Below, one piece after another: positions 1 through 64,000 of a stretch of 64,000 bases of DNA (its first letter is position 1; each line of letters opens with the position of its first letter). Below the pieces are notes generated by a model, which saw only the letters and a list, made by a program, of their open reading frames with translations, made no database searches and was not told the DNA's origin. Origin of the DNA: Nanobdellati archaeon (GTDB lineage Archaea > EX4484-52 > GLR71); NCBI GenBank assembly GCA_019429125.1, contig JAHYJO010000003.1:208-64207 (forward strand), given 5' to 3'. Position numbers and translations under genes: made by a program.

Positions 1-61
1 AATGAAGGTATTTAATTATAACTACATTTTGTTTGAAATCACTCCAAAAATGAACTGTGCC
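1..61 (+). mobile_element. MITE-A, right end of a copy cut by the window edge
   Basis: Matches the last ~60 nt (...tttgaaatcactccaaaaatgaactgtgcc) of the full copies at 1914, 23596, 54329 and 60455. Confidence 0.8.
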
Positions 62-445
62 AGTAAAAGTAAGATCCCCGATATGACAACATAATTGATT
101 ACCTAAACCACTTTGAAATGATACAAGGTATCGAATCCTTAATCTAATCGTTATTTTTGGTTACAATTCACTTATTCAAATCACGAACCCTAAACTGTGG
201 CAACTTAAATGCTGTCTTATGAAACTCTTTATTTAAAATTTTGTATCAATAAGTAAATCAAGACAATTTAGATCAGTTTCAGGATATGACTTATTAGAAC
301 CTATAATATATGAGAAAATCCCACAAACCACCCAAACCTTTAAAAAGAAATAACATAAAATAAAAGCAGAATACTAGAAAACATGAAGAATTCTTTAATA
401 TTTTAGGACAATCATAATTTCATAGTATTCTGGAGTAGATTGAAA

Positions 446-637
446 ATGGAAGGAACAGTAAAATGGTTTAACGCTGATAAAGGCTTTGGCTTTATCGAAG
501 GCGAAGATGGCGAAGATTACTTCGTACATCACAGTGCATTAAGTGAAGGTACAAACCTTAACGAGAATGATAAAGTAACTTTTGAGCCAGCAGAAACAGA
601 ACGTGGTAAGCAGGCACAAGGCGTAAAATTACTATAA
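446..637 (+). CDS. csp: Cold-shock domain protein (CspA family)
   Basis: MEGTVKWFNADKGFGFI...DYFVHHSAL carries the RNP1/RNP2-like CSD motifs. GGAG lies ~11 nt upstream of the ATG at 446. The track ORF starts at a TTG at 440. Confidence 0.93.
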   Translation: MEGTVKWFNADKGFGFIEGEDGEDYFVHHSALSEGTNLNENDKVTFEPAETERGKQAQGVKLL

Positions 638-677
638 ACACTATAAATAAATGATATTTAAACGTATTCATTTAATC

Positions 678-704
678 TTTTTTTATTTTTATCTTTATTT
701 TCTC
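678..704 (+). terminator. Oligo-T tract downstream of csp
   Basis: tttttttattttt...ctttatttt lies shortly after the stop codon. Archaeal RNA polymerase terminates at oligo-dT. Confidence 0.35.
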
Positions 705-827
705 AACACACATAATCTATTATTTTCATATTTTTTGGCAAAACACTTAAAAAGTATAACTATTAATTTTTAGTATAAATCAATAAAATAATTGATATTT
801 CTTTGATTTAAATTGGATTTGATATAT

Positions 828-1256
828 ATGGCAGTAAAAGATGGCGACAAGATAAAAGTTGAATACACCGGCACTCTTGAAGACGGAACAGTCTTTGACA
901 GTTCAGAAACACATGGTGAACCTTTAGAGTTTGAAGTGGGTAGCGGTCAGATTATCAAGGGATTTGATGATGCAGTAAAGGGCATGGAGATAGATCAAGA
1001 GAAAGATATCAAATTATTGCCTGCAGATGCTTATGGTGATGTTAACGCGCAATTAATACAGAAAGTTCCAAAAGATCAGATGCCAAAAGAGGCAGAGATT
1101 ACAGTCGGTATGACACTTGGTATGAGCTTACCTACTGGTCAGCAGATTCCAGCAATGGTAACTGAAATCACAGACACAGAAGTCACAATCGATATAAACC
1201 ATCCTCTTGCAGGAAAGACTCTTAATTTCAAGATTAAAGTCGTAGGTATCGAATAA
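828..1256 (+). CDS. FKBP-type peptidyl-prolyl cis-trans isomerase (short archaeal/SlyD-like type with IF insert)
   Basis: GDKIKVEYTGTLEDGTVFDSS...FEVGSGQIIKGFDDAV...INHPLAGKTLNFKIKV. The ATG at 828 fits family N-termini better than the track start at 813. Confidence 0.92.
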   Translation: MAVKDGDKIKVEYTGTLEDGTVFDSSETHGEPLEFEVGSGQIIKGFDDAVKGMEIDQEKDIKLLPADAYGDVNAQLIQKVPKDQMPKEAEITVGMTLGMSLPTGQQIPAMVTEITDTEVTIDINHPLAGKTLNFKIKVVGIE

Positions 1257-1270
1257 ATACCTTATAACTA

Positions 1271-1286
1271 TTTTTTTTCTTTTTTT
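1271..1286 (+). terminator. Oligo-T tract downstream of the FKBP gene
   Basis: ttttttttcttttttt begins 15 nt after the stop codon. Confidence 0.35.
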
Positions 1287-1320
1287 ATTAATTTCAAATT
1301 CTAATAATCAGCATACCAAC

Positions 1321-1342
1321 AGTTAAAGGTCTCTCAGGGCTT
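1321..1342 (+). other. tRNA-Thr 3'-end-like fragment (possible att remnant)
   Basis: agttaaaggTCTCTCAGGGCTT versus the tRNA-Thr(TGT) 3' end agttcaaatcTCTCTCAGGGCTT (4328-4350). 13 nt are identical and in the same orientation. Confidence 0.55.
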
Positions 1343-1530
1343 TTAATTTATTCCTTGATGGGTTTAATACTCCGATGCTTTGCATCGATTATTGCCATCA
1401 AGGGAGGTAGGAATTGCCGTCTCGAAAATCCGCGTAATACATAAAAATCTTTGATTTTTAGTACACAAAATCTACGATTTTGAAGTACCCCGGGGATCTG
1501 CCCCGACTAGGATAGCGGATTTTAAGCAAT
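1343..1530. ncRNA. Candidate structured element, GC-rich relative to its surroundings, function unknown
   Basis: Nested hairpins: CCTTGATGG...CCATCAAGG encloses CGATGC-TTT-GCATCG. AAAATCCGC...GCGGATTTT encloses two AAAATC-N3-GATTTT palindromes and CGGGG-ATCTG-CCCCG. Confidence 0.25.
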
Positions 1531-1534
1531 TCTT

Positions 1535-1862
1535 TTATTGCACAACTTCCCAATGCCCACCTTTATCAGAACCTACTCGTTTAATAATTTGTTTATCTTT
1601 TAAATGAGTCCTGTGCTTTTGTATCGCAGACTGATTAATTCCTATCTCTTTACTTAGCTGAACACGGCTTATTCTTGGATTTTCAATAATCAAATTTAAT
1701 AATTGTTGTTATCTTTCAGAAAGTTCTGACCACTTTTCAGACCACCTTTCTGACCACTCCAAACGTTTTACAGGGACATTTACAGGGACATTTACAGGGA
1801 CATTTACAGGGACATTTTTACTAAACCCACCCCTCTTGCAATCGACGATAAAAGATAACTGT
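1535..1862 (-). pseudogene. C-terminal remnant of an AlbA_2/Schlafen-type ATPase-wHTH gene
   Basis: The minus strand reads WFTVIFYRRLQEG, then a frameshift, (NVPV)4, (WSE[RK])3, a stop, then ...ISRVQLSKEIGINQSAIQKHRTHLKDKQIIKRVGSDKGGHWEVVQ*. This parallels the C-terminus of the 2120..3451 product. Confidence 0.7.
1726..1818. repeat. Two adjacent 12-bp tandem arrays (3x ctgaccactttt-like, 4x cagggacattta)
   Basis: Read directly: 1726-1761 and 1771-1818. They lie in the linker of the decayed wHTH gene. Confidence 0.9.
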
Positions 1863-1913
1863 AAACCAAACTATCTAACTAGAGGGTGTTACCTAAATAC
1901 TTATTCATATTAA

Positions 1914-2082
1914 GGCACTGTTCAAAAAGTGAGTGATTTTGAATATTTTTTAAATATTGTTTGTTTATAAACTCCTGCAGAGAACTATTTAATATACACA
2001 TTTCACGTCGAATTACAAAATAAATGAAGATATTTAATTAACTACATTTTGTTTGAAATCACTCAAAAAATGGACAGTGTCC
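1914..2082 (+). mobile_element. MITE-A copy
   Basis: Imperfect TIRs ggcactgttcaaaaagtgagtgattt / aaatcactcaaaaaatggacagtgtcc. The flanking duplication is (c)atattaa. Confidence 0.85.
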
Positions 2083-2119
2083 ATATTAAGTTTTATTTTT
2101 ACGATTTAAAAACCATTAT

Positions 2120-3451
2120 TCACTTTAATATCTCCCAAAATCCTTTTTTGGTTGAACCAACATGTTTAATAATACTTTTTTTACGCAATTGTGTTAAATG
2201 ATATTTCACTCCTTCCTCACTTAGATTAATATTTTGAGCTAATTCTTTTCTTGTAATTGTTGGTTTTGCTCTTATTAATGACAATATTTCTTGGGTAGTT
2301 TCTTGGGTAGTTTTACTAAACCCTCCCTCTTGCAACCGACGATAAAAGACAACTGTAAACCAATCAGAACTGATATCGAAATCAACAGGTAATTTTAATT
2401 TATCACATAAATCTTTAATCTTGTTAATACCCGAACCTAATTTTTCAACAAGATTTAATCTGAAAGCCATATCAACAAGCAAGTGATTTCTAGCTAAACT
2501 CCTTAAACCCAATTCATTTTTGTCAAATAGCAATCCACCAGGGTTTGAAATCTCAACCCTGTCTAAATAGATATCAATCTGTATTCTACCTTTTGAAAAA
2601 TAATCTCTATGAATCATTGCATTTAAGATTGCTTCCCGCAATGCATCCTCTGGCAACTCTAAAATATCATCACGACCCATAGGTTTTGGAATGATGTATG
2701 TGTTTAACTTAGAAACAAGATACTTAAATGAATTTTCGTAATTGGCCACAAAATCAGCATTAAATTCTTGACTGTCAATAATATCTACTCTGTTTTTTCC
2801 TTTCCATAAAACACAGACTATATCTGCGCGACTTAAAAAATGACTTATACATTTACAAAAAAATAAGACACCTGCATTTGTAATTTTTCCATGTTTCAAT
2901 AATCCTAAATTTTTAAGAAGATGTTGTCTATAAATACCTATTGGTATGTTTGTGCGTTTTAGAAAGGTATCAAATATCTCATCATTAAAGTCAGTTGTCA
3001 GATCAAATTCAATATTTACTTTATCATCAAAACTAAGTTTATTTTTTAGTTCAAACAGGCTCCTTATCTCATCAGGTGATATTAATTTTTGTGTAATGTT
3101 TCCTTCTCTTATGAAAAACATACCATTGATATTATGGAGCTCATCACTTTTGAACACTTCAATTATAATGACATCAAGGTCATCACAGAAACTGACATGT
3201 ATATTCAGATTAGGATTTATCTCACGAGCAAAATGTTGAACTTGAGCCAATATAGAATTATCACACTTTACACCTACAACTTTACCTGTATCAGTAACAC
3301 CAATAAGTATTTTTCCACCTAAAGTATTAACAAATGCGCAAATGGAATGTTTAATCTCTTTTCTAAGCTCTTTGCTTAAACTTTCCTTAAATTCCAGATT
3401 CAAGCTTTCTCCAAAAGATATCAGTTCAAGTAAAGCATTTTGGCAGTACAC
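2120..3451 (-). CDS. AlbA_2 (Schlafen-like) domain / ATPase-like domain protein with C-terminal winged HTH
   Basis: N-terminus ESLNLEFKES...ICAFVNTLGGKILIGV (AlbA_2-type). Middle region REAILNAMIHRDY...GRIQIDIYLDRVEISNPGG (HATPase_c_4-like). C-terminus ...KHVGSTKKGFWEILK (wHTH). GTG start. Confidence 0.8.
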   Translation of the reverse strand: MYCQNALLELISFGESLNLEFKESLSKELRKEIKHSICAFVNTLGGKILIGVTDTGKVVGVKCDNSILAQVQHFAREINPNLNIHVSFCDDLDVIIIEVFKSDELHNINGMFFIREGNITQKLISPDEIRSLFELKNKLSFDDKVNIEFDLTTDFNDEIFDTFLKRTNIPIGIYRQHLLKNLGLLKHGKITNAGVLFFCKCISHFLSRADIVCVLWKGKNRVDIIDSQEFNADFVANYENSFKYLVSKLNTYIIPKPMGRDDILELPEDALREAILNAMIHRDYFSKGRIQIDIYLDRVEISNPGGLLFDKNELGLRSLARNHLLVDMAFRLNLVEKLGSGINKIKDLCDKLKLPVDFDISSDWFTVVFYRRLQEGGFSKTTQETTQEILSLIRAKPTITRKELAQNINLSEEGVKYHLTQLRKKSIIKHVGSTKKGFWEILK

Positions 3452-3456
3452 AAAGT

Positions 3457-3507
3457 AGTATTGACTTTACTAAGTACATAATAATTGGTCACCACTTAAG
3501 GTGGTAA
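3457..3507 (-). promoter_or_regulatory. Family-specific promoter block with ACCAC-N5-GTGGT inverted repeat
   Basis: About 50 nt immediately upstream of the 2120..3451 start are ~85% identical by eye to 9124..9177, which lies upstream of 8820..9107. The block contains a TATA-like aattattatg on the minus strand. Confidence 0.45.
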
Positions 3508-3536
3508 TTTTTTAAGATTAAAGAATTCAACTTTAT

Positions 3537-3823
3537 TCACTTTACAACTTCCCAATGCCCGCTACTTACAGAACCAACTCGTTTAATAAAACCTTTGTTC
3601 TTTAATGCATTTATATTTTTTTCAATAGCCGTGGTACTAATTTTTATTTTATTCGCAAGAGTTATGATAGATATATTTTTATCAAAAACTATCAAAAACA
3701 ATATTTTCAATTGAGTGTCACCCAACCCATCACCCAACTGTTGTGACCAATCAGAAGTTGGTATAAATTTAACATTATCTTTTTCACATAACGCTTTAAT
3801 TTTTGCAATTCCAGAACCTATCT
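3537..3823 (-). pseudogene. 3' fragment of a second AlbA_2/ATPase-wHTH family gene
   Basis: The open frame reads GSGIAKIKALCEKDNVKFIPTSDW...LGDGLGD...KNKGFIKRVGSVSSGHWEVVK*. It aligns to the last ~95 aa of the intact paralog. There is no N-terminal domain and no ATG. Confidence 0.65.
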
Positions 3824-3929
3824 ATCTTGTAGTATTATCATCACTAATTAATTAAAAATCTTAATTTTTGGTTAACTTATGCCTCCAACAATCAAAAACA
3901 ATATAAACCTTTTATGTACATATTCATAT

Positions 3930-4184
3930 ATGGTAATAAAATATCCAGACATTGATAATACTAACTACTTCACAAACCGTGCTTTATGCAACAAAGAAGG
4001 CGAAAAGACAGGCAAGATTCTCATGTTTCGTGAGAAAGGCAAAGAAGAATTCTATCTTAGGATGAAATGCCCTTATTGTGGACACATGCAAGAGCGCGAA
4101 GAAAAGTTTGAAAAGAAGCCTTATCGACCTGCATGCGAAGAATGTGGCAAGAAAATAGCGATTGTGAAACTCAAAAAGCAGTAA
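3930..4184 (+). CDS. Small zinc-ribbon protein, function unknown
   Basis: CPYCGH...CEECGK pair. The ATG at 3930 is the likelier start within the 3879 track ORF. Confidence 0.5.
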   Translation: MVIKYPDIDNTNYFTNRALCNKEGEKTGKILMFREKGKEEFYLRMKCPYCGHMQEREEKFEKKPYRPACEECGKKIAIVKLKKQ

Positions 4185-4275
4185 AAATAGTTAACAATCA
4201 AAAAGCTTTAAAAAACTTTATGTCACAAATAAAGTTAGCGCTTTTAATTAAGTCTATTTTATAACTTTTTAATTT

Positions 4276-4349
4276 GCTCTGATAGCTCAGCCTGGTTGAG
4301 CGGCTGACTTGTAATCAGCAGGCCGGGAGTTCAAATCTCTCTCAGGGCT
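4276..4349 (+). tRNA. tRNA-Thr (anticodon TGT)
   Basis: Manual cloverleaf: acceptor GCTCTGA/TCAGGGC, D stem GCTC/GAGC, anticodon stem GCTGA/TCAGC, loop CTTGTAA, T arm GGGAG-TTCAAAT-CTCTC, discriminator T. CCA is not encoded. Confidence 0.9.
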
Positions 4350-4384
4350 TATATAAATATATCAAGACCCCTATAACAGGGCTT

Positions 4385-4400
4385 CTTTTTTTCTATTTTT
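4385..4400. terminator. Oligo-T/A tract between the convergent tRNA-Thr and helicase genes
   Basis: A small hairpin CCCT-ATAAC-AGGG is followed by cttctttttttctattttt. Confidence 0.35.
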
Positions 4401-4410
4401 CAATAAAATC

Positions 4411-6552
4411 TCATCCCGCAACAATCTGCAGAATATCGTCACCATACTTTACAATCTTCGCAGGTCCAAGACCATGTATCTTTTCAAGTTCAAAAGTAGT
4501 CTTAGGCAAACTTTGCGCAATCTCAAGCAATGTCCTGTCATGCATTACACAGTATGTTGGAATCTCCATCTCGCCGGCAATAGAACTCCTCCAGCTCTTA
4601 AGCCTCATAATTAGGTTTCCTGATAATTTAGAAATATCAACATTGATACCTTTCACAGCTTTAGGCTTCTGAAGTCCACCATCCTCTATCAACTCACGCA
4701 TACTCTTTGTTATAAAATAAGTCGGGTTTTTACCAGTGTATGTCATATATAGGCTCTCCTTTGCCCTGCTCATTGCAACATAAAACAATCTTCTTTCCTC
4801 TTCTTCCTTGTCATATTCCTCAACTTTAACCATATCAACTACAGGATGTTCACTGCCCTTGCACGGAAAATAAGAAGCGTTGCACCCTATGATAAAAACC
4901 ACCTTTGCCTCCATGCCCTTGATTGCATGAACAGTTGCAAGCGTCACATCATCCTTACTGGCTTTACCACTCTTTTTCATTTCATTGCTTCTCACAATAT
5001 GTTTTATCCCTGCAAGCTTCATTCTAGCAGACATCTCATTCAACTGCCTGTTAACTCTTGCAAGCACAAATATTTCATTTCCTGGAAGATCTGAAGCGAT
5101 TATCTTTGCAAGCACAAATGCAAGCTCTGCATCTTCTGAACTAAATTTAACAAGATTGATATCTTTTTCGCCTTCAAGGACAGATTCTAACTCAGCAAGA
5201 CCCATACCCTTAATTGAATTGTTTATCAGCTCAACCAAATACTTTGTTGACCTGTAATTCTTTGACATCGTAATTATATCGCAATCAGGATATTTATCCT
5301 CAAAATTAAGTATATATCTTATATCAGAACCTCTCCAGCCATATATAGACTGCCTCGGGTCACCCACACAAAATAAATTAGGAGAATCTAAAATATCAAT
5401 AAGTTTTATCTGTGTTGAATTGACATCCTGATACTCATCCACAAGTATATGCTCAAATTCAGGTATCAATTCTGTGTGCTTTTCAAACAGAGTTATCGCG
5501 TCAACCAGTTGGTCTGCAAAATCACGCAATCCATATTTTCTCATATATGCCTCAATATAATTACAGACACCAAATACCAGGTCTGCACTTTTTTTATGGC
5601 TATTGTCAACTGTCTCAAAAGACAAGTCCCTAACCAACCTGTTCTTAAACTTATAATAATCCCTGATAAAAAAGCAATCAGTCATAAATATGTTCTGAAG
5701 TTGCTCTGTCGTTTTTCCTTGTTTCTGAGTATGGCTAAAATATATGTTTGTTACCGAACCAGGTGCTATATTCAGACTCAAAAGCGCCTTGTTGACCATC
5801 ACAATCTTATCCCCATAATTAATGACCCTGAAAGATTTATCATAGATCAGGTGATTATGGCGCCTTAAGTTCTTCTCGCAAAATGAATTAAAGGTTTCAA
5901 TATGCAAGTCATCCATATGTTCAAGCCGTCTCATCATTTCAGTTCTTGCTTTTCTAGTAAATGTTATTGCCAGTATTTTTTTAGGATCAACAGCGCAATG
6001 CTTTACTAAAAATTCTATTCTTTTTGTCAGCACTGTAGTTTTTCCTGAACCCGCCCCAGCAAGGCATAATATATGCTTATTATCACTTATGATTGCTTTT
6101 TTCTGTTCATCATTGAAAGGACCAAGAAACTCAGAATATTTGTCAAACAAGACCCTATCATCTTTTGTTATTTGCGTCTGTGTTTCCTTAAAGTTAAAGG
6201 ACAGCTTTTTTTTATACAAGACTGGATTGATTATTTCAGTTTTCCCTTTCTCACTCAATTTCAGCACTTTCCAGAACTTCTTATCCCCGATAAAATCTAT
6301 GCGAATCATATCATTTAGGACAAGATTATCTATCAGCGCATTCAGTTCTTCCTTATCATAAGCAAGCGCACCAAAATTATTTTTTGAATCCAAAGAGTTC
6401 CGTACTATGGATTTATTGGTTTCATCTCCACGAAGAAAATCCACCAATAATTTTTTCCCGACATCAAAAGAGATCTCATCTAGAGCTTTTAACACAAACA
6501 GATAATCCAATTCTTTTCCTATGTTGGCCATAGACAATAAATGAGTTTGCAT
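4411..6552 (-). CDS. UvrD/PcrA-family SF1 helicase with N-terminal RQC-like winged helix and C-terminal HRDC-like domain
   Basis: AGAGSGKTT (Walker A), VDEYQDVN, GDPRQSIYGWRG, VHAIKGMEAKVVF. N-terminus FLRGDETNKS...NFGALAYDKEELNALIDNLV...LKLSEKG resembles RecQ RQC. C-terminus YCVMHDRTLLEIAQSLPKT..ELEKIHGLGPAKIVKYG resembles HRDC. Confidence 0.85.
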   Translation of the reverse strand: MQTHLLSMANIGKELDYLFVLKALDEISFDVGKKLLVDFLRGDETNKSIVRNSLDSKNNFGALAYDKEELNALIDNLVLNDMIRIDFIGDKKFWKVLKLSEKGKTEIINPVLYKKKLSFNFKETQTQITKDDRVLFDKYSEFLGPFNDEQKKAIISDNKHILCLAGAGSGKTTVLTKRIEFLVKHCAVDPKKILAITFTRKARTEMMRRLEHMDDLHIETFNSFCEKNLRRHNHLIYDKSFRVINYGDKIVMVNKALLSLNIAPGSVTNIYFSHTQKQGKTTEQLQNIFMTDCFFIRDYYKFKNRLVRDLSFETVDNSHKKSADLVFGVCNYIEAYMRKYGLRDFADQLVDAITLFEKHTELIPEFEHILVDEYQDVNSTQIKLIDILDSPNLFCVGDPRQSIYGWRGSDIRYILNFEDKYPDCDIITMSKNYRSTKYLVELINNSIKGMGLAELESVLEGEKDINLVKFSSEDAELAFVLAKIIASDLPGNEIFVLARVNRQLNEMSARMKLAGIKHIVRSNEMKKSGKASKDDVTLATVHAIKGMEAKVVFIIGCNASYFPCKGSEHPVVDMVKVEEYDKEEEERRLFYVAMSRAKESLYMTYTGKNPTYFITKSMRELIEDGGLQKPKAVKGINVDISKLSGNLIMRLKSWRSSIAGEMEIPTYCVMHDRTLLEIAQSLPKTTFELEKIHGLGPAKIVKYGDDILQIVAG

Positions 6553-6607
6553 ATTTAAAAATTGAGGACTAGGAATAACCTTTATTTTATATATATTAAA
6601 TCACTAA

Positions 6608-7765
6608 AGTAATAATATAGTCTGTAACTATTGCAATAAAAAATGTGGTTCATATCATCTATGTAAAAAATGTGACAAATTAAAAAAAGCGGATAAATTA
6701 ACAAAATGCGAAGATTGTGGTAAGTGGAAAAAAAGTAATAAACCTTTATGTCATGTTTGTTGGAATAAAAATAAACATAAAGAAAATAACATTAAATTCG
6801 AAAATAATATTATTGAAGGAAAAAAAATTGATCAAAATGGATATGAAAGAGGCAAGTGGGAACATAGTACTTTAATTCACAGACAAGTAGCGTATCACGA
6901 CATTTATCTTCTAAATAGAGACGATTATCCTTTAAAGTTTGCACAATATGTAATACATCATATTGATGGAAATAAACGAAATAACCATCGTTCAAATCTT
7001 ATGATACTTACACCAGAACAACATTCAATAATCCATAATATTATTGTGACACCCAAAATAAATAATAAAATAAAACAAAATCCTATAGATAAAGAAAAAG
7101 CCAGTTTATCTCAAAACATAATAGATTTTGAACTTAAACAGCAAGAAGAACATATAAATGAAAAAGAACCCATTTTCTCTCAATATATATCAGAACTTGA
7201 ACTTAAGAATAAACAAGAACCGATAGGTCAAGAACATAATAGACCCAAATCTATAAACAAACAAAACCCTTCTAAGAGTTTTTGGAAACAATATGGGATA
7301 GTCATCATTGCATCTTTGTTATATTCATTATTTAGTTTTAGTAAAAATATTTTGGAAAATGGTGGTATTTTTATTTTATTGAGTTACTTATTTATTTCAG
7401 TTAGTGTATTTTCAGTATTATTTTTCGTTAAATTTAAAATATTTTCAAATAAAAAATCAAATATTAGTAATGGTTTTGTAACGATAGTTATTATTTTTTT
7501 ATTTTTTATTTTAGTGAGTATTGTTTCATCCTTTTACGAGGGTGATAATTGTATATATGTGGTTCCAATGATAAATTCAGAGGATGGAATAGCTACTATT
7601 TCTGAACAATTTAATGAAAATCTTGCAATTGCTTACTGTGGTGATGAAGCAGAAAAAAAGTGGAGAGAATTAGGGGTTATTGATGATAAGTATATATTTA
7701 AAAAAGGGAGATTTGCGAGTATTAAAGAATTGTGGTCTATTTTAGTTTTAAAATTAGAATATTAA
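6608..7765 (+). CDS. Zn-ribbon + HNH endonuclease domain fused to a multi-TM C-terminal region; no canonical start upstream of the HNH motif
   Basis: The frame is open from 6608: CNYCNKKC..CKKC, CEDCGK..CHVC, then YVIHHIDGNKRNNHRSNLMILTPEQHSIIH. The track ORF starts at 7001, inside the HNH motif. About three hydrophobic helices lie near 7300-7540. Confidence 0.5.
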   Translation, partial: SNNIVCNYCNKKCGSYHLCKKCDKLKKADKLTKCEDCGKWKKSNKPLCHVCWNKNKHKENNIKFENNIIEGKKIDQNGYERGKWEHSTLIHRQVAYHDIYLLNRDDYPLKFAQYVIHHIDGNKRNNHRSNLMILTPEQHSIIHNIIVTPKINNKIKQNPIDKEKASLSQNIIDFELKQQEEHINEKEPIFSQYISELELKNKQEPIGQEHNRPKSINKQNPSKSFWKQYGIVIIASLLYSLFSFSKNILENGGIFILLSYLFISVSVFSVLFFVKFKIFSNKKSNISNGFVTIVIIFLFFILVSIVSSFYEGDNCIYVVPMINSEDGIATISEQFNENLAIAYCGDEAEKKWRELGVIDDKYIFKKGRFASIKELWSILVLKLEY

Positions 7766-7827
7766 ACAATCCCCAACCCCCCCAAACAACATAAAACAAT
7801 TTATAGATATCAGTTACATATATCTTT

Positions 7828-8208
7828 ATGAAACGTCTAACAATCAAAGATATGCAGAAATTAGCAGGACTTAAAGGTGGTAGATGTAGTTCTGAGGAAT
7901 ATATCAGTTCAAGAATTAAACTCAAATGGCGCTGTAAAAATGGGCATGTCTGGGAAACTACACCCAAAGATATAAAAAGAGGTTCATGGTGTCCCAAATG
8001 CGAAAAAGTCGCAGATCTTTCAATCAACGAGATGCATAAGATAGCTAAAGATAGAGGTGGTAAATGTCTCTCTAAAAAATATATAAATAGTTACACAGAC
8101 CTCAAATGGTGCTGTAAAAAAGGACACGAATGGGAAACAACACATGATTCAATTAAAAAAGGTAAATGGTGCCCAACTTGTGCAAAGGAAATAACCAAAG
8201 CAAGATAA
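7828..8208 (+). CDS. Tandem-duplicated zinc-ribbon module protein
   Basis: Two ~58-aa repeats with the pattern GG.C.S..Y......LKW.C..GH.WET.....IK.G.WCP.C. Confidence 0.6.
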   Translation: MKRLTIKDMQKLAGLKGGRCSSEEYISSRIKLKWRCKNGHVWETTPKDIKRGSWCPKCEKVADLSINEMHKIAKDRGGKCLSKKYINSYTDLKWCCKKGHEWETTHDSIKKGKWCPTCAKEITKAR

Positions 8209-8261
8209 AAATCTTACATACTGGATAAACAATATAAAGCCAAAAGAACAGAAGTTATAAT

Positions 8262-8804
8262 ATGGATACTCTATTTCATCTTGTCTTTTCAGTCATTGTA
8301 GGTCTTGCAATCTGCCTCAAGAGGAAACACAAAATAAGTATTCTTATAGCCCTTGCATCATTATCCATACTTGTTGACATTGATCATTTTTTTTGGTTTG
8401 AGACAAGAGGAACTTTCCATAACATATTTTTTATATTCTTAATACCGTTGACCTTATTCGCAGTATCATATATTTACGAAAACAAAAAATCTATACGCCT
8501 GCAGACATATTCATTGCTACTATTTGTGATGTTGACAGGACACGTCATAACTGATATGTTTTATGGTGGTATCGTTAAGATTTTCTATCCTTTATCGACT
8601 GTATCTTACAGTTTTCCAAACTATACAATTCTAGCAACATCTGAATTCTATTCACCTATAATAGCCGGAGACGGGTTGATACTGCTCATTTGTTCTATAA
8701 TACTATTATCTGTAATATTCATAGAAGATGTAATCTATCATTTTGAGATTAAAAATGAGAGTAAAAAGAAAGCTTTGCGCAGTGCCTTCAAAAATCTTGT
8801 ATAG
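8262..8804 (+). CDS. Membrane-bound metal-dependent hydrolase, YdjM/DUF457-like
   Basis: MDTLFHLVFS... N-terminus, a DIDH motif and 5-6 hydrophobic segments. Confidence 0.6.
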   Translation: MDTLFHLVFSVIVGLAICLKRKHKISILIALASLSILVDIDHFFWFETRGTFHNIFFIFLIPLTLFAVSYIYENKKSIRLQTYSLLLFVMLTGHVITDMFYGGIVKIFYPLSTVSYSFPNYTILATSEFYSPIIAGDGLILLICSIILLSVIFIEDVIYHFEIKNESKKKALRSAFKNLV

Positions 8805-8819
8805 GTCTTGTTAAAAATA

Positions 8820-9107
8820 TCATCTTAAAACTTCCCAATGCCCACCTTTATCAGGACCAACTCTTTTGATTCTATTTTCGTTTTTAAGCTTTTTTAATTG
8901 CCCTTCAATAGCCTTTAGGCTTATCTCTAATTTTTCAGATAATTCAATTTGTGTAATAGACTTGTTACTCAAAATAAGTTCAATGATTTTCTCCCTAGTT
9001 TTCTCCCTAGTTTTCACAACATTCTTTATCTCAAATGTAGCGCTAAAAAATCCAGAAAACTCAACAATTTCAGACTCTTTATCCATAAAAAACCCTTTTA
9101 AAATCAA
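8820..9107 (-). CDS. wHTH-only mini-protein derived from the AlbA_2/ATPase family by internal deletion
   Basis: N-terminus ESEIVEF parallels ESLNLEF of the intact paralog. It is then joined directly to FSATFEIKN..(TREK)2..IELILSNKSITQIELSEKL...KRVGPDKGGHWEVLR. The family promoter block is retained upstream. Confidence 0.6.
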   Translation of the reverse strand: MILKGFFMDKESEIVEFSGFFSATFEIKNVVKTREKTREKIIELILSNKSITQIELSEKLEISLKAIEGQLKKLKNENRIKRVGPDKGGHWEVLR

Positions 9108-9123
9108 TATTACAGTATATTAC

Positions 9124-9177
9124 AGTATTATTGACTTTACAGAGTACATAATAACTGGTTACTACCTAAGGTGGTAA
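9124..9177 (-). promoter_or_regulatory. Second copy of the family promoter block (ACTAC-N5-GTGGT)
   Basis: See 3457..3507. It is preceded by a 10-bp tandem duplication attacagtat x2. Confidence 0.4.
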
Positions 9178-9232
9178 AAGATAAGAAACAGAAAATGTTA
9201 CTATGCAATCAAATTACATAATTTATCATATT

Positions 9233-10126
9233 CTAAAAATACAATTTCAAAAAATTAGCCCTGTGCCCTGCGCCAACAATCAACAAGACATCACCATAAG
9301 TAGCAATAGCATCAAGTTGACTTTTAATAAACCGAGTCTTGGTTTTACTAATCTCATCGTGTTTTTCATATTCAGTCAGGCCACCGCCTTGTTGAAATGT
9401 TGAAATATTAAATATCTCTTTATAATCTGCAGTTACCATATCCACAGCTTTGACAATGATATTATTTTCTTTTGCGAAATTCAAAATGCGCGTATAATCA
9501 TCATAAGGTCCAACAGATGCATGGTCTTGAGCTAATTTTATCCTGACCACAGTAGAGTCTATATTACCGGCCATATAACTATCAATAATTCTTTGTCCAT
9601 CATCGGATGTCAATTCAAGTGCCAAAACATTAGGTTCTATTGCCTCAATCCCTTTAAGAAATATGTCCACACGATCAATATCAACACACATATAGCCTCT
9701 TGAAATTTCACTTATTTTATGGTTCGTGTCCCATAGACAAGTTATATTTTCATTAATATTTTCATAAGAAAAGACAATTGGAACCTTATCACCAGATACA
9801 ATAATATCCAATCCATATTCATTATCTATTGGAAATGGAAGCTTAAAATATTTCTTAAATGCAAGCAACATTGCTAATTCCTTAACTTCATATTTATTAT
9901 ATAGCATATCATGATTAGATTTATTTATTTTCAATTGTTCTAAATTATTAAACATATATTTTGGTACTTCTGAATTCGATTGTCCCTTTGGTAAATTTTT
10001 ATAACCTATAATATCAATTGTATATCTTTGACATTCCTCTGCTAATCTAATGACTTGTTCCTTAAGTTTTTTGAATTCATCTATGTCTGCCTGAATCTTA
10101 TGTATACCTTCTGGACTAAAATCCAT
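9233..10126 (-). CDS. Hypothetical protein; C-terminal half weakly reminiscent of the ChaN/TraB/Tiki-type fold
   Basis: Long ORF. The family hint rests only on ...ALELTSDDGQRIIDSYMAGNI..., YDDYTRILNFAKENNIIVKAVDM and the terminal DVLLIVGAGH. ATG at 10126; the track TTG start is at 10138. Confidence 0.55.
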   Translation of the reverse strand: MDFSPEGIHKIQADIDEFKKLKEQVIRLAEECQRYTIDIIGYKNLPKGQSNSEVPKYMFNNLEQLKINKSNHDMLYNKYEVKELAMLLAFKKYFKLPFPIDNEYGLDIIVSGDKVPIVFSYENINENITCLWDTNHKISEISRGYMCVDIDRVDIFLKGIEAIEPNVLALELTSDDGQRIIDSYMAGNIDSTVVRIKLAQDHASVGPYDDYTRILNFAKENNIIVKAVDMVTADYKEIFNISTFQQGGGLTEYEKHDEISKTKTRFIKSQLDAIATYGDVLLIVGAGHRANFLKLYF

Positions 10127-10225
10127 ATAAATCACCAATAATAAATATTAGTTTTCAAATCTTTTTAATTTCACTTATAATCGCAAAAAATAAAAATTTT
10201 AAATAGAATATGTTAAGTAATCCAT

Positions 10226-10864
10226 CTAATAATCATCAAGTTTTAGTTCTTTATCAAACCGTTTCAAATTACCCGCATCAATAGTCCATATCCTAAAAAA
10301 TTCAGAAGTTGCTTTTACTAAGTCACTAAGTGTAGCCCCAACAATATATGAAGAATTTTTCACGTCACCCACATCTACTATCTCAATATTTTTGGAATCT
10401 TTTAACAGATTCAATATTGGGTCATCGTAACCCAAATCGCAAGCATTAAGGGTTGATATAGTATTTATAAAATAATTTCGAAGTTCACTGATACAATATC
10501 CATATTCATGAGATCCTAATAATTGATAGTTAAATATAGGAGGCATACTCAACAGCTCTAATTGCTCCAATAAATCAGATATTTTAGTTTTATTGATTAG
10601 AATTTCTGCTTCAGCTGTATCTTGAAGAGCAATTGCTGTCCTTTCAATAAATTTATATTTTTCATCATCTGAGAGACTTATATAATTTTTATCATAAGTT
10701 ATTGGTACTGGTAATTCAACAAAGACTTTAGTAAGTTTATCATCAATTCCTATATAAAAAGTAAGTAGCTTACCAGAAAAAGTCATATCACCTTTTCTAA
10801 GATTCCATTTGTTTGATATTTCAGAAGTTAAGTCGATTATTGTGAACTTTTTATCATACATCAT
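10226..10864 (-). CDS. Hypothetical protein (no recognisable domain)
   Basis: 212-aa ORF immediately upstream of, and co-oriented with, 9233..10126. Confidence 0.55.
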   Translation of the reverse strand: MMYDKKFTIIDLTSEISNKWNLRKGDMTFSGKLLTFYIGIDDKLTKVFVELPVPITYDKNYISLSDDEKYKFIERTAIALQDTAEAEILINKTKISDLLEQLELLSMPPIFNYQLLGSHEYGYCISELRNYFINTISTLNACDLGYDDPILNLLKDSKNIEIVDVGDVKNSSYIVGATLSDLVKATSEFFRIWTIDAGNLKRFDKELKLDDY

Positions 10865-10944
10865 AATAAAATAATTATTAACTTTTTAAACTTATGTTTG
10901 TCACATAACAAAGATAACAAATATTAATTAAAACTATAATTTTC

Positions 10945-10965
10945 TACCGGCACAACCGGCATGCC
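10945..10965. promoter_or_regulatory. GC-rich motif TACCGGCACA-N7-TGCC upstream of the Cas4-like/HerA genes
   Basis: The same 10-mer recurs at 33228..33237 upstream of uvrA, followed there by TGCC after 4 nt. In both cases it lies just upstream of a TATA-like element. Confidence 0.4.
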
Positions 10966-11007
10966 TGTATAGAACTCCTTAAATACTCTCAAAAGTTAAT
11001 AACACAC

Positions 11008-11625
11008 ATGAAACTAGTCCCCATATCAGCCCTTGGAACCCACAATTACTGCCAGTGTCAGATAATATTAAGATACATAAGAAAGATGCACCCCGGAACT
11101 GATAAAGTCTACGACGGAATAACAGCCCATAGACTATTAGATACAAATTTCATAAAATCTGCAGACATAGAAGACACAGTAGATAACATAATAACAAGAG
11201 CAAAAAAAGAAAACACAATATTTTGCACAAGAGAAATAAAAGTAAGATCAAAAGAACACAGATTGATTGGACGAATTGACGAGGTAGAGCTCCATCCAAA
11301 AAAGATTATAATAATTGACGACAAACCAAACGCAAAAGCATACCAATCCTCAAAACTTCAGGTCACAGGTTACTGCATAGCATTCAAAAAAAATTACAAC
11401 ATAAAAAAAGACATTTATGCAGCAGTAAGGGACAGAGACACTGGAGTGATTGTCTGGATGGAAAAGTTTGAAAGTAATAGCTCTTTAGCAGAAACAGTGA
11501 AAACAAGCGTGGAATCAATACTAGCGCTCACTGCAGGAATTAGCAAACCCAAACCTCAAAAAGACATAAACCGTTGCAATTCATGCGGTTATCTTGACCG
11601 TTGCACATACAGGGAAGGTTTCTAA
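11008..11625 (+). CDS. Cas4-like PD-(D/E)xK nuclease with 4-Cys Fe-S signature (stand-alone, not CRISPR-linked)
   Basis: N-terminal Cys in NYCQCQ, GRIDEV, IIIDDKP, QVTGYC and C-terminal CNSCGYLDRC match the Cas4/DUF83 motif order. Confidence 0.75.
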   Translation: MKLVPISALGTHNYCQCQIILRYIRKMHPGTDKVYDGITAHRLLDTNFIKSADIEDTVDNIITRAKKENTIFCTREIKVRSKEHRLIGRIDEVELHPKKIIIIDDKPNAKAYQSSKLQVTGYCIAFKKNYNIKKDIYAAVRDRDTGVIVWMEKFESNSSLAETVKTSVESILALTAGISKPKPQKDINRCNSCGYLDRCTYREGF

Positions 11626-11669
11626 GATTTATTAAGGTTAAACAATAATTAAAAACAAGGTAATAATAA

Positions 11670-13178
11670 ATGAAAATAGGAACTGTAATCTCAACAATGG
11701 ACGGGCCAAGCACAACTTCTTTTGATTTTGTAGTAACAGCGAAAGACAAAGTCTTAAAAGGCCAGTTTGTAAGCGTAGAAACCAAAGAAGGAACAATAAT
11801 AGCGCGCGTTGACGAGATAATAAAAACAAACAGATATCTTGAACGCCCCGATTCAGTAGGCGAATACGAAAAAGGTGGAGAATCAATAAAAGACATATTT
11901 CCGACAGCAAGATGGGAATTTTTAGTTGCAAGAACTGAAATATTAGGTGTCGCAACAGAAACCACAATAAACAGATCTAAATATCCACCATCACCAGGCG
12001 CCGAAGTCACACCGTCAGAAGAAAAAATAGTAGTCAAATTCTTAAGCCTTGATCTTGAAAACGGTCTAGATATTGGCACTTTAGAATACCAAGACATTCC
12101 CGCAAAGATAAACCTTACAAGACTTTTCCAGAAACACGTAGCAATCCTTGCGATGAGTGGTGCAGGCAAAAGTTACCTCACTACAGTCTTATTTGAAGAG
12201 TTGATGGACAGAACTGAAAAGACTGGTCAGGTAGCAATAGTAGTCCTTGACCCTCACGGCGAATACTCATCCCTTTCAGAAGACCGTAAATACATGAAAA
12301 AAGTAAAAGTCATAAAAGGTAAAGATATACAAATCAGTATCCAGAATTACACCGCAAGATTTTTTGAACGTTTCTTTGAATCTTTGTCACCTGCCCAGTC
12401 ACTAGCTTTAGACAAGACATTAAATGAATTAAGAAAAGAGTTCAAAGACAGTGGTAAGTTTGACCTTGACGACCTAATCAAGACATTAAAAGCAGACTCA
12501 ACCTTAAAATCAAACGTCAAAGACCCCATCCTAGGAAGATTATCAAGCCTGAAAAACATGAAACTTTTCGGCAAGTTTGATTATCCAACTTTAAAAGATG
12601 TAAAACCAGGCCATCTAGTCATAATTGACATGAGCACACTCATGAATCAACAAAAACGCCAAGTGATAGCAGCGTCAATTGCAGAAAATCTATTCGCAGA
12701 AAGACAGAAAGGCAACATCCCACCATTTGTATTGGTTGTCGAAGAAGCGCACAACTTTGCCCCGGAAAAAGTCAAAAAAACAAGTGCAATATCAAAATCC
12801 ATAATTGAAAAGATAGCGCGAGAAGGCCGGAAATTCTATGCATCCCTGTGCCTTGTAAGCCAGAGACCCGTATACCTATCAACAACAGCACTGTCTCAGT
12901 GTAACACACACATTATAATGCGCGTCACAAATCCCTCAGACCTTGACCACATAGGCCGAACAAGTGAAGGCCTGACAAGAGATGTAGTCAACTCCATCGC
13001 ATCATTGAGAACTGGCGAGGCAGTGATAGTGGGTGAAGCCGTAGGTTACCCTACATTCATAAAGGTCCGAAAAAGAAAGTCTGATGAGCCTGCGCATTCA
13101 AGAACATTGGAACAGGCCGCAGTAGAATATTCAGATAATAAGAAGCAGTATGATAAAGATTTAGATGCTTTTCTATAA
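11670..13178 (+). CDS. herA: HerA-type (DUF87) ATPase/helicase
   Basis: N-terminal HAS-barrel-like region (GTVIS...GQFVSVE...IARVDEI), Walker A AMSGAGKSY, Walker B VLVVEEAHNF, and SLCLVSQRP...THIIMRVTNPSD. Confidence 0.88.
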   Translation: MKIGTVISTMDGPSTTSFDFVVTAKDKVLKGQFVSVETKEGTIIARVDEIIKTNRYLERPDSVGEYEKGGESIKDIFPTARWEFLVARTEILGVATETTINRSKYPPSPGAEVTPSEEKIVVKFLSLDLENGLDIGTLEYQDIPAKINLTRLFQKHVAILAMSGAGKSYLTTVLFEELMDRTEKTGQVAIVVLDPHGEYSSLSEDRKYMKKVKVIKGKDIQISIQNYTARFFERFFESLSPAQSLALDKTLNELRKEFKDSGKFDLDDLIKTLKADSTLKSNVKDPILGRLSSLKNMKLFGKFDYPTLKDVKPGHLVIIDMSTLMNQQKRQVIAASIAENLFAERQKGNIPPFVLVVEEAHNFAPEKVKKTSAISKSIIEKIAREGRKFYASLCLVSQRPVYLSTTALSQCNTHIIMRVTNPSDLDHIGRTSEGLTRDVVNSIASLRTGEAVIVGEAVGYPTFIKVRKRKSDEPAHSRTLEQAAVEYSDNKKQYDKDLDAFL

Positions 13179-13235
13179 AAACGACGGCAGATGTTTAGGT
13201 TTTGTAAGAATCCCTTCATATAAAAGTTCTTTAAC

Positions 13236-13763
13236 CTATGACAGATCTTCAATCCCTACTTTACCGACATAAAGCATTTTAAGGTCACCACCAGCATCAG
13301 CAAATTCCTTTACTTTGTAAAATCCTTCAAGATAAACATGGTCTTTGACATACCCTCTACCTCTATATACCCGTACACACAGGTTCCAAACATTATCATC
13401 TGTAAACGCAAAACCTGCCAAAATATCAAAACATTCTCTGAAACTTAATCCTTTAACGACAGAATCAACAGCGATTAATCTTGCCACATAATCGCGCATC
13501 ATTTCCGGAATCATATTGCCAGTCTTATATTCAAAATATGATACCATTCCTTCTACTGTAGATAAGTATCCAGGTAGCCCCATAGCAAATATCTTTAATG
13601 GCTGACTATGACCATTAGCAGCCCGTAATACATGCCTCCATACCTCATGCGCACACAATCTTTTCAGGTCAATAGATGTAAATTTTCGGGTTTTACATAT
13701 CGTTATCTTTTTCTCGGTAGGATAGACAGTAGTCCATCTTTTACTTGAATATTCAATAGTCAA
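13236..13763 (-). pseudogene. C-terminal half of a DUF1704/MATCAP-like metallopeptidase
   Basis: CAHEVWRHVLRAANG (HExxxH) followed by STVEGMVSYFE (QEGLA-like). Only ~38 aa precede the metal motif. Confidence 0.55.
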
Positions 13764-13918
13764 CCCAGCCAGATTATAACAATCTAAAGCGTGCTATGAT
13801 TACTGTTGGTATGGGTTATGTTTTGGAGAATAAGATAAAATAAATTTATATTCCTAAAATGGAAAGTATATTTTTTGTACTCATAAATACCTCACAAATT
13901 GATTAAATCTTTATAATT

Positions 13919-14590
13919 TCACCTTGATTGACTATTGTGAGAAATAGAAATTGTACTGCAAAGTATCTCTGAAAGATTTGAAAGTGCAAAAATCTCATAT
14001 ATAGTTTGTTTTTTCATATATTGTTGATTATATTTCGCTGCAATTACCCAATGGGGTGTATGAGATATATCTTCTTCTAAGATATTAATGATACCATTTT
14101 GTGGAACTTTACCTTTTATTTCGGTTTTATCAAATTTATTTATACATTCATAAGACCCAAGAATCATGTCAATAATCTCGTTTATTTGTGTATTATATTC
14201 CTTACTAACCTGGCCATATAACCCGAAAAAGTTATCTGATGATACTGGATATAAAACTCCTTCCTGTATAATTATCGCCTGTGCAAGATATATTTTTAAT
14301 CCATCAATATCCAGTCCGTTTAACGCTTCATTTAATCCATATATAAATTGTTGAGAATCAATAGTTCCATCTTCTTGGACATATTGTTTAAGATCTTCAT
14401 CTTCTAAAAGTCCTGGTCCTGTAATTGCTATATTTGTGAGCCAGCTACATTTCTCACTAACTCCTTCAGGGATATTATATCTTGCAATATGTTCGTTTAC
14501 AATAGCACGCCCATCTACCAAGAGGTCCTGTTTGATTTTTTGATTATTATCAATAACTGTCGCATCTCTATATCCATTCATGTTCTGCAC
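13919..14590 (-). pseudogene. Probable N-terminal half of the same DUF1704-like gene
   Basis: It is co-oriented and 155 bp upstream of 13763. The combined size fits the family. The FFGLYGQVSKEYNTQINEII region resembles the family N-terminal part, a judgement from memory. Confidence 0.35.
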
Positions 14591-14691
14591 CGTTTTTTTT
14601 AAAACACAAACACTATTTTATATTATTAAATCTTTTTAAAACTAACGTTATGCAATAACTTTATAGAAATAATACATATATTATGAAATCA

Positions 14692-15792
14692 TCAAAGATG
14701 CAATTCAACAACATCCCCGTCAACAAGCACATGCCTGAGATTTTTTTTCTGACCGTCAAATTTAGCTGATTTTCCGTATATACGTGCAAATTTAAACCGT
14801 TTACTGAAACCCATATGCAACTTATCGCACACGTCACCCACAGTGCATCCATTCTTCATTATCAGTGGTTCCTCCATATCTACATCTTTACCAATAGGTT
14901 TAGTGTGTATCTGGATAAACTGTAATTTATCATATATCATAACCTTTAATTCTTCAAGATTTGTCTCTTTTTCAGCAGATATAAAAAGCAGAATATCATC
15001 TGGATACTGCTTGCGTATAGACTCCATCTCAGATTCATCAATAAATTCTGATTTATTGATAATTATCATCATAGGAACATATTTCCTGTTTGCAAGTATA
15101 ATATCTGTAAGCTGGTCATCCGTTATATCCGTATGTATTATTATATTTGCATTCATTATCCTGTGCCCGTTAAGGACCGCTTTAATCATCTGCTCATCAA
15201 TTTTCTCAAGTTTTACGGCCGTATTGACAGATATCCCACCACGGCCAGTCTTTTCGATTGTTACATCAGGTCTTTTAGAATCAAGCCGTATTCGACCATT
15301 GTAAAGTTCATTCTTGATGATGTCAATGTGTCTTATTTTAAATACATCAGTCATGATAATGACAAGATCCGAATTGCAGATGACAGACATTATCTCACGT
15401 CCACGTCCTTTACCCTCGGCTGCGCCCTCAATAATCCCAGGCACATCAAGTATCTGTATTTTTGCACCTTGATATTCCAAAACTCCAGGGATAACATCAA
15501 GTGTAGTGAAATCGTAACCTCCAACTGCAGAATTAGCATTTGTAATCTTATTGAGTAATGTAGACTTTCCCACTGATGGGAACCCTATAAGCACAACTGT
15601 AGCATCCCCTGTCTTCTTAACCGAATACCCCCCCAGAGCAGCTCCAGTGCCCGATGCTTTTTTCTCCTTGGTTTCACTAAGTGCTGCAATTTTAGCTTTA
15701 AGAAGACCTCTATGGTGCTGTGTACCTTTATTTGAAGGAGTCCTATCAAGTTCTTCTATAAGCTTTTGTATCTTATTGTCTTCCGCACCCAT
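14692..15792 (-). CDS. DRG-family GTPase with TGS domain
   Basis: NKGTQHHRGLLKAKIA, GFPSVGKSTLLN, DVPGIIEGA, and a C-terminal TGS-like region (NGCTVGDVCDKLH...VDGDVVEL). Confidence 0.92.
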   Translation of the reverse strand: MGAEDNKIQKLIEELDRTPSNKGTQHHRGLLKAKIAALSETKEKKASGTGAALGGYSVKKTGDATVVLIGFPSVGKSTLLNKITNANSAVGGYDFTTLDVIPGVLEYQGAKIQILDVPGIIEGAAEGKGRGREIMSVICNSDLVIIMTDVFKIRHIDIIKNELYNGRIRLDSKRPDVTIEKTGRGGISVNTAVKLEKIDEQMIKAVLNGHRIMNANIIIHTDITDDQLTDIILANRKYVPMMIIINKSEFIDESEMESIRKQYPDDILLFISAEKETNLEELKVMIYDKLQFIQIHTKPIGKDVDMEEPLIMKNGCTVGDVCDKLHMGFSKRFKFARIYGKSAKFDGQKKNLRHVLVDGDVVELHL

Positions 15793-15858
15793 ATGCTTTC
15801 AACTAATACTGTTATATTGATAAATATAAAAAGAATATACACTAAAACACATAAAAAA

Positions 15859-18810
15859 TCATTTTTTCTTGTTTCCAGAAATAGCATTATGTATTTTATC
15901 AAGGATGTCTGATATTTTAGACATACCTACTTGTGACCCACCCAATTTATCATAGGACTCATCATCAGGTACAAGACTTGTAGCAAGTATAACTGCAATC
16001 ACAAGAAGGATTACTACACCAATAACAATACCTACAGGAAATCCACCTGAACTGTTAGGTTTTTTGTTCTGTTTAAGCAAGGCATCACAGACAGCTGTCG
16101 CACCACAATCAGTTGGACATGTTTCACATTCACCTATTGCAATACTGCATATTGAATCCCCACATATTTCTTCTTCTTTTTCAACTTGTTCGATAATGCA
16201 ACGTTCTTCATTTTTGCAATCAGAACCCGAACATGACTCTGTTGCATCACAGACACCATCGCCAGATTTAGGCTTTATTAGGAGTGAATACGCAGTCTCC
16301 ATATCTTCAAGTTCGTCATCAATATCAGAAAGCATATCTTCAAGCTGAGTTATATTTTCTTGTATCATCTCGGAATTTTCAGGATTTACATATTTAGACA
16401 ATATATATGATCGCAAATATGTTGCGTTAAGTATCATGGCGTCGACAGTCGAAAAATTAATATCTACATTTTTTTTAGTATAATTTAATTCAAGAGAATT
16501 CCTCAAGTTTCCGATAATTGCAAGCCTGTCAGACAATACAGAAATTTCACCGGCCATGCCACCAATGACATGTATCGTTATGTTGTATCCCTGATCAGGC
16601 AGATTGGGTGCACTGACCCAGAGCTCTCCCTTGTAATCCCCTTCAGTATCAAAATCAAATTTTAACACGACATTTGTAGTATCGTTAATGTCTAGTTCAC
16701 TTGCAGGTTGAACAGCAGTTATATTATACATTATGTCATCACCTAAGAAAAAGATACTAGGTATATCCATATCACGATCACCTACATTTTTGAGTGTCAC
16801 AACTTCCTGAGTCGTGATATCTGCAAACATTGTAATCTCAAAACTGAGATTATCAAAATACCTGTTTGAGACTAAAGCTTTTGGATTAAGATTAACATCA
16901 AAGACTATAGGTACTTCAATAGTATTATCATTAATCTCTATATGTATAACCCTTTCGTATTTACCGTTTTCAAGACCCTCAGGTGTTATGATAATAAGTA
17001 TTTCAGTTGATTCGCTTGCATTAATATCAACATCAGTTTTAGATATGTTTATATCAATATAATTGGTCTCGTTCTCTTCATGTGCAGTAAGCCCATACAA
17101 TTTCTGTTCTTTTATATTTTTAACAGTTATGTTGAGACTATGATTACCACTTGAATTGATAGTGAACCGTTCAGGGACATTGACTTCAATAAACTGGTTT
17201 GAATAGATGCCACCTATAGAAAACCTGTATTCACCATAATAATTATGTCCATATAAATCAATAGAACTTACTTTAATTGTATAATATCCCATTGAAGTAG
17301 TATTAAATGTTTGATAATATGCCTTTTGTTTATATTCGCTTGTATTCACAGTGGCAAGCGCTGTATTATGTCCTGATGGCGTTGATAATGTAAATACTGC
17401 ACTTGATGACACAACAACTGGTGGTTCACCTCGCCTGTCTTCTACCCACGCAGAAAAAGTGATGTTATCACCTGCCTCCCAGAATGGGTCGGTGCTTATC
17501 TTGAGATAGAAACCATCAACCCGTATATTTTTTAAATACACTTTATTATCACCAGTTGAATGATAAACTGTTGTTGTAAGTGTGTAATTGCCGGGCGAAT
17601 CACCAGGTATATTATATACATAATATCTGTCAGTCATATTAAGTGGCAAGTCAAAAGTATTGATAGAACCATTATCATAGTCAATTTTCATTGTAGTATT
17701 TATAAATAGGATTTCACCATAGTAATTGTCATAGCTTATGTTTATAGGTATCTGATCCTTGAGGAAATAACTAAAATTAGTATCAAAACTGTTATTTATG
17801 GTCTGATTCAAAAGATAAGGAGCAGTCTTGAAATAATAGAATGCACCACCATATCCTTCGCCTGACGAATATGCGTTGAATTCAACAAAACCATAAGGCG
17901 CACCCCTCACAAATGTATAGTCTGCAACATATGCAGCATCAGCAACACTATAGGTCATGTCCTGTTTGACTAAAATTTCACCAGTATAATTTCTGACAGC
18001 AAAATTGACATTTCCATTAAGTACATTATCTTCGTTATCAAGTAGATTTAATTTAAATGTAATCCGTTCAGACACATTTCCGTTTATATATCGACCTGCA
18101 GAAGCAGTAAGTAGATTTATGTTAACATCTCCTAACTTAAGTGAATCATTATCATACCATCTACTGACTTCAATTTTATTCTTATCATCACAAGAGCCGT
18201 TTATGTAATTTGATGTGTATGTTGCTGTGACAATCTTGTCTGAATCGCAGGAGATATTGATATAGGTAGTTGATTGCGCTTCAATAATTTTTTCAACAGT
18301 AAAATGTGCATTAGTTCCGGAATCAATAACAAGGCTATTACCTAATGAATACCATGCAATATTACCATCTATAGAAAGGCGTACCATACTATTAACTGAT
18401 GAAAATTCAAGAAATGTGATTGGGTGGCTAATGTAATCGATATAGCAGTAACCGGTATTGTATAATGTAATCTCAACACTGTCTTCAGGATAATCAGTAT
18501 TATAGTTTTCAGTCTCAAGTTCTGTACATAATATATCTTTAGTCGCATCAAATTCTGATTCATATTTTGTAAGATACCCTTCAGAACTTCCATACTTATA
18601 AGATATAGTATCACTGCCTACCATACACTCTATATTTAAAGGTATCTCGTTACACAAGTAAAATGTTTCTCCGCGCGTAATCTGGTCAGGTATTGTGAAC
18701 GTACCAGTTCCTGCAGATACAGGAGATATTATTATGTTTAAGGCTACAGAGAGAAATATGGCAAATATCAATATTGATCTAAATTGTGCAATATGTTTAT
18801 AGCTCATCAA
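15859..18810 (-). CDS. Large secreted, membrane-anchored surface protein (S-layer-like) with a Cys-rich stalk
   Basis: N-terminal signal-like segment, many N-x-S/T sequons, a Cys-rich block (GDGVCDATESCSGSDCKNEERC...CGDSICS..CETCPTDCG), then a TM helix and a ~45-aa tail. Confidence 0.8.
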   Translation of the reverse strand: MMSYKHIAQFRSILIFAIFLSVALNIIISPVSAGTGTFTIPDQITRGETFYLCNEIPLNIECMVGSDTISYKYGSSEGYLTKYESEFDATKDILCTELETENYNTDYPEDSVEITLYNTGYCYIDYISHPITFLEFSSVNSMVRLSIDGNIAWYSLGNSLVIDSGTNAHFTVEKIIEAQSTTYINISCDSDKIVTATYTSNYINGSCDDKNKIEVSRWYDNDSLKLGDVNINLLTASAGRYINGNVSERITFKLNLLDNEDNVLNGNVNFAVRNYTGEILVKQDMTYSVADAAYVADYTFVRGAPYGFVEFNAYSSGEGYGGAFYYFKTAPYLLNQTINNSFDTNFSYFLKDQIPINISYDNYYGEILFINTTMKIDYDNGSINTFDLPLNMTDRYYVYNIPGDSPGNYTLTTTVYHSTGDNKVYLKNIRVDGFYLKISTDPFWEAGDNITFSAWVEDRRGEPPVVVSSSAVFTLSTPSGHNTALATVNTSEYKQKAYYQTFNTTSMGYYTIKVSSIDLYGHNYYGEYRFSIGGIYSNQFIEVNVPERFTINSSGNHSLNITVKNIKEQKLYGLTAHEENETNYIDINISKTDVDINASESTEILIIITPEGLENGKYERVIHIEINDNTIEVPIVFDVNLNPKALVSNRYFDNLSFEITMFADITTQEVVTLKNVGDRDMDIPSIFFLGDDIMYNITAVQPASELDINDTTNVVLKFDFDTEGDYKGELWVSAPNLPDQGYNITIHVIGGMAGEISVLSDRLAIIGNLRNSLELNYTKKNVDINFSTVDAMILNATYLRSYILSKYVNPENSEMIQENITQLEDMLSDIDDELEDMETAYSLLIKPKSGDGVCDATESCSGSDCKNEERCIIEQVEKEEEICGDSICSIAIGECETCPTDCGATAVCDALLKQNKKPNSSGGFPVGIVIGVVILLVIAVILATSLVPDDESYDKLGGSQVGMSKISDILDKIHNAISGNKKK

Positions 18811-19010
18811 TATCTATTTTATTTGAGCTCTGTATATATAGGTTATAGGATTACAGTAAGAAGTGTGTTTTTATTTATTCAGATAAGACAGTAACCTTTA
18901 TAAAAGTTTAGAAATTATAGTTACTTAATTGATTAGGATTTCTATTTAGTTAGACCAGTCAAGACCCGATGAATTGAAAGATTCAAGAAAATTATGAAGG
19001 TTGATGAGAT

Positions 19011-19376
19011 ATGGCAAATTACGTAACATTTGAAACACCAAAAGACCTTGCAGAAAAGGTTTACAACGCTATTGAAGCTGTTGTTCGTTCCGGTTCCATA
19101 AGGAAAGGTACAAACGAAGTGACAAAAGCTATTGAAAGAGGTACTGCAAAACTTGTAGTCATTGCAGCAGACATAACTCCTGAAGAGATTGTTATGCATC
19201 TGCCTATACTATGTAAAGAGAAAGCTGTTCCTTTCGTATTCGTACCAACAAAGCAGGAACTTGGTGCTGCATGCGGAATATCAGTATCTACTGCAACTGT
19301 TGCTATTGATAATCTGGGCAAGGCAGGAAAACAGATTGAAGACATAGTGGTATCACTAAAGGGTCTTCAGAAATAG
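19011..19376 (+). CDS. rpl7ae: Ribosomal protein L7Ae (eL8)
   Basis: IRKGTNEVTKAIERGTAKLVVIAADI...LPILCKEKAVPFVFV. Confidence 0.95.
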   Translation: MANYVTFETPKDLAEKVYNAIEAVVRSGSIRKGTNEVTKAIERGTAKLVVIAADITPEEIVMHLPILCKEKAVPFVFVPTKQELGAACGISVSTATVAIDNLGKAGKQIEDIVVSLKGLQK

Positions 19377-19380
19377 GTGA

Positions 19381-19581
19381 ATGATTATGGCTGTAGGTGC
19401 CAAAGTTGTAAGGATTATGGGTCGACAGGGCACAAAAGGTATATGCCGTGTTAGATGCCAGGTCACAGACGACGCAGGCCGGAACAAAGTAATCATACGA
19501 AATGTTTTAGGACCTGTAAGAATCGGCGACATTCTCATGATAAGTGAAAGTGAGATGGAATCCGCAAGTGTGATTGAATAG
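19381..19581 (+). CDS. rps28e: Ribosomal protein S28e
   Basis: GRQGTKGICRVRCQV...IIRNVLGPVRIGDILMISESE. Confidence 0.92.
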   Translation: MIMAVGAKVVRIMGRQGTKGICRVRCQVTDDAGRNKVIIRNVLGPVRIGDILMISESEMESASVIE

Positions 19582-19599
19582 ATGTGGTTGTGATATAAT

Positions 19600-19779
19600 A
19601 TGGAATGTACTTACTGTGGAAAAACTATTGAAGAAGGAACAGGAACAATTGTTGTACAGAAAGACGGAAGAGTTCACAGATACTGCACTTCAAAATGTGA
19701 AAGAAACAAAAAACTGCGACCTGCACGTAAAGTTCTCTGGACAGAGACTTACAGAACTCAAGTCAAAGGAAAACAATAA
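19600..19779 (+). CDS. rpl24e: Ribosomal protein L24e (59 aa; absent from the supplied ORF track)
   Basis: Hand translation gives MECTYCGKTIEEGTGTIVVQKDGRVHRYCTSKCERNKKLRPARKVLWTETYRTQVKGKQ*. The track ORF 19574..19825 is the wrong frame. Confidence 0.9.
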   Translation: MECTYCGKTIEEGTGTIVVQKDGRVHRYCTSKCERNKKLRPARKVLWTETYRTQVKGKQ

Positions 19780-19793
19780 GGGATTTTCCCTCC

Positions 19794-19806
19794 TTTTTTA
19801 TTTTTT
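19794..19806 (+). terminator. Oligo-T tract after rpl24e
   Basis: ttttttatttttt begins 15 nt after the stop codon. Confidence 0.35.
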
Positions 19807-19867
19807 AATTCAATTTATTTTTTAAAAACTTATATTCAATTAAAATCCAATATATGGTTGTGTTACT

Positions 19868-20443
19868 ATGCTAGAAAGAACTTTTGTTATGGTTAAGCCC
19901 GATGGAGTCCAGAGAGGACTTGTCGGTGATATAATTTCTCGTTTCGAGAAAGTCGGCCTAAAGATGGTCGGGATGAAATTGATGCATGCTACAGAAAAGC
20001 AGGCAAACGACCACTATGTCTTGACTTCTGAATGGGTTGAGAAAGTAGGCAATAATACACGAGACTCTTTAACAAAAAAAGGTATTGAATGTAAAGAAAC
20101 TAACGAAGAGATAGCAAAAGGTATCCATGATGGCCTTAAGAGTTACCTTCGTGAAAATCCCGTTGTAGCCATAGTCTTTGAAGGTTACCATGCAATTGAC
20201 ATCGGTCGAAAGATAGTAGGTCCAACAGAATCAAGGACTGCTCCAGTAGGTACTATCCGTGGTGATTACTCACTTGATTCTTATGATTTGTCTACAAGCC
20301 TTAAACGCGCAGTACGAAATGTGATTCATGCATCTGGCGATAAGGCTGATGCAGAGAAAGAGATTGCCCTATGGTTTGGTGGTGAAGACATTTACGATTA
20401 TGAAAAACACGATTGGGATGTCATGATCAAACACAAGAAATAG
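19868..20443 (+). CDS. ndk: Nucleoside diphosphate kinase (long form with an internal insertion)
   Basis: MLERTFVMVKPDGVQRGLVGDIISRFEKVGLKMVGMK...GTIRGDY...RNVIHASG...EIALWF. Confidence 0.92.
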   Translation: MLERTFVMVKPDGVQRGLVGDIISRFEKVGLKMVGMKLMHATEKQANDHYVLTSEWVEKVGNNTRDSLTKKGIECKETNEEIAKGIHDGLKSYLRENPVVAIVFEGYHAIDIGRKIVGPTESRTAPVGTIRGDYSLDSYDLSTSLKRAVRNVIHASGDKADAEKEIALWFGGEDIYDYEKHDWDVMIKHKK

Positions 20444-20453
20444 ATAAATTGTC

Positions 20454-20481
20454 TTTTTTCTTTTTTATTCTCTTATTTTTT
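20454..20481 (+). terminator. Oligo-T tracts after ndk
   Basis: ttttttcttttttattctcttatttttt. Confidence 0.35.
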
Positions 20482-20536
20482 AAAAATTTTAAATCCCATT
20501 CATAACAAGATAAATATATTCAGAATACGATTATTT

Positions 20537-20795
20537 GTATTTGTTTAGCTAATTTTTGTCTTGCTTAATTTTGATTTTTTAAGAGATAACTACTATTTTT
20601 TGAAATAATTATATTTATACTTTTTTAAGTTGGGTGCAAGCTATCGATTTTATAAGAATACGATTAAATAATTTTTAAGATTTTTTAACAACACATTTTT
20701 AAGCGTTAGCTATTGATTTTGTAACAATTATAACTTATTGAGAATCACACCATAACGGCCGGAGCATATCAATTATTTTATTGCTAAACAAGTAC
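20537..20795 (+). mobile_element. MITE-B copy 1
   Basis: TIRs gtatttgtttagc / gctaaacaagtac. A perfect 8-bp duplication GATTATTT flanks it at 20529-36 and 20796-803. Confidence 0.9.
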
Positions 20796-20801
20796 GATTA
20801 T

Positions 20802-21035
20802 TTAAATAATACCTTTTTGTTTTTTCATTTTCTTTATATACTTATATACAGTAAGTATATTTACATTGTATTCTGCAGCAATCTCTCTCGCAGGCATACC
20901 TTTTTCAGTCTTGGTCCACCAATCCTCAATAATATTTTTCCATTCATCTTTATGAGAAATGCTAAGGTGCTGATTATATACTCGTAGTTTTTCAAACGTC
21001 TTATTACAAAATTGGCAGTTTATCATAAAATACAA
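20802..21035 (-). CDS. Small C2H2 zinc-finger + HTH protein
   Basis: CQFCNKTFEKLRVYNQHLSISH, then MPAREIAAEYNVNILTVYKYIKK. The stop codon overlaps the MITE-B target duplication. Confidence 0.6.
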   Translation of the reverse strand: MYFMINCQFCNKTFEKLRVYNQHLSISHKDEWKNIIEDWWTKTEKGMPAREIAAEYNVNILTVYKYIKKMKKQKGII

Positions 21036-21429
21036 TATAAACTATAATCATTATATATCTTTGGTATTTTAAAAACAAAAATAGGGCCTTATAAAGCTTA
21101 TCACACTATTATATATTTATTAGTAACAATCAATATTTATATACAACAGAATATATTTTCTAGAGGTTCTATATATTCTATATATAGATGTTTTTGTTTC
21201 ATGAAGTGCTGTAATGCTCACAAATTTAGAGGAACCATTGATGATATCCATTCAGATGCAGGAATTGGGGAGATTGTTAACAGATATATAGGCAAATAAA
21301 GACAAACTATAGTCCTTGAAATAAGTCTAATTAATCCCTAAATCTGTGACCCAACAAACTATTCACACAACAATAACACATTTAAAGACTGGAAGCAAAA
21401 CAATATCATGATTTTATCAGGTGATCTTT

Positions 21430-23202
21430 ATGAAACATATACGCCAGCCAATCATTTCTGTCCTTGCGCACGTGGATCACGGAAAGACATCACTTCTTGA
21501 TTACATACGAGGCTCTGCAGTCGCAGCAAAGGAAGCAGGTGGCATAACACAACATATTGGTGCAACAGAGATTCCTATTTCACAGATTAATAAATTGTGC
21601 AAAACTCAGATGAGCAAGCTGAACCTCAACCTTAAGTTTCCAGGACTTCTCTTCATTGACACACCAGGCCATGCCGCATTTTCGCTTTTACGAAAAAGAG
21701 GAGGGACATTGGCAGACATTGCAATCCTTGTGGTCGACATAACAGAAGGTTTCAAGCCACAGACAGAGGAAGCTATCACAATACTGAAACAGTACAAGAC
21801 ACCCTTCATTGTGGCTGCAAACAAGATAGACAAGCTTTCCGGCTGGAAAGTAAACAAGAATTCATGTTTTCAAGATACCTACGACCAACAGAGACCCGAT
21901 GTAAAAGAAGCCATAGATATGGGCATCTACAAATTGATTGGCCAGTTCTATGAAAAAGGTTTCTCTGCAGATCTATTTAACAGGGTTGAGGATTTCACAC
22001 AGCAGATCTCAATAATACCAATCTCTGCAATAAGTGGCGAAGGCGTATCAGACCTCTTGACAATACTTTCAGGTGTTACTCAAAAGTATCTAGAAAAAAA
22101 ACTAGAGATTGACCCCAAAGGTGAAGGCAAGGGCACAATCCTTGAAGTGAAAGAAGTCAAAGGTCTGGGTACGACAATTGATGTCATACTTTATGATGGT
22201 ATCATACGAACAGGTGATACTCTAGTCATAGGTGACTCTTCAGGTGCAAGAGTCACAAAAGTAAAAGCATTATTAAAAACAAACCCTATGAAAGAGATAC
22301 GCATAGAAAAGCAATTCAAGTCATATTCAGAAGTTATTGCAGCAGCCGGTTTGAAAATATCTGCATCAGACTTGGAAGGTATAATTGCAGGAGTACCAAT
22401 AAGAGCAGTCCATGATATATCCACATTAGATACTATAAAGATTGATGTAAACAAAGAAATTGAAAGCATAGAGATAGAGACAGATAATGAAGGAGTTATA
22501 ATTAAGGCAGATGCAATAGGCAGTCTTGAGGCGATGGTCAAAGTCTTAAGCGATTTACATGTCCCTATAAAGAAAGCAAAGATAGGTCCAATATTACGAA
22601 AAGAGATAATGGAACTGAAAGCCGTGGATGAGAGGTACAGGATAGTATTTGCCTTCAATGTAGATATTATGCCAGAAGCTGAAAAAGAGGCAAAAGACAA
22701 CAATACAAAAATCTTTAAAAGTGATGTTATATACCGTCTTCTTGATGATTATGATGAATACCAGAAACACATTGAAGAACAGAAAAAACTGGAAGTATTA
22801 AAAGGAATCATACGCCCTGGATATATAAGGCAAGTTCCAGGATACATTTTCCGGCAATCAAAACCCGCAATTGCAGGATTTGATATTGTAGCAGGGATAT
22901 TGACTGAAAACGTTGCGCTCATGAAACGTGACGGCACAATTATAGGCAGGGTAAACCAGATTAAGGAAAACGGTAAAAATGTCAAGGAATGCCGTATAGG
23001 TTCAAGAGTTACAGTATCAATTGACAACGCAACAGTCGGACGAAGTTTTAAGGAAGGCGATGAACTTTTCACAGTGATTACAAAAAAAGATAACAGAACA
23101 CTTAAAAAAAATCTAGATCTTATTTCAGATAATGAGAAGAACGCTCATGAGATAATAAGAGATATAATGACTAAAAAAGACAGGCTTTGGGACATAGGTT
23201 AA
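21430..23202 (+). CDS. infB: Translation initiation factor aIF5B (IF-2 family GTPase)
   Basis: RQPIISVLAHVDHGKTSLLD, FIDTPGHAAF, AANKIDK. Full length of ~590 aa. ATG at 21430. Confidence 0.95.
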   Translation: MKHIRQPIISVLAHVDHGKTSLLDYIRGSAVAAKEAGGITQHIGATEIPISQINKLCKTQMSKLNLNLKFPGLLFIDTPGHAAFSLLRKRGGTLADIAILVVDITEGFKPQTEEAITILKQYKTPFIVAANKIDKLSGWKVNKNSCFQDTYDQQRPDVKEAIDMGIYKLIGQFYEKGFSADLFNRVEDFTQQISIIPISAISGEGVSDLLTILSGVTQKYLEKKLEIDPKGEGKGTILEVKEVKGLGTTIDVILYDGIIRTGDTLVIGDSSGARVTKVKALLKTNPMKEIRIEKQFKSYSEVIAAAGLKISASDLEGIIAGVPIRAVHDISTLDTIKIDVNKEIESIEIETDNEGVIIKADAIGSLEAMVKVLSDLHVPIKKAKIGPILRKEIMELKAVDERYRIVFAFNVDIMPEAEKEAKDNNTKIFKSDVIYRLLDDYDEYQKHIEEQKKLEVLKGIIRPGYIRQVPGYIFRQSKPAIAGFDIVAGILTENVALMKRDGTIIGRVNQIKENGKNVKECRIGSRVTVSIDNATVGRSFKEGDELFTVITKKDNRTLKKNLDLISDNEKNAHEIIRDIMTKKDRLWDIG

Positions 23203-23276
23203 TGTTAAAACAAAGCAGATAATTATATATAATGAGTTTGCACCAATAAAATTATATAGTATTAAGAGGTTTTAAT

Positions 23277-23552
23277 ATGGACAACAACGAAAAGATAGGA
23301 TTTCATAAAGGCGCACTAGACTGTCTTTTGAAAGAACGGTCAGAATTTTCAAGAATACTTTCAATTGTTGACGCGCTCATTCAGATGCACACAAAAGCAT
23401 TATTAGATTCAGGTGTTGATATCAAGGCAGAGCTCGAGAAAGCTCAAGCAGCAGCACAGAATACTGCACAAGGTAATCAAAATCAAGCAAAAGATGAAGA
23501 AAACTTTGTAAATATAGATTCCGCAATCAAAGAATCAAAGAACAATTTTTAA
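23277..23552 (+). CDS. Small hypothetical helical protein
   Basis: ORF only, with a Q/A/N-rich C-terminal part. Confidence 0.4.
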   Translation: MDNNEKIGFHKGALDCLLKERSEFSRILSIVDALIQMHTKALLDSGVDIKAELEKAQAAAQNTAQGNQNQAKDEENFVNIDSAIKESKNNF

Positions 23553-23595
23553 ATTTTTATTTTTATAACTTTTATTAAATTCTCAATATATTTTA

Positions 23596-23762
23596 GGCAC
23601 TGTCCCAAAAGTGAGTAATTTTGAATATTTTTAAATATTGTTTGTTTATAAACTCCTGCAGAGATTCATTTAATATATACATTTCACGTCGAATTACAAA
23701 AGAAATAAAGGTATTTAATTAACTACATTTTGTTTGAAATCACTCCAAAAATGAACAGTGCC
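23596..23762 (+). mobile_element. MITE-A copy
   Basis: TIRs as in the other copies. A perfect 8-bp duplication ATATTTTA flanks it at 23588-95 and 23763-70. Confidence 0.9.
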
Positions 23763-23807
23763 ATATTTTAGTTAACTATATATGTAACCTTACTACATAT
23801 TTTAATT

Positions 23808-26108
23808 ATGACAAAAACATCCCCCGCATCTAAATTTAAAGCTCCTAAAAATGTAGTTAAAAATACAGTCAAGAAATCTTTATTCAAAAATAAAGTAAAA
23901 TCTAAACAATTATATTCTGAAGAAAGCTATATTCACAAAAAAAGAGAATCTGTTATTCCTAGTTCTATAACTGATGAATTAAATGACAGAAACATTTATA
24001 ATCCAGTTCCTAGCGAGATAAATAATTTAAGACAACTTGAAGTTAGGCTTGTGAAAAATGAAAACGCAATTATAGCAGGGTTGCCTTGGATTCAGACTAA
24101 TGTACGAAATATAATGAAAGTAATAGCAAAATATGACCGAGTAAGTGAACAATATCTTAATTCGCAATTTGAGAAATTTGAAATGTATTCAAAATCAATA
24201 GAGTTAGATATTGAATCAAAAATAAATGATAATACTAATATATTAGAAATTGCATTAAATCAGATTAATGACTTTATAGATGGACAAAAAAATTTAAAAC
24301 ATCTTGAAATTGAAGATAATATTAATAATCATAAACATATGAATGCAGATTTAAATTTAATAAAAGAAGAATTAACTAGATTGATTAATCAATATAAAAT
24401 GTTAGAAAAAGAGATAACTAATATAAAAAAGATAACAGAATCAGAATTAAAAGAGGAAAAGATAAATATTTTAGAATTTGTCAAAGAATTAAAAGGAGAT
24501 ATAATAAATCTTGACAAGGTACTTACTTCTGAAAAACAGAAAATTGAAAAAGCAATAATTGAAGTTATTGATGCGCATAAAAAGGAGTTCAATTATAAAC
24601 TTGAAAGTAATATAAATATCTCAAAAGAATACATAGACACAACCATCAATCCTTTATCGAAACAGATAGATACGATTTATACAAAAAATAATCAGTTTGT
24701 AAAGCTTATTAATGAAAATAAAAAAAGATTTGCAGATATTATTGAGAATAAGATTGAAAATAATATAAAAATCTCAAAAGCGTATATGAACAGTACTATT
24801 ACTCCTTTATTGAAACAGATAGATGCTATATCAATAAAAGATAATTACCTTGTAGAGCTTATTGATGAAAATAAAAAAGATTTAGAAGCTAAACTTGAAA
24901 GTAATATAAATACCTCTAAAGAGTATATAGACATTACTATTATGCCCTTATTGAAACAAATAGATACAATCTCTATAAAAGAGAATAAGCTTGTAACGCT
25001 CATTGATAGTCATAAAAAAGGTTTAGATGCTAAACTTGAAAGTAATATAAGATTATCAAAAGAACATATGGATACGATAAAAAAACATATGGACACAACC
25101 ATCACCCCTTTATTGAAACAGATAGATACAATTTCAACAAAAGATAATGATCTTGTAAAACTCATTGACAATAATAAAAAAGATTTAGAATCTAAACTAA
25201 AAAGTAATATAGAAATATCAAAAGCTTATGTAGACACAACCATCAATCCTTTATTGAAACAGATAGATACAATTTCAACAAAAAATGATCAGCTTGTAAA
25301 ACTTATTGTTGAAAATAAAGAAAGCTTTACAAATACGATTGAGAATAAGATTGAAGAGAATCTAAAAGTATCAAAAAAGTATATAGATGTCATAAAAGCG
25401 GATATGGATACAACTATTACACCTTTATTGAAACAAATAGATTATATATCAACAAAAAATAATCAGCTTGTAAAGCTTATTGATAAAAATAAAGAGGAAT
25501 TATCTCACGACAGATTAGGCAGTTTTAAATTACTCCTAGAAGACATAAAGACTGAGTTAAATACTCTTAAAAACACACAAAAATTAAATGATTCAAAAAT
25601 GATGGATTATATAAAGGTAATAGAAACTGTACAAAAATCAGAATCTAATGAGTCTTCAGAACTTATCAATCGTATAAAATCTATAGAATATACACAAGCT
25701 TCAAAAACTAATGATACCGAACCATTAGACCGTATAAATAGTCGTATAAACTTAATCGAAGCATCAAAAGCTAATGATACAGAACTACTGAATCGTATAG
25801 ATGCTTTAGAAGTTACACAAAGATCAAACGAAGAATTAATTAAAAATGCGGTTAATATTATTAAAAACAATAATGCTGAACAGTCTAATGTCAAAAATGA
25901 TGAGTTCATCCATCTTTTAGAAGTATATAAAGAGCGTGATGCTGAACGTGAAAAACGTGTATCAAACATGCTTATGCGCATAGAACACGCAGTTACAGAG
26001 ATCAACAAGAAAACAGCAAATGTAACAGGTGATATGGGAAAAAACATAAATGACGAACTTGATGACATGATATCTGAACTAAAAAGATTGCAGCAAGAAA
26101 GCAATTGA
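23808..26108 (+). CDS. Coiled-coil protein with six ~45-52-aa tandem repeats
   Basis: Repeat unit K[LI]ESNI..SK.Y.DTTI.PLLKQIDTIS.K.N.LVKLID.NKK.L. A second short repeat (L.NRI...E....SK.NDTE) lies near the C-terminus. Confidence 0.75.
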   Translation: MTKTSPASKFKAPKNVVKNTVKKSLFKNKVKSKQLYSEESYIHKKRESVIPSSITDELNDRNIYNPVPSEINNLRQLEVRLVKNENAIIAGLPWIQTNVRNIMKVIAKYDRVSEQYLNSQFEKFEMYSKSIELDIESKINDNTNILEIALNQINDFIDGQKNLKHLEIEDNINNHKHMNADLNLIKEELTRLINQYKMLEKEITNIKKITESELKEEKINILEFVKELKGDIINLDKVLTSEKQKIEKAIIEVIDAHKKEFNYKLESNINISKEYIDTTINPLSKQIDTIYTKNNQFVKLINENKKRFADIIENKIENNIKISKAYMNSTITPLLKQIDAISIKDNYLVELIDENKKDLEAKLESNINTSKEYIDITIMPLLKQIDTISIKENKLVTLIDSHKKGLDAKLESNIRLSKEHMDTIKKHMDTTITPLLKQIDTISTKDNDLVKLIDNNKKDLESKLKSNIEISKAYVDTTINPLLKQIDTISTKNDQLVKLIVENKESFTNTIENKIEENLKVSKKYIDVIKADMDTTITPLLKQIDYISTKNNQLVKLIDKNKEELSHDRLGSFKLLLEDIKTELNTLKNTQKLNDSKMMDYIKVIETVQKSESNESSELINRIKSIEYTQASKTNDTEPLDRINSRINLIEASKANDTELLNRIDALEVTQRSNEELIKNAVNIIKNNNAEQSNVKNDEFIHLLEVYKERDAEREKRVSNMLMRIEHAVTEINKKTANVTGDMGKNINDELDDMISELKRLQQESN
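24590..25500 (+). repeat. Intragenic tandem repeat region (approximate bounds)
   Basis: Six diverged units, seen in the translation and in the DNA (…ttattgaaacagatagatac… recurs). Confidence 0.75.
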
Positions 26109-26403
26109 TTATTTCTAATATTTTTAATATTATATTTATCTAAGTAAAGGGTTAATGCCCTTAAACTCTGTATAGAGTTAGATAATTCAATAAACATACC
26201 TACCCGAAACATGTCATCAATGCTCCGGTTTTTATAAGTAAGCAAGAGTGTACATTTTTTGATTTAAATGCCTATACGACTTAATCTGATTACACACGTA
26301 GATATAAAGTGATTTTTGAAACCATATATACTTAACATATTTACTAATAATCATACAAAAAAATAAAGATAATTAAAAAATAAATATTATAAGAAAAAAA
26401 GAT

Positions 26404-26919
26404 TTATTCAACAAGCGTCCTGAAACCGACTGGGATTTTCATTCCAGCTCGTCTAATAGCTTCTTTCAGAGCAGATTCATGTTTTTTGTTTGTTCTTATA
26501 GTAAGTACTGGCTGACCTTCTTTAACTCTTGAAGCACGACCTGTAGGTTTACCGAATGGTTTTCTCATACCATCATAGAATCTATCTGCTTGAGCAACAG
26601 CTGCTTGCGCATGTTCTCTCAATATATTATGAGGATATACCCGCACCTTTATATGATATTCAGTACCTGCCATCTTTCGCATATATGAATTTGCAGACAC
26701 ACGAAATGCTTCAATAGCATTATGTCTAATCTGAACATCTTTTACAGGCACTAATGAATATGTAAGATCGAATTCACCAGTTGTTTGACCCATATTGAAT
26801 TTATTTATCTTAATCCCAGGAATACCTTTAATGAAGTTCTTCTTATGAACTTTTTTTGCATATCTTGTATAAGGCCTTTTTTTAAATGTTCTGTCGATTC
26901 TTGCAGGTCGGAGTCCCAT
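26404..26919 (-). CDS. rpl10e: Ribosomal protein uL16 (L10e)
   Basis: MGLRPARIDRTFKKRPYTR...GIPGIKINKFNMG...RKPFGKPTGRASRV. Confidence 0.95.
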   Translation of the reverse strand: MGLRPARIDRTFKKRPYTRYAKKVHKKNFIKGIPGIKINKFNMGQTTGEFDLTYSLVPVKDVQIRHNAIEAFRVSANSYMRKMAGTEYHIKVRVYPHNILREHAQAAVAQADRFYDGMRKPFGKPTGRASRVKEGQPVLTIRTNKKHESALKEAIRRAGMKIPVGFRTLVE

Positions 26920-27149
26920 AATAATTCACCATTATATAAATATAGAAGATAAGAGCTATACTCTCTTCTTTTTTACTATATGATATTGAATAAAAACCTT
27001 TTTAAAGCTTTCTTATTTTTTAGGAGATATTACAAATAATGTGAACCTAATACGATACACATCACCAAATGTGCTATATATATTTCACAAATTTCTGTTT
27101 ACTCATATTATTCAGATAAATTTATAAAATTGAATAAATCGTAAGTACT

Positions 27150-27641
27150 ATGGTTAAACAACAAACAGACAAAATATTACAATTTTTTGAAAAATATTCT
27201 TTTGATACATTAAAGCCCATACACACACAACCTCAAGTAGAACAATATATTCAAGAATTGGGAAACAATATTGTCAACTGTAATGAAAATAGGGCTGGGT
27301 CTGGATACACCATAGAGATAAACAAACGATTTTTCAAAAAAAATTATGAACCTGAATTAGAGAACCTCTCAGAAATCTATGCTACAATGATTGAAAAAAT
27401 CCGTGCACATTCTATAAAAAACATCACAATCAAAAGCGGAAGATACGAGTTACATATACCAAATAAAAATGCGAATTATAAGTCATTCATAAAAACACAT
27501 AATTACAAGGGGTATGAAACAAAAAGATATGATACACCATATGGTGCAGGAAAAGAATTTGCAGAACTAGTAGGTGTAAATGTCTTAAGAAAATTAAATA
27601 TTCCATCAATTCCTGATATAATTAATCTGTTTAAAAATTAA
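27150..27641 (+). CDS. Hypothetical protein (paralog of the disrupted gene at 28358..29152)
   Basis: ORF. IHTQPQVEQYIQELGNN...YTIEINKRFFKKN resembles IHPQVD*YISELNSN...YSVKININPKFIANN in the neighbour. Confidence 0.55.
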   Translation: MVKQQTDKILQFFEKYSFDTLKPIHTQPQVEQYIQELGNNIVNCNENRAGSGYTIEINKRFFKKNYEPELENLSEIYATMIEKIRAHSIKNITIKSGRYELHIPNKNANYKSFIKTHNYKGYETKRYDTPYGAGKEFAELVGVNVLRKLNIPSIPDIINLFKN

Positions 27642-28255
27642 AAATATCGTATTGCCTCGTGTTTTATTCCCTCGACAATGGGCTTACATACAACTTCTTG
27701 CACTGCAAAATTAAAGAACGAACTTGAATATGCTGGCTTGACAACTAAACAGGTATCATCACCACGCCCTGAACCTGACAACACAAGAACTTTATCTTCT
27801 GATGCAACAGCCCCACAATCACATGTCATTACTGTAATCTCAACACAGACCTTGAAACCTTCACCAGAAAGCTTTAATGCATCACCTATCAACAATGCAG
27901 GTCCAACCGTATTCCATCTCGTTTTTACTGCCCGTTCCACACCACTGAATGTATGTACGCTTTGAACATACTTAAGACCAAGCTTATCATACTTGTATTT
28001 ATTTTTTGTTCAGGTACCATCTGGAAGAGAATATTTAGAACCAGCATTAAGTATCACAGGAACAACATCAACACCACCAACATCTTTAAATGCGCCATAG
28101 ACCTTAAGCCCAGTATCACCTGTTGACGTTGCCACAACAACTGTAGTGATTTCATCTTGAGCAACTCTTTCAAGCGCAACTTCAATCGCCTTATCAGTAT
28201 TTGCAATACTTGGAGAGAAGAAATAAGTTATGTTTTTAGTAATAAAATCGCTCAT
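27638..28255 (-). pseudogene. Pyruvate-kinase C-terminal-domain-like protein interrupted by one in-frame TGA
   Basis: ...GSKYSLPDGT[TGA at 28012..28010]TKNKYKYDKLGLKYVQSVHTFSGVERAV...GFKVCVEITVMTCD...VVKPAYSSSFFNFAVQEVVCKP is continuous in a single frame. Confidence 0.65.
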
Positions 28256-28357
28256 AAATGTTAAATAAAATATAATTTTTTTATGTCTTTACATCTAATA
28301 TTGAGTTTGTCACCATAAGGGGATTGAATATATAAATATTGAATTTAAATAAATAGT

Positions 28358-29152
28358 ATGCCTAGTAGCCAAATCAATTTTAAAGATGATATAGCTGATT
28401 TAGAAACAATTATAGGTTATCTTTATAGGCTATGTATTGAACCTATTTGTGGTGAACTAATTCATCCTCAGGTAGACTAATATATTTCCGAGTTAAATTC
28501 TAATTTATTAAGACAATCAATTAACGAATATTCAGTTAAGATGTACTTGTTTAGCTAAAAAATAATCAATATGCTCCGGCCGTTATGGTGTGATTCTCAA
28601 TAAGTTATAATTGTTACAAAATCAATAGCTAACGCTTAAAAAGGTGTTGTTAAAAAATTTTAAAAATTATTTAATTATATTTTTATAAAATCGATAGCTT
28701 GCACCCAACTTAAAAAAGTATAAATATAATTATTTCAAAAAATAGTAGTTATCTCTTAAAAAATCAAAATTAAGCAAGACAAAAATTAGCTAAACAAATA
28801 CGTTAAGATAAATATAAATCCGAAGTTTATTGCTAATAATAAAAAAGTATCAAGAATGATTTTATCTGGAATGGTTCCAAATATTAAGAGTGGTATTAAT
28901 GAAAAAGATTTTCATCTAAAATGTGGTAAGTTTGAATTTGCATGGGCCATAAATAATAGATGTATTACTAAAGATTCCGAACTTAGATATTATGTAAGAG
29001 AAAACTATAATGAAATAATTAAATACACAAGTTTGCATAACGCAATAGATTCTTTTTTAACATATACAAGCAACCCAAATTTATACTCAAGATGGTTTGA
29101 CTTTATGGAGAAAGTTGGAGGACTAAAAACTTCACCCGCCGCATATTCTTAA
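28358..29152 (+). pseudogene. Hypothetical gene disrupted by an in-frame TAA and a MITE-B insertion
   Basis: The TAA at 28478-80 sits where the paralog has Gln. MITE plus duplication total 267 bp, so the flanks stay in frame. The track shows only the 3' part (28856..29152). Confidence 0.55.
28543..28801 (-). mobile_element. MITE-B copy 2 (inverted relative to copy 1)
   Basis: A perfect 8-bp duplication GTTAAGAT flanks it at 28535-42 and 28802-09. Confidence 0.9.
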
Positions 29153-29160
29153 AAAATATA

Positions 29161-29622
29161 TCACTCAGCAAAAGGCAAATACTCAACTTCTATACCGACT
29201 TCTTTGAAATAATCCATAGCGCTCTGGTCTGCATATTCATTTGCATAATATACTTTCTTTATCTTTGCATTGATAATCATTTTAGCGCATATAATACAAG
29301 GCGAATGTGTACAAAATAATACTCCATCTTCAGTTGACGCGCCATTAAGTGATGCCTGGATTATCGCGTTCTGCTCAGCATGTACAGCGCGACATAGTTC
29401 ATGTTTCTGCCCGGACGGGACATTATTTTCCTTTCTGTAACAACCAATATCAAGACAATGATCAAGTCCACGAGGCGCACCATTATACCCCGTAGATACT
29501 ATATGCTTATTTTTAACGATAACTGCACCTACATTATTTCTAAAACATGTAGATCTTTCTGCAACCACGTGCGCAATCTTCATAAAATACTTTTCCAGGG
29601 GTACTCTTTCAATTCCATCCAT
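29161..29622 (-). CDS. dCMP (deoxycytidylate) deaminase
   Basis: VHAEQNAI (HAE) and HSPCIICAKMI (PCxxC). The MDGIERV start at 29622 is the likely one. Confidence 0.9.
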   Translation of the reverse strand: MDGIERVPLEKYFMKIAHVVAERSTCFRNNVGAVIVKNKHIVSTGYNGAPRGLDHCLDIGCYRKENNVPSGQKHELCRAVHAEQNAIIQASLNGASTEDGVLFCTHSPCIICAKMIINAKIKKVYYANEYADQSAMDYFKEVGIEVEYLPFAE

Positions 29623-29723
29623 AACAAAACCTAATTGTAATAGTCTGAAAAGATATTTAAATTGTTGTATCAAAAAACCAAGAATAAATCAATAATAGTT
29701 AAAAAATAAAAAAGAAGATGGAA

Positions 29724-30899
29724 TTACCCTTTCCACCATTTCTTTTCTTTCTCTTCTTTTTCCTTTTTCTTCTTGTCGTAAGCAGCCCAGTCTTTCTTAA
29801 GGAGAAGAGCAGATTCTTTGACTGCAGCATTAGTATTACAAGCACCTGAAGTATTACCCACACCGACAATCAAGATATTTTTATGTTTGGACTTCTTGAC
29901 ATAATACTTAATCTTGTCCCTTACAGGTTCAAGAGAATCATATATATCTTTCTTCATAGGTATTGATGCTTCAACCATACCTTGCTTGACAATGATTGCA
30001 TCCACATTGACTTTCTTGTCAGTTATGGTCTCTTCAATCTTGAATCTCTGTACGCCGACTCCGCCCATAGGGACACCGACACCTTCAGAGACCGTACCTG
30101 TCTTCTCACCTTCCATCTTGGCTGCAGCATCAATTGCGATGATGTAGTCAATCTTATGTTTAATTATGACCTGCTTGACTGCCTCACCCTGCTGACCTAG
30201 CCGTGATTCAGGACCTTTGGATTTCATCACAAATACTTTCTTACCTTCAATAGTCTCTTCACTCATGACAACATCTTTGACAACCTCAGTACCAACTTTA
30301 GTCTTAAATGACGCAGCAACTAAAGGACCTATAGTATCTCCAATAGGAATGCCGTTTGCAAGAGCCCGAGTAGCCTTGACCTGTGCCTTTGCAATCTTCA
30401 TAAGCATAGGGAGCTGCATCTGTAATATCATTGCAAACTGCAGGTTGTGTGTCTTCTTGCTCATCACGATGAAATGTCTAACAATCTTAAATATCTGCCT
30501 TGCACCAAGAGCGCCTTTCATACCCATCATAACAGCAGGCAAATCATTTACCTTCATCTTAGGGTCAATTTCAAGTGCAAATTCTTCAAATTTCCTTTCA
30601 CTTTCATTCAACAGAAAATCTAATTTATTAATGATTCCAGATGGATCAAGGTTGATAGGCTCAGTTATAAAGAAGTCCATAAAACCATTTAATTTGTCTT
30701 TCATCTCTTTTGTAGGTTTAGAACTTATACGTTTAAGAACGATAGCCTCTGACTTGTCAGCATAACCTTCAAGTTTCTTTAAATCTGTCTCCAGTTTGTA
30801 CATCATCTGCCACATGTAAAGCTTCGGTCCGAATATAAACAGAAGCACAAAAAACAGGAACGACCACATATCTCCTTGCATCAACATCTTTTTCACCAT
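29724..30899 (-). CDS. Conserved archaeal membrane-anchored protein (possibly DUF1512 family)
   Basis: N-terminal TM helix and a Lys/Glu-rich tail. The family assignment is from memory only. Confidence 0.5.
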   Translation of the reverse strand: MVKKMLMQGDMWSFLFFVLLFIFGPKLYMWQMMYKLETDLKKLEGYADKSEAIVLKRISSKPTKEMKDKLNGFMDFFITEPINLDPSGIINKLDFLLNESERKFEEFALEIDPKMKVNDLPAVMMGMKGALGARQIFKIVRHFIVMSKKTHNLQFAMILQMQLPMLMKIAKAQVKATRALANGIPIGDTIGPLVAASFKTKVGTEVVKDVVMSEETIEGKKVFVMKSKGPESRLGQQGEAVKQVIIKHKIDYIIAIDAAAKMEGEKTGTVSEGVGVPMGGVGVQRFKIEETITDKKVNVDAIIVKQGMVEASIPMKKDIYDSLEPVRDKIKYYVKKSKHKNILIVGVGNTSGACNTNAAVKESALLLKKDWAAYDKKKKEKEEKEKKWWKG

Positions 30900-30974
30900 A
30901 TAATATTATTGTAATTAAAAATAACTTTCAACCTTTATATAGGTAGTTACAGAATTTTTAAATCTATTAAAAAT

Positions 30975-31724
30975 TCACAACCTTGTAGGTTTATCAATAA
31001 ACACAGTCTCAACTGCAAATTTATTTTTTATAATTTCCGAAAGTGCGCGCACCCCTAAAGTCTCAGTTGCATAATGTCCAGCAGCAATCATGTTCATCTC
31101 AGCATCTTTTGCAATAAGATGTGTACTATGACTGTTTTCGCCCGTGACAAGACAGTCAATATCCGAAATAATTGCAGGAAAAATATCGTATTGCGCACCG
31201 CCAGACACAAAAGCAACAGTCTTAATTTTTTTCTTCCCGAAATCAAAGACCGAACATTTAGTATCAAGCTTATTATTAATATCTTTCACAAAAGTATTAA
31301 TATCAACAGCACTCTTAAACTCACCCCAATAACCATGGCTGAATTTACCTTTAACATTTATATCAAAAAGCCGGCAAAGTTCAATATTATTACCCACTTC
31401 AGGATGAACATCAAGAGGTATGTGCGCGCCATATAAAGATACATCACTTTTGACAAGCACCTTGACAGTTTTCTTCAAGTGCCGAACTATTGGAAACATC
31501 AATATATTACTTAAGAACCCGTGATGAACAACAAGCATGTCTGCACCCTCTTTTCTGGCAGCATTAATTGTATCAAGTGACGAGTCCACAGCAAAGGCAA
31601 CTTTACTGATATTATCTTTACCTTCAAACAAAAGCCCGTTGAGAAGATATTTATCTTCAACTTCGTGAATATTAAGATACTCATCAAGGAACGTAACAAT
31701 CTCATTTCTTTTTGTCATAAACAT
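30975..31724 (-). CDS. NIF3-family dinuclear metal centre protein (YbgI-like)
   Basis: GADMLVVHHG, ...AHIPLD..., AAGHYATET. Confidence 0.88.
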   Translation of the reverse strand: MFMTKRNEIVTFLDEYLNIHEVEDKYLLNGLLFEGKDNISKVAFAVDSSLDTINAARKEGADMLVVHHGFLSNILMFPIVRHLKKTVKVLVKSDVSLYGAHIPLDVHPEVGNNIELCRLFDINVKGKFSHGYWGEFKSAVDINTFVKDINNKLDTKCSVFDFGKKKIKTVAFVSGGAQYDIFPAIISDIDCLVTGENSHSTHLIAKDAEMNMIAAGHYATETLGVRALSEIIKNKFAVETVFIDKPTRL

Positions 31725-31785
31725 ATATTGATTTTATATCTTATATTGTTTTTGTTTGTGCCAGATAACAAATAATAGAAATGTT

Positions 31786-32042
31786 GTACTTGTTTAGCTA
31801 AATTTTGTCTTACTTGCTTACGATTTTTTTGATAGGGTCATTATTTGTTGAAATATTTTTAAGTTATAATTTTCTACGTTACTTGCGGGCTATCGATTTT
31901 ACAAAAAAGGAGTAACTATTTTTTAACAAAAATTAACTACACATTTTCAAGCTGTAGCTATTGATTTTATAAAAAGTATAATGTATGCAAGTTACATCAT
32001 AATGGTCGTAGCATGCCGATTATTTTTTTGCTAAACAAGTAC
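31786..32042 (+). mobile_element. MITE-C copy 1 (subfamily sharing MITE-B termini)
   Basis: TIRs gtacttgtttagc / gctaaacaagtac. A perfect 8-bp duplication GAAATGTT flanks it at 31778-85 and 32043-50. Confidence 0.9.
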
Positions 32043-32119
32043 GAAATGTTTATAACATTATAGGTAATATTATCTCAATAGAATCAAAAAAATACTCTTG
32101 GTCCGAAGGATTAACAAAA

Positions 32120-32603
32120 ATGTCAGGATTATTAGATTGCAAAAAAAACACAAAGAACATCATATTCACAATAAAAGATGAAGCATTTCTTGAAGGTATA
32201 TTTGATAATGGGATAACAGATGTTTTGAAAGAAAATTATGCAGATTACGAATCTAAGATTGCACAAAACGGAAAAACATATACTGGACTGTTGTTTAGAA
32301 TTTTTAAAATGGATACATTTCAATCCTCCACAAATATCCTTTTTATATGATGATAAAGATTTATTTGATAAATATAAATCCTATTTTAAAGAATTGAAGG
32401 TTTCAGTTCCAAATATAGAGTCATTGCAAATAAAATATGTAGATTCAAATATGTTAATCACAGAATATGGATGGAATAATAAATGTGATATATTAATTGG
32501 AAAACCTGATGAAGATTATTTTAACATATTGACTGATATCAAACATTCAAAGATTAATCCGTATCTGAAAAATCTAAGTATTTCAGACGAAACACAATTC
32601 TAA
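32120..32603 (+). pseudogene. Hypothetical gene with one frameshift (first of a tandem paralog pair)
   Basis: The track ORFs 32120..32350 and 32238..32603 overlap in different frames. Both parts have counterparts in 32643..33213. Confidence 0.45.
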
Positions 32604-32642
32604 AAGCATATCTTTAATAATATTGAATAGTAATAAGAACTT

Positions 32643-33213
32643 ATGATAAAATCTGATTATAAAACAGGAATATTAAAATTGCCGAACCTTGCAAAAAAAG
32701 CAAAGCCACATATTTTATAATAACTAACAAAGAGTTTTTAGAAGCACTTTTATATGGTGGAACTGCAGACATTCTAAAAGCAAATTATGATAATTATATC
32801 TCAAATATAGAAAAAATAAAAAAATTAGCCCTCATTTAATACCAAAGATAATAAATCCTTTCTATGAAGCACCCATAGTCGAATTACTATTTGAAAATAC
32901 CAACCTACCTCAAAAATACAAAGAAGCCCTTGAAAATCTTTCAAAAGAGATACCTATAGAATTTAGACTTATAGAAGGTCACAATGTTTATGATAATGTT
33001 CCCTTTGAAGAACCAACCATACATCAGGGCAATCTTAACTATGACATTGTATTATTCAATCCACTATTTAAAAATAATACTTTTATTGCAACATCATTTA
33101 AAGAGGATATTGCAGTTATTTCAAATATTGATAATGGATTAGAAGTATATCAAGTATGTATTAAAATGGTATGTACAGACATTAGTGACTGTTTCACCAA
33201 AGACAACAATTAA
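32643..33213 (+). pseudogene. Second, more decayed tandem paralog (at least two frameshifts)
   Basis: Three frames in succession read ...ITNKEFLEALLYGGTADILKANYDNY... and PKIINPFYEAPIVELLFENTNLPQKYKEAL..., matching the first copy. Confidence 0.45.
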
Positions 33214-33227
33214 CAATCTTTCTAGTA

Positions 33228-33245
33228 TACCGGCACACCACTGCC
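33228..33245. promoter_or_regulatory. GC-rich motif TACCGGCACA-N4-TGCC upstream of uvrA
   Basis: It shares the 10-mer with 10945..10954 and is followed by the TATA-like catttataaaag. Confidence 0.4.
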
Positions 33246-33284
33246 AAATCATTTATAAAAGAATTTATTTATTAATATAATACT

Positions 33285-36107
33285 ATGCCAAATAAAAAAG
33301 ACTACATCTATGTCAAGGGTGCAAGAGAACACAACCTAAAAAATATAGACATAAAAATCCCACGAGACAGCCTCACAGTCATAACCGGCCTTTCAGGCTC
33401 AGGAAAGTCATCACTGGCATTTGACACCATCTACGCCGAAGGCCAGAGACGTTACGTTGAATCACTTTCAGCTTATGCTAGACAATTTCTAGGACTCATG
33501 AACAAGCCAGACATAGATTCAATTGATGGTCTCTCTCCTGCAATATCAATTGAACAAAAGACAACAAGCAAGAACCCAAGATCAACTGTAGGCACAGTAA
33601 CAGAAATTTATGATTACTTAAGACTTCTTTATGCCAGGGTGGGACACCCACACTGCCCAGTCTGCGGTGATGAGATAAAGGCACAAACAATTGACGAAAT
33701 AGTATCAAAAGTAATAAAACACAAGATAGGCACAAAGATACAAATCCTCTCACCAATCATAAGACAAAGAAAAGGCGAGTACAATAAACTTGTTGAAGAA
33801 TACCGAAAGAAAGGATTCACAAAGATACGAATTGACGGAAAAGTGCAAGATACAGACGAAGATTTCAGGCTTGACAAGCAGATAAAACACAATCTAGAAC
33901 TCATAGTTGACAGAGTGGTCATGGACGAAAAAATAAAATCGAGGCTGACAGAGGCAATTGAGACCGCGCTAAAAGAAGCAGACGGTCTATTGATAATTGA
34001 TGCAGACGGCAAAGAAAAAATTTACAGCCAAAAATTTGCATGCCCAAAATGTGACATAAACCTACCCGAATTTACACCAAGGATGTTTTCTTTCAACAGC
34101 CCTTTCGGTGCATGCCCAGTATGTCAAGGCCTAGGCACAAAATTAGAGATTGACCCTGAACTTGTAATACCAGACCGTACAAAGACAATAAGAGGTGGCG
34201 CAATAGCACCCTGGGGTTATCAATTCAAAAGTTTCTACATGACACGTCTTGCGTCAGTCGCTAACCATTACGGTTTTGACATGGACACACCAATTGAAAA
34301 CCTAAAAGACAAACATATAAACATAATCCTTTACGGCTCAAGCGGTGAAAAGATAAAGACCGTTTACGAACACAAACATTCAGAAGGTCACTGGGAGACA
34401 AAGACAGATTTTGAAGGCGTGATAAACAACCTGAAACGATTGTATTCCCAGACAACATCTGAACACAGAAAAAAAGATATACACAAATACATGCGCGAAG
34501 ACTTCTGCACGGATTGCAACGGTAAAAGACTAAAAAAAGAAGTCCTTGCAGTAACTGTAGACAAGAAATCAATAATAGACATAACAGATATGTCAATACA
34601 ACAATGCCTTGACTTTTTCAACAACATAACTTTAACCAAAACAGACGCTATGATAGCAAAACTCATACTTAAAGAAGTGAAAGACCGATTGCAGTTCCTC
34701 TGTAATGTCGGTCTTGACTACCTTAACCTTTCAAGAGCAAGCGGAACCTTATCTGGAGGCGAATCACAGCGGATACGCCTTGCAACACAAATTGGTTCAA
34801 ATCTTGTCGGCGTGATGTACATCCTTGACGAGCCAAGCATAGGCCTTCACCAAAGAGACAATATAAGACTCATAGACACACTCAAACGATTAAGAGACTT
34901 AGGCAACACATTAATTGTTGTTGAGCACGACCAGGAAATGATGGAATCTGCAGACCACATAATAGACATGGGTCCCGGAGCTGGCACACACGGTGGAACA
35001 ATAGTTGCCGAAGGCACATACAAAGACATAATTAACAACAAAAATTCAAACACAGGCCTGTATCTTTCAGGAAAAAAGAAAATAGACATACCAGAAATGA
35101 GAAGACAAAAAAACGAAAAATCACTAAAAATAATTGGCGCAAGCGAAAACAACCTAAAAAATATTGATATAGAAATACCATTAAACATCCTAACTTGTGT
35201 AACTGGAGTCTCAGGCTCAGGTAAATCAACTCTAATTAATTCAATACTTTATAACGCACTTATGCGCCACGTCTACAATTCAACAACACACCCAGGAAAA
35301 CACAAGACAATAGAAGGACTAGAACATATTGATAAGATAATCGCAATAGACCAGTCACCTATAGGCCGCACACCAAGATCAAACCCCGCAACTTACACAA
35401 AATTATTCGGTGACATACGCGACATTTTTGCCATGACAAAAGACGCAAAAAAAAGAGGATATAAAGCAGGTCGATTCAGTTTCAATGTTGCCCAAGGTAG
35501 GTGTAGTGCCTGTGACGGTGACGGTGTCATAAAGATTGAGATGCATTTCTTGCCAGACATTTATGTACCTTGCGAAGTCTGTAACGGAAAGAGATATTCA
35601 AGCGAGACTTTAGAAATCAAATACAAAGACAAAACAATTGCAGATGTTTTAGACATGACAGTTGAGGAAGCGCTCACATTCTTTGACAAGATACCAAGAA
35701 TCAAAAAGAAACTTGAGACATTAAACAATGTCGGATTGGGCTACATAAAACTGGGTCAGTCATCAACCACATTGTCAGGCGGTGAAGCGCAAAGAATAAA
35801 ATTATCATCCGAACTTTCAAAGAGGGGGACAGGCAAGACTGTATATATTCTTGACGAGCCTACGACCGGACTTCATTTTGATGACATAAATAAACTATTA
35901 TTAGTACTGAACAGGTTAGTTGATCAAAAAAACACAGTAATTGTCATCGAGCACAACTTAGATGTCATAAAGACCGCCGACCACATAATCGATCTAGGTC
36001 TGGAAGGCGGTGATAAAGGTGGTAATATAATTGCAGAAGGCACACCTGAAGCAGTTGCAGAGATAAAAGAGTCATATACTGGACAGTTCTTGAAGAAAGT
36101 TTTGTGA
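33285..36107 (+). CDS. uvrA: Excinuclease ABC subunit A
   Basis: Two ABC modules ([14 protein letters not shown]; [12 protein letters not shown]), LSGGE signatures and Zn modules (CPVCGD, CPKC...[14 protein letters not shown]...CEVCNG). Confidence 0.97.
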
Positions 36108-37037
36108 TTAAGATTTCCTAACACTATCCCAGTTAATCTGTGGTACAGGAAACACCAAATCCTCCTCAATCCGTGGGCACGCAGTATTGACAAGTACATC
36201 AAGTTTCATGCCAAGAATCTTCTCAGGTGACACAAAGTTCATAGAAATAATATAAGCCCTTTTTCCCATATTTTCAATCTCAGATTTGATATCAAACACC
36301 TGCTTGTTCATCTGTCCAGTCTTGGTGGTGACCAAAATCCCGACTTTGTCAGCCTCGTTAAACTTAATCTTTTTCATTTCCTGCCGCACAAGATATTTCT
36401 GGTATTCACCATTAATTGAAAAAATAGTTTTCTTTTCAACATCAAGGCAGAACACCTGTTTATCGGTTGCGCGTGCAATACCAAGTGGATGAAAAAGTCC
36501 AGAACCCACATAAAGGAATGCATCCACAACCCCTTCAACATCTTTTGCAGCTGACTGATCGCACCCCAGAATTTGCCCGGGATAAGTCGCAAGTTTAGGT
36601 TTACCAATAAAGGTCTTGATATCATTTTTGTCAAGAATATCCTTTAAAGCAGGAAGATAGTCAAGATACTGCACCGTTGTCACAAGCCCAATCTTGCCGA
36701 TACCAGACAGTTTAGAAACATTTTCAGATAAAATAGGTGACGGGTCAAGAGATGACCTATATTCAACATAAACCACAGGAATCTCCGTCGTTTTAATATA
36801 AGGAGAATGCGCAAAATGCACAATCAAGTCACAGCCAAGCATTTTCATGTCATGGTCAGGGACGTCACATGCGCCAAAGCAAGGATCAGCAATGATAAGC
36901 GTTGTAACACCGAGAGCTTCAATCGTATCTGAAATCTCAAGCGCACTCATCTTCAGTCCTTCAGGTATCTGGATTGCGACCTTTTTGGCATTATGCTTTG
37001 ATATTGCCTTTTCAATTATACTTACATCAATATCCAT
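36108..37037 (-). CDS. dph2: Diphthamide synthesis protein Dph2
   Basis: KVAIQIPEGLK...IIADPCFGACDV...GCDLIVHFAHS. The ATG at 37037 (MDIDVS) is chosen. The stop codon abuts the uvrA stop. Confidence 0.88.
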   Translation of the reverse strand: MDIDVSIIEKAISKHNAKKVAIQIPEGLKMSALEISDTIEALGVTTLIIADPCFGACDVPDHDMKMLGCDLIVHFAHSPYIKTTEIPVVYVEYRSSLDPSPILSENVSKLSGIGKIGLVTTVQYLDYLPALKDILDKNDIKTFIGKPKLATYPGQILGCDQSAAKDVEGVVDAFLYVGSGLFHPLGIARATDKQVFCLDVEKKTIFSINGEYQKYLVRQEMKKIKFNEADKVGILVTTKTGQMNKQVFDIKSEIENMGKRAYIISMNFVSPEKILGMKLDVLVNTACPRIEEDLVFPVPQINWDSVRKS

Positions 37038-37176
37038 ACACTTATCTGTAAAAAATATCTTTTTAAATCTAAGACAATATAGACAATAATTATAGACTAT
37101 ATTAATATTGATATTAAGTAAAAATTTAACAATCACATAAAATATATTTATAAATTACAGACAATATTATCAATTC

Positions 37177-37992
37177 CTAAGGTGCCATCGTCTTACTCTC
37201 ATCATTAATTATATGCTTCAATATATTGTTGCGGTATTTTAGAGGAGATTCTCTTTCTTTTGCAAGTTCAAGGTATCTATTCATAACTTCACTTAAGGGC
37301 GGTGTTGACAAGCCTTTAAGCTCAGTAAATATCAATGGATTTTTTATTGCCGCCCTACTAATCATCACACCACTGCAATCTTTCAACCTTTCAACATCTT
37401 CTTTGGTTGCAATATCACCATTTGCAATAATATTTTTACCAGTTGCAACACAATCTTTAAAAACGCTCAAGTCAGCTTTGTCCTTATACGTCTGACCACC
37501 GTGCCGCGCGTGAACAACAAAGAAATCAGCATCAACACCATTTATCAAATTAAGATACACTTTCTTTTCCTTTTCGTGCTGGTTCAATCCTAAACGCATC
37601 TTTATACTTGCACTATATCCATGGTCATTGATTATATCAACAAACCGTTTCATTTTAGACACTCTTTTTATCATTGCGCACCCAAGACCCTTTGAGACAA
37701 AAGTAGGATCAGGACAGCCAAGATTTAAGTTAAACCCTTTGAAACCTTTTTCAGGTAAAAAATATGAAAGGAATGATTTTAACGCTTCTTCTCTTTGACC
37801 TATAAGTTGTATTGCGCAAGGAGTATCATCAAAAAACTTTATTTTCTCAAGCGCAAATACATTTTTTGTTACCAGTGCCTCTATGCTAACTTTTTCAGTG
37901 AACGTCAAATCTGCACTCGCACATATTGTCCTAAAACAAGAATCAGTCATAGCTTCAATTGGCGCAAGCATATATGAGAATTTATTGTTCAT
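37177..37992 (-). CDS. tRNA-dihydrouridine synthase (Dus family)
   Basis: MLAPIEAMTDSCFR, NLNLGCP, IKMRLG, VHARHGGQ, ANGDI, GVMISRAAI. Confidence 0.85.
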   Translation of the reverse strand: MNNKFSYMLAPIEAMTDSCFRTICASADLTFTEKVSIEALVTKNVFALEKIKFFDDTPCAIQLIGQREEALKSFLSYFLPEKGFKGFNLNLGCPDPTFVSKGLGCAMIKRVSKMKRFVDIINDHGYSASIKMRLGLNQHEKEKKVYLNLINGVDADFFVVHARHGGQTYKDKADLSVFKDCVATGKNIIANGDIATKEDVERLKDCSGVMISRAAIKNPLIFTELKGLSTPPLSEVMNRYLELAKERESPLKYRNNILKHIINDESKTMAP

Positions 37993-38064
37993 AAAATAAT
38001 AACTCTTTTTTAGTCTTTAAATAGGTTCACAAAACGATTAGATTTTATTAAAATTAGATTTTAT

Positions 38065-38320
38065 GTATTTGTTTAGCTAATTTTTGTTTGCTTAATTTTG
38101 ATTTTTTAAGAGATAACTACTATTTTTTGAAATAATTATATTTATACTTTTTTAAGTTGGGTGCAAGCTATCGATTTTATAAGAATAGGATTAAATAATT
38201 TTTAAGATTTTTTAACAACACATTTTTAAGCGTTAGTTATTGATTTTGTAACAATTATAACTTATTGAGAATCACACCATAACGGTCGGAGCATATTGAT
38301 TTTTTTTGCTAAACAAGTAC
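38065..38320 (+). mobile_element. MITE-B copy 3 (no target duplication)
   Basis: Near-identical to copy 1. The flanks gattttat and aaaaatta differ. Confidence 0.85.
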
Positions 38321-38488
38321 AAAAATTATAAAAAAAAGAGACATTTAGTCTTATTTTTATTTCAAAATGAGTCTATTTTAGTAAAAAATCAAGAAATTGT
38401 ATGATTTAATCAAGCAAAAATGCTCAATAATTGCCAACTGTCAAATAGGTTTTCAGAATGAAATAGACATTAAACTGTCAAACTTAGG
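38321..38488 (+). repeat. Repeat D, left copy
   Basis: It aligns by eye over ~168 nt at roughly 90% identity to the reverse complement of 43767..43933. Confidence 0.85.
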
Positions 38489-38587
38489 TTATAATTGTTT
38501 AACTTTATAAAATTATATATTTTATAACTACTCTAATGATACAAAAACAAACAAAAACATTTATAAAGATAAACACATTATTAATAT

Positions 38588-39241
38588 ATGATAATTATGA
38601 TTGGTGCAAAAGAAGACTATGTAATGAGTGTTGTTAAAGCAATCCTAAGTGTGGATGGTATTGGTGTAAAGATAGGTACTGAAAATATAAACTATCTCAC
38701 AGAGTTATATAGTCATGAAAGTCTTAATAGCGAAACAATAAAAGATATTTATGCTGAAGCAAAAGAAGACGGACCAAAATATGGCACATTGACTGAAGCA
38801 CTGGCAGATGTAGATCTTTTAGAAATTGATGCATTATATAGTACTGATTTCAATTATGATTCTTTTGTAGAAAGTATGCTTTCAACATATCAAGTAGGTA
38901 CAAAAAAAACAATTAAAGAATTAATAGAATTAGGTGACAGAGCACCTGGCGCATTTACTTTTGAAAATAATCTAGAGAACATATATCAAAATCTAGATGA
39001 TACAAGCGCATTCTCAAGCCTTTTAGAGGTCTATAATAACCATGGTCTTTTAGCAACTCCTGTACTTCCTGCAGAAATGAACACAGAAGTATCAGTGCCA
39101 GTTATACCAGAGAGGACACCAGACATTACAATGCAACCAACAATCTCTCAAGAATATGAGTATGATAAATTGATAGGTACTTTTGCGTTTGTCGCAATTA
39201 AATATAATATTTGGCCTGTAGAAACTGCAGAAGTCCAATAA
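38588..39241 (+). CDS. Hypothetical acidic protein
   Basis: ORF only. Confidence 0.5.
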   Translation: MIIMIGAKEDYVMSVVKAILSVDGIGVKIGTENINYLTELYSHESLNSETIKDIYAEAKEDGPKYGTLTEALADVDLLEIDALYSTDFNYDSFVESMLSTYQVGTKKTIKELIELGDRAPGAFTFENNLENIYQNLDDTSAFSSLLEVYNNHGLLATPVLPAEMNTEVSVPVIPERTPDITMQPTISQEYEYDKLIGTFAFVAIKYNIWPVETAEVQ

Positions 39242-39374
39242 ACTTTTAATTCATTTTTTATTTTTTTAACTATTGTTTTTTATCTTTTAATTTCTTATAT
39301 TTCCATTTTGGATTTAATAAAAGTTTCAAACCTTTCTTTTAATTTATAAATGTTAATTCAAAAATAATCTTCAT

Positions 39375-39448
39375 GCCCCAGTGGCTTAGCCCGGCATAGC
39401 GGTTGATTCGTAATCAACAGATCGAGGGTTCAACTCCCTCCTGGGGCT
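39375..39448 (+). tRNA. tRNA-Thr (anticodon CGT)
   Basis: Acceptor GCCCCAG/CTGGGGC, anticodon stem GTTGA/TCAAC, loop TTCGTAA, T arm GAGGG-TTCAACT-CCCTC, discriminator T. Confidence 0.9.
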
Positions 39449-39455
39449 TTTAACT

Positions 39456-40003
39456 TCAATTAAAAAAATCAGAAATATACTTGTTTGAAAACTTCTCACC
39501 GGGACAACTTATATCTATATAACGCACAGATCTGATTCCCAATACATGGTTCTCAATTTTATCATATACACCTTTCACTTCTTTTTCTACTCTCAAGACC
39601 GGCACCTCAACAGTAGGCAATAACGCCTGGAATTCCAATGTGCCATCCTCTTTTTTTCAATCCAAAGGTGTCCACAATCATAATTTTGTCGTGTTGGTGT
39701 GATAAGATTAACAGTATCATTTTGTAAATCCAATAATTGATTACTTAAATCCTCATGAGTATCTTCAATAATATGATAGATAAATCCTATTCTTGAACCC
39801 CTATCGGGTTTTATATAATCTATAACTTGTTTAAGGTCATCATTTGAGAATAAGTTATCATATGTATATCTGAAATTAATTATACTTTGGCAAATATACT
39901 GATCCTTTAAATTGTCTTGAACTTTCTCAACAGTTACAAGTCCTTGAGAATAACGTGGTTTTGAAAGTGAAGCCTCAATTACAGATACTATTTCATCATA
40001 CAC
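39456..40003 (-). pseudogene. Hypothetical gene with a frameshift in an A7 run
   Basis: ...GHLWIEKK then a frame change, then EDGTLEFQALLPTVEVPVLRVEKE... The track ORFs 39593..40003 and 39456..39638 join at the T7 run near 39651-39657. Confidence 0.5.
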
Positions 40004-40170
40004 ATTTTGAGGAATAAAAGAGCCATTGACATTATTATATTCTTCAAAAAGAAAAGTTTTTGGTGGTTTTATCAGATTAGTAAGTAATCCTATAATTTGA
40101 ATTTACATAGAATTTTATAAATTTATGTCAATCAAAACTAAGGTTATTGAAATAACCAAACATTACCACA

Positions 40171-41163
40171 TCACTCAAGATAAATATGCCCTTTTATCTT
40201 CTTATCCCAAATCCACGAGTCTTCAGTATTGGCCTCTCTTTTAAGCCGCAAGAAAATATCAACCTGTGCATCACAGTCATCTGCATGGTGAACTAGCACA
40301 GCTTCAGGCAGTTGCGGAACTTTAGGCGAGCCGTATTCTTTATGACCATTATGACTCAAGATAATATGCAACAATTTAAGTTTTAGAGTCTGCGGAAAAT
40401 CTTCAATTTCAGCAATCTTTCTTGCAACCATATCATGCCCGATAACCGTATGACCTATTAGCATGCCTTCGTGAGACACATCAATTAAAGTTCCTGAAAG
40501 TTCAAGCTCGCGCATCTTGCCTATGTCATGCAAGAATGCCCCACATACGACAAGGTCACGATCAAGTTCAGGATAAAGTCCGCAGACATTATCAGCAATC
40601 TTCATGACATTAAGTGTGTGCTCAAGAAGACCTCCTACATAATTCTGATGGTATTCCATGGCTGCAGGTGTCTTAGAAAAAAGGTCAACAAATGCCGTGT
40701 CTTCAATAAATAAATTAATAAGCCCAGATAAATCCTTATCTTTAACAGTTCCAAGAATTGCCATAACTTCAGACATCATAGAACCTGTATCTTTTGAAGT
40801 CGTTGCTACAAAGTCACCGATATCATATTCCTCCGCATTGCATACTCTCAAGGTATCAAGCGCACTATCGACAGATATAGAAAAGTTATTACTTCCTTTA
40901 GGATATTCCTGCACAATCCCTGAAATAGACACGACACATCCTTTTGAAATAGAATCATAGATGTCCATAGTCTTTTTTTCATCAGTTCCCCAGTATTTGA
41001 CAGACATTTCCCCCGTCTTGTCAGCAAGGCGCATTTCAAACCATTTACCTTGCTTATTGCTCTTGTAATCGACAGGTGGTTTCTTGAACTTAAGCGCAAA
41101 AAGACTGTCAACCTTTTTCCCATCAGAACTGATATCTGCAATAAATTGTGTTTTCATTTTCAT
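40171..41163 (-). CDS. OB-fold + HD-domain nuclease (YhaM-like 3'-5' exoribonuclease family)
   Basis: N-terminal OB-like region, then EHTLNV...FLHDIGK...GHTVIG...ILSHNG...HHADDCDA. Confidence 0.8.
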   Translation of the reverse strand: MKMKTQFIADISSDGKKVDSLFALKFKKPPVDYKSNKQGKWFEMRLADKTGEMSVKYWGTDEKKTMDIYDSISKGCVVSISGIVQEYPKGSNNFSISVDSALDTLRVCNAEEYDIGDFVATTSKDTGSMMSEVMAILGTVKDKDLSGLINLFIEDTAFVDLFSKTPAAMEYHQNYVGGLLEHTLNVMKIADNVCGLYPELDRDLVVCGAFLHDIGKMRELELSGTLIDVSHEGMLIGHTVIGHDMVARKIAEIEDFPQTLKLKLLHIILSHNGHKEYGSPKVPQLPEAVLVHHADDCDAQVDIFLRLKREANTEDSWIWDKKIKGHIYLE

Positions 41164-41243
41164 AAGAATAACTTGTATGGCAAAAAATATAAATAAACTT
41201 TTTGTTTGTTCATCAAAAATATTTTACAGTTTATCAATATTTT

Positions 41244-41499
41244 GTACTTGTTTAGCTAAATTTTGTCTTACTTGCTTACGATTTTTTTGATAGGGTCATT
41301 ATTTGTTGAAATATTTTTAAGTTATAATTTTCTACGTTACTTGCAGGCTATTGATTTTACAAAAAAGGGTAAATCTTTTTTAACAAAAATTAACTACACA
41401 TTTTCAAGCTGTAGCTATTGATTTTATAAAAAGTATAATGTATGTAAGTTACATCATAATAATCGTAGCATGCCGATTATTTTTTTGCTAAACAAGTAC
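41244..41499 (+). mobile_element. MITE-C copy 2 (no target duplication)
   Basis: Near-identical to 31786..32042. Confidence 0.85.
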
Positions 41500-41517
41500 A
41501 AATAAAGAAAAAAAGTC

Positions 41518-42063
41518 TTATTTAAGGACTTTTATGTCTTTTAATTCTTTTTCAAGCACTAAGATTGCGGTTTCCATGTGTTCTACTGATTTTGCACCTG
41601 TAATTACAATCTTTCCCGAGCTGAATATAAGAAATACTGTCTTTGGTGTATCTATCCTGTGAACCACACCTGGAAACTGTTCAGGTTCGTATTCACAGTT
41701 GTCAAGATTGAATATCACAGTGTTAAGCTCAATAGGTGAACCAAGGTCAGATGATGCAACTATGTTTACAACTTCAGTGTTTAATTTGTCGGATATCTCC
41801 ATACCTATTGCTCTGAAATTGACAAGCGCCGCCTTTACAGCCATTGTAGCCTGCTCAAGTGATTTTGTTCCTGAACAAATCATTTTTCCTGTGCTGAATA
41901 CCAAAACACTTGCTTTTGGTTCTGCGACCCGGTATACTAGACCTGGAAATGATTCTGGTGCGTATTCTGCGTCAGGCAGTTTTGCTGCAAGCTGCTCAAG
42001 TACGAATTTTGAGTGTGTGTCGCAGGATACAACACAGTTTGTGATTTTTGTATCTTTTGCCAT
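41518..42063 (-). CDS. tbp: TATA-box binding protein
   Basis: Two direct repeats: ...EYAPESFPGLVYRVAEPKASVLVFSTGKMICSG and ...EYEPEQFPGVVHRIDTPKTVFLIFSSGKIVITG. Confidence 0.96.
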   Translation of the reverse strand: MAKDTKITNCVVSCDTHSKFVLEQLAAKLPDAEYAPESFPGLVYRVAEPKASVLVFSTGKMICSGTKSLEQATMAVKAALVNFRAIGMEISDKLNTEVVNIVASSDLGSPIELNTVIFNLDNCEYEPEQFPGVVHRIDTPKTVFLIFSSGKIVITGAKSVEHMETAILVLEKELKDIKVLK

Positions 42064-42081
42064 AATTAAAAACCCCCTTTT

Positions 42082-42306
42082 TTACTGTATCTCGTTAATA
42101 TTGATAATCATGCTGCCTCTAAGTAACATAGTGCCAAGTTTAATTGTTGATTCCGAATTTATTTCTTCTGCATCTTCTAAGTGTATGTTAAGATTCAAGT
42201 CATATGCTTTCATTGTACCTGTTATCTTACTTGTATTCTTAAGAAGAATCTCAATTTTCTTGTTCTGAAAGTTGTCCAGTTTGTTTAAAGGTCTAAAGTC
42301 GTTCAT
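42082..42306 (-). CDS. Sm-like (LSm) archaeal protein
   Basis: Sm1/Sm2-like pattern: ...IEILLKNTSKITGTMKAYDLNLNIHLEDAEE...LGTMLLRGSMI. Confidence 0.85.
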   Translation of the reverse strand: MNDFRPLNKLDNFQNKKIEILLKNTSKITGTMKAYDLNLNIHLEDAEEINSESTIKLGTMLLRGSMIININEIQ

Positions 42307-42496
42307 AATTTATCGCCTTGTTATTTATTTGGTTATAAATATATTTGTTATTTGTTTATAAATAGTTTATAAATCCTTTATAAATAAAACTTTATAAAGA
42401 GTTACCATTTTTTGTGTTTTTTTATGTATCGGATACAATAACTCTTTTAAAGGTTTCACTTCTAATATCTTATATTCTAATTAAGATGATGTTTTT

Positions 42497-43723
42497 ATGG
42501 TACAAAATGAATCCCATTTAATTCCTGAAGTTAATATCGGTATTGTAGGTCATGTAGATCATGGTAAGACAACACTTACAAGCGCACTTACTGGCAAGTT
42601 TACAGATGATCATTCTGAAGAACTTAAAAGGGGTATAACAATACGTCTTGGTTATGCTGATGTAACTATAAGGAAATGCCCTAAATGCGAAGCTAATCTG
42701 TCTTATTCATCTTTTGATAAATGTTTCTTCTGTAGTTCAGATACAGAGGTATTAAGGACTGTATCTTTTGTTGATGTTCCAGGACATGAGACTCTTATAG
42801 CTACTGTTCTTACAGGTTCAGCCCTCATGGATGGTGCTATACTTTTGGTTGCTGCAAATGAAAAGTGTCCCCAGCCACAGACTGCTGAGCATCTTGAGGC
42901 ATTGAATATTGCAGGAATTAAAAAGATAATAATTATACAGAACAAGATTGATCTTGTAACTAAAGAAGAAGCACTTGAAAATTATAAGTCTATAAAGGAA
43001 TTTGTTAAAGGCAGTGTTGCTGAAGATGCACCTATAATACCTGTATCGGCTATCCATAGGGCAAACATAGGTATGATATTTAAGGCAATTCAGGATGTCA
43101 TCATAACTCCAAAACGAGATGATACAAAAACTCCTATAATGTATATTGCAAGAAGTTTTGATATTAATAGGCCCGGTACTGGTGTTCAGGAACTTTTAGG
43201 TGGGGTCATTGGTGGTGGCCTTATTGAAGGTGTCATTAATGTCGGTGATGAAATTGAAATATCTCCTGGTATCAGTGAAAAAAACAGATGGAGTTCTGTA
43301 AAGGCAAGAGTTGAATCTATAAATCAGGGTTCTGTCAGTGTAAAGACAGGTAGGCCTGGCGGACTTTTAGCTATAAGTACGTCTTTAGATCCTTACCTGA
43401 CAAAATCAGATAATCTCGCAAGTATGATTGCAGGAGCACCGGGTACTCTTCCTGCTCTGAAAGATGACATCATGGTGGAGGTCAATCTCTTAAAAAATAA
43501 TGTTTCTGGCGAAGATAAATCTGATATCAATCTTATGTTAAATGATGTTGTTCTTATGAATGCAGGCACACAAAAAACAATAGGTGTCTGTGTGGCTCCT
43601 GGTAACGTTGCAAAGTTTAATCTGAAAAGACCATTGTGCATTGAAGCAGGTCAAAAGATAGTCATGTCAAAACAGATAAATGCAAGATGGCGTCTTATCG
43701 GTTGGGGTAGCTTGAAAAAGTGA
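42497..43723 (+). CDS. eif2g: Translation initiation factor aIF2 gamma subunit
   Basis: NIGIVGHVDHGKTTL, Zn knuckle CPKC...CFFC, VDVPGHE, QNKIDL, C-terminal RWRLIGWG. Confidence 0.96.
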   Translation: MVQNESHLIPEVNIGIVGHVDHGKTTLTSALTGKFTDDHSEELKRGITIRLGYADVTIRKCPKCEANLSYSSFDKCFFCSSDTEVLRTVSFVDVPGHETLIATVLTGSALMDGAILLVAANEKCPQPQTAEHLEALNIAGIKKIIIIQNKIDLVTKEEALENYKSIKEFVKGSVAEDAPIIPVSAIHRANIGMIFKAIQDVIITPKRDDTKTPIMYIARSFDINRPGTGVQELLGGVIGGGLIEGVINVGDEIEISPGISEKNRWSSVKARVESINQGSVSVKTGRPGGLLAISTSLDPYLTKSDNLASMIAGAPGTLPALKDDIMVEVNLLKNNVSGEDKSDINLMLNDVVLMNAGTQKTIGVCVAPGNVAKFNLKRPLCIEAGQKIVMSKQINARWRLIGWGSLKK

Positions 43724-43766
43724 TTTAAATTTAATAAATTAAAAAATATCAAAAAAACATTTATAT

Positions 43767-43933
43767 CCTAAATTTGACAGTTTAAGCACTATTTCATTCT
43801 GAAAACCTATTTGATAGTTGGTAATTATTGAGCATTTTTGCTTGATTTAATTATACAATTTCTTGATTTTTTATCAAAATAGACTCCTTTTTGAATAAAA
43901 ATAAGACTAAATGTGTCTTTTTTTATAATTTTT
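43767..43933 (-). repeat. Repeat D, right copy (inverted)
   Basis: See 38321..38488. Confidence 0.85.
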
Positions 43934-44245
43934 CTAAATTTTAGCCCAACTGTCAAATTCATTTGGCTAATTTTGGTGAATTTTCTTAATTTTTATTCTA
44001 TATTAAATCTGAATTTCAATATAGATCAAACCATATAATATATTTTGTTTTTGGTATATAAATTGTCAAATTGAGTATTGAAAAATAGGTGAAAAAACAT
44101 AAAAAACACTATATTGAACCATACTAATGTTTGTCAAAATCAAGTATTAAAAAAACGATAAAAAACAAAAAGGTCTGAAATGTTAAACTTTGGATAAAAA
44201 AATAAAAGATATAACCTACAAATGTAGATTGTCAAAACTAAAAGA
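43934..44245 (+). repeat. Degenerate TGTCAAA-containing repeats in the spacer between convergent genes
   Basis: TGTCAAA occurs at 43951, 44064, 44132 and 44230. The units at 44064 and 44132 align over ~45 nt. Confidence 0.6.
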
Positions 44246-44542
44246 TTATTTCTTAACTTCAAATGTTCCGTTCTTTGGAATGTTTAATTGGAACTTGTTT
44301 TGCCATTCAGTGACATATGCGCCAGTGATTGTGACTACATCGCCTTCTTTTGCTTTTGCTATATCATCTTCCCAAAGGCTGAAGTTTATTTCACCAGTAT
44401 CGTCTTCTACGATAAAAGTACATACCTTTCGAGTTCCAAACCTTGTATTGACGGTTCTTTCTTCGCCTTTCTCTTTGATTGTTCCTTCTATAGAAACATC
44501 GCTTGTACCTACATTCAATTCATTTATTTTAATGTATATCAC
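44246..44542 (-). CDS. Single OB-fold nucleic-acid-binding protein (SSB/RPA-like)
   Basis: ...VSIEGTIKEKGEERTVNTRFGTRKVCTFIVEDDTGEINFSLWEDD...GDVVTITGAYVTEWQNKFQLNI. Confidence 0.75.
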   Translation of the reverse strand: MIYIKINELNVGTSDVSIEGTIKEKGEERTVNTRFGTRKVCTFIVEDDTGEINFSLWEDDIAKAKEGDVVTITGAYVTEWQNKFQLNIPKNGTFEVKK

Positions 44543-44729
44543 CTATAATTATATTTTATATTATGAATATTATTATTCTTTTAGTCGAAACTTTTATATG
44601 TTTGTATCATTTTTTTGTTATGTGTCCTATATTTAAGGGTTGTAATATGTCGTTATAATATATTTATGTATATATTTATTAATTTAAGCAGTTATTTTAT
44701 CTTATGGGCTTTATTCGTTAACTACTGCG

Positions 44730-44990
44730 ATGTGCGAAAAATATCCCGAAAAGTCTTTAGAATCGAAAACTCTCTTGATGAAAGTTGCTGAAGTAGAATG
44801 TCATGGATGTTATACTTGTAAATTTTATGATTCTATTTCAAAGGATACATTTGTTGATGTGGACTGTTTCGAGGGTCTTTGTATTCCTTTTGGGACTGAG
44901 GAAGCATGGGTCTATTGTTCTAAGTCTCCTGATAATGATACTTCTTTGAGGATTGAATGTGAGTGTTGGCAAATTTTAGAGAAGTATTGA
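44730..44990 (+). CDS. Small Cys-rich hypothetical protein
   Basis: ORF with the CHGCYTC, CFEGLC and CECW motifs. Confidence 0.4.
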   Translation: MCEKYPEKSLESKTLLMKVAEVECHGCYTCKFYDSISKDTFVDVDCFEGLCIPFGTEEAWVYCSKSPDNDTSLRIECECWQILEKY

Positions 44991-45041
44991 TTAATTGTTT
45001 TTAGGTCATTTTATATAAGCTTTTCAACCTTATTTATTCTT

Positions 45042-45809
45042 ATGAAAGATATCAAGACGATGGATACACATTGTCATTTACAACATAATTGGTTTGATGA
45101 GGATAGGGATGCGGTTATAGCTCTTGCTAAAAAGAAAATGTATTTTATTATTGAATCCGGGGCAAATGCTGTATGGAGTCGGGGTGCTATTTCGTTGTCT
45201 GAGGAACATAAAGGTTTTATTTATGCGACCGCTGGGCTTCATCCGATTGATGCGCAAAAGTTGAGCAAGGTTGATTTTGAGGCTGAGCTTGACTGGATTC
45301 GCCAGAATAAGGACAAGATTATAGGTGTGGGTGAGGTTGGGCTTGACTATCACTGGGAGAAAGATGAAACGATGCAGGCACTTCAGAGAGAACGGTTTTC
45401 GCAATTCATAGCGCTTGCTAATGAAATCAATAAGCCAATAGTTATTCATTCTTGGGAAGGTGAGGCTGATGCTGTTGATATATTGTCGCGTGAGGCTAAG
45501 GTTACTGTTGTAATGCACTGTTTTTCTGGTAGTGTTGATGTGCTTTTAAAGGCGCTTGAGCTTGGTTATTATATTTCTTTTTCTACACAAATACTTGCAT
45601 CTAAAAATCATAGGAGACTTGCTAAAAATACACCGCTTGAGATGATGCTTCTTGAGACTGATGCGCCGTATCTTGGTCCTAACAGGGAGAAGAATATGCC
45701 GTGGAATACTTTGCTTGCTGCGAAAAAGATTGCAGTTATTAAAGATGTTACAGTTGAAGAAGTTGTCAAGGTTACATTGTCAAATGCTAAGAAAGTGTTT
45801 TGGATTTGA
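45042..45809 (+). CDS. tatD: TatD-family metal-dependent hydrolase/DNase
   Basis: DTHCHL, GLHP, GEVGLDYHW, HSW, MHCFSG, LETDAPY. Confidence 0.9.
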   Translation: MKDIKTMDTHCHLQHNWFDEDRDAVIALAKKKMYFIIESGANAVWSRGAISLSEEHKGFIYATAGLHPIDAQKLSKVDFEAELDWIRQNKDKIIGVGEVGLDYHWEKDETMQALQRERFSQFIALANEINKPIVIHSWEGEADAVDILSREAKVTVVMHCFSGSVDVLLKALELGYYISFSTQILASKNHRRLAKNTPLEMMLLETDAPYLGPNREKNMPWNTLLAAKKIAVIKDVTVEEVVKVTLSNAKKVFWI

Positions 45810-45823
45810 ATGAGTTTTAATAA

Positions 45824-46294
45824 TTAATTTTGAGTTTCTGATGTGTTTTGTGGTTGTTTTATTTTATTCATATTTTTTTCAAATTGTGCGATAAGATCTT
45901 CAAGTTTGTCATTTGTTCTTTCAAATTCTGATTTAGGTTGTATTTCTTTTTTTGGTTCGTTTTGTGTATCCTCTAGTATTGCTTGTATTATATTGTTATC
46001 ATTTATGTTTTGTATTTTGTTGGTATCTGGTGTGTTGTCTTGATTTTTGTTGACTTTTTCTGGAATCATCAGATGTTCTGGTTCTACAGTTTCTTTTTCT
46101 ATTGATTCCAGTTGTATATTGTCTGTCTGGTGGATTTTATTATCTCCAAAAGAGAAAGAGTCTGCAAGCATCTTTTCATGGTCATGTATTCTTGTGTCTG
46201 GTTGGTGTTCTATTCGCGCTTTTATCTCAAGGATTGCTAGGGATGTTGTGAATATGAAAAATGTTATAAGTGAATATGCAATTATGTCTATCAT
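45824..46294 (-). CDS. Membrane-anchored low-complexity protein
   Basis: N-terminal TM helix, then a polar Q/N/E/K-rich region. Confidence 0.45.
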   Translation of the reverse strand: MIDIIAYSLITFFIFTTSLAILEIKARIEHQPDTRIHDHEKMLADSFSFGDNKIHQTDNIQLESIEKETVEPEHLMIPEKVNKNQDNTPDTNKIQNINDNNIIQAILEDTQNEPKKEIQPKSEFERTNDKLEDLIAQFEKNMNKIKQPQNTSETQN

Positions 46295-46448
46295 AGTTAG
46301 TTATTTGTGCGATGATGTATATAAAAATGGAGGTATTTTTGTGTTTTATTATATCTTAAATGATAAATATGTAATTAATGTATATTCTCATTTTGTGATA
46401 CTTATAGTTATTAAAGCCCTTTTCAAGAAACCAGCACATTTTGATAAG

Positions 46449-47596
46449 ATGTGGTTATTTTATGTCAATTATTTTTTAGGTGGGCTTTCGTCGTTTGTAG
46501 GACCTATATTGATGATTTATTTTATATTGATTAGTTTTAATTATTTTGAAAATTCAATATTGTTTGCAGTATGGGTCGGTTAACAGTTTATTTTTGAGAT
46601 ACCTACGGGAGCTATTGCTGACATTTATGATAGGAAATTGTCAGTTTTTTTAAGTTATTTTTTAGGTGGGATATTAGCAATATTATTGGGTGTATCAAGT
46701 TTATTTTATGTTCTTTTGTTTCTTGTATTCTTGCTTGCTGGCGTATTTACATTTTCGAGCGGTACTGATAAGGCATTGTTGGTTGATTATGTCAAACAGA
46801 ATGGTCTCAATAAAAATCTTCAGAAAATAATTTCAAATATTACTAGTTATGCTTCATTCGGTGGGTTTATTACTATGTGTTTTTCGATGTATCTTATTTA
46901 TTTAAATGTCAGATATGTATGGTATGCTATGGAGGGTCTTTGTTTTATCTTTGTTTCTTTTTTTTCTTATTTTATGGTTCTGAAAATTTTGAGAGGAAAA
47001 AAGGGATTACTATATCTAATTAATTTAGGAAAACTTATGATGTATCTAAAGAAGCTATGAAGTATGTAAAAAATCATAAAGTCTTGTTATGGATATTTCT
47101 AGGAACATTTGTGGGTTCTGTAAATTTTAGTATTGGTAATTATGCGGTGCAACCGTTTCTTTTTTCGTTTGGTTTTCCCGCACATATGTTTGCACCTATA
47201 ATGATGTGTCTTGCATTTTTTGAGATATTTACATCACAGTTAAGCGGATGATTTTTGAAAGTATTGAATACTGAAAAAAAGGTTTTGGTTTTTGGTCTTA
47301 TAAGTTCTATATTATTTTATCAGTCTTTTTATTTTACGGGGTCTTTAGTTATTGCAGTATGTGTGTTTTTAGTTTTTGGAAGTCTTGATGGTATCTTTTC
47401 GCCCATAATTATAACCTATACACAGAATCATATCGCTTCAGACATTAGGGCCACATCTGGGTCTGTTCAAAGTATTTTTGGAAGTCTTGAGATGATTATC
47501 GGACTTCATATTGGTGGTTTCATATAGGAGTATCGGGGGTTTAAGGTGGCTTTTATCTCTGAGATCTTGTTTTTGTTGAATCATATTTTTATTTGA
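46449..47596 (+). pseudogene. MFS-type transporter with in-frame TAA, TGA and TAG plus a frame change
   Basis: ...AVWVG[TAA 46581]QFIFEIPTGAIADIYDRK..., a frame change at 47057, ...QLSG[TGA 47249]FLKVL..., and ...HIGGFI[TAG 47525]EYRGFKVAF... Confidence 0.7.
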
Positions 47597-47762
47597 GGAT
47601 TGATGATGGTAACGGAAAGAAAAAAGTAATAAATATGAATTTAAATAAGTCAAGATATAAAAAAGAATTAGTATAAATTTAGAATAAGATTATTTGTTTA
47701 ATTGTCTTGTTAGTTTAGAGGAACTCTATAAGATATTAAGAGATATTTATTTGGTGTATAAT

Positions 47763-47975
47763 ATGACAAAAAAATATAAGATTGTTTTTTCAAGAGATGA
47801 TTGCATCGGTTGCGGTGCATGTACCAATACATGTCCTGATAATTGGGAGATGGATGTTAGCGGGGATAAAGCAAAACCTAAAGTTCTTGATATTGATGAG
47901 ACTATGTATTCATGTAACAATGATGCAGAAGAGGTCTGTCCTGTTGGTGCCATAAAAATAGAAGAGATTAACTGA
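47763..47975 (+). CDS. Small single-cluster [4Fe-4S] ferredoxin
   Basis: CIGCGACTNTCP ... CPVGAI. ATG at 47763. Confidence 0.85.
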   Translation: MTKKYKIVFSRDDCIGCGACTNTCPDNWEMDVSGDKAKPKVLDIDETMYSCNNDAEEVCPVGAIKIEEIN

Positions 47976-48223
47976 TGGTGAATTCTATGAGTGAAAATGA
48001 TAAGACTACAGAAAAAAAGATGCATATTACAAAAGATATGCCTATAAATGATATATTTACGAAATATCCAGAAACAGTCCATGTATTTCAAGATCATGGT
48101 CTGCATTGCATAGGTTGTTTTGCTGCATCTTTTGAAACACTTGAGCAAGGTGCTGCAGCGCACGGTATGGATATTGAAAAGCTTGTCAAGGATCTAAACG
48201 CTGCTGTCAAGATAAAAGAATAA
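47975..48223 (+). CDS. DUF1858-type redox-disulfide protein (hybrid-cluster-protein-associated family)
   Basis: MPINDIFTKYPETVHVFQDHGLHCIGCFAASFETLEQGAAAHG. The start overlaps the ferredoxin stop (TGATG). Confidence 0.75.
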   Translation: MVNSMSENDKTTEKKMHITKDMPINDIFTKYPETVHVFQDHGLHCIGCFAASFETLEQGAAAHGMDIEKLVKDLNAAVKIKE

Positions 48224-48249
48224 TTAAAAAATATGAGAGAGTAAACCAA

Positions 48250-48678
48250 TCATATTTTTATGATTGTGTTTATGTTCTCAACACTTGTTTCTAAACTAGC
48301 CATCTTATCTACTGCTTGTGTAAGGAGAACTTTCCCTGAATCTCTGCTTGCTTTAAGCTGATTGATTAATTGTCTTAGTTCAGATGATTCTTGTTTTAAT
48401 ATTACAATTTGGGATTTTATCTCATTAAATTTTTTTAAGCTTACAAATAATGGTCCAATATTGGGGTTTACAGTCTTTTTTGGTATAACTGCTTCTAATG
48501 TTGGTATTGTGTTGTTTGCAGGTAGGGCGTTGTTGTATATTGTATTTGGTACCATTGTTGGAACATCTATCTTATTGAGTTCGTCTTTTATGTTTGCAAG
48601 CTGATCTTTATGTGTGTTTTCTGTTTTGTTAGGTAATTGCATATCCATAATTATCACAATTATTATTTTATTCAGCAT
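48250..48678 (-). CDS. Hypothetical protein with a C-terminal coiled coil
   Basis: ORF only. Confidence 0.45.
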   Translation of the reverse strand: MLNKIIIVIIMDMQLPNKTENTHKDQLANIKDELNKIDVPTMVPNTIYNNALPANNTIPTLEAVIPKKTVNPNIGPLFVSLKKFNEIKSQIVILKQESSELRQLINQLKASRDSGKVLLTQAVDKMASLETSVENINTIIKI

Positions 48679-48723
48679 CTATATATATACTTTTTATTGA
48701 TTTTATTTTTTTATGGTGTATTA

Positions 48724-49035
48724 TTATAAATTTTCGATGTTAATATCATTTCCTTTTATTATCTTGCAGACTTCTCTGCATTGTGGGCATCGTAAGAAAT
48801 GAATATGGCCTGGTACATCTATCTCACCTTTAAAACCACAGGCACATTGACCTGTCGCTTTAATCTCTTCAACTTCAATTTTTAGAGTTTCTAGGGGGGT
48901 ACCTTTCAGCATCTCTTTTAATGTGTTTAAAAATACATCTTTGTCGGCTTTCATACATCCTAGTAGGACTTTTATATCTCTTTTATTTTTTTCAAGTTCA
49001 TCTATTGTCTGTTGGACGGCTGAGAATTCGTGCAT
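48724..49035 (-). CDS. hypA: Hydrogenase nickel-insertion protein HypA
   Basis: MHE N-terminus and the Zn site CAC...CPQC. Confidence 0.85.
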   Translation of the reverse strand: MHEFSAVQQTIDELEKNKRDIKVLLGCMKADKDVFLNTLKEMLKGTPLETLKIEVEEIKATGQCACGFKGEIDVPGHIHFLRCPQCREVCKIIKGNDINIENL

Positions 49036-49070
49036 GATTATATTTTAAGGAGTATGTATAAATATAGGTT

Positions 49071-49535
49071 ATGGTTGGTCATGAAAATAAAAATGATATT
49101 ATTGTAGTTTGTGGAATAGGTAATTCTACCCGTGGTGATGATGCGTGCGGGCCTTATGTGGTTGAAAAGATGTCTGAAGCTGATGTAGGTGATAGGTTTT
49201 ATCTTATTGATTGTGGTGTTGCTCCTGAGAATTTCATTGGTGTGATTAAAAAGATTAATCCGGAAAAGGTTATTATTGTTGATGCAGTTGATTTTGAGAA
49301 AGTTCCAGGTACTTATGAGGTTGTGGATATTGACAGGATAAAAGGGCAGATGATGTCTACGCATAAGTTGCCAATCAGTCTATTTATTGAGTTTATACAG
49401 AAAGATATTGGCTGTGAAGTTGAATTTATTGGGATACAGCCTAAATGTCTCGGGTTCGGTGAGGATATGAGTTATGAGTGTGTTTGTGGTTGTGAGGGGA
49501 TAGTTTCTATGATTCTTGAAAGTGTTAATTTTTAG
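49071..49535 (+). CDS. [NiFe]-hydrogenase maturation endopeptidase (HycI/HyaD family)
   Basis: VVCGIGNSTRGDDACGPYV, IIVDAVDF, STHKLP. Confidence 0.85.
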   Translation: MVGHENKNDIIVVCGIGNSTRGDDACGPYVVEKMSEADVGDRFYLIDCGVAPENFIGVIKKINPEKVIIVDAVDFEKVPGTYEVVDIDRIKGQMMSTHKLPISLFIEFIQKDIGCEVEFIGIQPKCLGFGEDMSYECVCGCEGIVSMILESVNF

Positions 49536-49590
49536 ATTTTGTGTTTTTTTGCACTAGTTTTTATATTTATCGTCGTCTTAATTAATAGTT

Positions 49591-50447
49591 ATGTTATCTG
49601 ATGATATAATCATACCTAATAAAGAACGGCTTCATGTACTTAAAGATAAAATTGCTAAAGCTGGACCAGATACTTTACATGTTGTCACAGATTTCAATAG
49701 GACTCTCACTAAAGCTTATATAGATGGAAAGAAAACACCATCTCTTATATCTGTGCTTAGAAATGAAAATTATCTTTCAGTTGAATATGCGGAAAAGGCG
49801 AATGAACTTTTTGATAAATACCACCCTATGGAAATTGATCCGTTAATCTCTGAAGAAGATAAGAGAGTGGCTATGAATCAATGGTGGACAGAACATTTTA
49901 ATCTTCTTATCAAATCTCAGGTCTTAAGAAGAAAGATGTAGTGGATGCGGTTCTTTCTAGTAATGTATGTATTAGAGAAGGACTTACCGGATTCTTTGAG
50001 GTATTGCAAAAATATGATGTACCTGTAGTTATCATATCATCAAATGGTCTTGGTGGTGTTTCTATATCGTTGTATCTTGAAAAAGAGAAACTTGTCTATA
50101 AAAATATACACATAATATCTAATTCTTATATCTGGGATGATGACGGGAATGCGATTGGCGTAAAAGAACCGATAATACATGTGGCCAATAAGGATGAAAC
50201 TGCAATTAAGAAAACACCAGTTTATGATTTGATTAAGAGTAGAAAAAATGTGATACTTCTTGGTGATTCTCCTGATGATATAAAAATGGTTAGTGGTTTT
50301 AATTATGATAATATCATCAAGGTCGGTTTTTTGAATGAGAATCAGAAGAATAATTTAGAGCTGTATAAAAAAATGTTTGATATCGTAATCTTAAATGATT
50401 CTGGTATGGATGCAGTTAATAATCTTTTGAAAGATATTCTTAAATGA
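49591..50447 (+). pseudogene. Pyrimidine 5'-nucleotidase (UMPH-1/NT5C3-like HAD) with a frameshift and an altered DxDxT motif
   Basis: VVTDFNRTLT (the family has DFDxT), ...NQWWTEHFNLLIKS, a frame change near 49918, GLKKKDVVDAVLSSNVCIREG..., VVIISSNGLG, ILLGDSPDD. Confidence 0.65.
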
Positions 50448-50468
50448 TTTGAGGAGTAATTGATTGTA

Positions 50469-50792
50469 TCATTTAATTATAAAATCTTCTTTCTTGTCTG
50501 ATGCTATCTCGAATTCGTTTCCCAGCTGTAGACATTTTGTGGGGCATACATCTTGGCAACGCGCACAAAATATACACTTAGACAAATCTAACTGCCAGAA
50601 CTTTTTGTCTCTTATTACGCCTATTGTGTGTACAGGGCAGGCTTTTGCGCAAAGTCCGCAGTATATGCATTTTTCTCGGTCATATTCGTGCTTGCCTCTG
50701 AAACCTTTTGGTGTCTTTTTTTTTGTGTATGGGTATTTCTCTGTGGATGGTTTTGTTACAAGATTTTTTATGATGTCTGAAAGCATTTTCAT
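50469..50792 (-). CDS. Group-4 hydrogenase 2x[4Fe-4S] subunit (NuoI/EchF/MbhN-like)
   Basis: CIYCGLCAKACP and CIFCARCQDVCP. Confidence 0.88.
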   Translation of the reverse strand: MKMLSDIIKNLVTKPSTEKYPYTKKKTPKGFRGKHEYDREKCIYCGLCAKACPVHTIGVIRDKKFWQLDLSKCIFCARCQDVCPTKCLQLGNEFEIASDKKEDFIIK

Positions 50793-50793
50793 T

Positions 50794-51663
50794 TTAGAGC
50801 ACCCGTATCAAGTCTATTGCTACAATTAGCGCTAAAATCCAGTAGAACCTTAATGCTTGCTCAATTCTAAGCCGTGCGAAAAGCACTCTTGAGATTGTTA
50901 GTGCAAAAAGGACTGAAAGACTTTTTATTATTAGGATAAATATGTTTTGCGCACCGCCCAAGTATAATGTAATCATAAGTAAGATAAGGACAAAAGTCTT
51001 TACCATTGTTGTAAGTTCTATCAGGGCAAGTCTTTTTCCTGTAAATTCTATTGAGTATCCGTCTACAAGTTCTTGGTGCGCGTTTGGGATGTGAAATGGT
51101 GGTATCTCAACTTTTGCAAGTATGGATATGAACATAGACAGTGCGGCAAGTGGGTAATAGGCAATGAGCCAGGTATCAAATGATTGGATTGAATTTAGGT
51201 TGAATGCTAAGATTGGTACTAAGACGGATATTATAAATGGGAGTTCGTATGCAAATATCATTACTATTCCTCTTATTGAGCCAACGATTGCCAGATTATT
51301 TGATGATGCATAACCTGCTAAAAATATCGCTGCTGAGCTGAAAAGTAGGAAATATATGATTGCTATATAATCGCCAGTAAAATATATTATCTTTGTGTGG
51401 ATAGGTATCAGGAGGCCTGCGATTAGAACTGATGCGAGCGCTATGGCTGGAAACAGTGTAAATCCGGGCTTTGCTTGTTTAGGTCGTATGTTTTCTTTTC
51501 CTATTAGTTTTATGAGATCATAGAATACTTGGTATATTGGTGGACCTATCCTGCTTTGCATTCTAGCTGCAAGTTTTCGCATTATGCCGGAGTATATGAT
51601 TGATGCTATCAGAATAAAAATAATTCCAGGGTATATCAATATTTCAAATAGCATAGATGTCAT
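50794..51663 (-). CDS. Group-4 hydrogenase membrane subunit (NuoH/EchB/MbhM-like)
   Basis: RKLAARMQSRIGPP... and ~8 hydrophobic segments. It overlaps the large-subunit stop by 4 nt. Confidence 0.88.
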   Translation of the reverse strand: MTSMLFEILIYPGIIFILIASIIYSGIMRKLAARMQSRIGPPIYQVFYDLIKLIGKENIRPKQAKPGFTLFPAIALASVLIAGLLIPIHTKIIYFTGDYIAIIYFLLFSSAAIFLAGYASSNNLAIVGSIRGIVMIFAYELPFIISVLVPILAFNLNSIQSFDTWLIAYYPLAALSMFISILAKVEIPPFHIPNAHQELVDGYSIEFTGKRLALIELTTMVKTFVLILLMITLYLGGAQNIFILIIKSLSVLFALTISRVLFARLRIEQALRFYWILALIVAIDLIRVL

Positions 51664-52823
51664 CTCTTTAAGGTTTTGAGGTATGTTGCGTCAACACTTT
51701 TTGACATTCCTGTTCTTGTATTCAGTAGCGTGATTCTGTCTGTGCAGGAAAAACACGGGTCAATTGATGCGACTATTATTGGTAAGTCGGCTAGTTGTTG
51801 ACCTTTTAGCATTGCTTGCAATGAATGTATGTTTGAAAGTGTGGGGGTTCTTATCTTTATCCTGTATGGTTTGTCGGTGCCGTCTGATCTCGCATAATAA
51901 AATATCTCGCCTCTTGGTGCTTCTCCGTGAGATATGGTTTCACCTTCGGGTACGGTGTCTGGGATTTTTATTGTCAGTTCTCCTTTCTGCATGAGATGAA
52001 GGCATTGCCTTATTATTTTTGTTGATTCTAAGAGCTCTTTAAGCCTTACTACTGCTCTTGATTCTACATCGTTTGTGTTGTGGGTAATCTCTTTGAAATC
52101 TACGTTGTCATATAATAGATATGGTGCTTTTTTTCTGAGGTCGCAACTTATCCCTGAAGCTCTTGCGACAGGTCCGACAGCTGAATATTTGATTGCATCT
52201 TTTTGGGTCAAGATGCCTGTATTTTTTGTTCTTTTTGTGATTGTTGAATCTTTTACGAAAACGTTAATATAGTGATTAAGTCTTATGTCTATCTTGTCCA
52301 TAATGGTCCTTATATTTTCAGCCATATCTTTTGATATGTCTCGTCGCACGCCACCTATGGTGTTCATAGAATAGCCGACTCTCTTTCCGGATATGTTTTC
52401 GAGAAGTTCCATGACTAGTTCACGGTCGCGCCAGGACATATGGAAAACTGTATCAAAACCAATTTCGTAGCCTGCAATTCCTACCCAGAGCATGTGGGAG
52501 TGGAGTCGTTCTAGTTCGGCGACTATCATCCTTATGTATTTTGCTCGTTCTGGTATATCTACTTCTAATAGTTTCTCTATTGCGTTGCAGTATGTCAAGG
52601 TGTGTATGGAACTGCATATGCCACAGATTTTCTCTATAAGGAATTGGTCTTGTTGGTAAGTTCTTTGCTGGAGTGCTTTCTCTATACCCCTATGCATATA
52701 GCCCAAGTTTATATCTACATTGACTATTGTCTCGCCGTCAAGGTGTATTTTCAGGTATTCTGGTTCAATAAGAGCTGGGTGTTGAGGGCCTAAAGGTAAT
52801 GTGTAACATGTGTCTTCATTCAT
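51660..52823 (-). CDS. Group-4 [NiFe]-hydrogenase large subunit (NuoD/EchE/MbhL-like)
   Basis: N-terminal EKICGICS and C-terminal DPCFSCTDR Ni-Fe ligand motifs are both present. Confidence 0.92.
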   Translation of the reverse strand: MNEDTCYTLPLGPQHPALIEPEYLKIHLDGETIVNVDINLGYMHRGIEKALQQRTYQQDQFLIEKICGICSSIHTLTYCNAIEKLLEVDIPERAKYIRMIVAELERLHSHMLWVGIAGYEIGFDTVFHMSWRDRELVMELLENISGKRVGYSMNTIGGVRRDISKDMAENIRTIMDKIDIRLNHYINVFVKDSTITKRTKNTGILTQKDAIKYSAVGPVARASGISCDLRKKAPYLLYDNVDFKEITHNTNDVESRAVVRLKELLESTKIIRQCLHLMQKGELTIKIPDTVPEGETISHGEAPRGEIFYYARSDGTDKPYRIKIRTPTLSNIHSLQAMLKGQQLADLPIIVASIDPCFSCTDRITLLNTRTGMSKSVDATYLKTLKR

Positions 52824-53386
52824 ATTTTGAGCTCATCCTCCAGTTGTTTTATGAACATGTCCATGACTATTGTCTTGTTTTTTGCTAGTTTTTTGCTCTC
52901 ATCAAGAACGAGGGAACTGTAGAATTCTCTGTATTTTTTTAGTGTCTTTATGACATCTTTCATGTCTATTGCACCGAACCAGTCCCAGGAGGCGATAGAT
53001 AGTCTTGTGATACCTACGGCGCCTAAGAAATCAAGGAGGTCTGCATCATGTAATAAGACTCCTTCTGTTGTTGTTGGTTGTCCGTTAGGTAGGTGCGTGA
53101 TTATTGTTTTTGTTATAAAGGCAATCTTTTCTTTAGGGAAATTTATTTTTTTAAGAAATATTTCTGCAACTTTTGCGGATTTTTCTGCATGGGGTTCATC
53201 TTGGTCTATGTCGTGCAAGAAGCAGGCGGCATGAAGTATTTGGTCATCATAATCTGTTGAGGTTATTTTTGCTATTTTTTTTGCATTTGCATACACTCTT
53301 TCGAAATGTTCAATACCTGTAGCAAGTTCATCTTTAAGTGTGTTTTTTACGTATTGTTCAATCTTTTTTTTCATTTTCATTTTCAC
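52820..53386 (-). CDS. HD-domain phosphohydrolase embedded in the hydrogenase operon
   Basis: HFERV...AACFLHDID...THLP...LLHDADLLD. Its stop overlaps the large-subunit start (ATGA), and it lies 11 nt downstream of the NuoC-like gene. Confidence 0.8.
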   Translation of the reverse strand: MKMKMKKKIEQYVKNTLKDELATGIEHFERVYANAKKIAKITSTDYDDQILHAACFLHDIDQDEPHAEKSAKVAEIFLKKINFPKEKIAFITKTIITHLPNGQPTTTEGVLLHDADLLDFLGAVGITRLSIASWDWFGAIDMKDVIKTLKKYREFYSSLVLDESKKLAKNKTIVMDMFIKQLEDELKI

Positions 53387-53397
53387 CTTATGATTTA

Positions 53398-53781
53398 TTA
53401 GTCACGCCTTAAAGGGTATACTGGTGATTTGTCTGACAATATTAGATGTTCATTTTTTATGCCTTTTATTTTTATACCTAGCATTTCAGCAAGTTCTTTT
53501 TCAAAAAGGAGTGCGCCTGGGAATTCTTTTGTTATTGTTGTTGTTTCTGGTGTGTCTCTATTTATGTGTATCTTGAGGTTTATTGTGTTTTTACCTTCTG
53601 AAAAATGATATATGATCTCTATATCTTTTCTTGTGTCAATTCCTGTGATAGATGATATGTGGGTAATATTATTGTCTTTTAGAATCTGTAGCGCGTGTGG
53701 GATGTTTTTATGATTGGTGTTAATGAAATAATCATTTTTGTCGGTCTTGTATATGTTTCCGAGTGTTTTTAGCCATTCCAT
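53398..53781 (-). CDS. Group-4 hydrogenase NuoC/MbhK-like subunit
   Basis: ...ITGIDTRKDIEIIYHF...FPGALLFEKELAEMLGI. Confidence 0.8.
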   Translation of the reverse strand: MEWLKTLGNIYKTDKNDYFINTNHKNIPHALQILKDNNITHISSITGIDTRKDIEIIYHFSEGKNTINLKIHINRDTPETTTITKEFPGALLFEKELAEMLGIKIKGIKNEHLILSDKSPVYPLRRD

Positions 53782-53792
53782 GATTGTTCACA

Positions 53793-54284
53793 TCAATATT
53801 TTTCGTTTTCCTTTTTTTCGTCGTATTTTTCAAGTTTAGCTTTCCATAAAGTCAGACCTTTTATTACACCGTCTATTATCGCCTCAGGTCTTGGTGGGCA
53901 GCCCGGGACGTAAATGTCGACAGGTATTACTTTGTCTATTGGGCCGATTATGTTGTAACAGCCTTGATATATTCCTTTTGAGATGCCGCAGACACCGACC
54001 ACTATGACTATTTTTGGTTCTGGCATCTGGTCATATATAAGTTTAAGTCTGTCTTTCATCTTGTATGAGACTGCGCCTGTTACAAGAAGGATGTCTGAAT
54101 GGCGCGGGTTTCCTTTTTCGACTATGCCGAACCGTTCGATGTCATATTTTGGAGTAAGGCAGGCAAGTATCTCTATACCGCAACCGTTACAAGATGTTGC
54201 GTCAAAATGCATCATCCAGGGAGATTTAATTCTCGCCTTGTTTATTACTTTTGTTTTTATTTTATATATCTGTGATTTAAGCAT
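53793..54284 (-). CDS. Group-4 hydrogenase small subunit (NuoB/EchC/MbhJ-like)
   Basis: SCNGCGIE, DILLVTGAV, VVGVCG, YVPGCPPRPE. Confidence 0.9.
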   Translation of the reverse strand: MLKSQIYKIKTKVINKARIKSPWMMHFDATSCNGCGIEILACLTPKYDIERFGIVEKGNPRHSDILLVTGAVSYKMKDRLKLIYDQMPEPKIVIVVGVCGISKGIYQGCYNIIGPIDKVIPVDIYVPGCPPRPEAIIDGVIKGLTLWKAKLEKYDEKKENEKY

Positions 54285-54328
54285 AGAGCTTATTTATTTG
54301 TTGTAGAATAAATAGTTATTGTGTTTTA

Positions 54329-54496
54329 GGCACTGTTCAAAAAGTGAGTGATTTTGAATATTTTTTAAATATTGTTTGTTTATAAACTCCTGCAGAAATC
54401 CATTTAATATACACATTTCACTTCGAATTACAAAAGAAATAAAGGTATTTAATTAACTACATTCTGTTTGAAATCACTCAAAAAATGAACAGTGCC
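54329..54496 (+). mobile_element. MITE-A copy, 44 bp upstream of the hydrogenase operon start
   Basis: A perfect 8-bp duplication GTGTTTTA flanks it at 54321-28 and 54497-504. Confidence 0.9.
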
Positions 54497-54924
54497 GTGT
54501 TTTAGATTACAATCGTGTATAATGAACCTCTAAGAATTATGTTGACTGTTTATGAATTTTTTATTTTTGTTATTGCGTCATAGTGTTCTTCTAATGAGTC
54601 AATATCAAAATGGGTATGTCTTCTAATTCTTTTATTTTTAGCCATCCTTTTTTTTGAGAAGATTAACAACATTAATTGTTCACAAGGGCTTCTTAGATTT
54701 ATTATATTTATTTTATTTTCATGATTGCATAAAAACTAGGTGCACCATTAATTTTATGTCCTGTAGGTATTATCAATATATACTCTGGATGTGGGAATGA
54801 GAAAGGGTCAATAGGTAATTTTGAGAAATCGTAAACACATATCTTTTGATTATCTAGTGTGTAATTACAATAGGTATTTCTAGATCTATATATATGGTTT
54901 AAAATATTAAAAAGATTGTGTTTT

Positions 54925-55719
54925 TTATTTATTCTCTGTAACTTTTTTGAAAAAGTCTTTAAAGTCGTTAGGCCTTGTTAAGAATTCAAGATGTTCAGGA
55001 GCCTTAATCAGATTGTAGATTGATTCATCTTTTTTAAGGCCTAAAAGTTCAGGGTTTATAGGTTTCATCTCAGTCAGTTCTGAATGACATTTTGTGTGCG
55101 GGTTTTTGATGAAAACACGGTCTCCATCTTTTTTTAGCAGATAATAAGATAATCCATTATTTTTAAGGATTGGTTTGTAGTCACTTGTAAAGTTTCTTTC
55201 AACCCAGTTTGCGATTATTAGTATGTCATCTGTGGGATTTATTGTCACATGGCTATGGTTTGGGGGCACGATTATTATGTCTCCTTCTTTAGCATATATA
55301 TATGAAGTCTTTGTGTCTTTTCCGTCTTTTGTTTCTAGGATAAATAATGCATGACCATTTAAGACCTGGTATATTTCAGAATATGTTGTTTTTGTGCCAG
55401 GTATAAAAGGGTGGGCGTGTCCTTGCGTCTTGACATATTCATCACCCATGAGGTCCGGTGGGATGACTGTTATATCATATCTTAGGTTTGTTTCTTCTGT
55501 TGTTGTCTTATCTTTGGGTTTTGAGATGTCTCGGAACATGTAATACATTTTTCTTTTTGGGTTTACTTGATTGTACCAATCTTTGTTGGAAATCACATTT
55601 TTCATTTCTTCAATAGTTCTTATTGATTTTTTAAGCGGTTTTTCATTAAAGACTAAATCTTTAGTTGTGTTGTCATAATAAATATCCATACCAGTTATTT
55701 TTTCGATAAACATTTTCAT
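54925..55719 (-). CDS. pgiA: Cupin-type glucose-6-phosphate isomerase
   Basis: LRYDITVIPPDLMGDEYVKTQGHAHP...SEIYQVLNGHA...GDIIIVPPNHSHVTINP matches the archaeal cupin PGI pattern. Confidence 0.8.
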   Translation of the reverse strand: MKMFIEKITGMDIYYDNTTKDLVFNEKPLKKSIRTIEEMKNVISNKDWYNQVNPKRKMYYMFRDISKPKDKTTTEETNLRYDITVIPPDLMGDEYVKTQGHAHPFIPGTKTTYSEIYQVLNGHALFILETKDGKDTKTSYIYAKEGDIIIVPPNHSHVTINPTDDILIIANWVERNFTSDYKPILKNNGLSYYLLKKDGDRVFIKNPHTKCHSELTEMKPINPELLGLKKDESIYNLIKAPEHLEFLTRPNDFKDFFKKVTENK

Positions 55720-55770
55720 CTATTTTCACCAAAATATAATACCTTGACGGTAAATTTTCAAATATGTGAC

Positions 55771-56529
55771 TTATCGCATATCATCGAGAAATCCTTTCAT
55801 AGAATCCATTACTGTTCTTTTTGGTGCATCAAGACCTGTGATTTTGTGAGATATGCATCTGATTGAGTATGAACTGGAATTATGTGGTTTGTGTTCAAGG
55901 ATTGGTTTTCCTATAGCTATTGATTCTCTGACTTTCCTGTGGTCGTTTATTGTTCCTATTATAGGTAGTTCAAGAAATTCGGTTATGTCTTTTATCTGCA
56001 CTTCATATTTGTCATTTGTTGTCTTGTTGATTACAACACCTTTTATTGGGATGTTGTGTGTATTTGCAACCTTTTTTGCAAGAAGTGCGTTTGATAGTGC
56101 TGGAAGTTCAGGGTTTGTGATAATTATGCAGGAATCGGATGCCTCTATGGCTGAAGTCATCTCTTTGTTGACTCCTGCTGCAGCATCTATAAGTATAAAA
56201 TCATAATCGCCAAGGATGTCATAAAGTATATGTTTTAGCATTGCTGAATTTGCACCTAAGGAATTAAGGGATGCAGGTATTATGTTAAATCCTGAAGAAT
56301 GCCTGTATATAGCTTGTGTAATGAACGCGTCTTTGTTTAATACATCATTTAGTGATATCGGATAGACTGATGGTACACCAAGATGTATCCCTAAATTTGC
56401 ACCGGTAACATTTCCGTCAATGACTAAAACTTTCGCTTTGATTTTTGTTAGTGCAACTGCAAGATTTGAGACTAGAGTGGTTTTGCCTACACCACCTTTT
56501 CCTGAGATTATTGAAATTATTTCTGTCAT
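55771..56529 (-). CDS. minD: MinD/ParA-family ATPase
   Basis: Deviant Walker A: IISGKGGVGKTTL. Confidence 0.85.
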   Translation of the reverse strand: MTEIISIISGKGGVGKTTLVSNLAVALTKIKAKVLVIDGNVTGANLGIHLGVPSVYPISLNDVLNKDAFITQAIYRHSSGFNIIPASLNSLGANSAMLKHILYDILGDYDFILIDAAAGVNKEMTSAIEASDSCIIITNPELPALSNALLAKKVANTHNIPIKGVVINKTTNDKYEVQIKDITEFLELPIIGTINDHRKVRESIAIGKPILEHKPHNSSSYSIRCISHKITGLDAPKRTVMDSMKGFLDDMR

Positions 56530-56586
56530 TTTATCAAACCAACAATTATAGATTGTATGAACTAGTATTTATTATTAATTGATAAA

Positions 56587-57318
56587 TTAGCTTCTTTTTT
56601 CATTTTTCATACTTTCGTAAAGTATTCCACCATTTACTTTATCATAATCTGAAAGACGTCCTACATCTATCCAGTAATCACAGAATGGATAGCCGTATAT
56701 ATGTTTTTTTGATTCTATCAGTTTCGGTAATATGTGGTCTGTTATGTTTATAGGTTCTTGATGGTCTTTGTTTATTTCAGGTATGAAATTAAATATTTCT
56801 GGTTCAAGGCAGAAGATCATTGTGCCTGCATTGAACTTGAATTCAGGTTTTTCTTCAAATTTTGTTATCTTTTTATCTTCATCAAGTGAATAGACGCCAT
56901 ATTCAACTTTTTGTCTGAGCTCAAAAAGTGCAACAGATAGAATCCCGTCGTGTTTCTTGTGGAATTCTGTGAATTTTGTAAAATTTAAGTTTGTTAGATT
57001 GTCTCCACCGATTAGAAGGAAAGTTTCAGTGAGCTTATCTTTTATTAAGTTCAGACATCCTGCTGTACCGAGCGGTGTCTCTTCAGTTATATATTCAATT
57101 TTTACGCCGAGTTCTGAGCCGTCATTGAAATAGTTCTTAATTTGGTAACCTAAGTATCCTACAGAAATTATGAATTCAGTGATTCCATGATTTTTCATGT
57201 GCAGTATTATGTGTTCCATCATCGGTTTTTCGTTTATAGGGAGAAGTGGTTTTGGTACTGCGTATGTTAAAGGTCTTAATCTTGTGCCCTTTCCACCGGC
57301 AAGAATTACTGCTTTCAT
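56587..57318 (-). CDS. Sugar-phosphate nucleotidyltransferase
   Basis: MKAVILAGGKGTRLRPLTYAVPKPLLPI. Confidence 0.88.
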   Translation of the reverse strand: MKAVILAGGKGTRLRPLTYAVPKPLLPINEKPMMEHIILHMKNHGITEFIISVGYLGYQIKNYFNDGSELGVKIEYITEETPLGTAGCLNLIKDKLTETFLLIGGDNLTNLNFTKFTEFHKKHDGILSVALFELRQKVEYGVYSLDEDKKITKFEEKPEFKFNAGTMIFCLEPEIFNFIPEINKDHQEPINITDHILPKLIESKKHIYGYPFCDYWIDVGRLSDYDKVNGGILYESMKNEKRS

Positions 57319-57441
57319 TTAATCACTATCTTTGATATTGTGTTATTATATGTTTAAATATATATAGTTATTATTTCTGTTGCGTTAATGAATATCCCTA
57401 TTCTTAAGAGATAATTGTATTTGGGGTCTTTGTTTAAAAAA

Positions 57442-57527
57442 TGCGGGAGACGTGATTCGAACACGCGTAAGTACTAAACTACAGGGCCCTCAACCCTGCG
57501 CCATTGACCATGCTAGGCTACTCCCGC
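57442..57527 (-). tRNA. tRNA-Leu (anticodon GAG), long variable arm
   Basis: Acceptor GCGGGAG/CTCCCGC, anticodon stem CAGGG/CCCTG, loop TTGAGGG, T arm GCGTG-TTCGAAT-CACGT, discriminator A. Confidence 0.9.
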
Positions 57528-57567
57528 ATTAATATGGAATGATTGTATGTTCAATCTTTTAAAGGTT

Positions 57568-58104
57568 TTAGTTGTACAGCTCTTTGTTGTCCAGCTGTAT
57601 CAGTGCTATATTTATTGCATGTTTTGTGTAATCTTTGCGCTTGATTCTTCCTTTTGTTAGGATTCCGATTATTCTTTATCCCTGTTCTAGTTTTGAGTCT
57701 GATGTCAATCCGACTGAATTACAGGTCTGGGTCAGATCTTGATTGTTGTCAATTATGTTTCTTATGACTTTCGGCGGACATTCAAAAGATGGTGAGAATC
57801 CCAGACTTGTGTCTGTGCCGTTGTAGATTGCGCAGACTGTTACTTCTAGATGATTGGTTCTTGCGCTTTTTACTTTCATGAATCCGGATTCTATACCTAT
57901 GCTGTAATCGCAATTGTTATATGAGGCTTTTGCCCTGTTGATTGCGCCATTTACTGTTTCATCAATTGTCATCGGTTGGTCTTTCACATCTGAATTGACT
58001 TCTTTTGTAATTATTTCTGCGCTTGATAAGAATTCGTAATTTTTTATGGTCTTTCTCAATGCTTCAATCTTTACGATGTTTTTTGAGCCAATGTTTAGTT
58101 TCAT
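57568..58104 (-). pseudogene. Inosine/xanthosine triphosphatase (YjjX/DUF84 family) with one in-frame TAA
   Basis: ...DSKLEQG[TAA 57678..57676]RIIGILTKGRIKRKDYTKHAINIALIQLDNKELYN*. The conserved C-terminal G.LT.G...R segment lies after the stop. Confidence 0.65.
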
Positions 58105-58189
58105 GATTTAGTGATGGGTTTTATAATTTATATGTTTTGTCTTTTTTTGATTTTAGTTTTTAGAAAGGGTAGTAAAAATAAAGTATAAA

Positions 58190-58264
58190 TGCTCCCGCCG
58201 GGATTTGAACCCGAGTCACAAGATTGAGAGCCTTGCATGATTGGCCGGTCTACACTACGGGAGC
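58190..58264 (-). tRNA. tRNA-Glu (anticodon CTC)
   Basis: GCTCCCG...CGGGAGC acceptor, GTGTAGACCGGCCAATCAT D region typical of archaeal tRNA-Glu, anticodon loop CTCTCAA, T arm TCGGG-TTCAAAT-CCCGG. Confidence 0.88.
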
Positions 58265-58432
58265 ACGTACGGGCTTCAGATGATATGGAATCAAAGATTC
58301 CTGTCACCTCTTTAGGAGGAAGCCCGGGTATCTTTATGACACTCAAGTCATGGAATTAAAATTCTAATCTTTTCAGTATAGCTGAAAACTTTCAGCTTGA
58401 GGTCATGGTTAATATTTATTTGTTAATCCTAT

Positions 58433-58506
58433 GGACCGAGCCGGATTCGAACCGGCGATTCCCGCCACGTCAAGGCGATGTCATAACCAGGCTAGACCAT
58501 CGATCC
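58433..58506 (-). tRNA. tRNA-Val (anticodon GAC)
   Basis: Acceptor GGATCGA/TCGGTCC (one G-U), anticodon stem TCGCC/GGCGG, loop TTGACGT, T arm GCCGG-TTCGAAT-CCGGC. Confidence 0.88.
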
Positions 58507-58547
58507 AAAGATTAACAACAGTATTAAATGAGTAAATTTTATATAGT

Positions 58548-59597
58548 TTAGCTAAAATGTGATAATGTATATTTGAGTCTTACATTTTGTGTATTATATG
58601 AATGCTGTTCTAAATAGTGTGATAATCCATTATATAATCCACCATTAGTTTCTATTTCTGGAATTGTATTTGTGATTCCATTCCAGAAGTTATTAAGTGT
58701 TTTACCATTTTCTATACATGAAAGTTGTATCTGTTTGTTGTTAGTGATTAATCGTCTATTTGTTCCTTGTGCATCTGTCCATTTTACTGTTTCAGTAGGT
58801 ATCTCTATTTGTTGTTGGTATACTTTATGTGTTGTTTTGTTAGTTATTATATCTGAAAGATCTTTTGCGCTAATACTGAAATATGCAGAATTATTTTTGT
58901 ATTTTTGTTTTTCAAGTTCTGTTTTTAGGTTGTTTAACATATTTTGGCCATCATTTTTAATTGAGTCTATATCTAAATTAAGTCTTTTTAGTGTATTTTT
59001 TAAATTTGGATTATATTGAATTATATAATCAGAGGGTATGAATACAATATCTGTGGGTTGAATTTCTTTTGCAATATTTCGTGGTTCTTTTATGTTCATT
59101 ATATCTTTTTCAAGTGTGTATAAGTAACATATTATCATGAAATCTGAATTCCATTTGTCAGCAAGAGATATTTTGTATTTTAAGAATTGTTCAATGTTGA
59201 AACTTATTGAGGGTATTTTGTTTTTGTCTTTCATTTTGGCTTTCATTTCATATACATCTATTTTATTAGTTGTTGGGCATTGTTTTAGAAAATCTGGACA
59301 GAGTTGCATGTTCGGGTCAGTGATTTCTTCTTTATGTGTAATTATCCTGTCATATGCTTGGTCTAATTGTGTATATTCTGATGAATCATTAAATGTATGT
59401 ATATTTTTTTGTTCTAAATCAGAGAGGCATAATGTGTCTCTTGATAAATCATTAAAAAATTTGTTGAATTGTTTTATGTTGCCTGTAGGTGTGAGACCAA
59501 ATAGATTTGAAACGTGAAAAGAACTGATATGTGAGAGTACGTTTTTGTTCCTTTGTATTTGTGGATGATGATTTGTTTGTCTTTTTTTAATAGGCAT
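58548..59597 (-). CDS. Hypothetical protein (N/K/Q-rich, no recognisable domain)
   Basis: 349-aa ORF lying between tRNA-Gly and tRNA-Val. Confidence 0.55.
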   Translation of the reverse strand: MPIKKRQTNHHPQIQRNKNVLSHISSFHVSNLFGLTPTGNIKQFNKFFNDLSRDTLCLSDLEQKNIHTFNDSSEYTQLDQAYDRIITHKEEITDPNMQLCPDFLKQCPTTNKIDVYEMKAKMKDKNKIPSISFNIEQFLKYKISLADKWNSDFMIICYLYTLEKDIMNIKEPRNIAKEIQPTDIVFIPSDYIIQYNPNLKNTLKRLNLDIDSIKNDGQNMLNNLKTELEKQKYKNNSAYFSISAKDLSDIITNKTTHKVYQQQIEIPTETVKWTDAQGTNRRLITNNKQIQLSCIENGKTLNNFWNGITNTIPEIETNGGLYNGLSHYLEQHSYNTQNVRLKYTLSHFS

Positions 59598-59694
59598 TTA
59601 GATTATTGTACCGGAAAATTATTAAGTATATATATGTTTTATTAGGATTGGGTATTAATATTTTTATTATTTAAATATTTTAAGAAGTATAAAA

Positions 59695-59766
59695 TACGGC
59701 CTCCGGGATTTGAACCCGGGCCATCGGCTTGGAAGGCCGAGATCCTAGCCACTGGACTAAGGCCGT
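59695..59766 (-). tRNA. tRNA-Gly (anticodon TCC)
   Basis: Acceptor ACGGCCT/AGGCCGT (A1-U72), anticodon stem TCGGC/GCCGA, loop CTTCCAA, T arm CCGGG-TTCAAAT-CCCGG. Confidence 0.85.
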
Positions 59767-59811
59767 ACTTATATTGTTATTGTTTTTATGTTTTGTATGG
59801 TATATAATGTA

Positions 59812-60004
59812 TGGGGTCATAGGGATTTGAACCCTAATCCTCAGGTTTCTCCCAAGAATACAGTGTGTATCCTTATAAGACCTGTTAGTTAGATCATCGA
59901 GACGGTAAAGTCTCTCAGTTCTCCAGATCAATTAATTTTCCGAAAAATAACATTTTCGGGAGTTGTCTGGAGCCTAATATGCTGCCAGGTTACACCATGA
60001 CCCC
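59812..60004 (-). tRNA. tRNA-Trp (anticodon CCA) with a 120-nt intron at the canonical 37/38 site
   Basis: Exon 1 is 59967..60004 and exon 2 is 59812..59846. Anticodon stem TTAGG/CCTGA, loop CTCCAG^A. BHB: CTCC(32-35) pairs with intron GGAG, with 3-nt bulges AG^A and AA^A. Confidence 0.85.
59847..59966 (-). ncRNA. tRNA-Trp intron with a box C'/D'-like K-turn and an anticodon-loop guide
   Basis: Minus strand: TCTGGAG-AA-CTGA-GAGAC-TTTACC-GTCTC-GATGA (59927..59894). The guide is complementary to CTCCAGA (nt 32-38). Confidence 0.5.
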
Positions 60005-60119
60005 GTAACTTATCTTGTTTTTGCATAAATCTTTATATGTTTTAGTCTTTGAGTGAGTGGAATGTAGTTGGATTAATGTGAATTAAATTAAATAATATTT
60101 TTACATATTCTAAATCAGT

Positions 60120-60662
60120 TCATTTATCTTCAAAAATATATTGTGGGAGGAAGGTCCTCTTGTGATATTTGTAGAACTCAATTAGGTTGAAATTGTGGAT
60201 AATATCTTTAAATTCGTCCCTTATTTGCATAATTATGAATCATATCCTATTTTTTGTAGATGATTCTATGTCTATTTCAAGATTCCAGTCACCTACAGTC
60301 TTATTGATTGTGATTATCTCTTTTGTTTTGAGCATGTATTCTGTCAGGCTCTCTTCACTCTCTATGGTTAAGTTGTGCAATTTTAAAAATAACCTGCTTT
60401 TGTTTATATCTAGTTTACTTGTATCTAGGATGTATTTGAATCCTTTTATAATCTGGCACTGTCCAAAAAGTGAGTGATTTTGAATATTTTTTAAATATTG
60501 TTTGTTTATAAACTCCTGCAGATATCCATTTAATATACACATTTCACGTCGAATTACAAAATAAATTAAGGTATTTAATTAAATACATTTTGTTTGAAAT
60601 CACTCAAAAAATGAACTGTGCTATTTAACCATAATCTTTATATATATAGTAATTCCAATCAT
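60120..60662 (-). pseudogene. Remnant of a ligand-binding-domain-type (Lrp/AsnC-like) regulator, split by MITE-A and carrying an in-frame TGA
   Basis: Removing the MITE restores MIGITIYIKIIKGFKYILDTSKLD...TVGDWNLEIDIESSTKNRI[TGA 60242..60240]FIIMQIRDEFKDII...FLPQY. No HTH part remains. Confidence 0.45.
60455..60630 (+). mobile_element. MITE-A copy inserted in the regulator remnant
   Basis: The left TIR is canonical. The right end carries 9 extra nt before a 7-nt duplication ATAATCT (60448-54 and 60631-37). Confidence 0.8.
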
Positions 60663-60741
60663 ATTTAACTTTCTGAAAATTGTGAAAGTTGTAGTCAATT
60701 TATGTTGTATATTTATATTGTGGTAATATTTGTAATGGTAT

Positions 60742-61251
60742 GTGATGGGTATGGTTTTTCTTGCGCGAAATGAATTCATTGAACTTATGTCACAGAATTT
60801 TAAGCAGAACGGTTTTGATGATTGCGCATCTAAAATTGTGGCTATGCTTTATATTGAACCTACAGATATTTCATTAGAAACCGTATCAGAAAAGACTGGT
60901 TATAGTTTGTCTGCAATTAGTACTGTAATGAAGCCTCTTGTGGCGATGGGGTTTATAAAGAGAATTAAGAAATCACACTCCCGAAAAGTTTATTTTTTTA
61001 TGGAAAAAGATATTATCCCCTGTATGATTGATTATATGAAAAAAAATTATGAGCGTTCACTACTTATGTCAAAAGATGCGCTACCTAAAATAATTGAGAA
61101 GTACAAATCTAATAGACAAGAGGCGTCGGATGCTGAGCTTAAGATTATTGAGCAATATTATAATCAGGTTGTAGCTTTTGAAGAAATTACTAAACATTTT
61201 ATAGATGCACTTGAAAATTTGCAACAGATGTTCAGTAAAGACAAAGTATAA
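60742..61251 (+). CDS. GbsR/MarR-type winged-helix transcriptional regulator
   Basis: ...ASKIVAMLYIEPTDISLETVSEKTGYSLSAISTVMKPLVAMGFIKRIKKSHSRKVYF. Confidence 0.7.
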   Translation: MMGMVFLARNEFIELMSQNFKQNGFDDCASKIVAMLYIEPTDISLETVSEKTGYSLSAISTVMKPLVAMGFIKRIKKSHSRKVYFFMEKDIIPCMIDYMKKNYERSLLMSKDALPKIIEKYKSNRQEASDAELKIIEQYYNQVVAFEEITKHFIDALENLQQMFSKDKV

Positions 61252-61267
61252 TAGGAGTCATGATTAA

Positions 61268-61960
61268 ATGAAAAATGAAAAATTTATAATTGAACTGAAA
61301 GAGGTTAAGAAGATATATCGTATGGGAGAAATCGATGTGTCTGCGTTAAAGGGTGTATCTCTTGAAATTAAAAGGGGAGAATTCATCACAATTATGGGTC
61401 CGTCAGGTTCTGGCAAATCTACTCTAATGAATATGGTTGGTTGTCTTGATGTGCCTACACATGGTAAAATTTATCTTGATGGCAAGGATATATCTAAGAT
61501 GACTGAAAGTGGGCTTGCACAGATAAGGGGGAAGAAAATTGGTTTTGTGTTTCAAAAATTTAATCTTTTACAGACTCTTACAGCTTTAGAGAATGTCACA
61601 ATTCCTATGATGTTTCAAAATGTAGATGAGAATGTTCGAAAAAAGAGAGCATTGGAACTTTTGGAGATGGTCGGTCTATTAGACCGTGCCAATCATAAAC
61701 CTAGTGAGCTTTCAGGTGGACAGCAGCAAAGGGTGGCTATTGCGCGGTCTTTAGCAAATGACCCTGATGTTATACTTGCAGATGAACCTACAGGGAATCT
61801 TGATACTAAAACAGGTAAAGATATAATGGATATGCTTAAAAGATTGCATAAAAATGGCAAAACAATAATTATGGTGACGCACGATTCTAATGTTGCTAAA
61901 GAAGCAAAAAGAATAGTATTGATTAAAGATGGTATAGTAGTATCAAATAAAAAAGAGTGA
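61268..61960 (+). CDS. ABC transporter ATP-binding protein (MacB/LolD-type)
   Basis: [38 protein letters not shown]. Confidence 0.93.
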   Translation: MKNEKFIIELKEVKKIYRMGEIDVSALKGVSLEIKRGEFITIMGPSGSGKSTLMNMVGCLDVPTHGKIYLDGKDISKMTESGLAQIRGKKIGFVFQKFNLLQTLTALENVTIPMMFQNVDENVRKKRALELLEMVGLLDRANHKPSELSGGQQQRVAIARSLANDPDVILADEPTGNLDTKTGKDIMDMLKRLHKNGKTIIMVTHDSNVAKEAKRIVLIKDGIVVSNKKE

Positions 61961-63189
61961 TATATATGAAAATGAAAAAATATGGTATTTTTGCACTGAT
62001 GGTGCTTTTAATAAGCATCATGTCAACAGCTGCATATGCGGTGTCTGAAGCATCGCTTGGGGTTTCTGTCGCAAGGTATGAGCCTGATCCTGTTGAACCT
62101 GGGTCTTATTTTGATATATGGTTTAAGGTGGATAATATCGGTGGTGACATAGCAAAGAATGCAACTCTTATATTTGAGCCGTCGTTTCCATTCACGACAG
62201 ATGATGCTACTGTAAATGTTATAGGCCTGCTTAATCAATTAGACTCTAGCATGGTAAAATATCGTATAAGGGTTCATGAGAATGCAGTTGAAGGAGTATC
62301 TAAGTTAAATATAAAGTATAGTGCAAATCCATCAAAAAACATAATTATATCTAACTCTTTTGATGTACATATACAGACATTTGATGCTGATATTAATTTG
62401 GTGTCCATGTCAACAATACCATCTCAATTGTTACCAGGTAGTCATGGAGAAGTAAGATTAATATTTAAAAATACTGCGGATTCCTTGCTTAAGAATGTAA
62501 AAGTTACTATGGACTTAAGCGGCGTAGCTATACCTTTTGCACCTATGGGTAAATCAACTACAAACATAATAAAGAATATGGCAGGTGGTGAAGAGACTAT
62601 AATTGTATTTGAAATAATTGCAAAACCAGATGCATTAAGCGGTATATACAAAGTGCCTGTTACTATTACATTCTCAGATAATGTGGGTAATGATTACACG
62701 CGGTCTGAGATAGTCAGCATAGTTATTGGTGGTGTTCCAGATTTATTGACTTATGTAGAATCAGATACATTATTTTTGAGTGGGTACTCTGGAGATATCA
62801 GAGTAAACATTGTAAATAAAGGTCTTGTTGATGTAAAGGCAGTAACTGTAAAAGTGTTGGATACGGATGAATTTGAGCTTCTGTCAAACGATGAGATTTA
62901 TATAGGTAATATTGATTCAGATGATTTTGATAGCGCTGGTTATACGATACATGTGCCACAAACTTTTTCAGGAGAACTGTCTGTGCCTGTGAGAATTAAT
63001 TATATGAGCGCAAACAACGATGTATATGAAGTGTATGAAGATCTTATTGTGCGTGTGTATACGCTTTCTGAAGCACAGTCTTTAGGTCTTGTAGCTAAGA
63101 GTTCTGCAACTACGATATATGTTCTTTTATTTTTGTTTATGTTAGGATATATTGTTTACAAGAAACGTAAAAATAAAAAGAATAAATAA
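61957..63189 (+). CDS. Exported S-layer-domain-like protein with a C-terminal TM anchor (ABC-associated)
   Basis: Signal-like N-terminus, repeated beta-rich modules, C-terminal TM plus a KKRKNKKNK tail. It overlaps the ATPase stop by 4 nt. Confidence 0.7.
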   Translation: MIYMKMKKYGIFALMVLLISIMSTAAYAVSEASLGVSVARYEPDPVEPGSYFDIWFKVDNIGGDIAKNATLIFEPSFPFTTDDATVNVIGLLNQLDSSMVKYRIRVHENAVEGVSKLNIKYSANPSKNIIISNSFDVHIQTFDADINLVSMSTIPSQLLPGSHGEVRLIFKNTADSLLKNVKVTMDLSGVAIPFAPMGKSTTNIIKNMAGGEETIIVFEIIAKPDALSGIYKVPVTITFSDNVGNDYTRSEIVSIVIGGVPDLLTYVESDTLFLSGYSGDIRVNIVNKGLVDVKAVTVKVLDTDEFELLSNDEIYIGNIDSDDFDSAGYTIHVPQTFSGELSVPVRINYMSANNDVYEVYEDLIVRVYTLSEAQSLGLVAKSSATTIYVLLFLFMLGYIVYKKRKNKKNK

Positions 63190-63209
63190 ATGTTGCGATG
63201 TGATCTGAT

Positions 63210-64000
63210 TTGAGATTAGAATACCTTAAATATGCGTTTAAGAACATTAGCCATAGGCGTCTTCGCTCTTGGCTGACACTTATAGGTATATTTATAGGTA
63301 TAGCTGCAGTTGTTGCTCTCATATCTATTGGGCAGGGTATGCAGAATGCTATCAATGAAGAGTTCTCAAAAGCCGGTGCTGACAGGATTACAATTCAGCC
63401 TGCAGGCGGGTTTGGAGGGGTTTATATATCTGAAAAGTTGTATCAGAGTGATGTAGATGTAATTAACCGTGTAAAAGGTGTGGATTTTGCAACGGGAGTT
63501 ATAATTAAGACTGGACGGATAAAATACAAGGATCAGACCGAAACAGCTGCAATATTTGGTGTAGGGGCGGATGAAGATACAAGACAATTCATAGCAAATG
63601 TTGATTTTTTTCTGATTGAAGAGGGCAGGCAATTCAAAAGCATTGACAATAATGTTGCAATACTTGGAAATAATGTTGCAAAGAATCTTTTTGACAGTGA
63701 GATTCTGGTAGGCAAAAAGATAACTGTTGAGGGCAAAGAATTCAAGGTAATTGGCATACAGAAAAAGAGCGGAAGCCCTATGCATGACAATATGGTGCGC
63801 ATTACGACAGACGCAGCTCAGGAACTTTTTAACCTTAAAAAGACTGAAGAAGTGTCAATGATATTTGCAAAGGTAAAACCTGGAATTGATCCACTGGTTG
63901 CTGCTGAAGATGTTAAAAAAGAACTTAGAAAAGACCATAATGTCAAAGAGGGTCAGGAAGACTTTGTTGTTGTGACTGCAGGACAGATGATTGAGGGGTT
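63210..64000 (+). CDS. MacB/FtsX-type ABC permease, 5' part (runs off the window)
   Basis: TTG start. LRLEYLKYAFKNISHRRLRSWLTLIGIFIGIAAVVALISIGQG is followed by a MacB-type periplasmic domain. It is absent from the track because no stop codon lies in the window. Confidence 0.8.
   Translation, partial: MRLEYLKYAFKNISHRRLRSWLTLIGIFIGIAAVVALISIGQGMQNAINEEFSKAGADRITIQPAGGFGGVYISEKLYQSDVDVINRVKGVDFATGVIIKTGRIKYKDQTETAAIFGVGADEDTRQFIANVDFFLIEEGRQFKSIDNNVAILGNNVAKNLFDSEILVGKKITVEGKEFKVIGIQKKSGSPMHDNMVRITTDAAQELFNLKKTEEVSMIFAKVKPGIDPLVAAEDVKKELRKDHNVKEGQEDFVVVTAGQMIEG

Follow-up and report, generated by a model that had tools for sequence, protein, structure and literature searches.

A solo Cas4-like nuclease gene beside herA in a narrow clade of DPANN archaea, and its possible role in DNA-end processing

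Does a Cas4-like nuclease encoded just upstream of the archaeal translocase HerA work with it in the manner of NurA, or are the two genes neighbours by coincidence? The question is raised by a locus in 64 kb of chromosomal DNA from a DPANN archaeon (the whole stretch analysed, hereafter the window). The initial annotation of the window described a four-gene cluster, and its gene layout stands: the nuclease and HerA ORFs lie on the plus strand 44 bp apart, and a 143-bp divergent intergenic region separates them from two minus-strand ORFs. The features discussed below are:

9233..10138 (9233-10126 from the ATG start), minus strand: ChaN/Tiki-superfamily-like gene, 301 aa (Pfam Cofac_haem_bdg, 1.1e-6)
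10226..10864, minus strand: divergent 212-aa ORF, a neighbour outside the conserved module, with no family match above any threshold
10946..10961, plus strand: conserved 16-nt motif ACCGGCACAACCGGCA with two CCGGCA half-sites, 47-62 nt 5′ of the nuclease start codon
10979..10985, plus strand: TATA-box-like TTAAATA, about 26 nt 5′ of the nuclease ATG
11008..11625, plus strand: predicted stand-alone Cas4-family Fe-S PD-(D/E)xK nuclease, 205 aa (Cas4 matches in Pfam, PADLOC, and NCBIfam)
11626..11669, plus strand: 44-bp spacer with a Shine-Dalgarno-like AAGGT at 11657-11661 and no obvious separate promoter in its sequence
11670..13178, plus strand: predicted canonical archaeal HerA translocase, 502 aa, N-terminal beta-barrel plus RecA-like core (DUF87 match, fold, and tree)

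The nuclease and the HerA ATPase

The nuclease ORF matched the Pfam families PDDEXK_1 (2.3e-8; 34.7 bits, cut-off 22) and Cas_Cas4 (3e-7; 31.1 bits, cut-off 22.7), and scored below the equivalog cut-off of TIGR00372 in NCBIfam (45.8 vs 65). The complete Cas4 motifs and the 1+3 set of cysteines read from the sequence at the outset were borne out by an alignment with nine relatives (down to 34% identity), in which the RecB-type motifs G88-x-I-D91, D104-D105-K106, and Q118-x3-Y122 are invariant, as are C15 and C190-x2-C193-x5-C199, the putative ligands of an Fe-S cluster; C17 of the "YCQCQ" stretch varies. The AF2 model of the nuclease (pLDDT 71, with residues 27-56 poorly modelled) was best matched in Foldseek by Cas4 in Cas4-Cas1-Cas2 complexes (7mi5, 8d3l; E 2e-7, TMq 0.65), followed by Exo5, MGME1, SSO0001, AdnAB, and Dna2. 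Since the Cas4 motifs and the cysteine set are invariant and the predicted fold is Cas4/Exo5/AddB-like, the nuclease looks active. NurA has an RNase H-like fold, and no relation between it and the nuclease was detectable (hhalign probability 0.09%). No CRISPR-like repeat array was found in the 64-kb window, as initially reported, and the called genes of six loci of the clade that carries the pair include no annotated cas1 or cas2 family; thus, judged by its sequence, the enzyme is an intact solo Cas4-like nuclease, with no linkage to CRISPR components.

The assignment of the ATPase to HerA likewise held, with a DUF87 match of 1.5e-34 and an AlphaFold model alignable from end to end with S. solfataricus HerA (4d2i; TM 0.74/0.81, 500 columns) and also matching 9x1m. 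The Pfam HAS-barrel match is weak (18.6 bits, cut-off 25.2); the N-terminal domain of the AF2 model is all-beta, with strands in residues 4-95. In a 14-sequence alignment the Walker A (GAGKS164-168) and Walker B (VVEEAH356-361; E358-E359-A360-H361) motifs are invariant, together with the C-terminal motifs R384-E385-G386-R387-K388-F389 and Q398-R399-P400. HerA looks active, given the invariant Walker motifs and arginines and the full-length fold match to 4d2i and 9x1m. Its closest sequence in the PDB is T. kodakarensis HerA in the HerA-NurA complex (9X1L). The top NCBIfam model is the double-strand-break (DSB)-repair helicase HerA, at 178 bits vs 133 and 125 for the antiphage models, all of these scores being below the equivalog cut-offs (NF040819, 178 vs 970 bits; NF040937, 149 vs 800), with the antiphage/CedD models also far below theirs. 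Profile searches of the cluster found neither Sir2 nor DUF4297.

Orthology of HerA and conservation of the pair

The possibility that this HerA groups with unrelated DUF87 ATPases, raised in the initial annotation, was checked in a neighbour-joining tree of 86 HerAs (distance-based, without support values). The Cas4-linked HerAs instead form a single small derived clade, nested within HerAs of 45-55% identity that make up the orthogroup linked to NurA and Rad50. By this placement HerA is the canonical archaeal ortholog, and no defence paralog. NurA lies at most 6 kb upstream on the same strand at no fewer than 29 of 77 orthologous HerA loci (at 12 of these directly next to HerA), and in 48 of the 77 DPANN loci sampled the two are unlinked; stand-alone nurA genes also occur in DPANN. 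Rad50 adjoins HerA in locus L037, and Aenigmatarchaeota loci have Rad50 and a Metallophos gene beside HerA. An HMM built from NurAs of DPANN neighbours found no NurA in the 64-kb window, consistent with the initial annotation. None was found in the short contigs of the clade relatives, and none of the closest NurA homologs found could be traced to genomes of the clade. In a Pfam search of 34 window ORFs, NurA, Mre11 (Metallophos), the Rad50 hook, and cas families, which the initial annotation had also reported as missing, did not appear among the 25 listed families (54 were matched in all); SMC_N was matched by two ORFs. Because NurA is so often unlinked from HerA in DPANN, its absence from the vicinity says little. 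HerA itself has no signature of partner change, since its HAS barrel and the remainder of the protein are no more divergent than in NurA-linked orthologs; there are two clade-specific substitutions relative to these orthologs, both conservative.

Conservation in relatives, proposed earlier as a check on the adjacency, came out in favour of the pair: nuclease and HerA are kept together in all six distinct loci with readable context (the window, L001, L002, L004, L007, and L008). The two genes are 44-75 bp apart in five of them, and in the L004/L005 lineage a RhuM gene (1.2 kb) is inserted between them. The window and L002 nucleases are 88% identical. The neighbours on both sides vary: upstream there is orf212, orf194, a PRTase, or a PDDEXK_1 gene, and downstream MATCAP, a 213-aa ORF, or a 250-aa ORF. 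The association is limited to a narrow clade whose HerAs share at least 73% identity, and gene order is generally conserved in such a clade, so adjacency is weak evidence of coupling. Genes for a DRG-type GTPase and a large surface protein remain in synteny across the clade and in the sister lineage L087, where HerA stands alone in the same position, beside an unrelated secreted transglutaminase-like gene. A second, independent case is found in L093, where rpl11 is accompanied by a 29%-identical Cas4-like gene, and 268 bp downstream lies a highly divergent ATPase resembling HerA. With one exception, relatives of the nuclease at 30-35% identity lie in unrelated housekeeping contexts. Nearly all of the 352 representatives of the wider subfamily are stand-alone, near genes for primase, thermosome, RtcB, Kae1, a RecJ-like DHH protein, or an XPD-like helicase; the few that are fused have RNase H-like or HD domains as partners and never HerA.

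The proposal of a four-gene cluster did not hold, conservation being limited to the nuclease-HerA pair. No homolog of the 212-aa ORF exists in L002 or any other clade locus. The ChaN/Tiki-like gene is patchy: homologs recur only in L002/L003 (the L002 protein is 71% identical) and in L001 (40%), where another gene intervenes, and none lies beside the pair in L004, L007, or L008. Part of the clade has it as a syntenic neighbour, and nothing evident ties it to DNA metabolism. The gene fragment noted in the flank is real, the downstream MATCAP-like gene being a 5′-truncated copy (residues 164-360 of 361). Other neighbours in the window include a Schlafen/AlbA_2 ATPase and, upstream, a GajB-like UvrD helicase.

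The control region upstream of the nuclease gene

The 16-nt motif (ACCGGCACNNCCGGCA) is invariant in all eight clade loci, with the remaining intergenic sequence diverged, and was not found in the other 106 loci fetched. Within the 64-kb window, ACCGGCACAACCGGCA has a single match even with two mismatches allowed (0.02 expected). We infer that it is a putative operator or activator site of a nuclease-HerA operon. At the same distance from the start codon, five of six aligned upstream regions have TTAAAWA, the sixth (L008) having ATAAAAA; TTAAATA would fit an archaeal promoter for a leaderless or short-leader mRNA. Both elements precede the nuclease gene only. The herA gene is preceded only by a Shine-Dalgarno-like motif (GGT/GGTG-like, 6-10 nt 5′ of the HerA ATG in the loci compared), and four loci have a spacer of 44-45 bp, against 75 bp in L008. 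This arrangement suggests that nuclease and HerA are probably co-transcribed.

Possible functions and comparison with known systems

The reading that we tentatively prefer, at somewhat less than an even chance, is that the two genes form a chromosomal bicistronic operon for a motor-nuclease pair acting on DNA ends. An archaeal promoter with a TATA-like box, preceded by the clade-specific operator-like 16-nt motif, would drive one mRNA, encoding a Cas4-family Fe-S 5′-end-processing nuclease and then canonical HerA, a hexameric dsDNA translocase; in sister lineages the upstream same-strand slot of the nuclease gene is occupied by nurA. The HerA ring may translocate along, or feed, a DNA end while the Cas4-like nuclease degrades the strand that HerA displaces, giving a motor-plus-Fe-S-nuclease machine analogous to HerA-NurA, AddAB, AdnAB, and Dna2, for use in recombinational repair and possibly in the destruction of linear foreign DNA. 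The physical or functional coupling of nuclease and HerA and the polarity of degradation are presumed in this scheme. A swap of NurA for a Cas4-type partner of HerA is plausible but unproven, and NurA may have been lost from the genome. A specific form of displacement, in which NurA was lost from the clade and the Fe-S nuclease binds the canonical HerA hexamer at its HAS-barrel face, is one that we consider unlikely. If true, it would be a previously undescribed archaeal machine for DNA-end resection or degradation and the first instance of a Cas4/AddB-type nuclease powered by an FtsK-HerA ring translocase, with an operator of its own (ACCGGCACNNCCGGCA), and it would connect the ancestry of Cas4, the CRISPR adaptation nuclease, to HerA-driven end processing.

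Quite possibly, on the other hand, the operon is a coincidence: the housekeeping genes for a DPANN solo Cas4-like nuclease and canonical HerA would have been juxtaposed by rearrangement at the base of the clade in a compact genome, with HerA still using a NurA encoded elsewhere and the nuclease acting independently of HerA (for example, in flap, primer, or end processing). The many unrelated contexts of the nuclease subfamily, and its fusion to RNase H-like domains and not to HerA, agree with this, as do the common separation of NurA from HerA in DPANN, the unaltered HerA sequence, the tolerated RhuM insertion, and the solitary HerA of L087. Yet the pair has outlasted the reshuffling on either side, one conserved promoter/operator region is common to both genes, a second, independent juxtaposition exists in L093, and no NurA was traced to the clade.

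Two further explanations carry less weight. An anti-virus or anti-plasmid module, resembling the DUF4297-HerA or Sir2-HerA complexes and degrading invading or host DNA, is a weaker alternative that we regard as improbable. It would explain the PADLOC matches (HerA models at 3e-56 on the ATPase, Cas4 models on the nuclease) and the accessory-looking flanks, namely the truncated MATCAP gene, the non-conserved ORFs, the Schlafen/AlbA_2 ATPase, the GajB-like UvrD helicase, and RhuM in L004; a 2026 study argues for degradation of both strands, and a possible antiviral role, even for canonical HerA-NurA (PMC12977600). Against it, HerA is orthologous to the canonical archaeal protein and scores higher with the repair-type than with the antiphage models, relatives of the nuclease lie in housekeeping contexts, and viral contigs yielded no relatives. 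The grouping of the tree by lineage and the retained synteny with the DRG GTPase argue for vertical inheritance rather than a mobile island. Decay of either gene, or of both, in a reduced genome, leaving an arrangement without function, would fit the fragmented neighbouring MATCAP gene and is very improbable: both ORFs are full length, both structure models are confident, and the catalytic residues are all invariant across relatives of 55-91% identity, and the conservation data already largely refute it.

Among known systems, the archaeal HerA-NurA complexes (4D2I; 9X1L-9X1P, PMC12977600; PMC3326311) contain a HerA of the same orthologous family, and in nurA-herA operons, too, the nuclease gene is immediately upstream on the same strand; here, however, it encodes a 205-aa Cas4-type Fe-S nuclease, and there is no mre11 or rad50 nearby. 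The bacterial anti-phage systems DUF4297-HerA (PMC11291478; 8XAU, 8ZIQ, 9C1M) and Sir2-HerA (8WLD, 8J4U) also combine a HerA ATPase with an effector in two genes, and the DUF4297-HerA effector is a PD-(D/E)xK-type nuclease activated by assembling on the HerA hexamer (PMC11291478). The present pair differs from them in its canonical archaeal HerA, its Cas4-type Fe-S nuclease in place of DUF4297 or Sir2, and its chromosomal, apparently vertically inherited, DPANN context.

The solo Cas4 and Cas4-like nucleases surveyed by Hudaiberdiev et al. (2017; PMC5704561) share the four-cysteine cluster, the RecB motifs, and a location away from cas genes. Some are linked or fused to helicases (UvrD-like SF1, COG1205 SF2), whereas the motor here is a ring translocase of the FtsK-HerA type; HerA, DUF87, and NurA have no occurrences in that survey. 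AddAB, AdnAB, RecBCD, and Dna2 similarly couple an ATP-driven DNA motor to a RecB-family nuclease, which in AddB, AdnAB, and Dna2 has the same Fe-S cluster arrangement; these are SF1 helicase fusions or heterodimers, unlike the separate hexameric HerA ring that would be the motor here. Deinococcus HerA binds and stimulates RecJ, a 5′-3′ nuclease other than NurA, although RecJ is a DHH nuclease and comes from a bacterium that also has a competing NurA (PMC4663267). A HerA acting with a nuclease other than NurA has precedent in RecJ (PMC4663267) and, in defence, in DUF4297 (PMC11291478).

The nuclease-HerA locus

The window is a stretch of archaeal chromosome with a low G+C content (33%); its genes include those for TBP, ribosomal protein L10e, aIF2/IF-2-type GTPases, UvrA, Nuo subunits and diphthamide synthase, as well as six tRNAs, and the public sequences nearest to it belong to DPANN MAGs that carry the label Nanohaloarchaea or Aenigmatarchaeota. 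All of the ORFs named in the initial annotation, which had proposed a divergent four-gene cluster pairing HerA with a Cas4-like nuclease instead of NurA, are present:

11008-11625, plus strand: Cas4-like nuclease, 205 aa
11670-13178, plus strand: HerA, 502 aa, 44 bp downstream of the nuclease gene
10226-10864, minus strand: orf212, diverging from the 143-bp intergenic region
9233-10138 (9233-10126 from the first ATG), minus strand: ChaN/Tiki-like ORF, diverging from the 143-bp intergenic region

A word-index search for relatives of the nuclease found only nine. All those at least 55% identical to it and with readable context sit upstream of a same-strand DUF87 gene, so the adjacency of nuclease and HerA holds in relatives. 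The two genes are 44-45 bp apart in the clade loci L001, L002 (grouped with L003 and L006) and L007, and 75 bp apart in L008; in one sub-lineage a RhuM-family (Virulence_RhuM) gene sits between them (L004 4912-5940, L005 5348-6376). The four-gene module did not survive the comparison: orf212 has no homologue in any relative, L002 with its 88% identical nuclease included; homologues of the ChaN/Tiki-like gene occur only in L002 (71%) and L001 (40%), and in L001 a phosphoribosyltransferase gene lies between it and the pair; and the flanking genes on either side vary among the clade loci. Thus, the unit kept in the clade is nuclease plus HerA, two genes and not four. A 211-aa gene downstream of HerA in L001 and L007 was rejected as a counterpart of orf212, being unrelated to both orf212 and orf223. 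One sub-clade encodes a second, larger PD-(D/E)xK nuclease (394 aa; PDDEXK_1, 1.3e-34) 0.3-2.3 kb upstream of the Cas4-like gene (L001 774-1958, L004 2689-3873, L005 3125-4309); no homologue of it was found in the window.

Upstream of the nuclease gene, a 16-nt GC-rich sequence, ACCGGCACNNCCGGCA, is invariant across all clade loci, in an AT-rich intergenic region that has otherwise diverged:

window: 10946-10961
L001: 4131-4146
L002: 7939-7954
L004: 4071-4086
L007: 1094-1109
L008: 3039-3054

It occurs once in the 64-kb window (0.02 matches expected by chance) and is absent from the other 106 fetched loci; the motif (ACCGGCACAACCGGCA / ACCGGCACNNCCGGCA) is likely the binding site of a regulator. 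Downstream of it, about 26 nt before the nuclease ATG, all clade loci have a TTAAAWA box, except L008 (ATAAAAA). Since this motif and the TATA-like box precede the nuclease gene, and herA is preceded only by an SD-like GGT/GGTG motif, we infer from sequence that the two genes would form one regulated bicistronic transcript.

Other features of the window were also recorded. The gene at 4411-6552 (minus strand) encodes a UvrD/PcrA-like SF1 helicase with an N-terminal RQC-like winged helix and a C-terminal HRDC domain, that is, a UvrD core with RecQ-type accessory domains, which PADLOC GajB models also match. At 2120-3451 (minus strand) lies a gene for a Schlafen/AlbA_2, HATPase_c_4 and winged HTH protein, a type frequent in defence islands; it adjoins several small HTH genes and paralogous HTH fragments (1538-1768, 3540-3704, 8820-9107). 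A perfect 12-nt tandem repeat (TTTACAGGGACA, 4.2 copies) occupies 1767-1817, with similar 12-nt repeats at 1724-1758 and 2287-2313. The small protein at 7828-8208 (plus strand) consists of two DUF4379 treble-clef zinc-finger repeats, and its 185-aa L002 homologue aligns in two registers, as repeats would predict. Of a MATCAP/QEGLA-family gene at 13236-13763 (minus strand), only the C-terminal half is left (residues 164-360 of the 361-aa L002 homologue); the intact L002 gene shares 18 nt with the 3′ end of herA.

HerA orthology and linkage to NurA

The 502-aa protein matches DUF87 at 1.5e-34. Two NCBIfam models of DSB-repair HerA lead (178 and 149 bits), with antiphage HerA models behind (133 and 125 bits), all four scores lying far under the equivalog cut-offs. 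The closest PDB entry by sequence is 9X1L, T. kodakarensis HerA in its HerA-NurA complex (PMC12977600). The AlphaFold model (pLDDT 84) has the N-terminal beta-barrel and can be aligned along its whole length with S. solfataricus HerA 4d2i (TM 0.74/0.81), which ranks first by fold, followed by 9x1m and then bacterial defence HerAs; Walker A, Walker B and the C-terminal motifs are invariant in the alignment.

HerA relatives number in the thousands. Among GTDB species genomes, our scan picked up 80 loci, including orthologues of about 45-51% identity in Aenigmatarchaeota, Iainarchaeota, Micrarchaeota, Undinarchaeota, Nanohaloarchaeota, Hadarchaeota, Odinarchaeota and Methanobacteriota. The Cas4-like gene is missing from all 77 HerA loci outside the clade. 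Pfam-confirmed NurA lies directly upstream on the same strand in 12 of them, and an HMM built from these 12 places NurA at most 6 kb upstream of HerA in at least 29 of the 77, a lower bound since many contigs are short. In a neighbour-joining tree of 86 HerAs, the Cas4-linked ones form one small derived clade, whose successive sisters L087, L088 and L086 have, respectively, HerA alone, no nuclease next to HerA, and NurA 3 kb upstream. A downstream DRG-type GTPase gene is common to L087 and the window, which demonstrates positional orthology. Tree, NurA- and Rad50-linked orthologues and DRG synteny thus identify the protein as the lineage's canonical HerA, in keeping with its first assignment, and not an unrelated DUF87 ATPase; it was at the base of the clade that the Cas4-like gene came into the "nurA slot".

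Several Aenigmatarchaeota loci (L015, L037, L062 and others) have a canonical HerA beside a divergent, unusually short (about 250 aa) Metallophos phosphoesterase, which could be a minimal Mre11, with NurA not adjacent. In L037 (flanking genes at 5218-5967 and 7495-9861), where the other side of HerA was tested, it is occupied by a zinc-hook Rad50 of 787 aa in convergent orientation.

As first noted, NurA is undetected in the window, and it is undetected in the clade contigs too. Starting from the nearest NurA, that of L086, a search gave nothing traceable to clade genomes, the best matches (53% and 46% identical) coming from other samples. The Cas4-like protein has no remote homology to NurA (hhalign probability 0.09%). 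Nor is replacement in situ visible in the sister L087, where neither HMM nor hhalign relates the 351-aa gene upstream of HerA to NurA or to the Cas4-like nuclease; its product has no Pfam match and reads as a secreted transglutaminase-like protein. A partner-swap signature in HerA was likewise rejected, per-domain identities being equal to those between NurA-linked HerAs; for mapping NurA-contact residues, the HAS domains of T. kodakarensis and window HerA are not alignable by sequence. Replacement of NurA has to be viewed with caution, since 48 of the 77 orthologous loci lack NurA within 6 kb of HerA, nurA genes also occur on their own (L112, L113), and the HAS barrel, the NurA-binding domain of HerA (PMC12977600), has no excess divergence in the window protein, the only clade-specific HerA substitutions being two conservative ones (L179M/I and L287I). 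True displacement of NurA in the clade seems unlikely.

The Cas4-like nuclease and its family

The 205-aa nuclease passes the Pfam thresholds for both PDDEXK_1 and Cas_Cas4 and matches many PADLOC Cas4 models; against TIGR00372 it scores 45.8 bits, under the equivalog cut-off of 65. Its catalytic residues are kept (GxID91, D104-D105-K106 and Q118xxxY122 are invariant when it is aligned with eight relatives, the most distant of them 34% identical). The proposed Cas4 cysteine signature stands for C15, C190, C193 and C199 (Cx2Cx5C), which are invariant, but not for the second cysteine of "YCQCQ", which varies. In its AlphaFold model (pLDDT 71) the closest fold is Cas4 within Cas4-Cas1-Cas2 complexes, with lesser matches to Exo5, MGME1, SSO0001, AdnAB and Dna2. 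The window has no CRISPR array, and no cas1 or cas2 families are annotated among the genes called in the clade loci. Together, the profile and fold matches, the invariant motifs and cysteines and the lack of these CRISPR components identify an intact solo Cas4-like enzyme, predicted to be of the Fe-S type.

An exhaustive profile search of 1.84 billion proteins yielded only 352 family representatives at E <=1e-3, nearly all stand-alone and about 200-230 aa long. Fusions are rare: three join it to RNase_H_2 and others to an RNase HI-like domain, HD and TPR; no Rosetta-stone fusion to HerA is among them. A metagenome scan gave 23 loci with relatives of 29-35% identity in varied housekeeping contexts; some overlap a thermosome gene or have RtcB or Kae1 nearby. 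The homologue overlaps the 3′ end of a fused PriS-PriL primase gene in L103 (465-2352) and L108 (713-2435), lies near a DHH/RecJ-like gene in L091 and L095, and near an XPD-like helicase gene in L110. These neighbours and the RNase H-domain fusions (P0294, P0297, P0268, P0300) hint at a role of the subfamily in replication or primer processing. Only one of the 23 loci has a HerA-like gene downstream: L093 (1965-4466) carries rpl11, a Cas4-like gene (29% identical to that of the window) and, 268 bp further, a very divergent DUF87/HerA_C ATPase, a second, independent juxtaposition unrelated to that of the clade. A viral origin was rejected, with no relative in IMG/VR viral contigs and only generic PHROG matches. 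Given the stand-alone representatives, housekeeping contexts and lack of viral relatives, the nuclease is a member of a small and probably vertically inherited family of DNA-metabolism nucleases of the solo Cas4-like type, which are linked to HerA only exceptionally. Judged by the contexts and MAG labels encountered, DPANN archaea seem to be the main carriers of the family.

Interpretation and relation to known systems

HerA is thought to require a nuclease partner, and NurA is, to our knowledge, the only one known in archaea. The best-supported reading of the locus, which we favour tentatively, is a co-transcribed motor-nuclease pair for DNA-end processing, in which canonical HerA would have the Cas4-like enzyme as an alternative nuclease partner or as an additional one. 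Its main rival, a serious possibility to which we give somewhat less credence, is that two repair genes that act independently share an operon by coincidence in a compact genome; the association is confined to a narrow clade. A dedicated defence module is improbable in view of the HerA orthology and vertical synteny, although the distinction from repair is blurred by the proposal that canonical HerA-NurA degrades foreign DNA; NurA's true role, resection or DNA destruction, is freshly debated (PMC12977600).

If canonical HerA is co-expressed with a Cas4-type nuclease, the clade would be a useful natural comparison: it could reveal the nuclease-dependent properties of the HerA machine and the way in which recombination pathways are rebuilt in minimal DPANN genomes. 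One of the many "solo Cas4" proteins that lack an explanation would then also have a role in the cell. Should the adjacency be coincidental, what has been found is a correctly annotated repair gene pair and no more.

A full-text search of a literature collection found no description of a Cas4-like-HerA pair, and HerA is absent from the text of a survey of Cas4 that links Cas4-like nucleases to SF1 or SF2 helicases (PMC5704561). DUF4297 is a PD-(D/E)xK effector in a HerA module (PMC11291478), and interplay of HerA with RecJ is known (PMC4663267). The proposed pair is analogous to HerA-NurA as a module of HerA and a nuclease, and mechanistically to AddAB, AdnAB and Dna2, in which a motor is coupled to the same type of Fe-S nuclease. 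HerA-plus-nuclease modules and helicase-linked Cas4-like nucleases are thus already known, and the pairing of a Cas4-like nuclease with HerA is a new variant.
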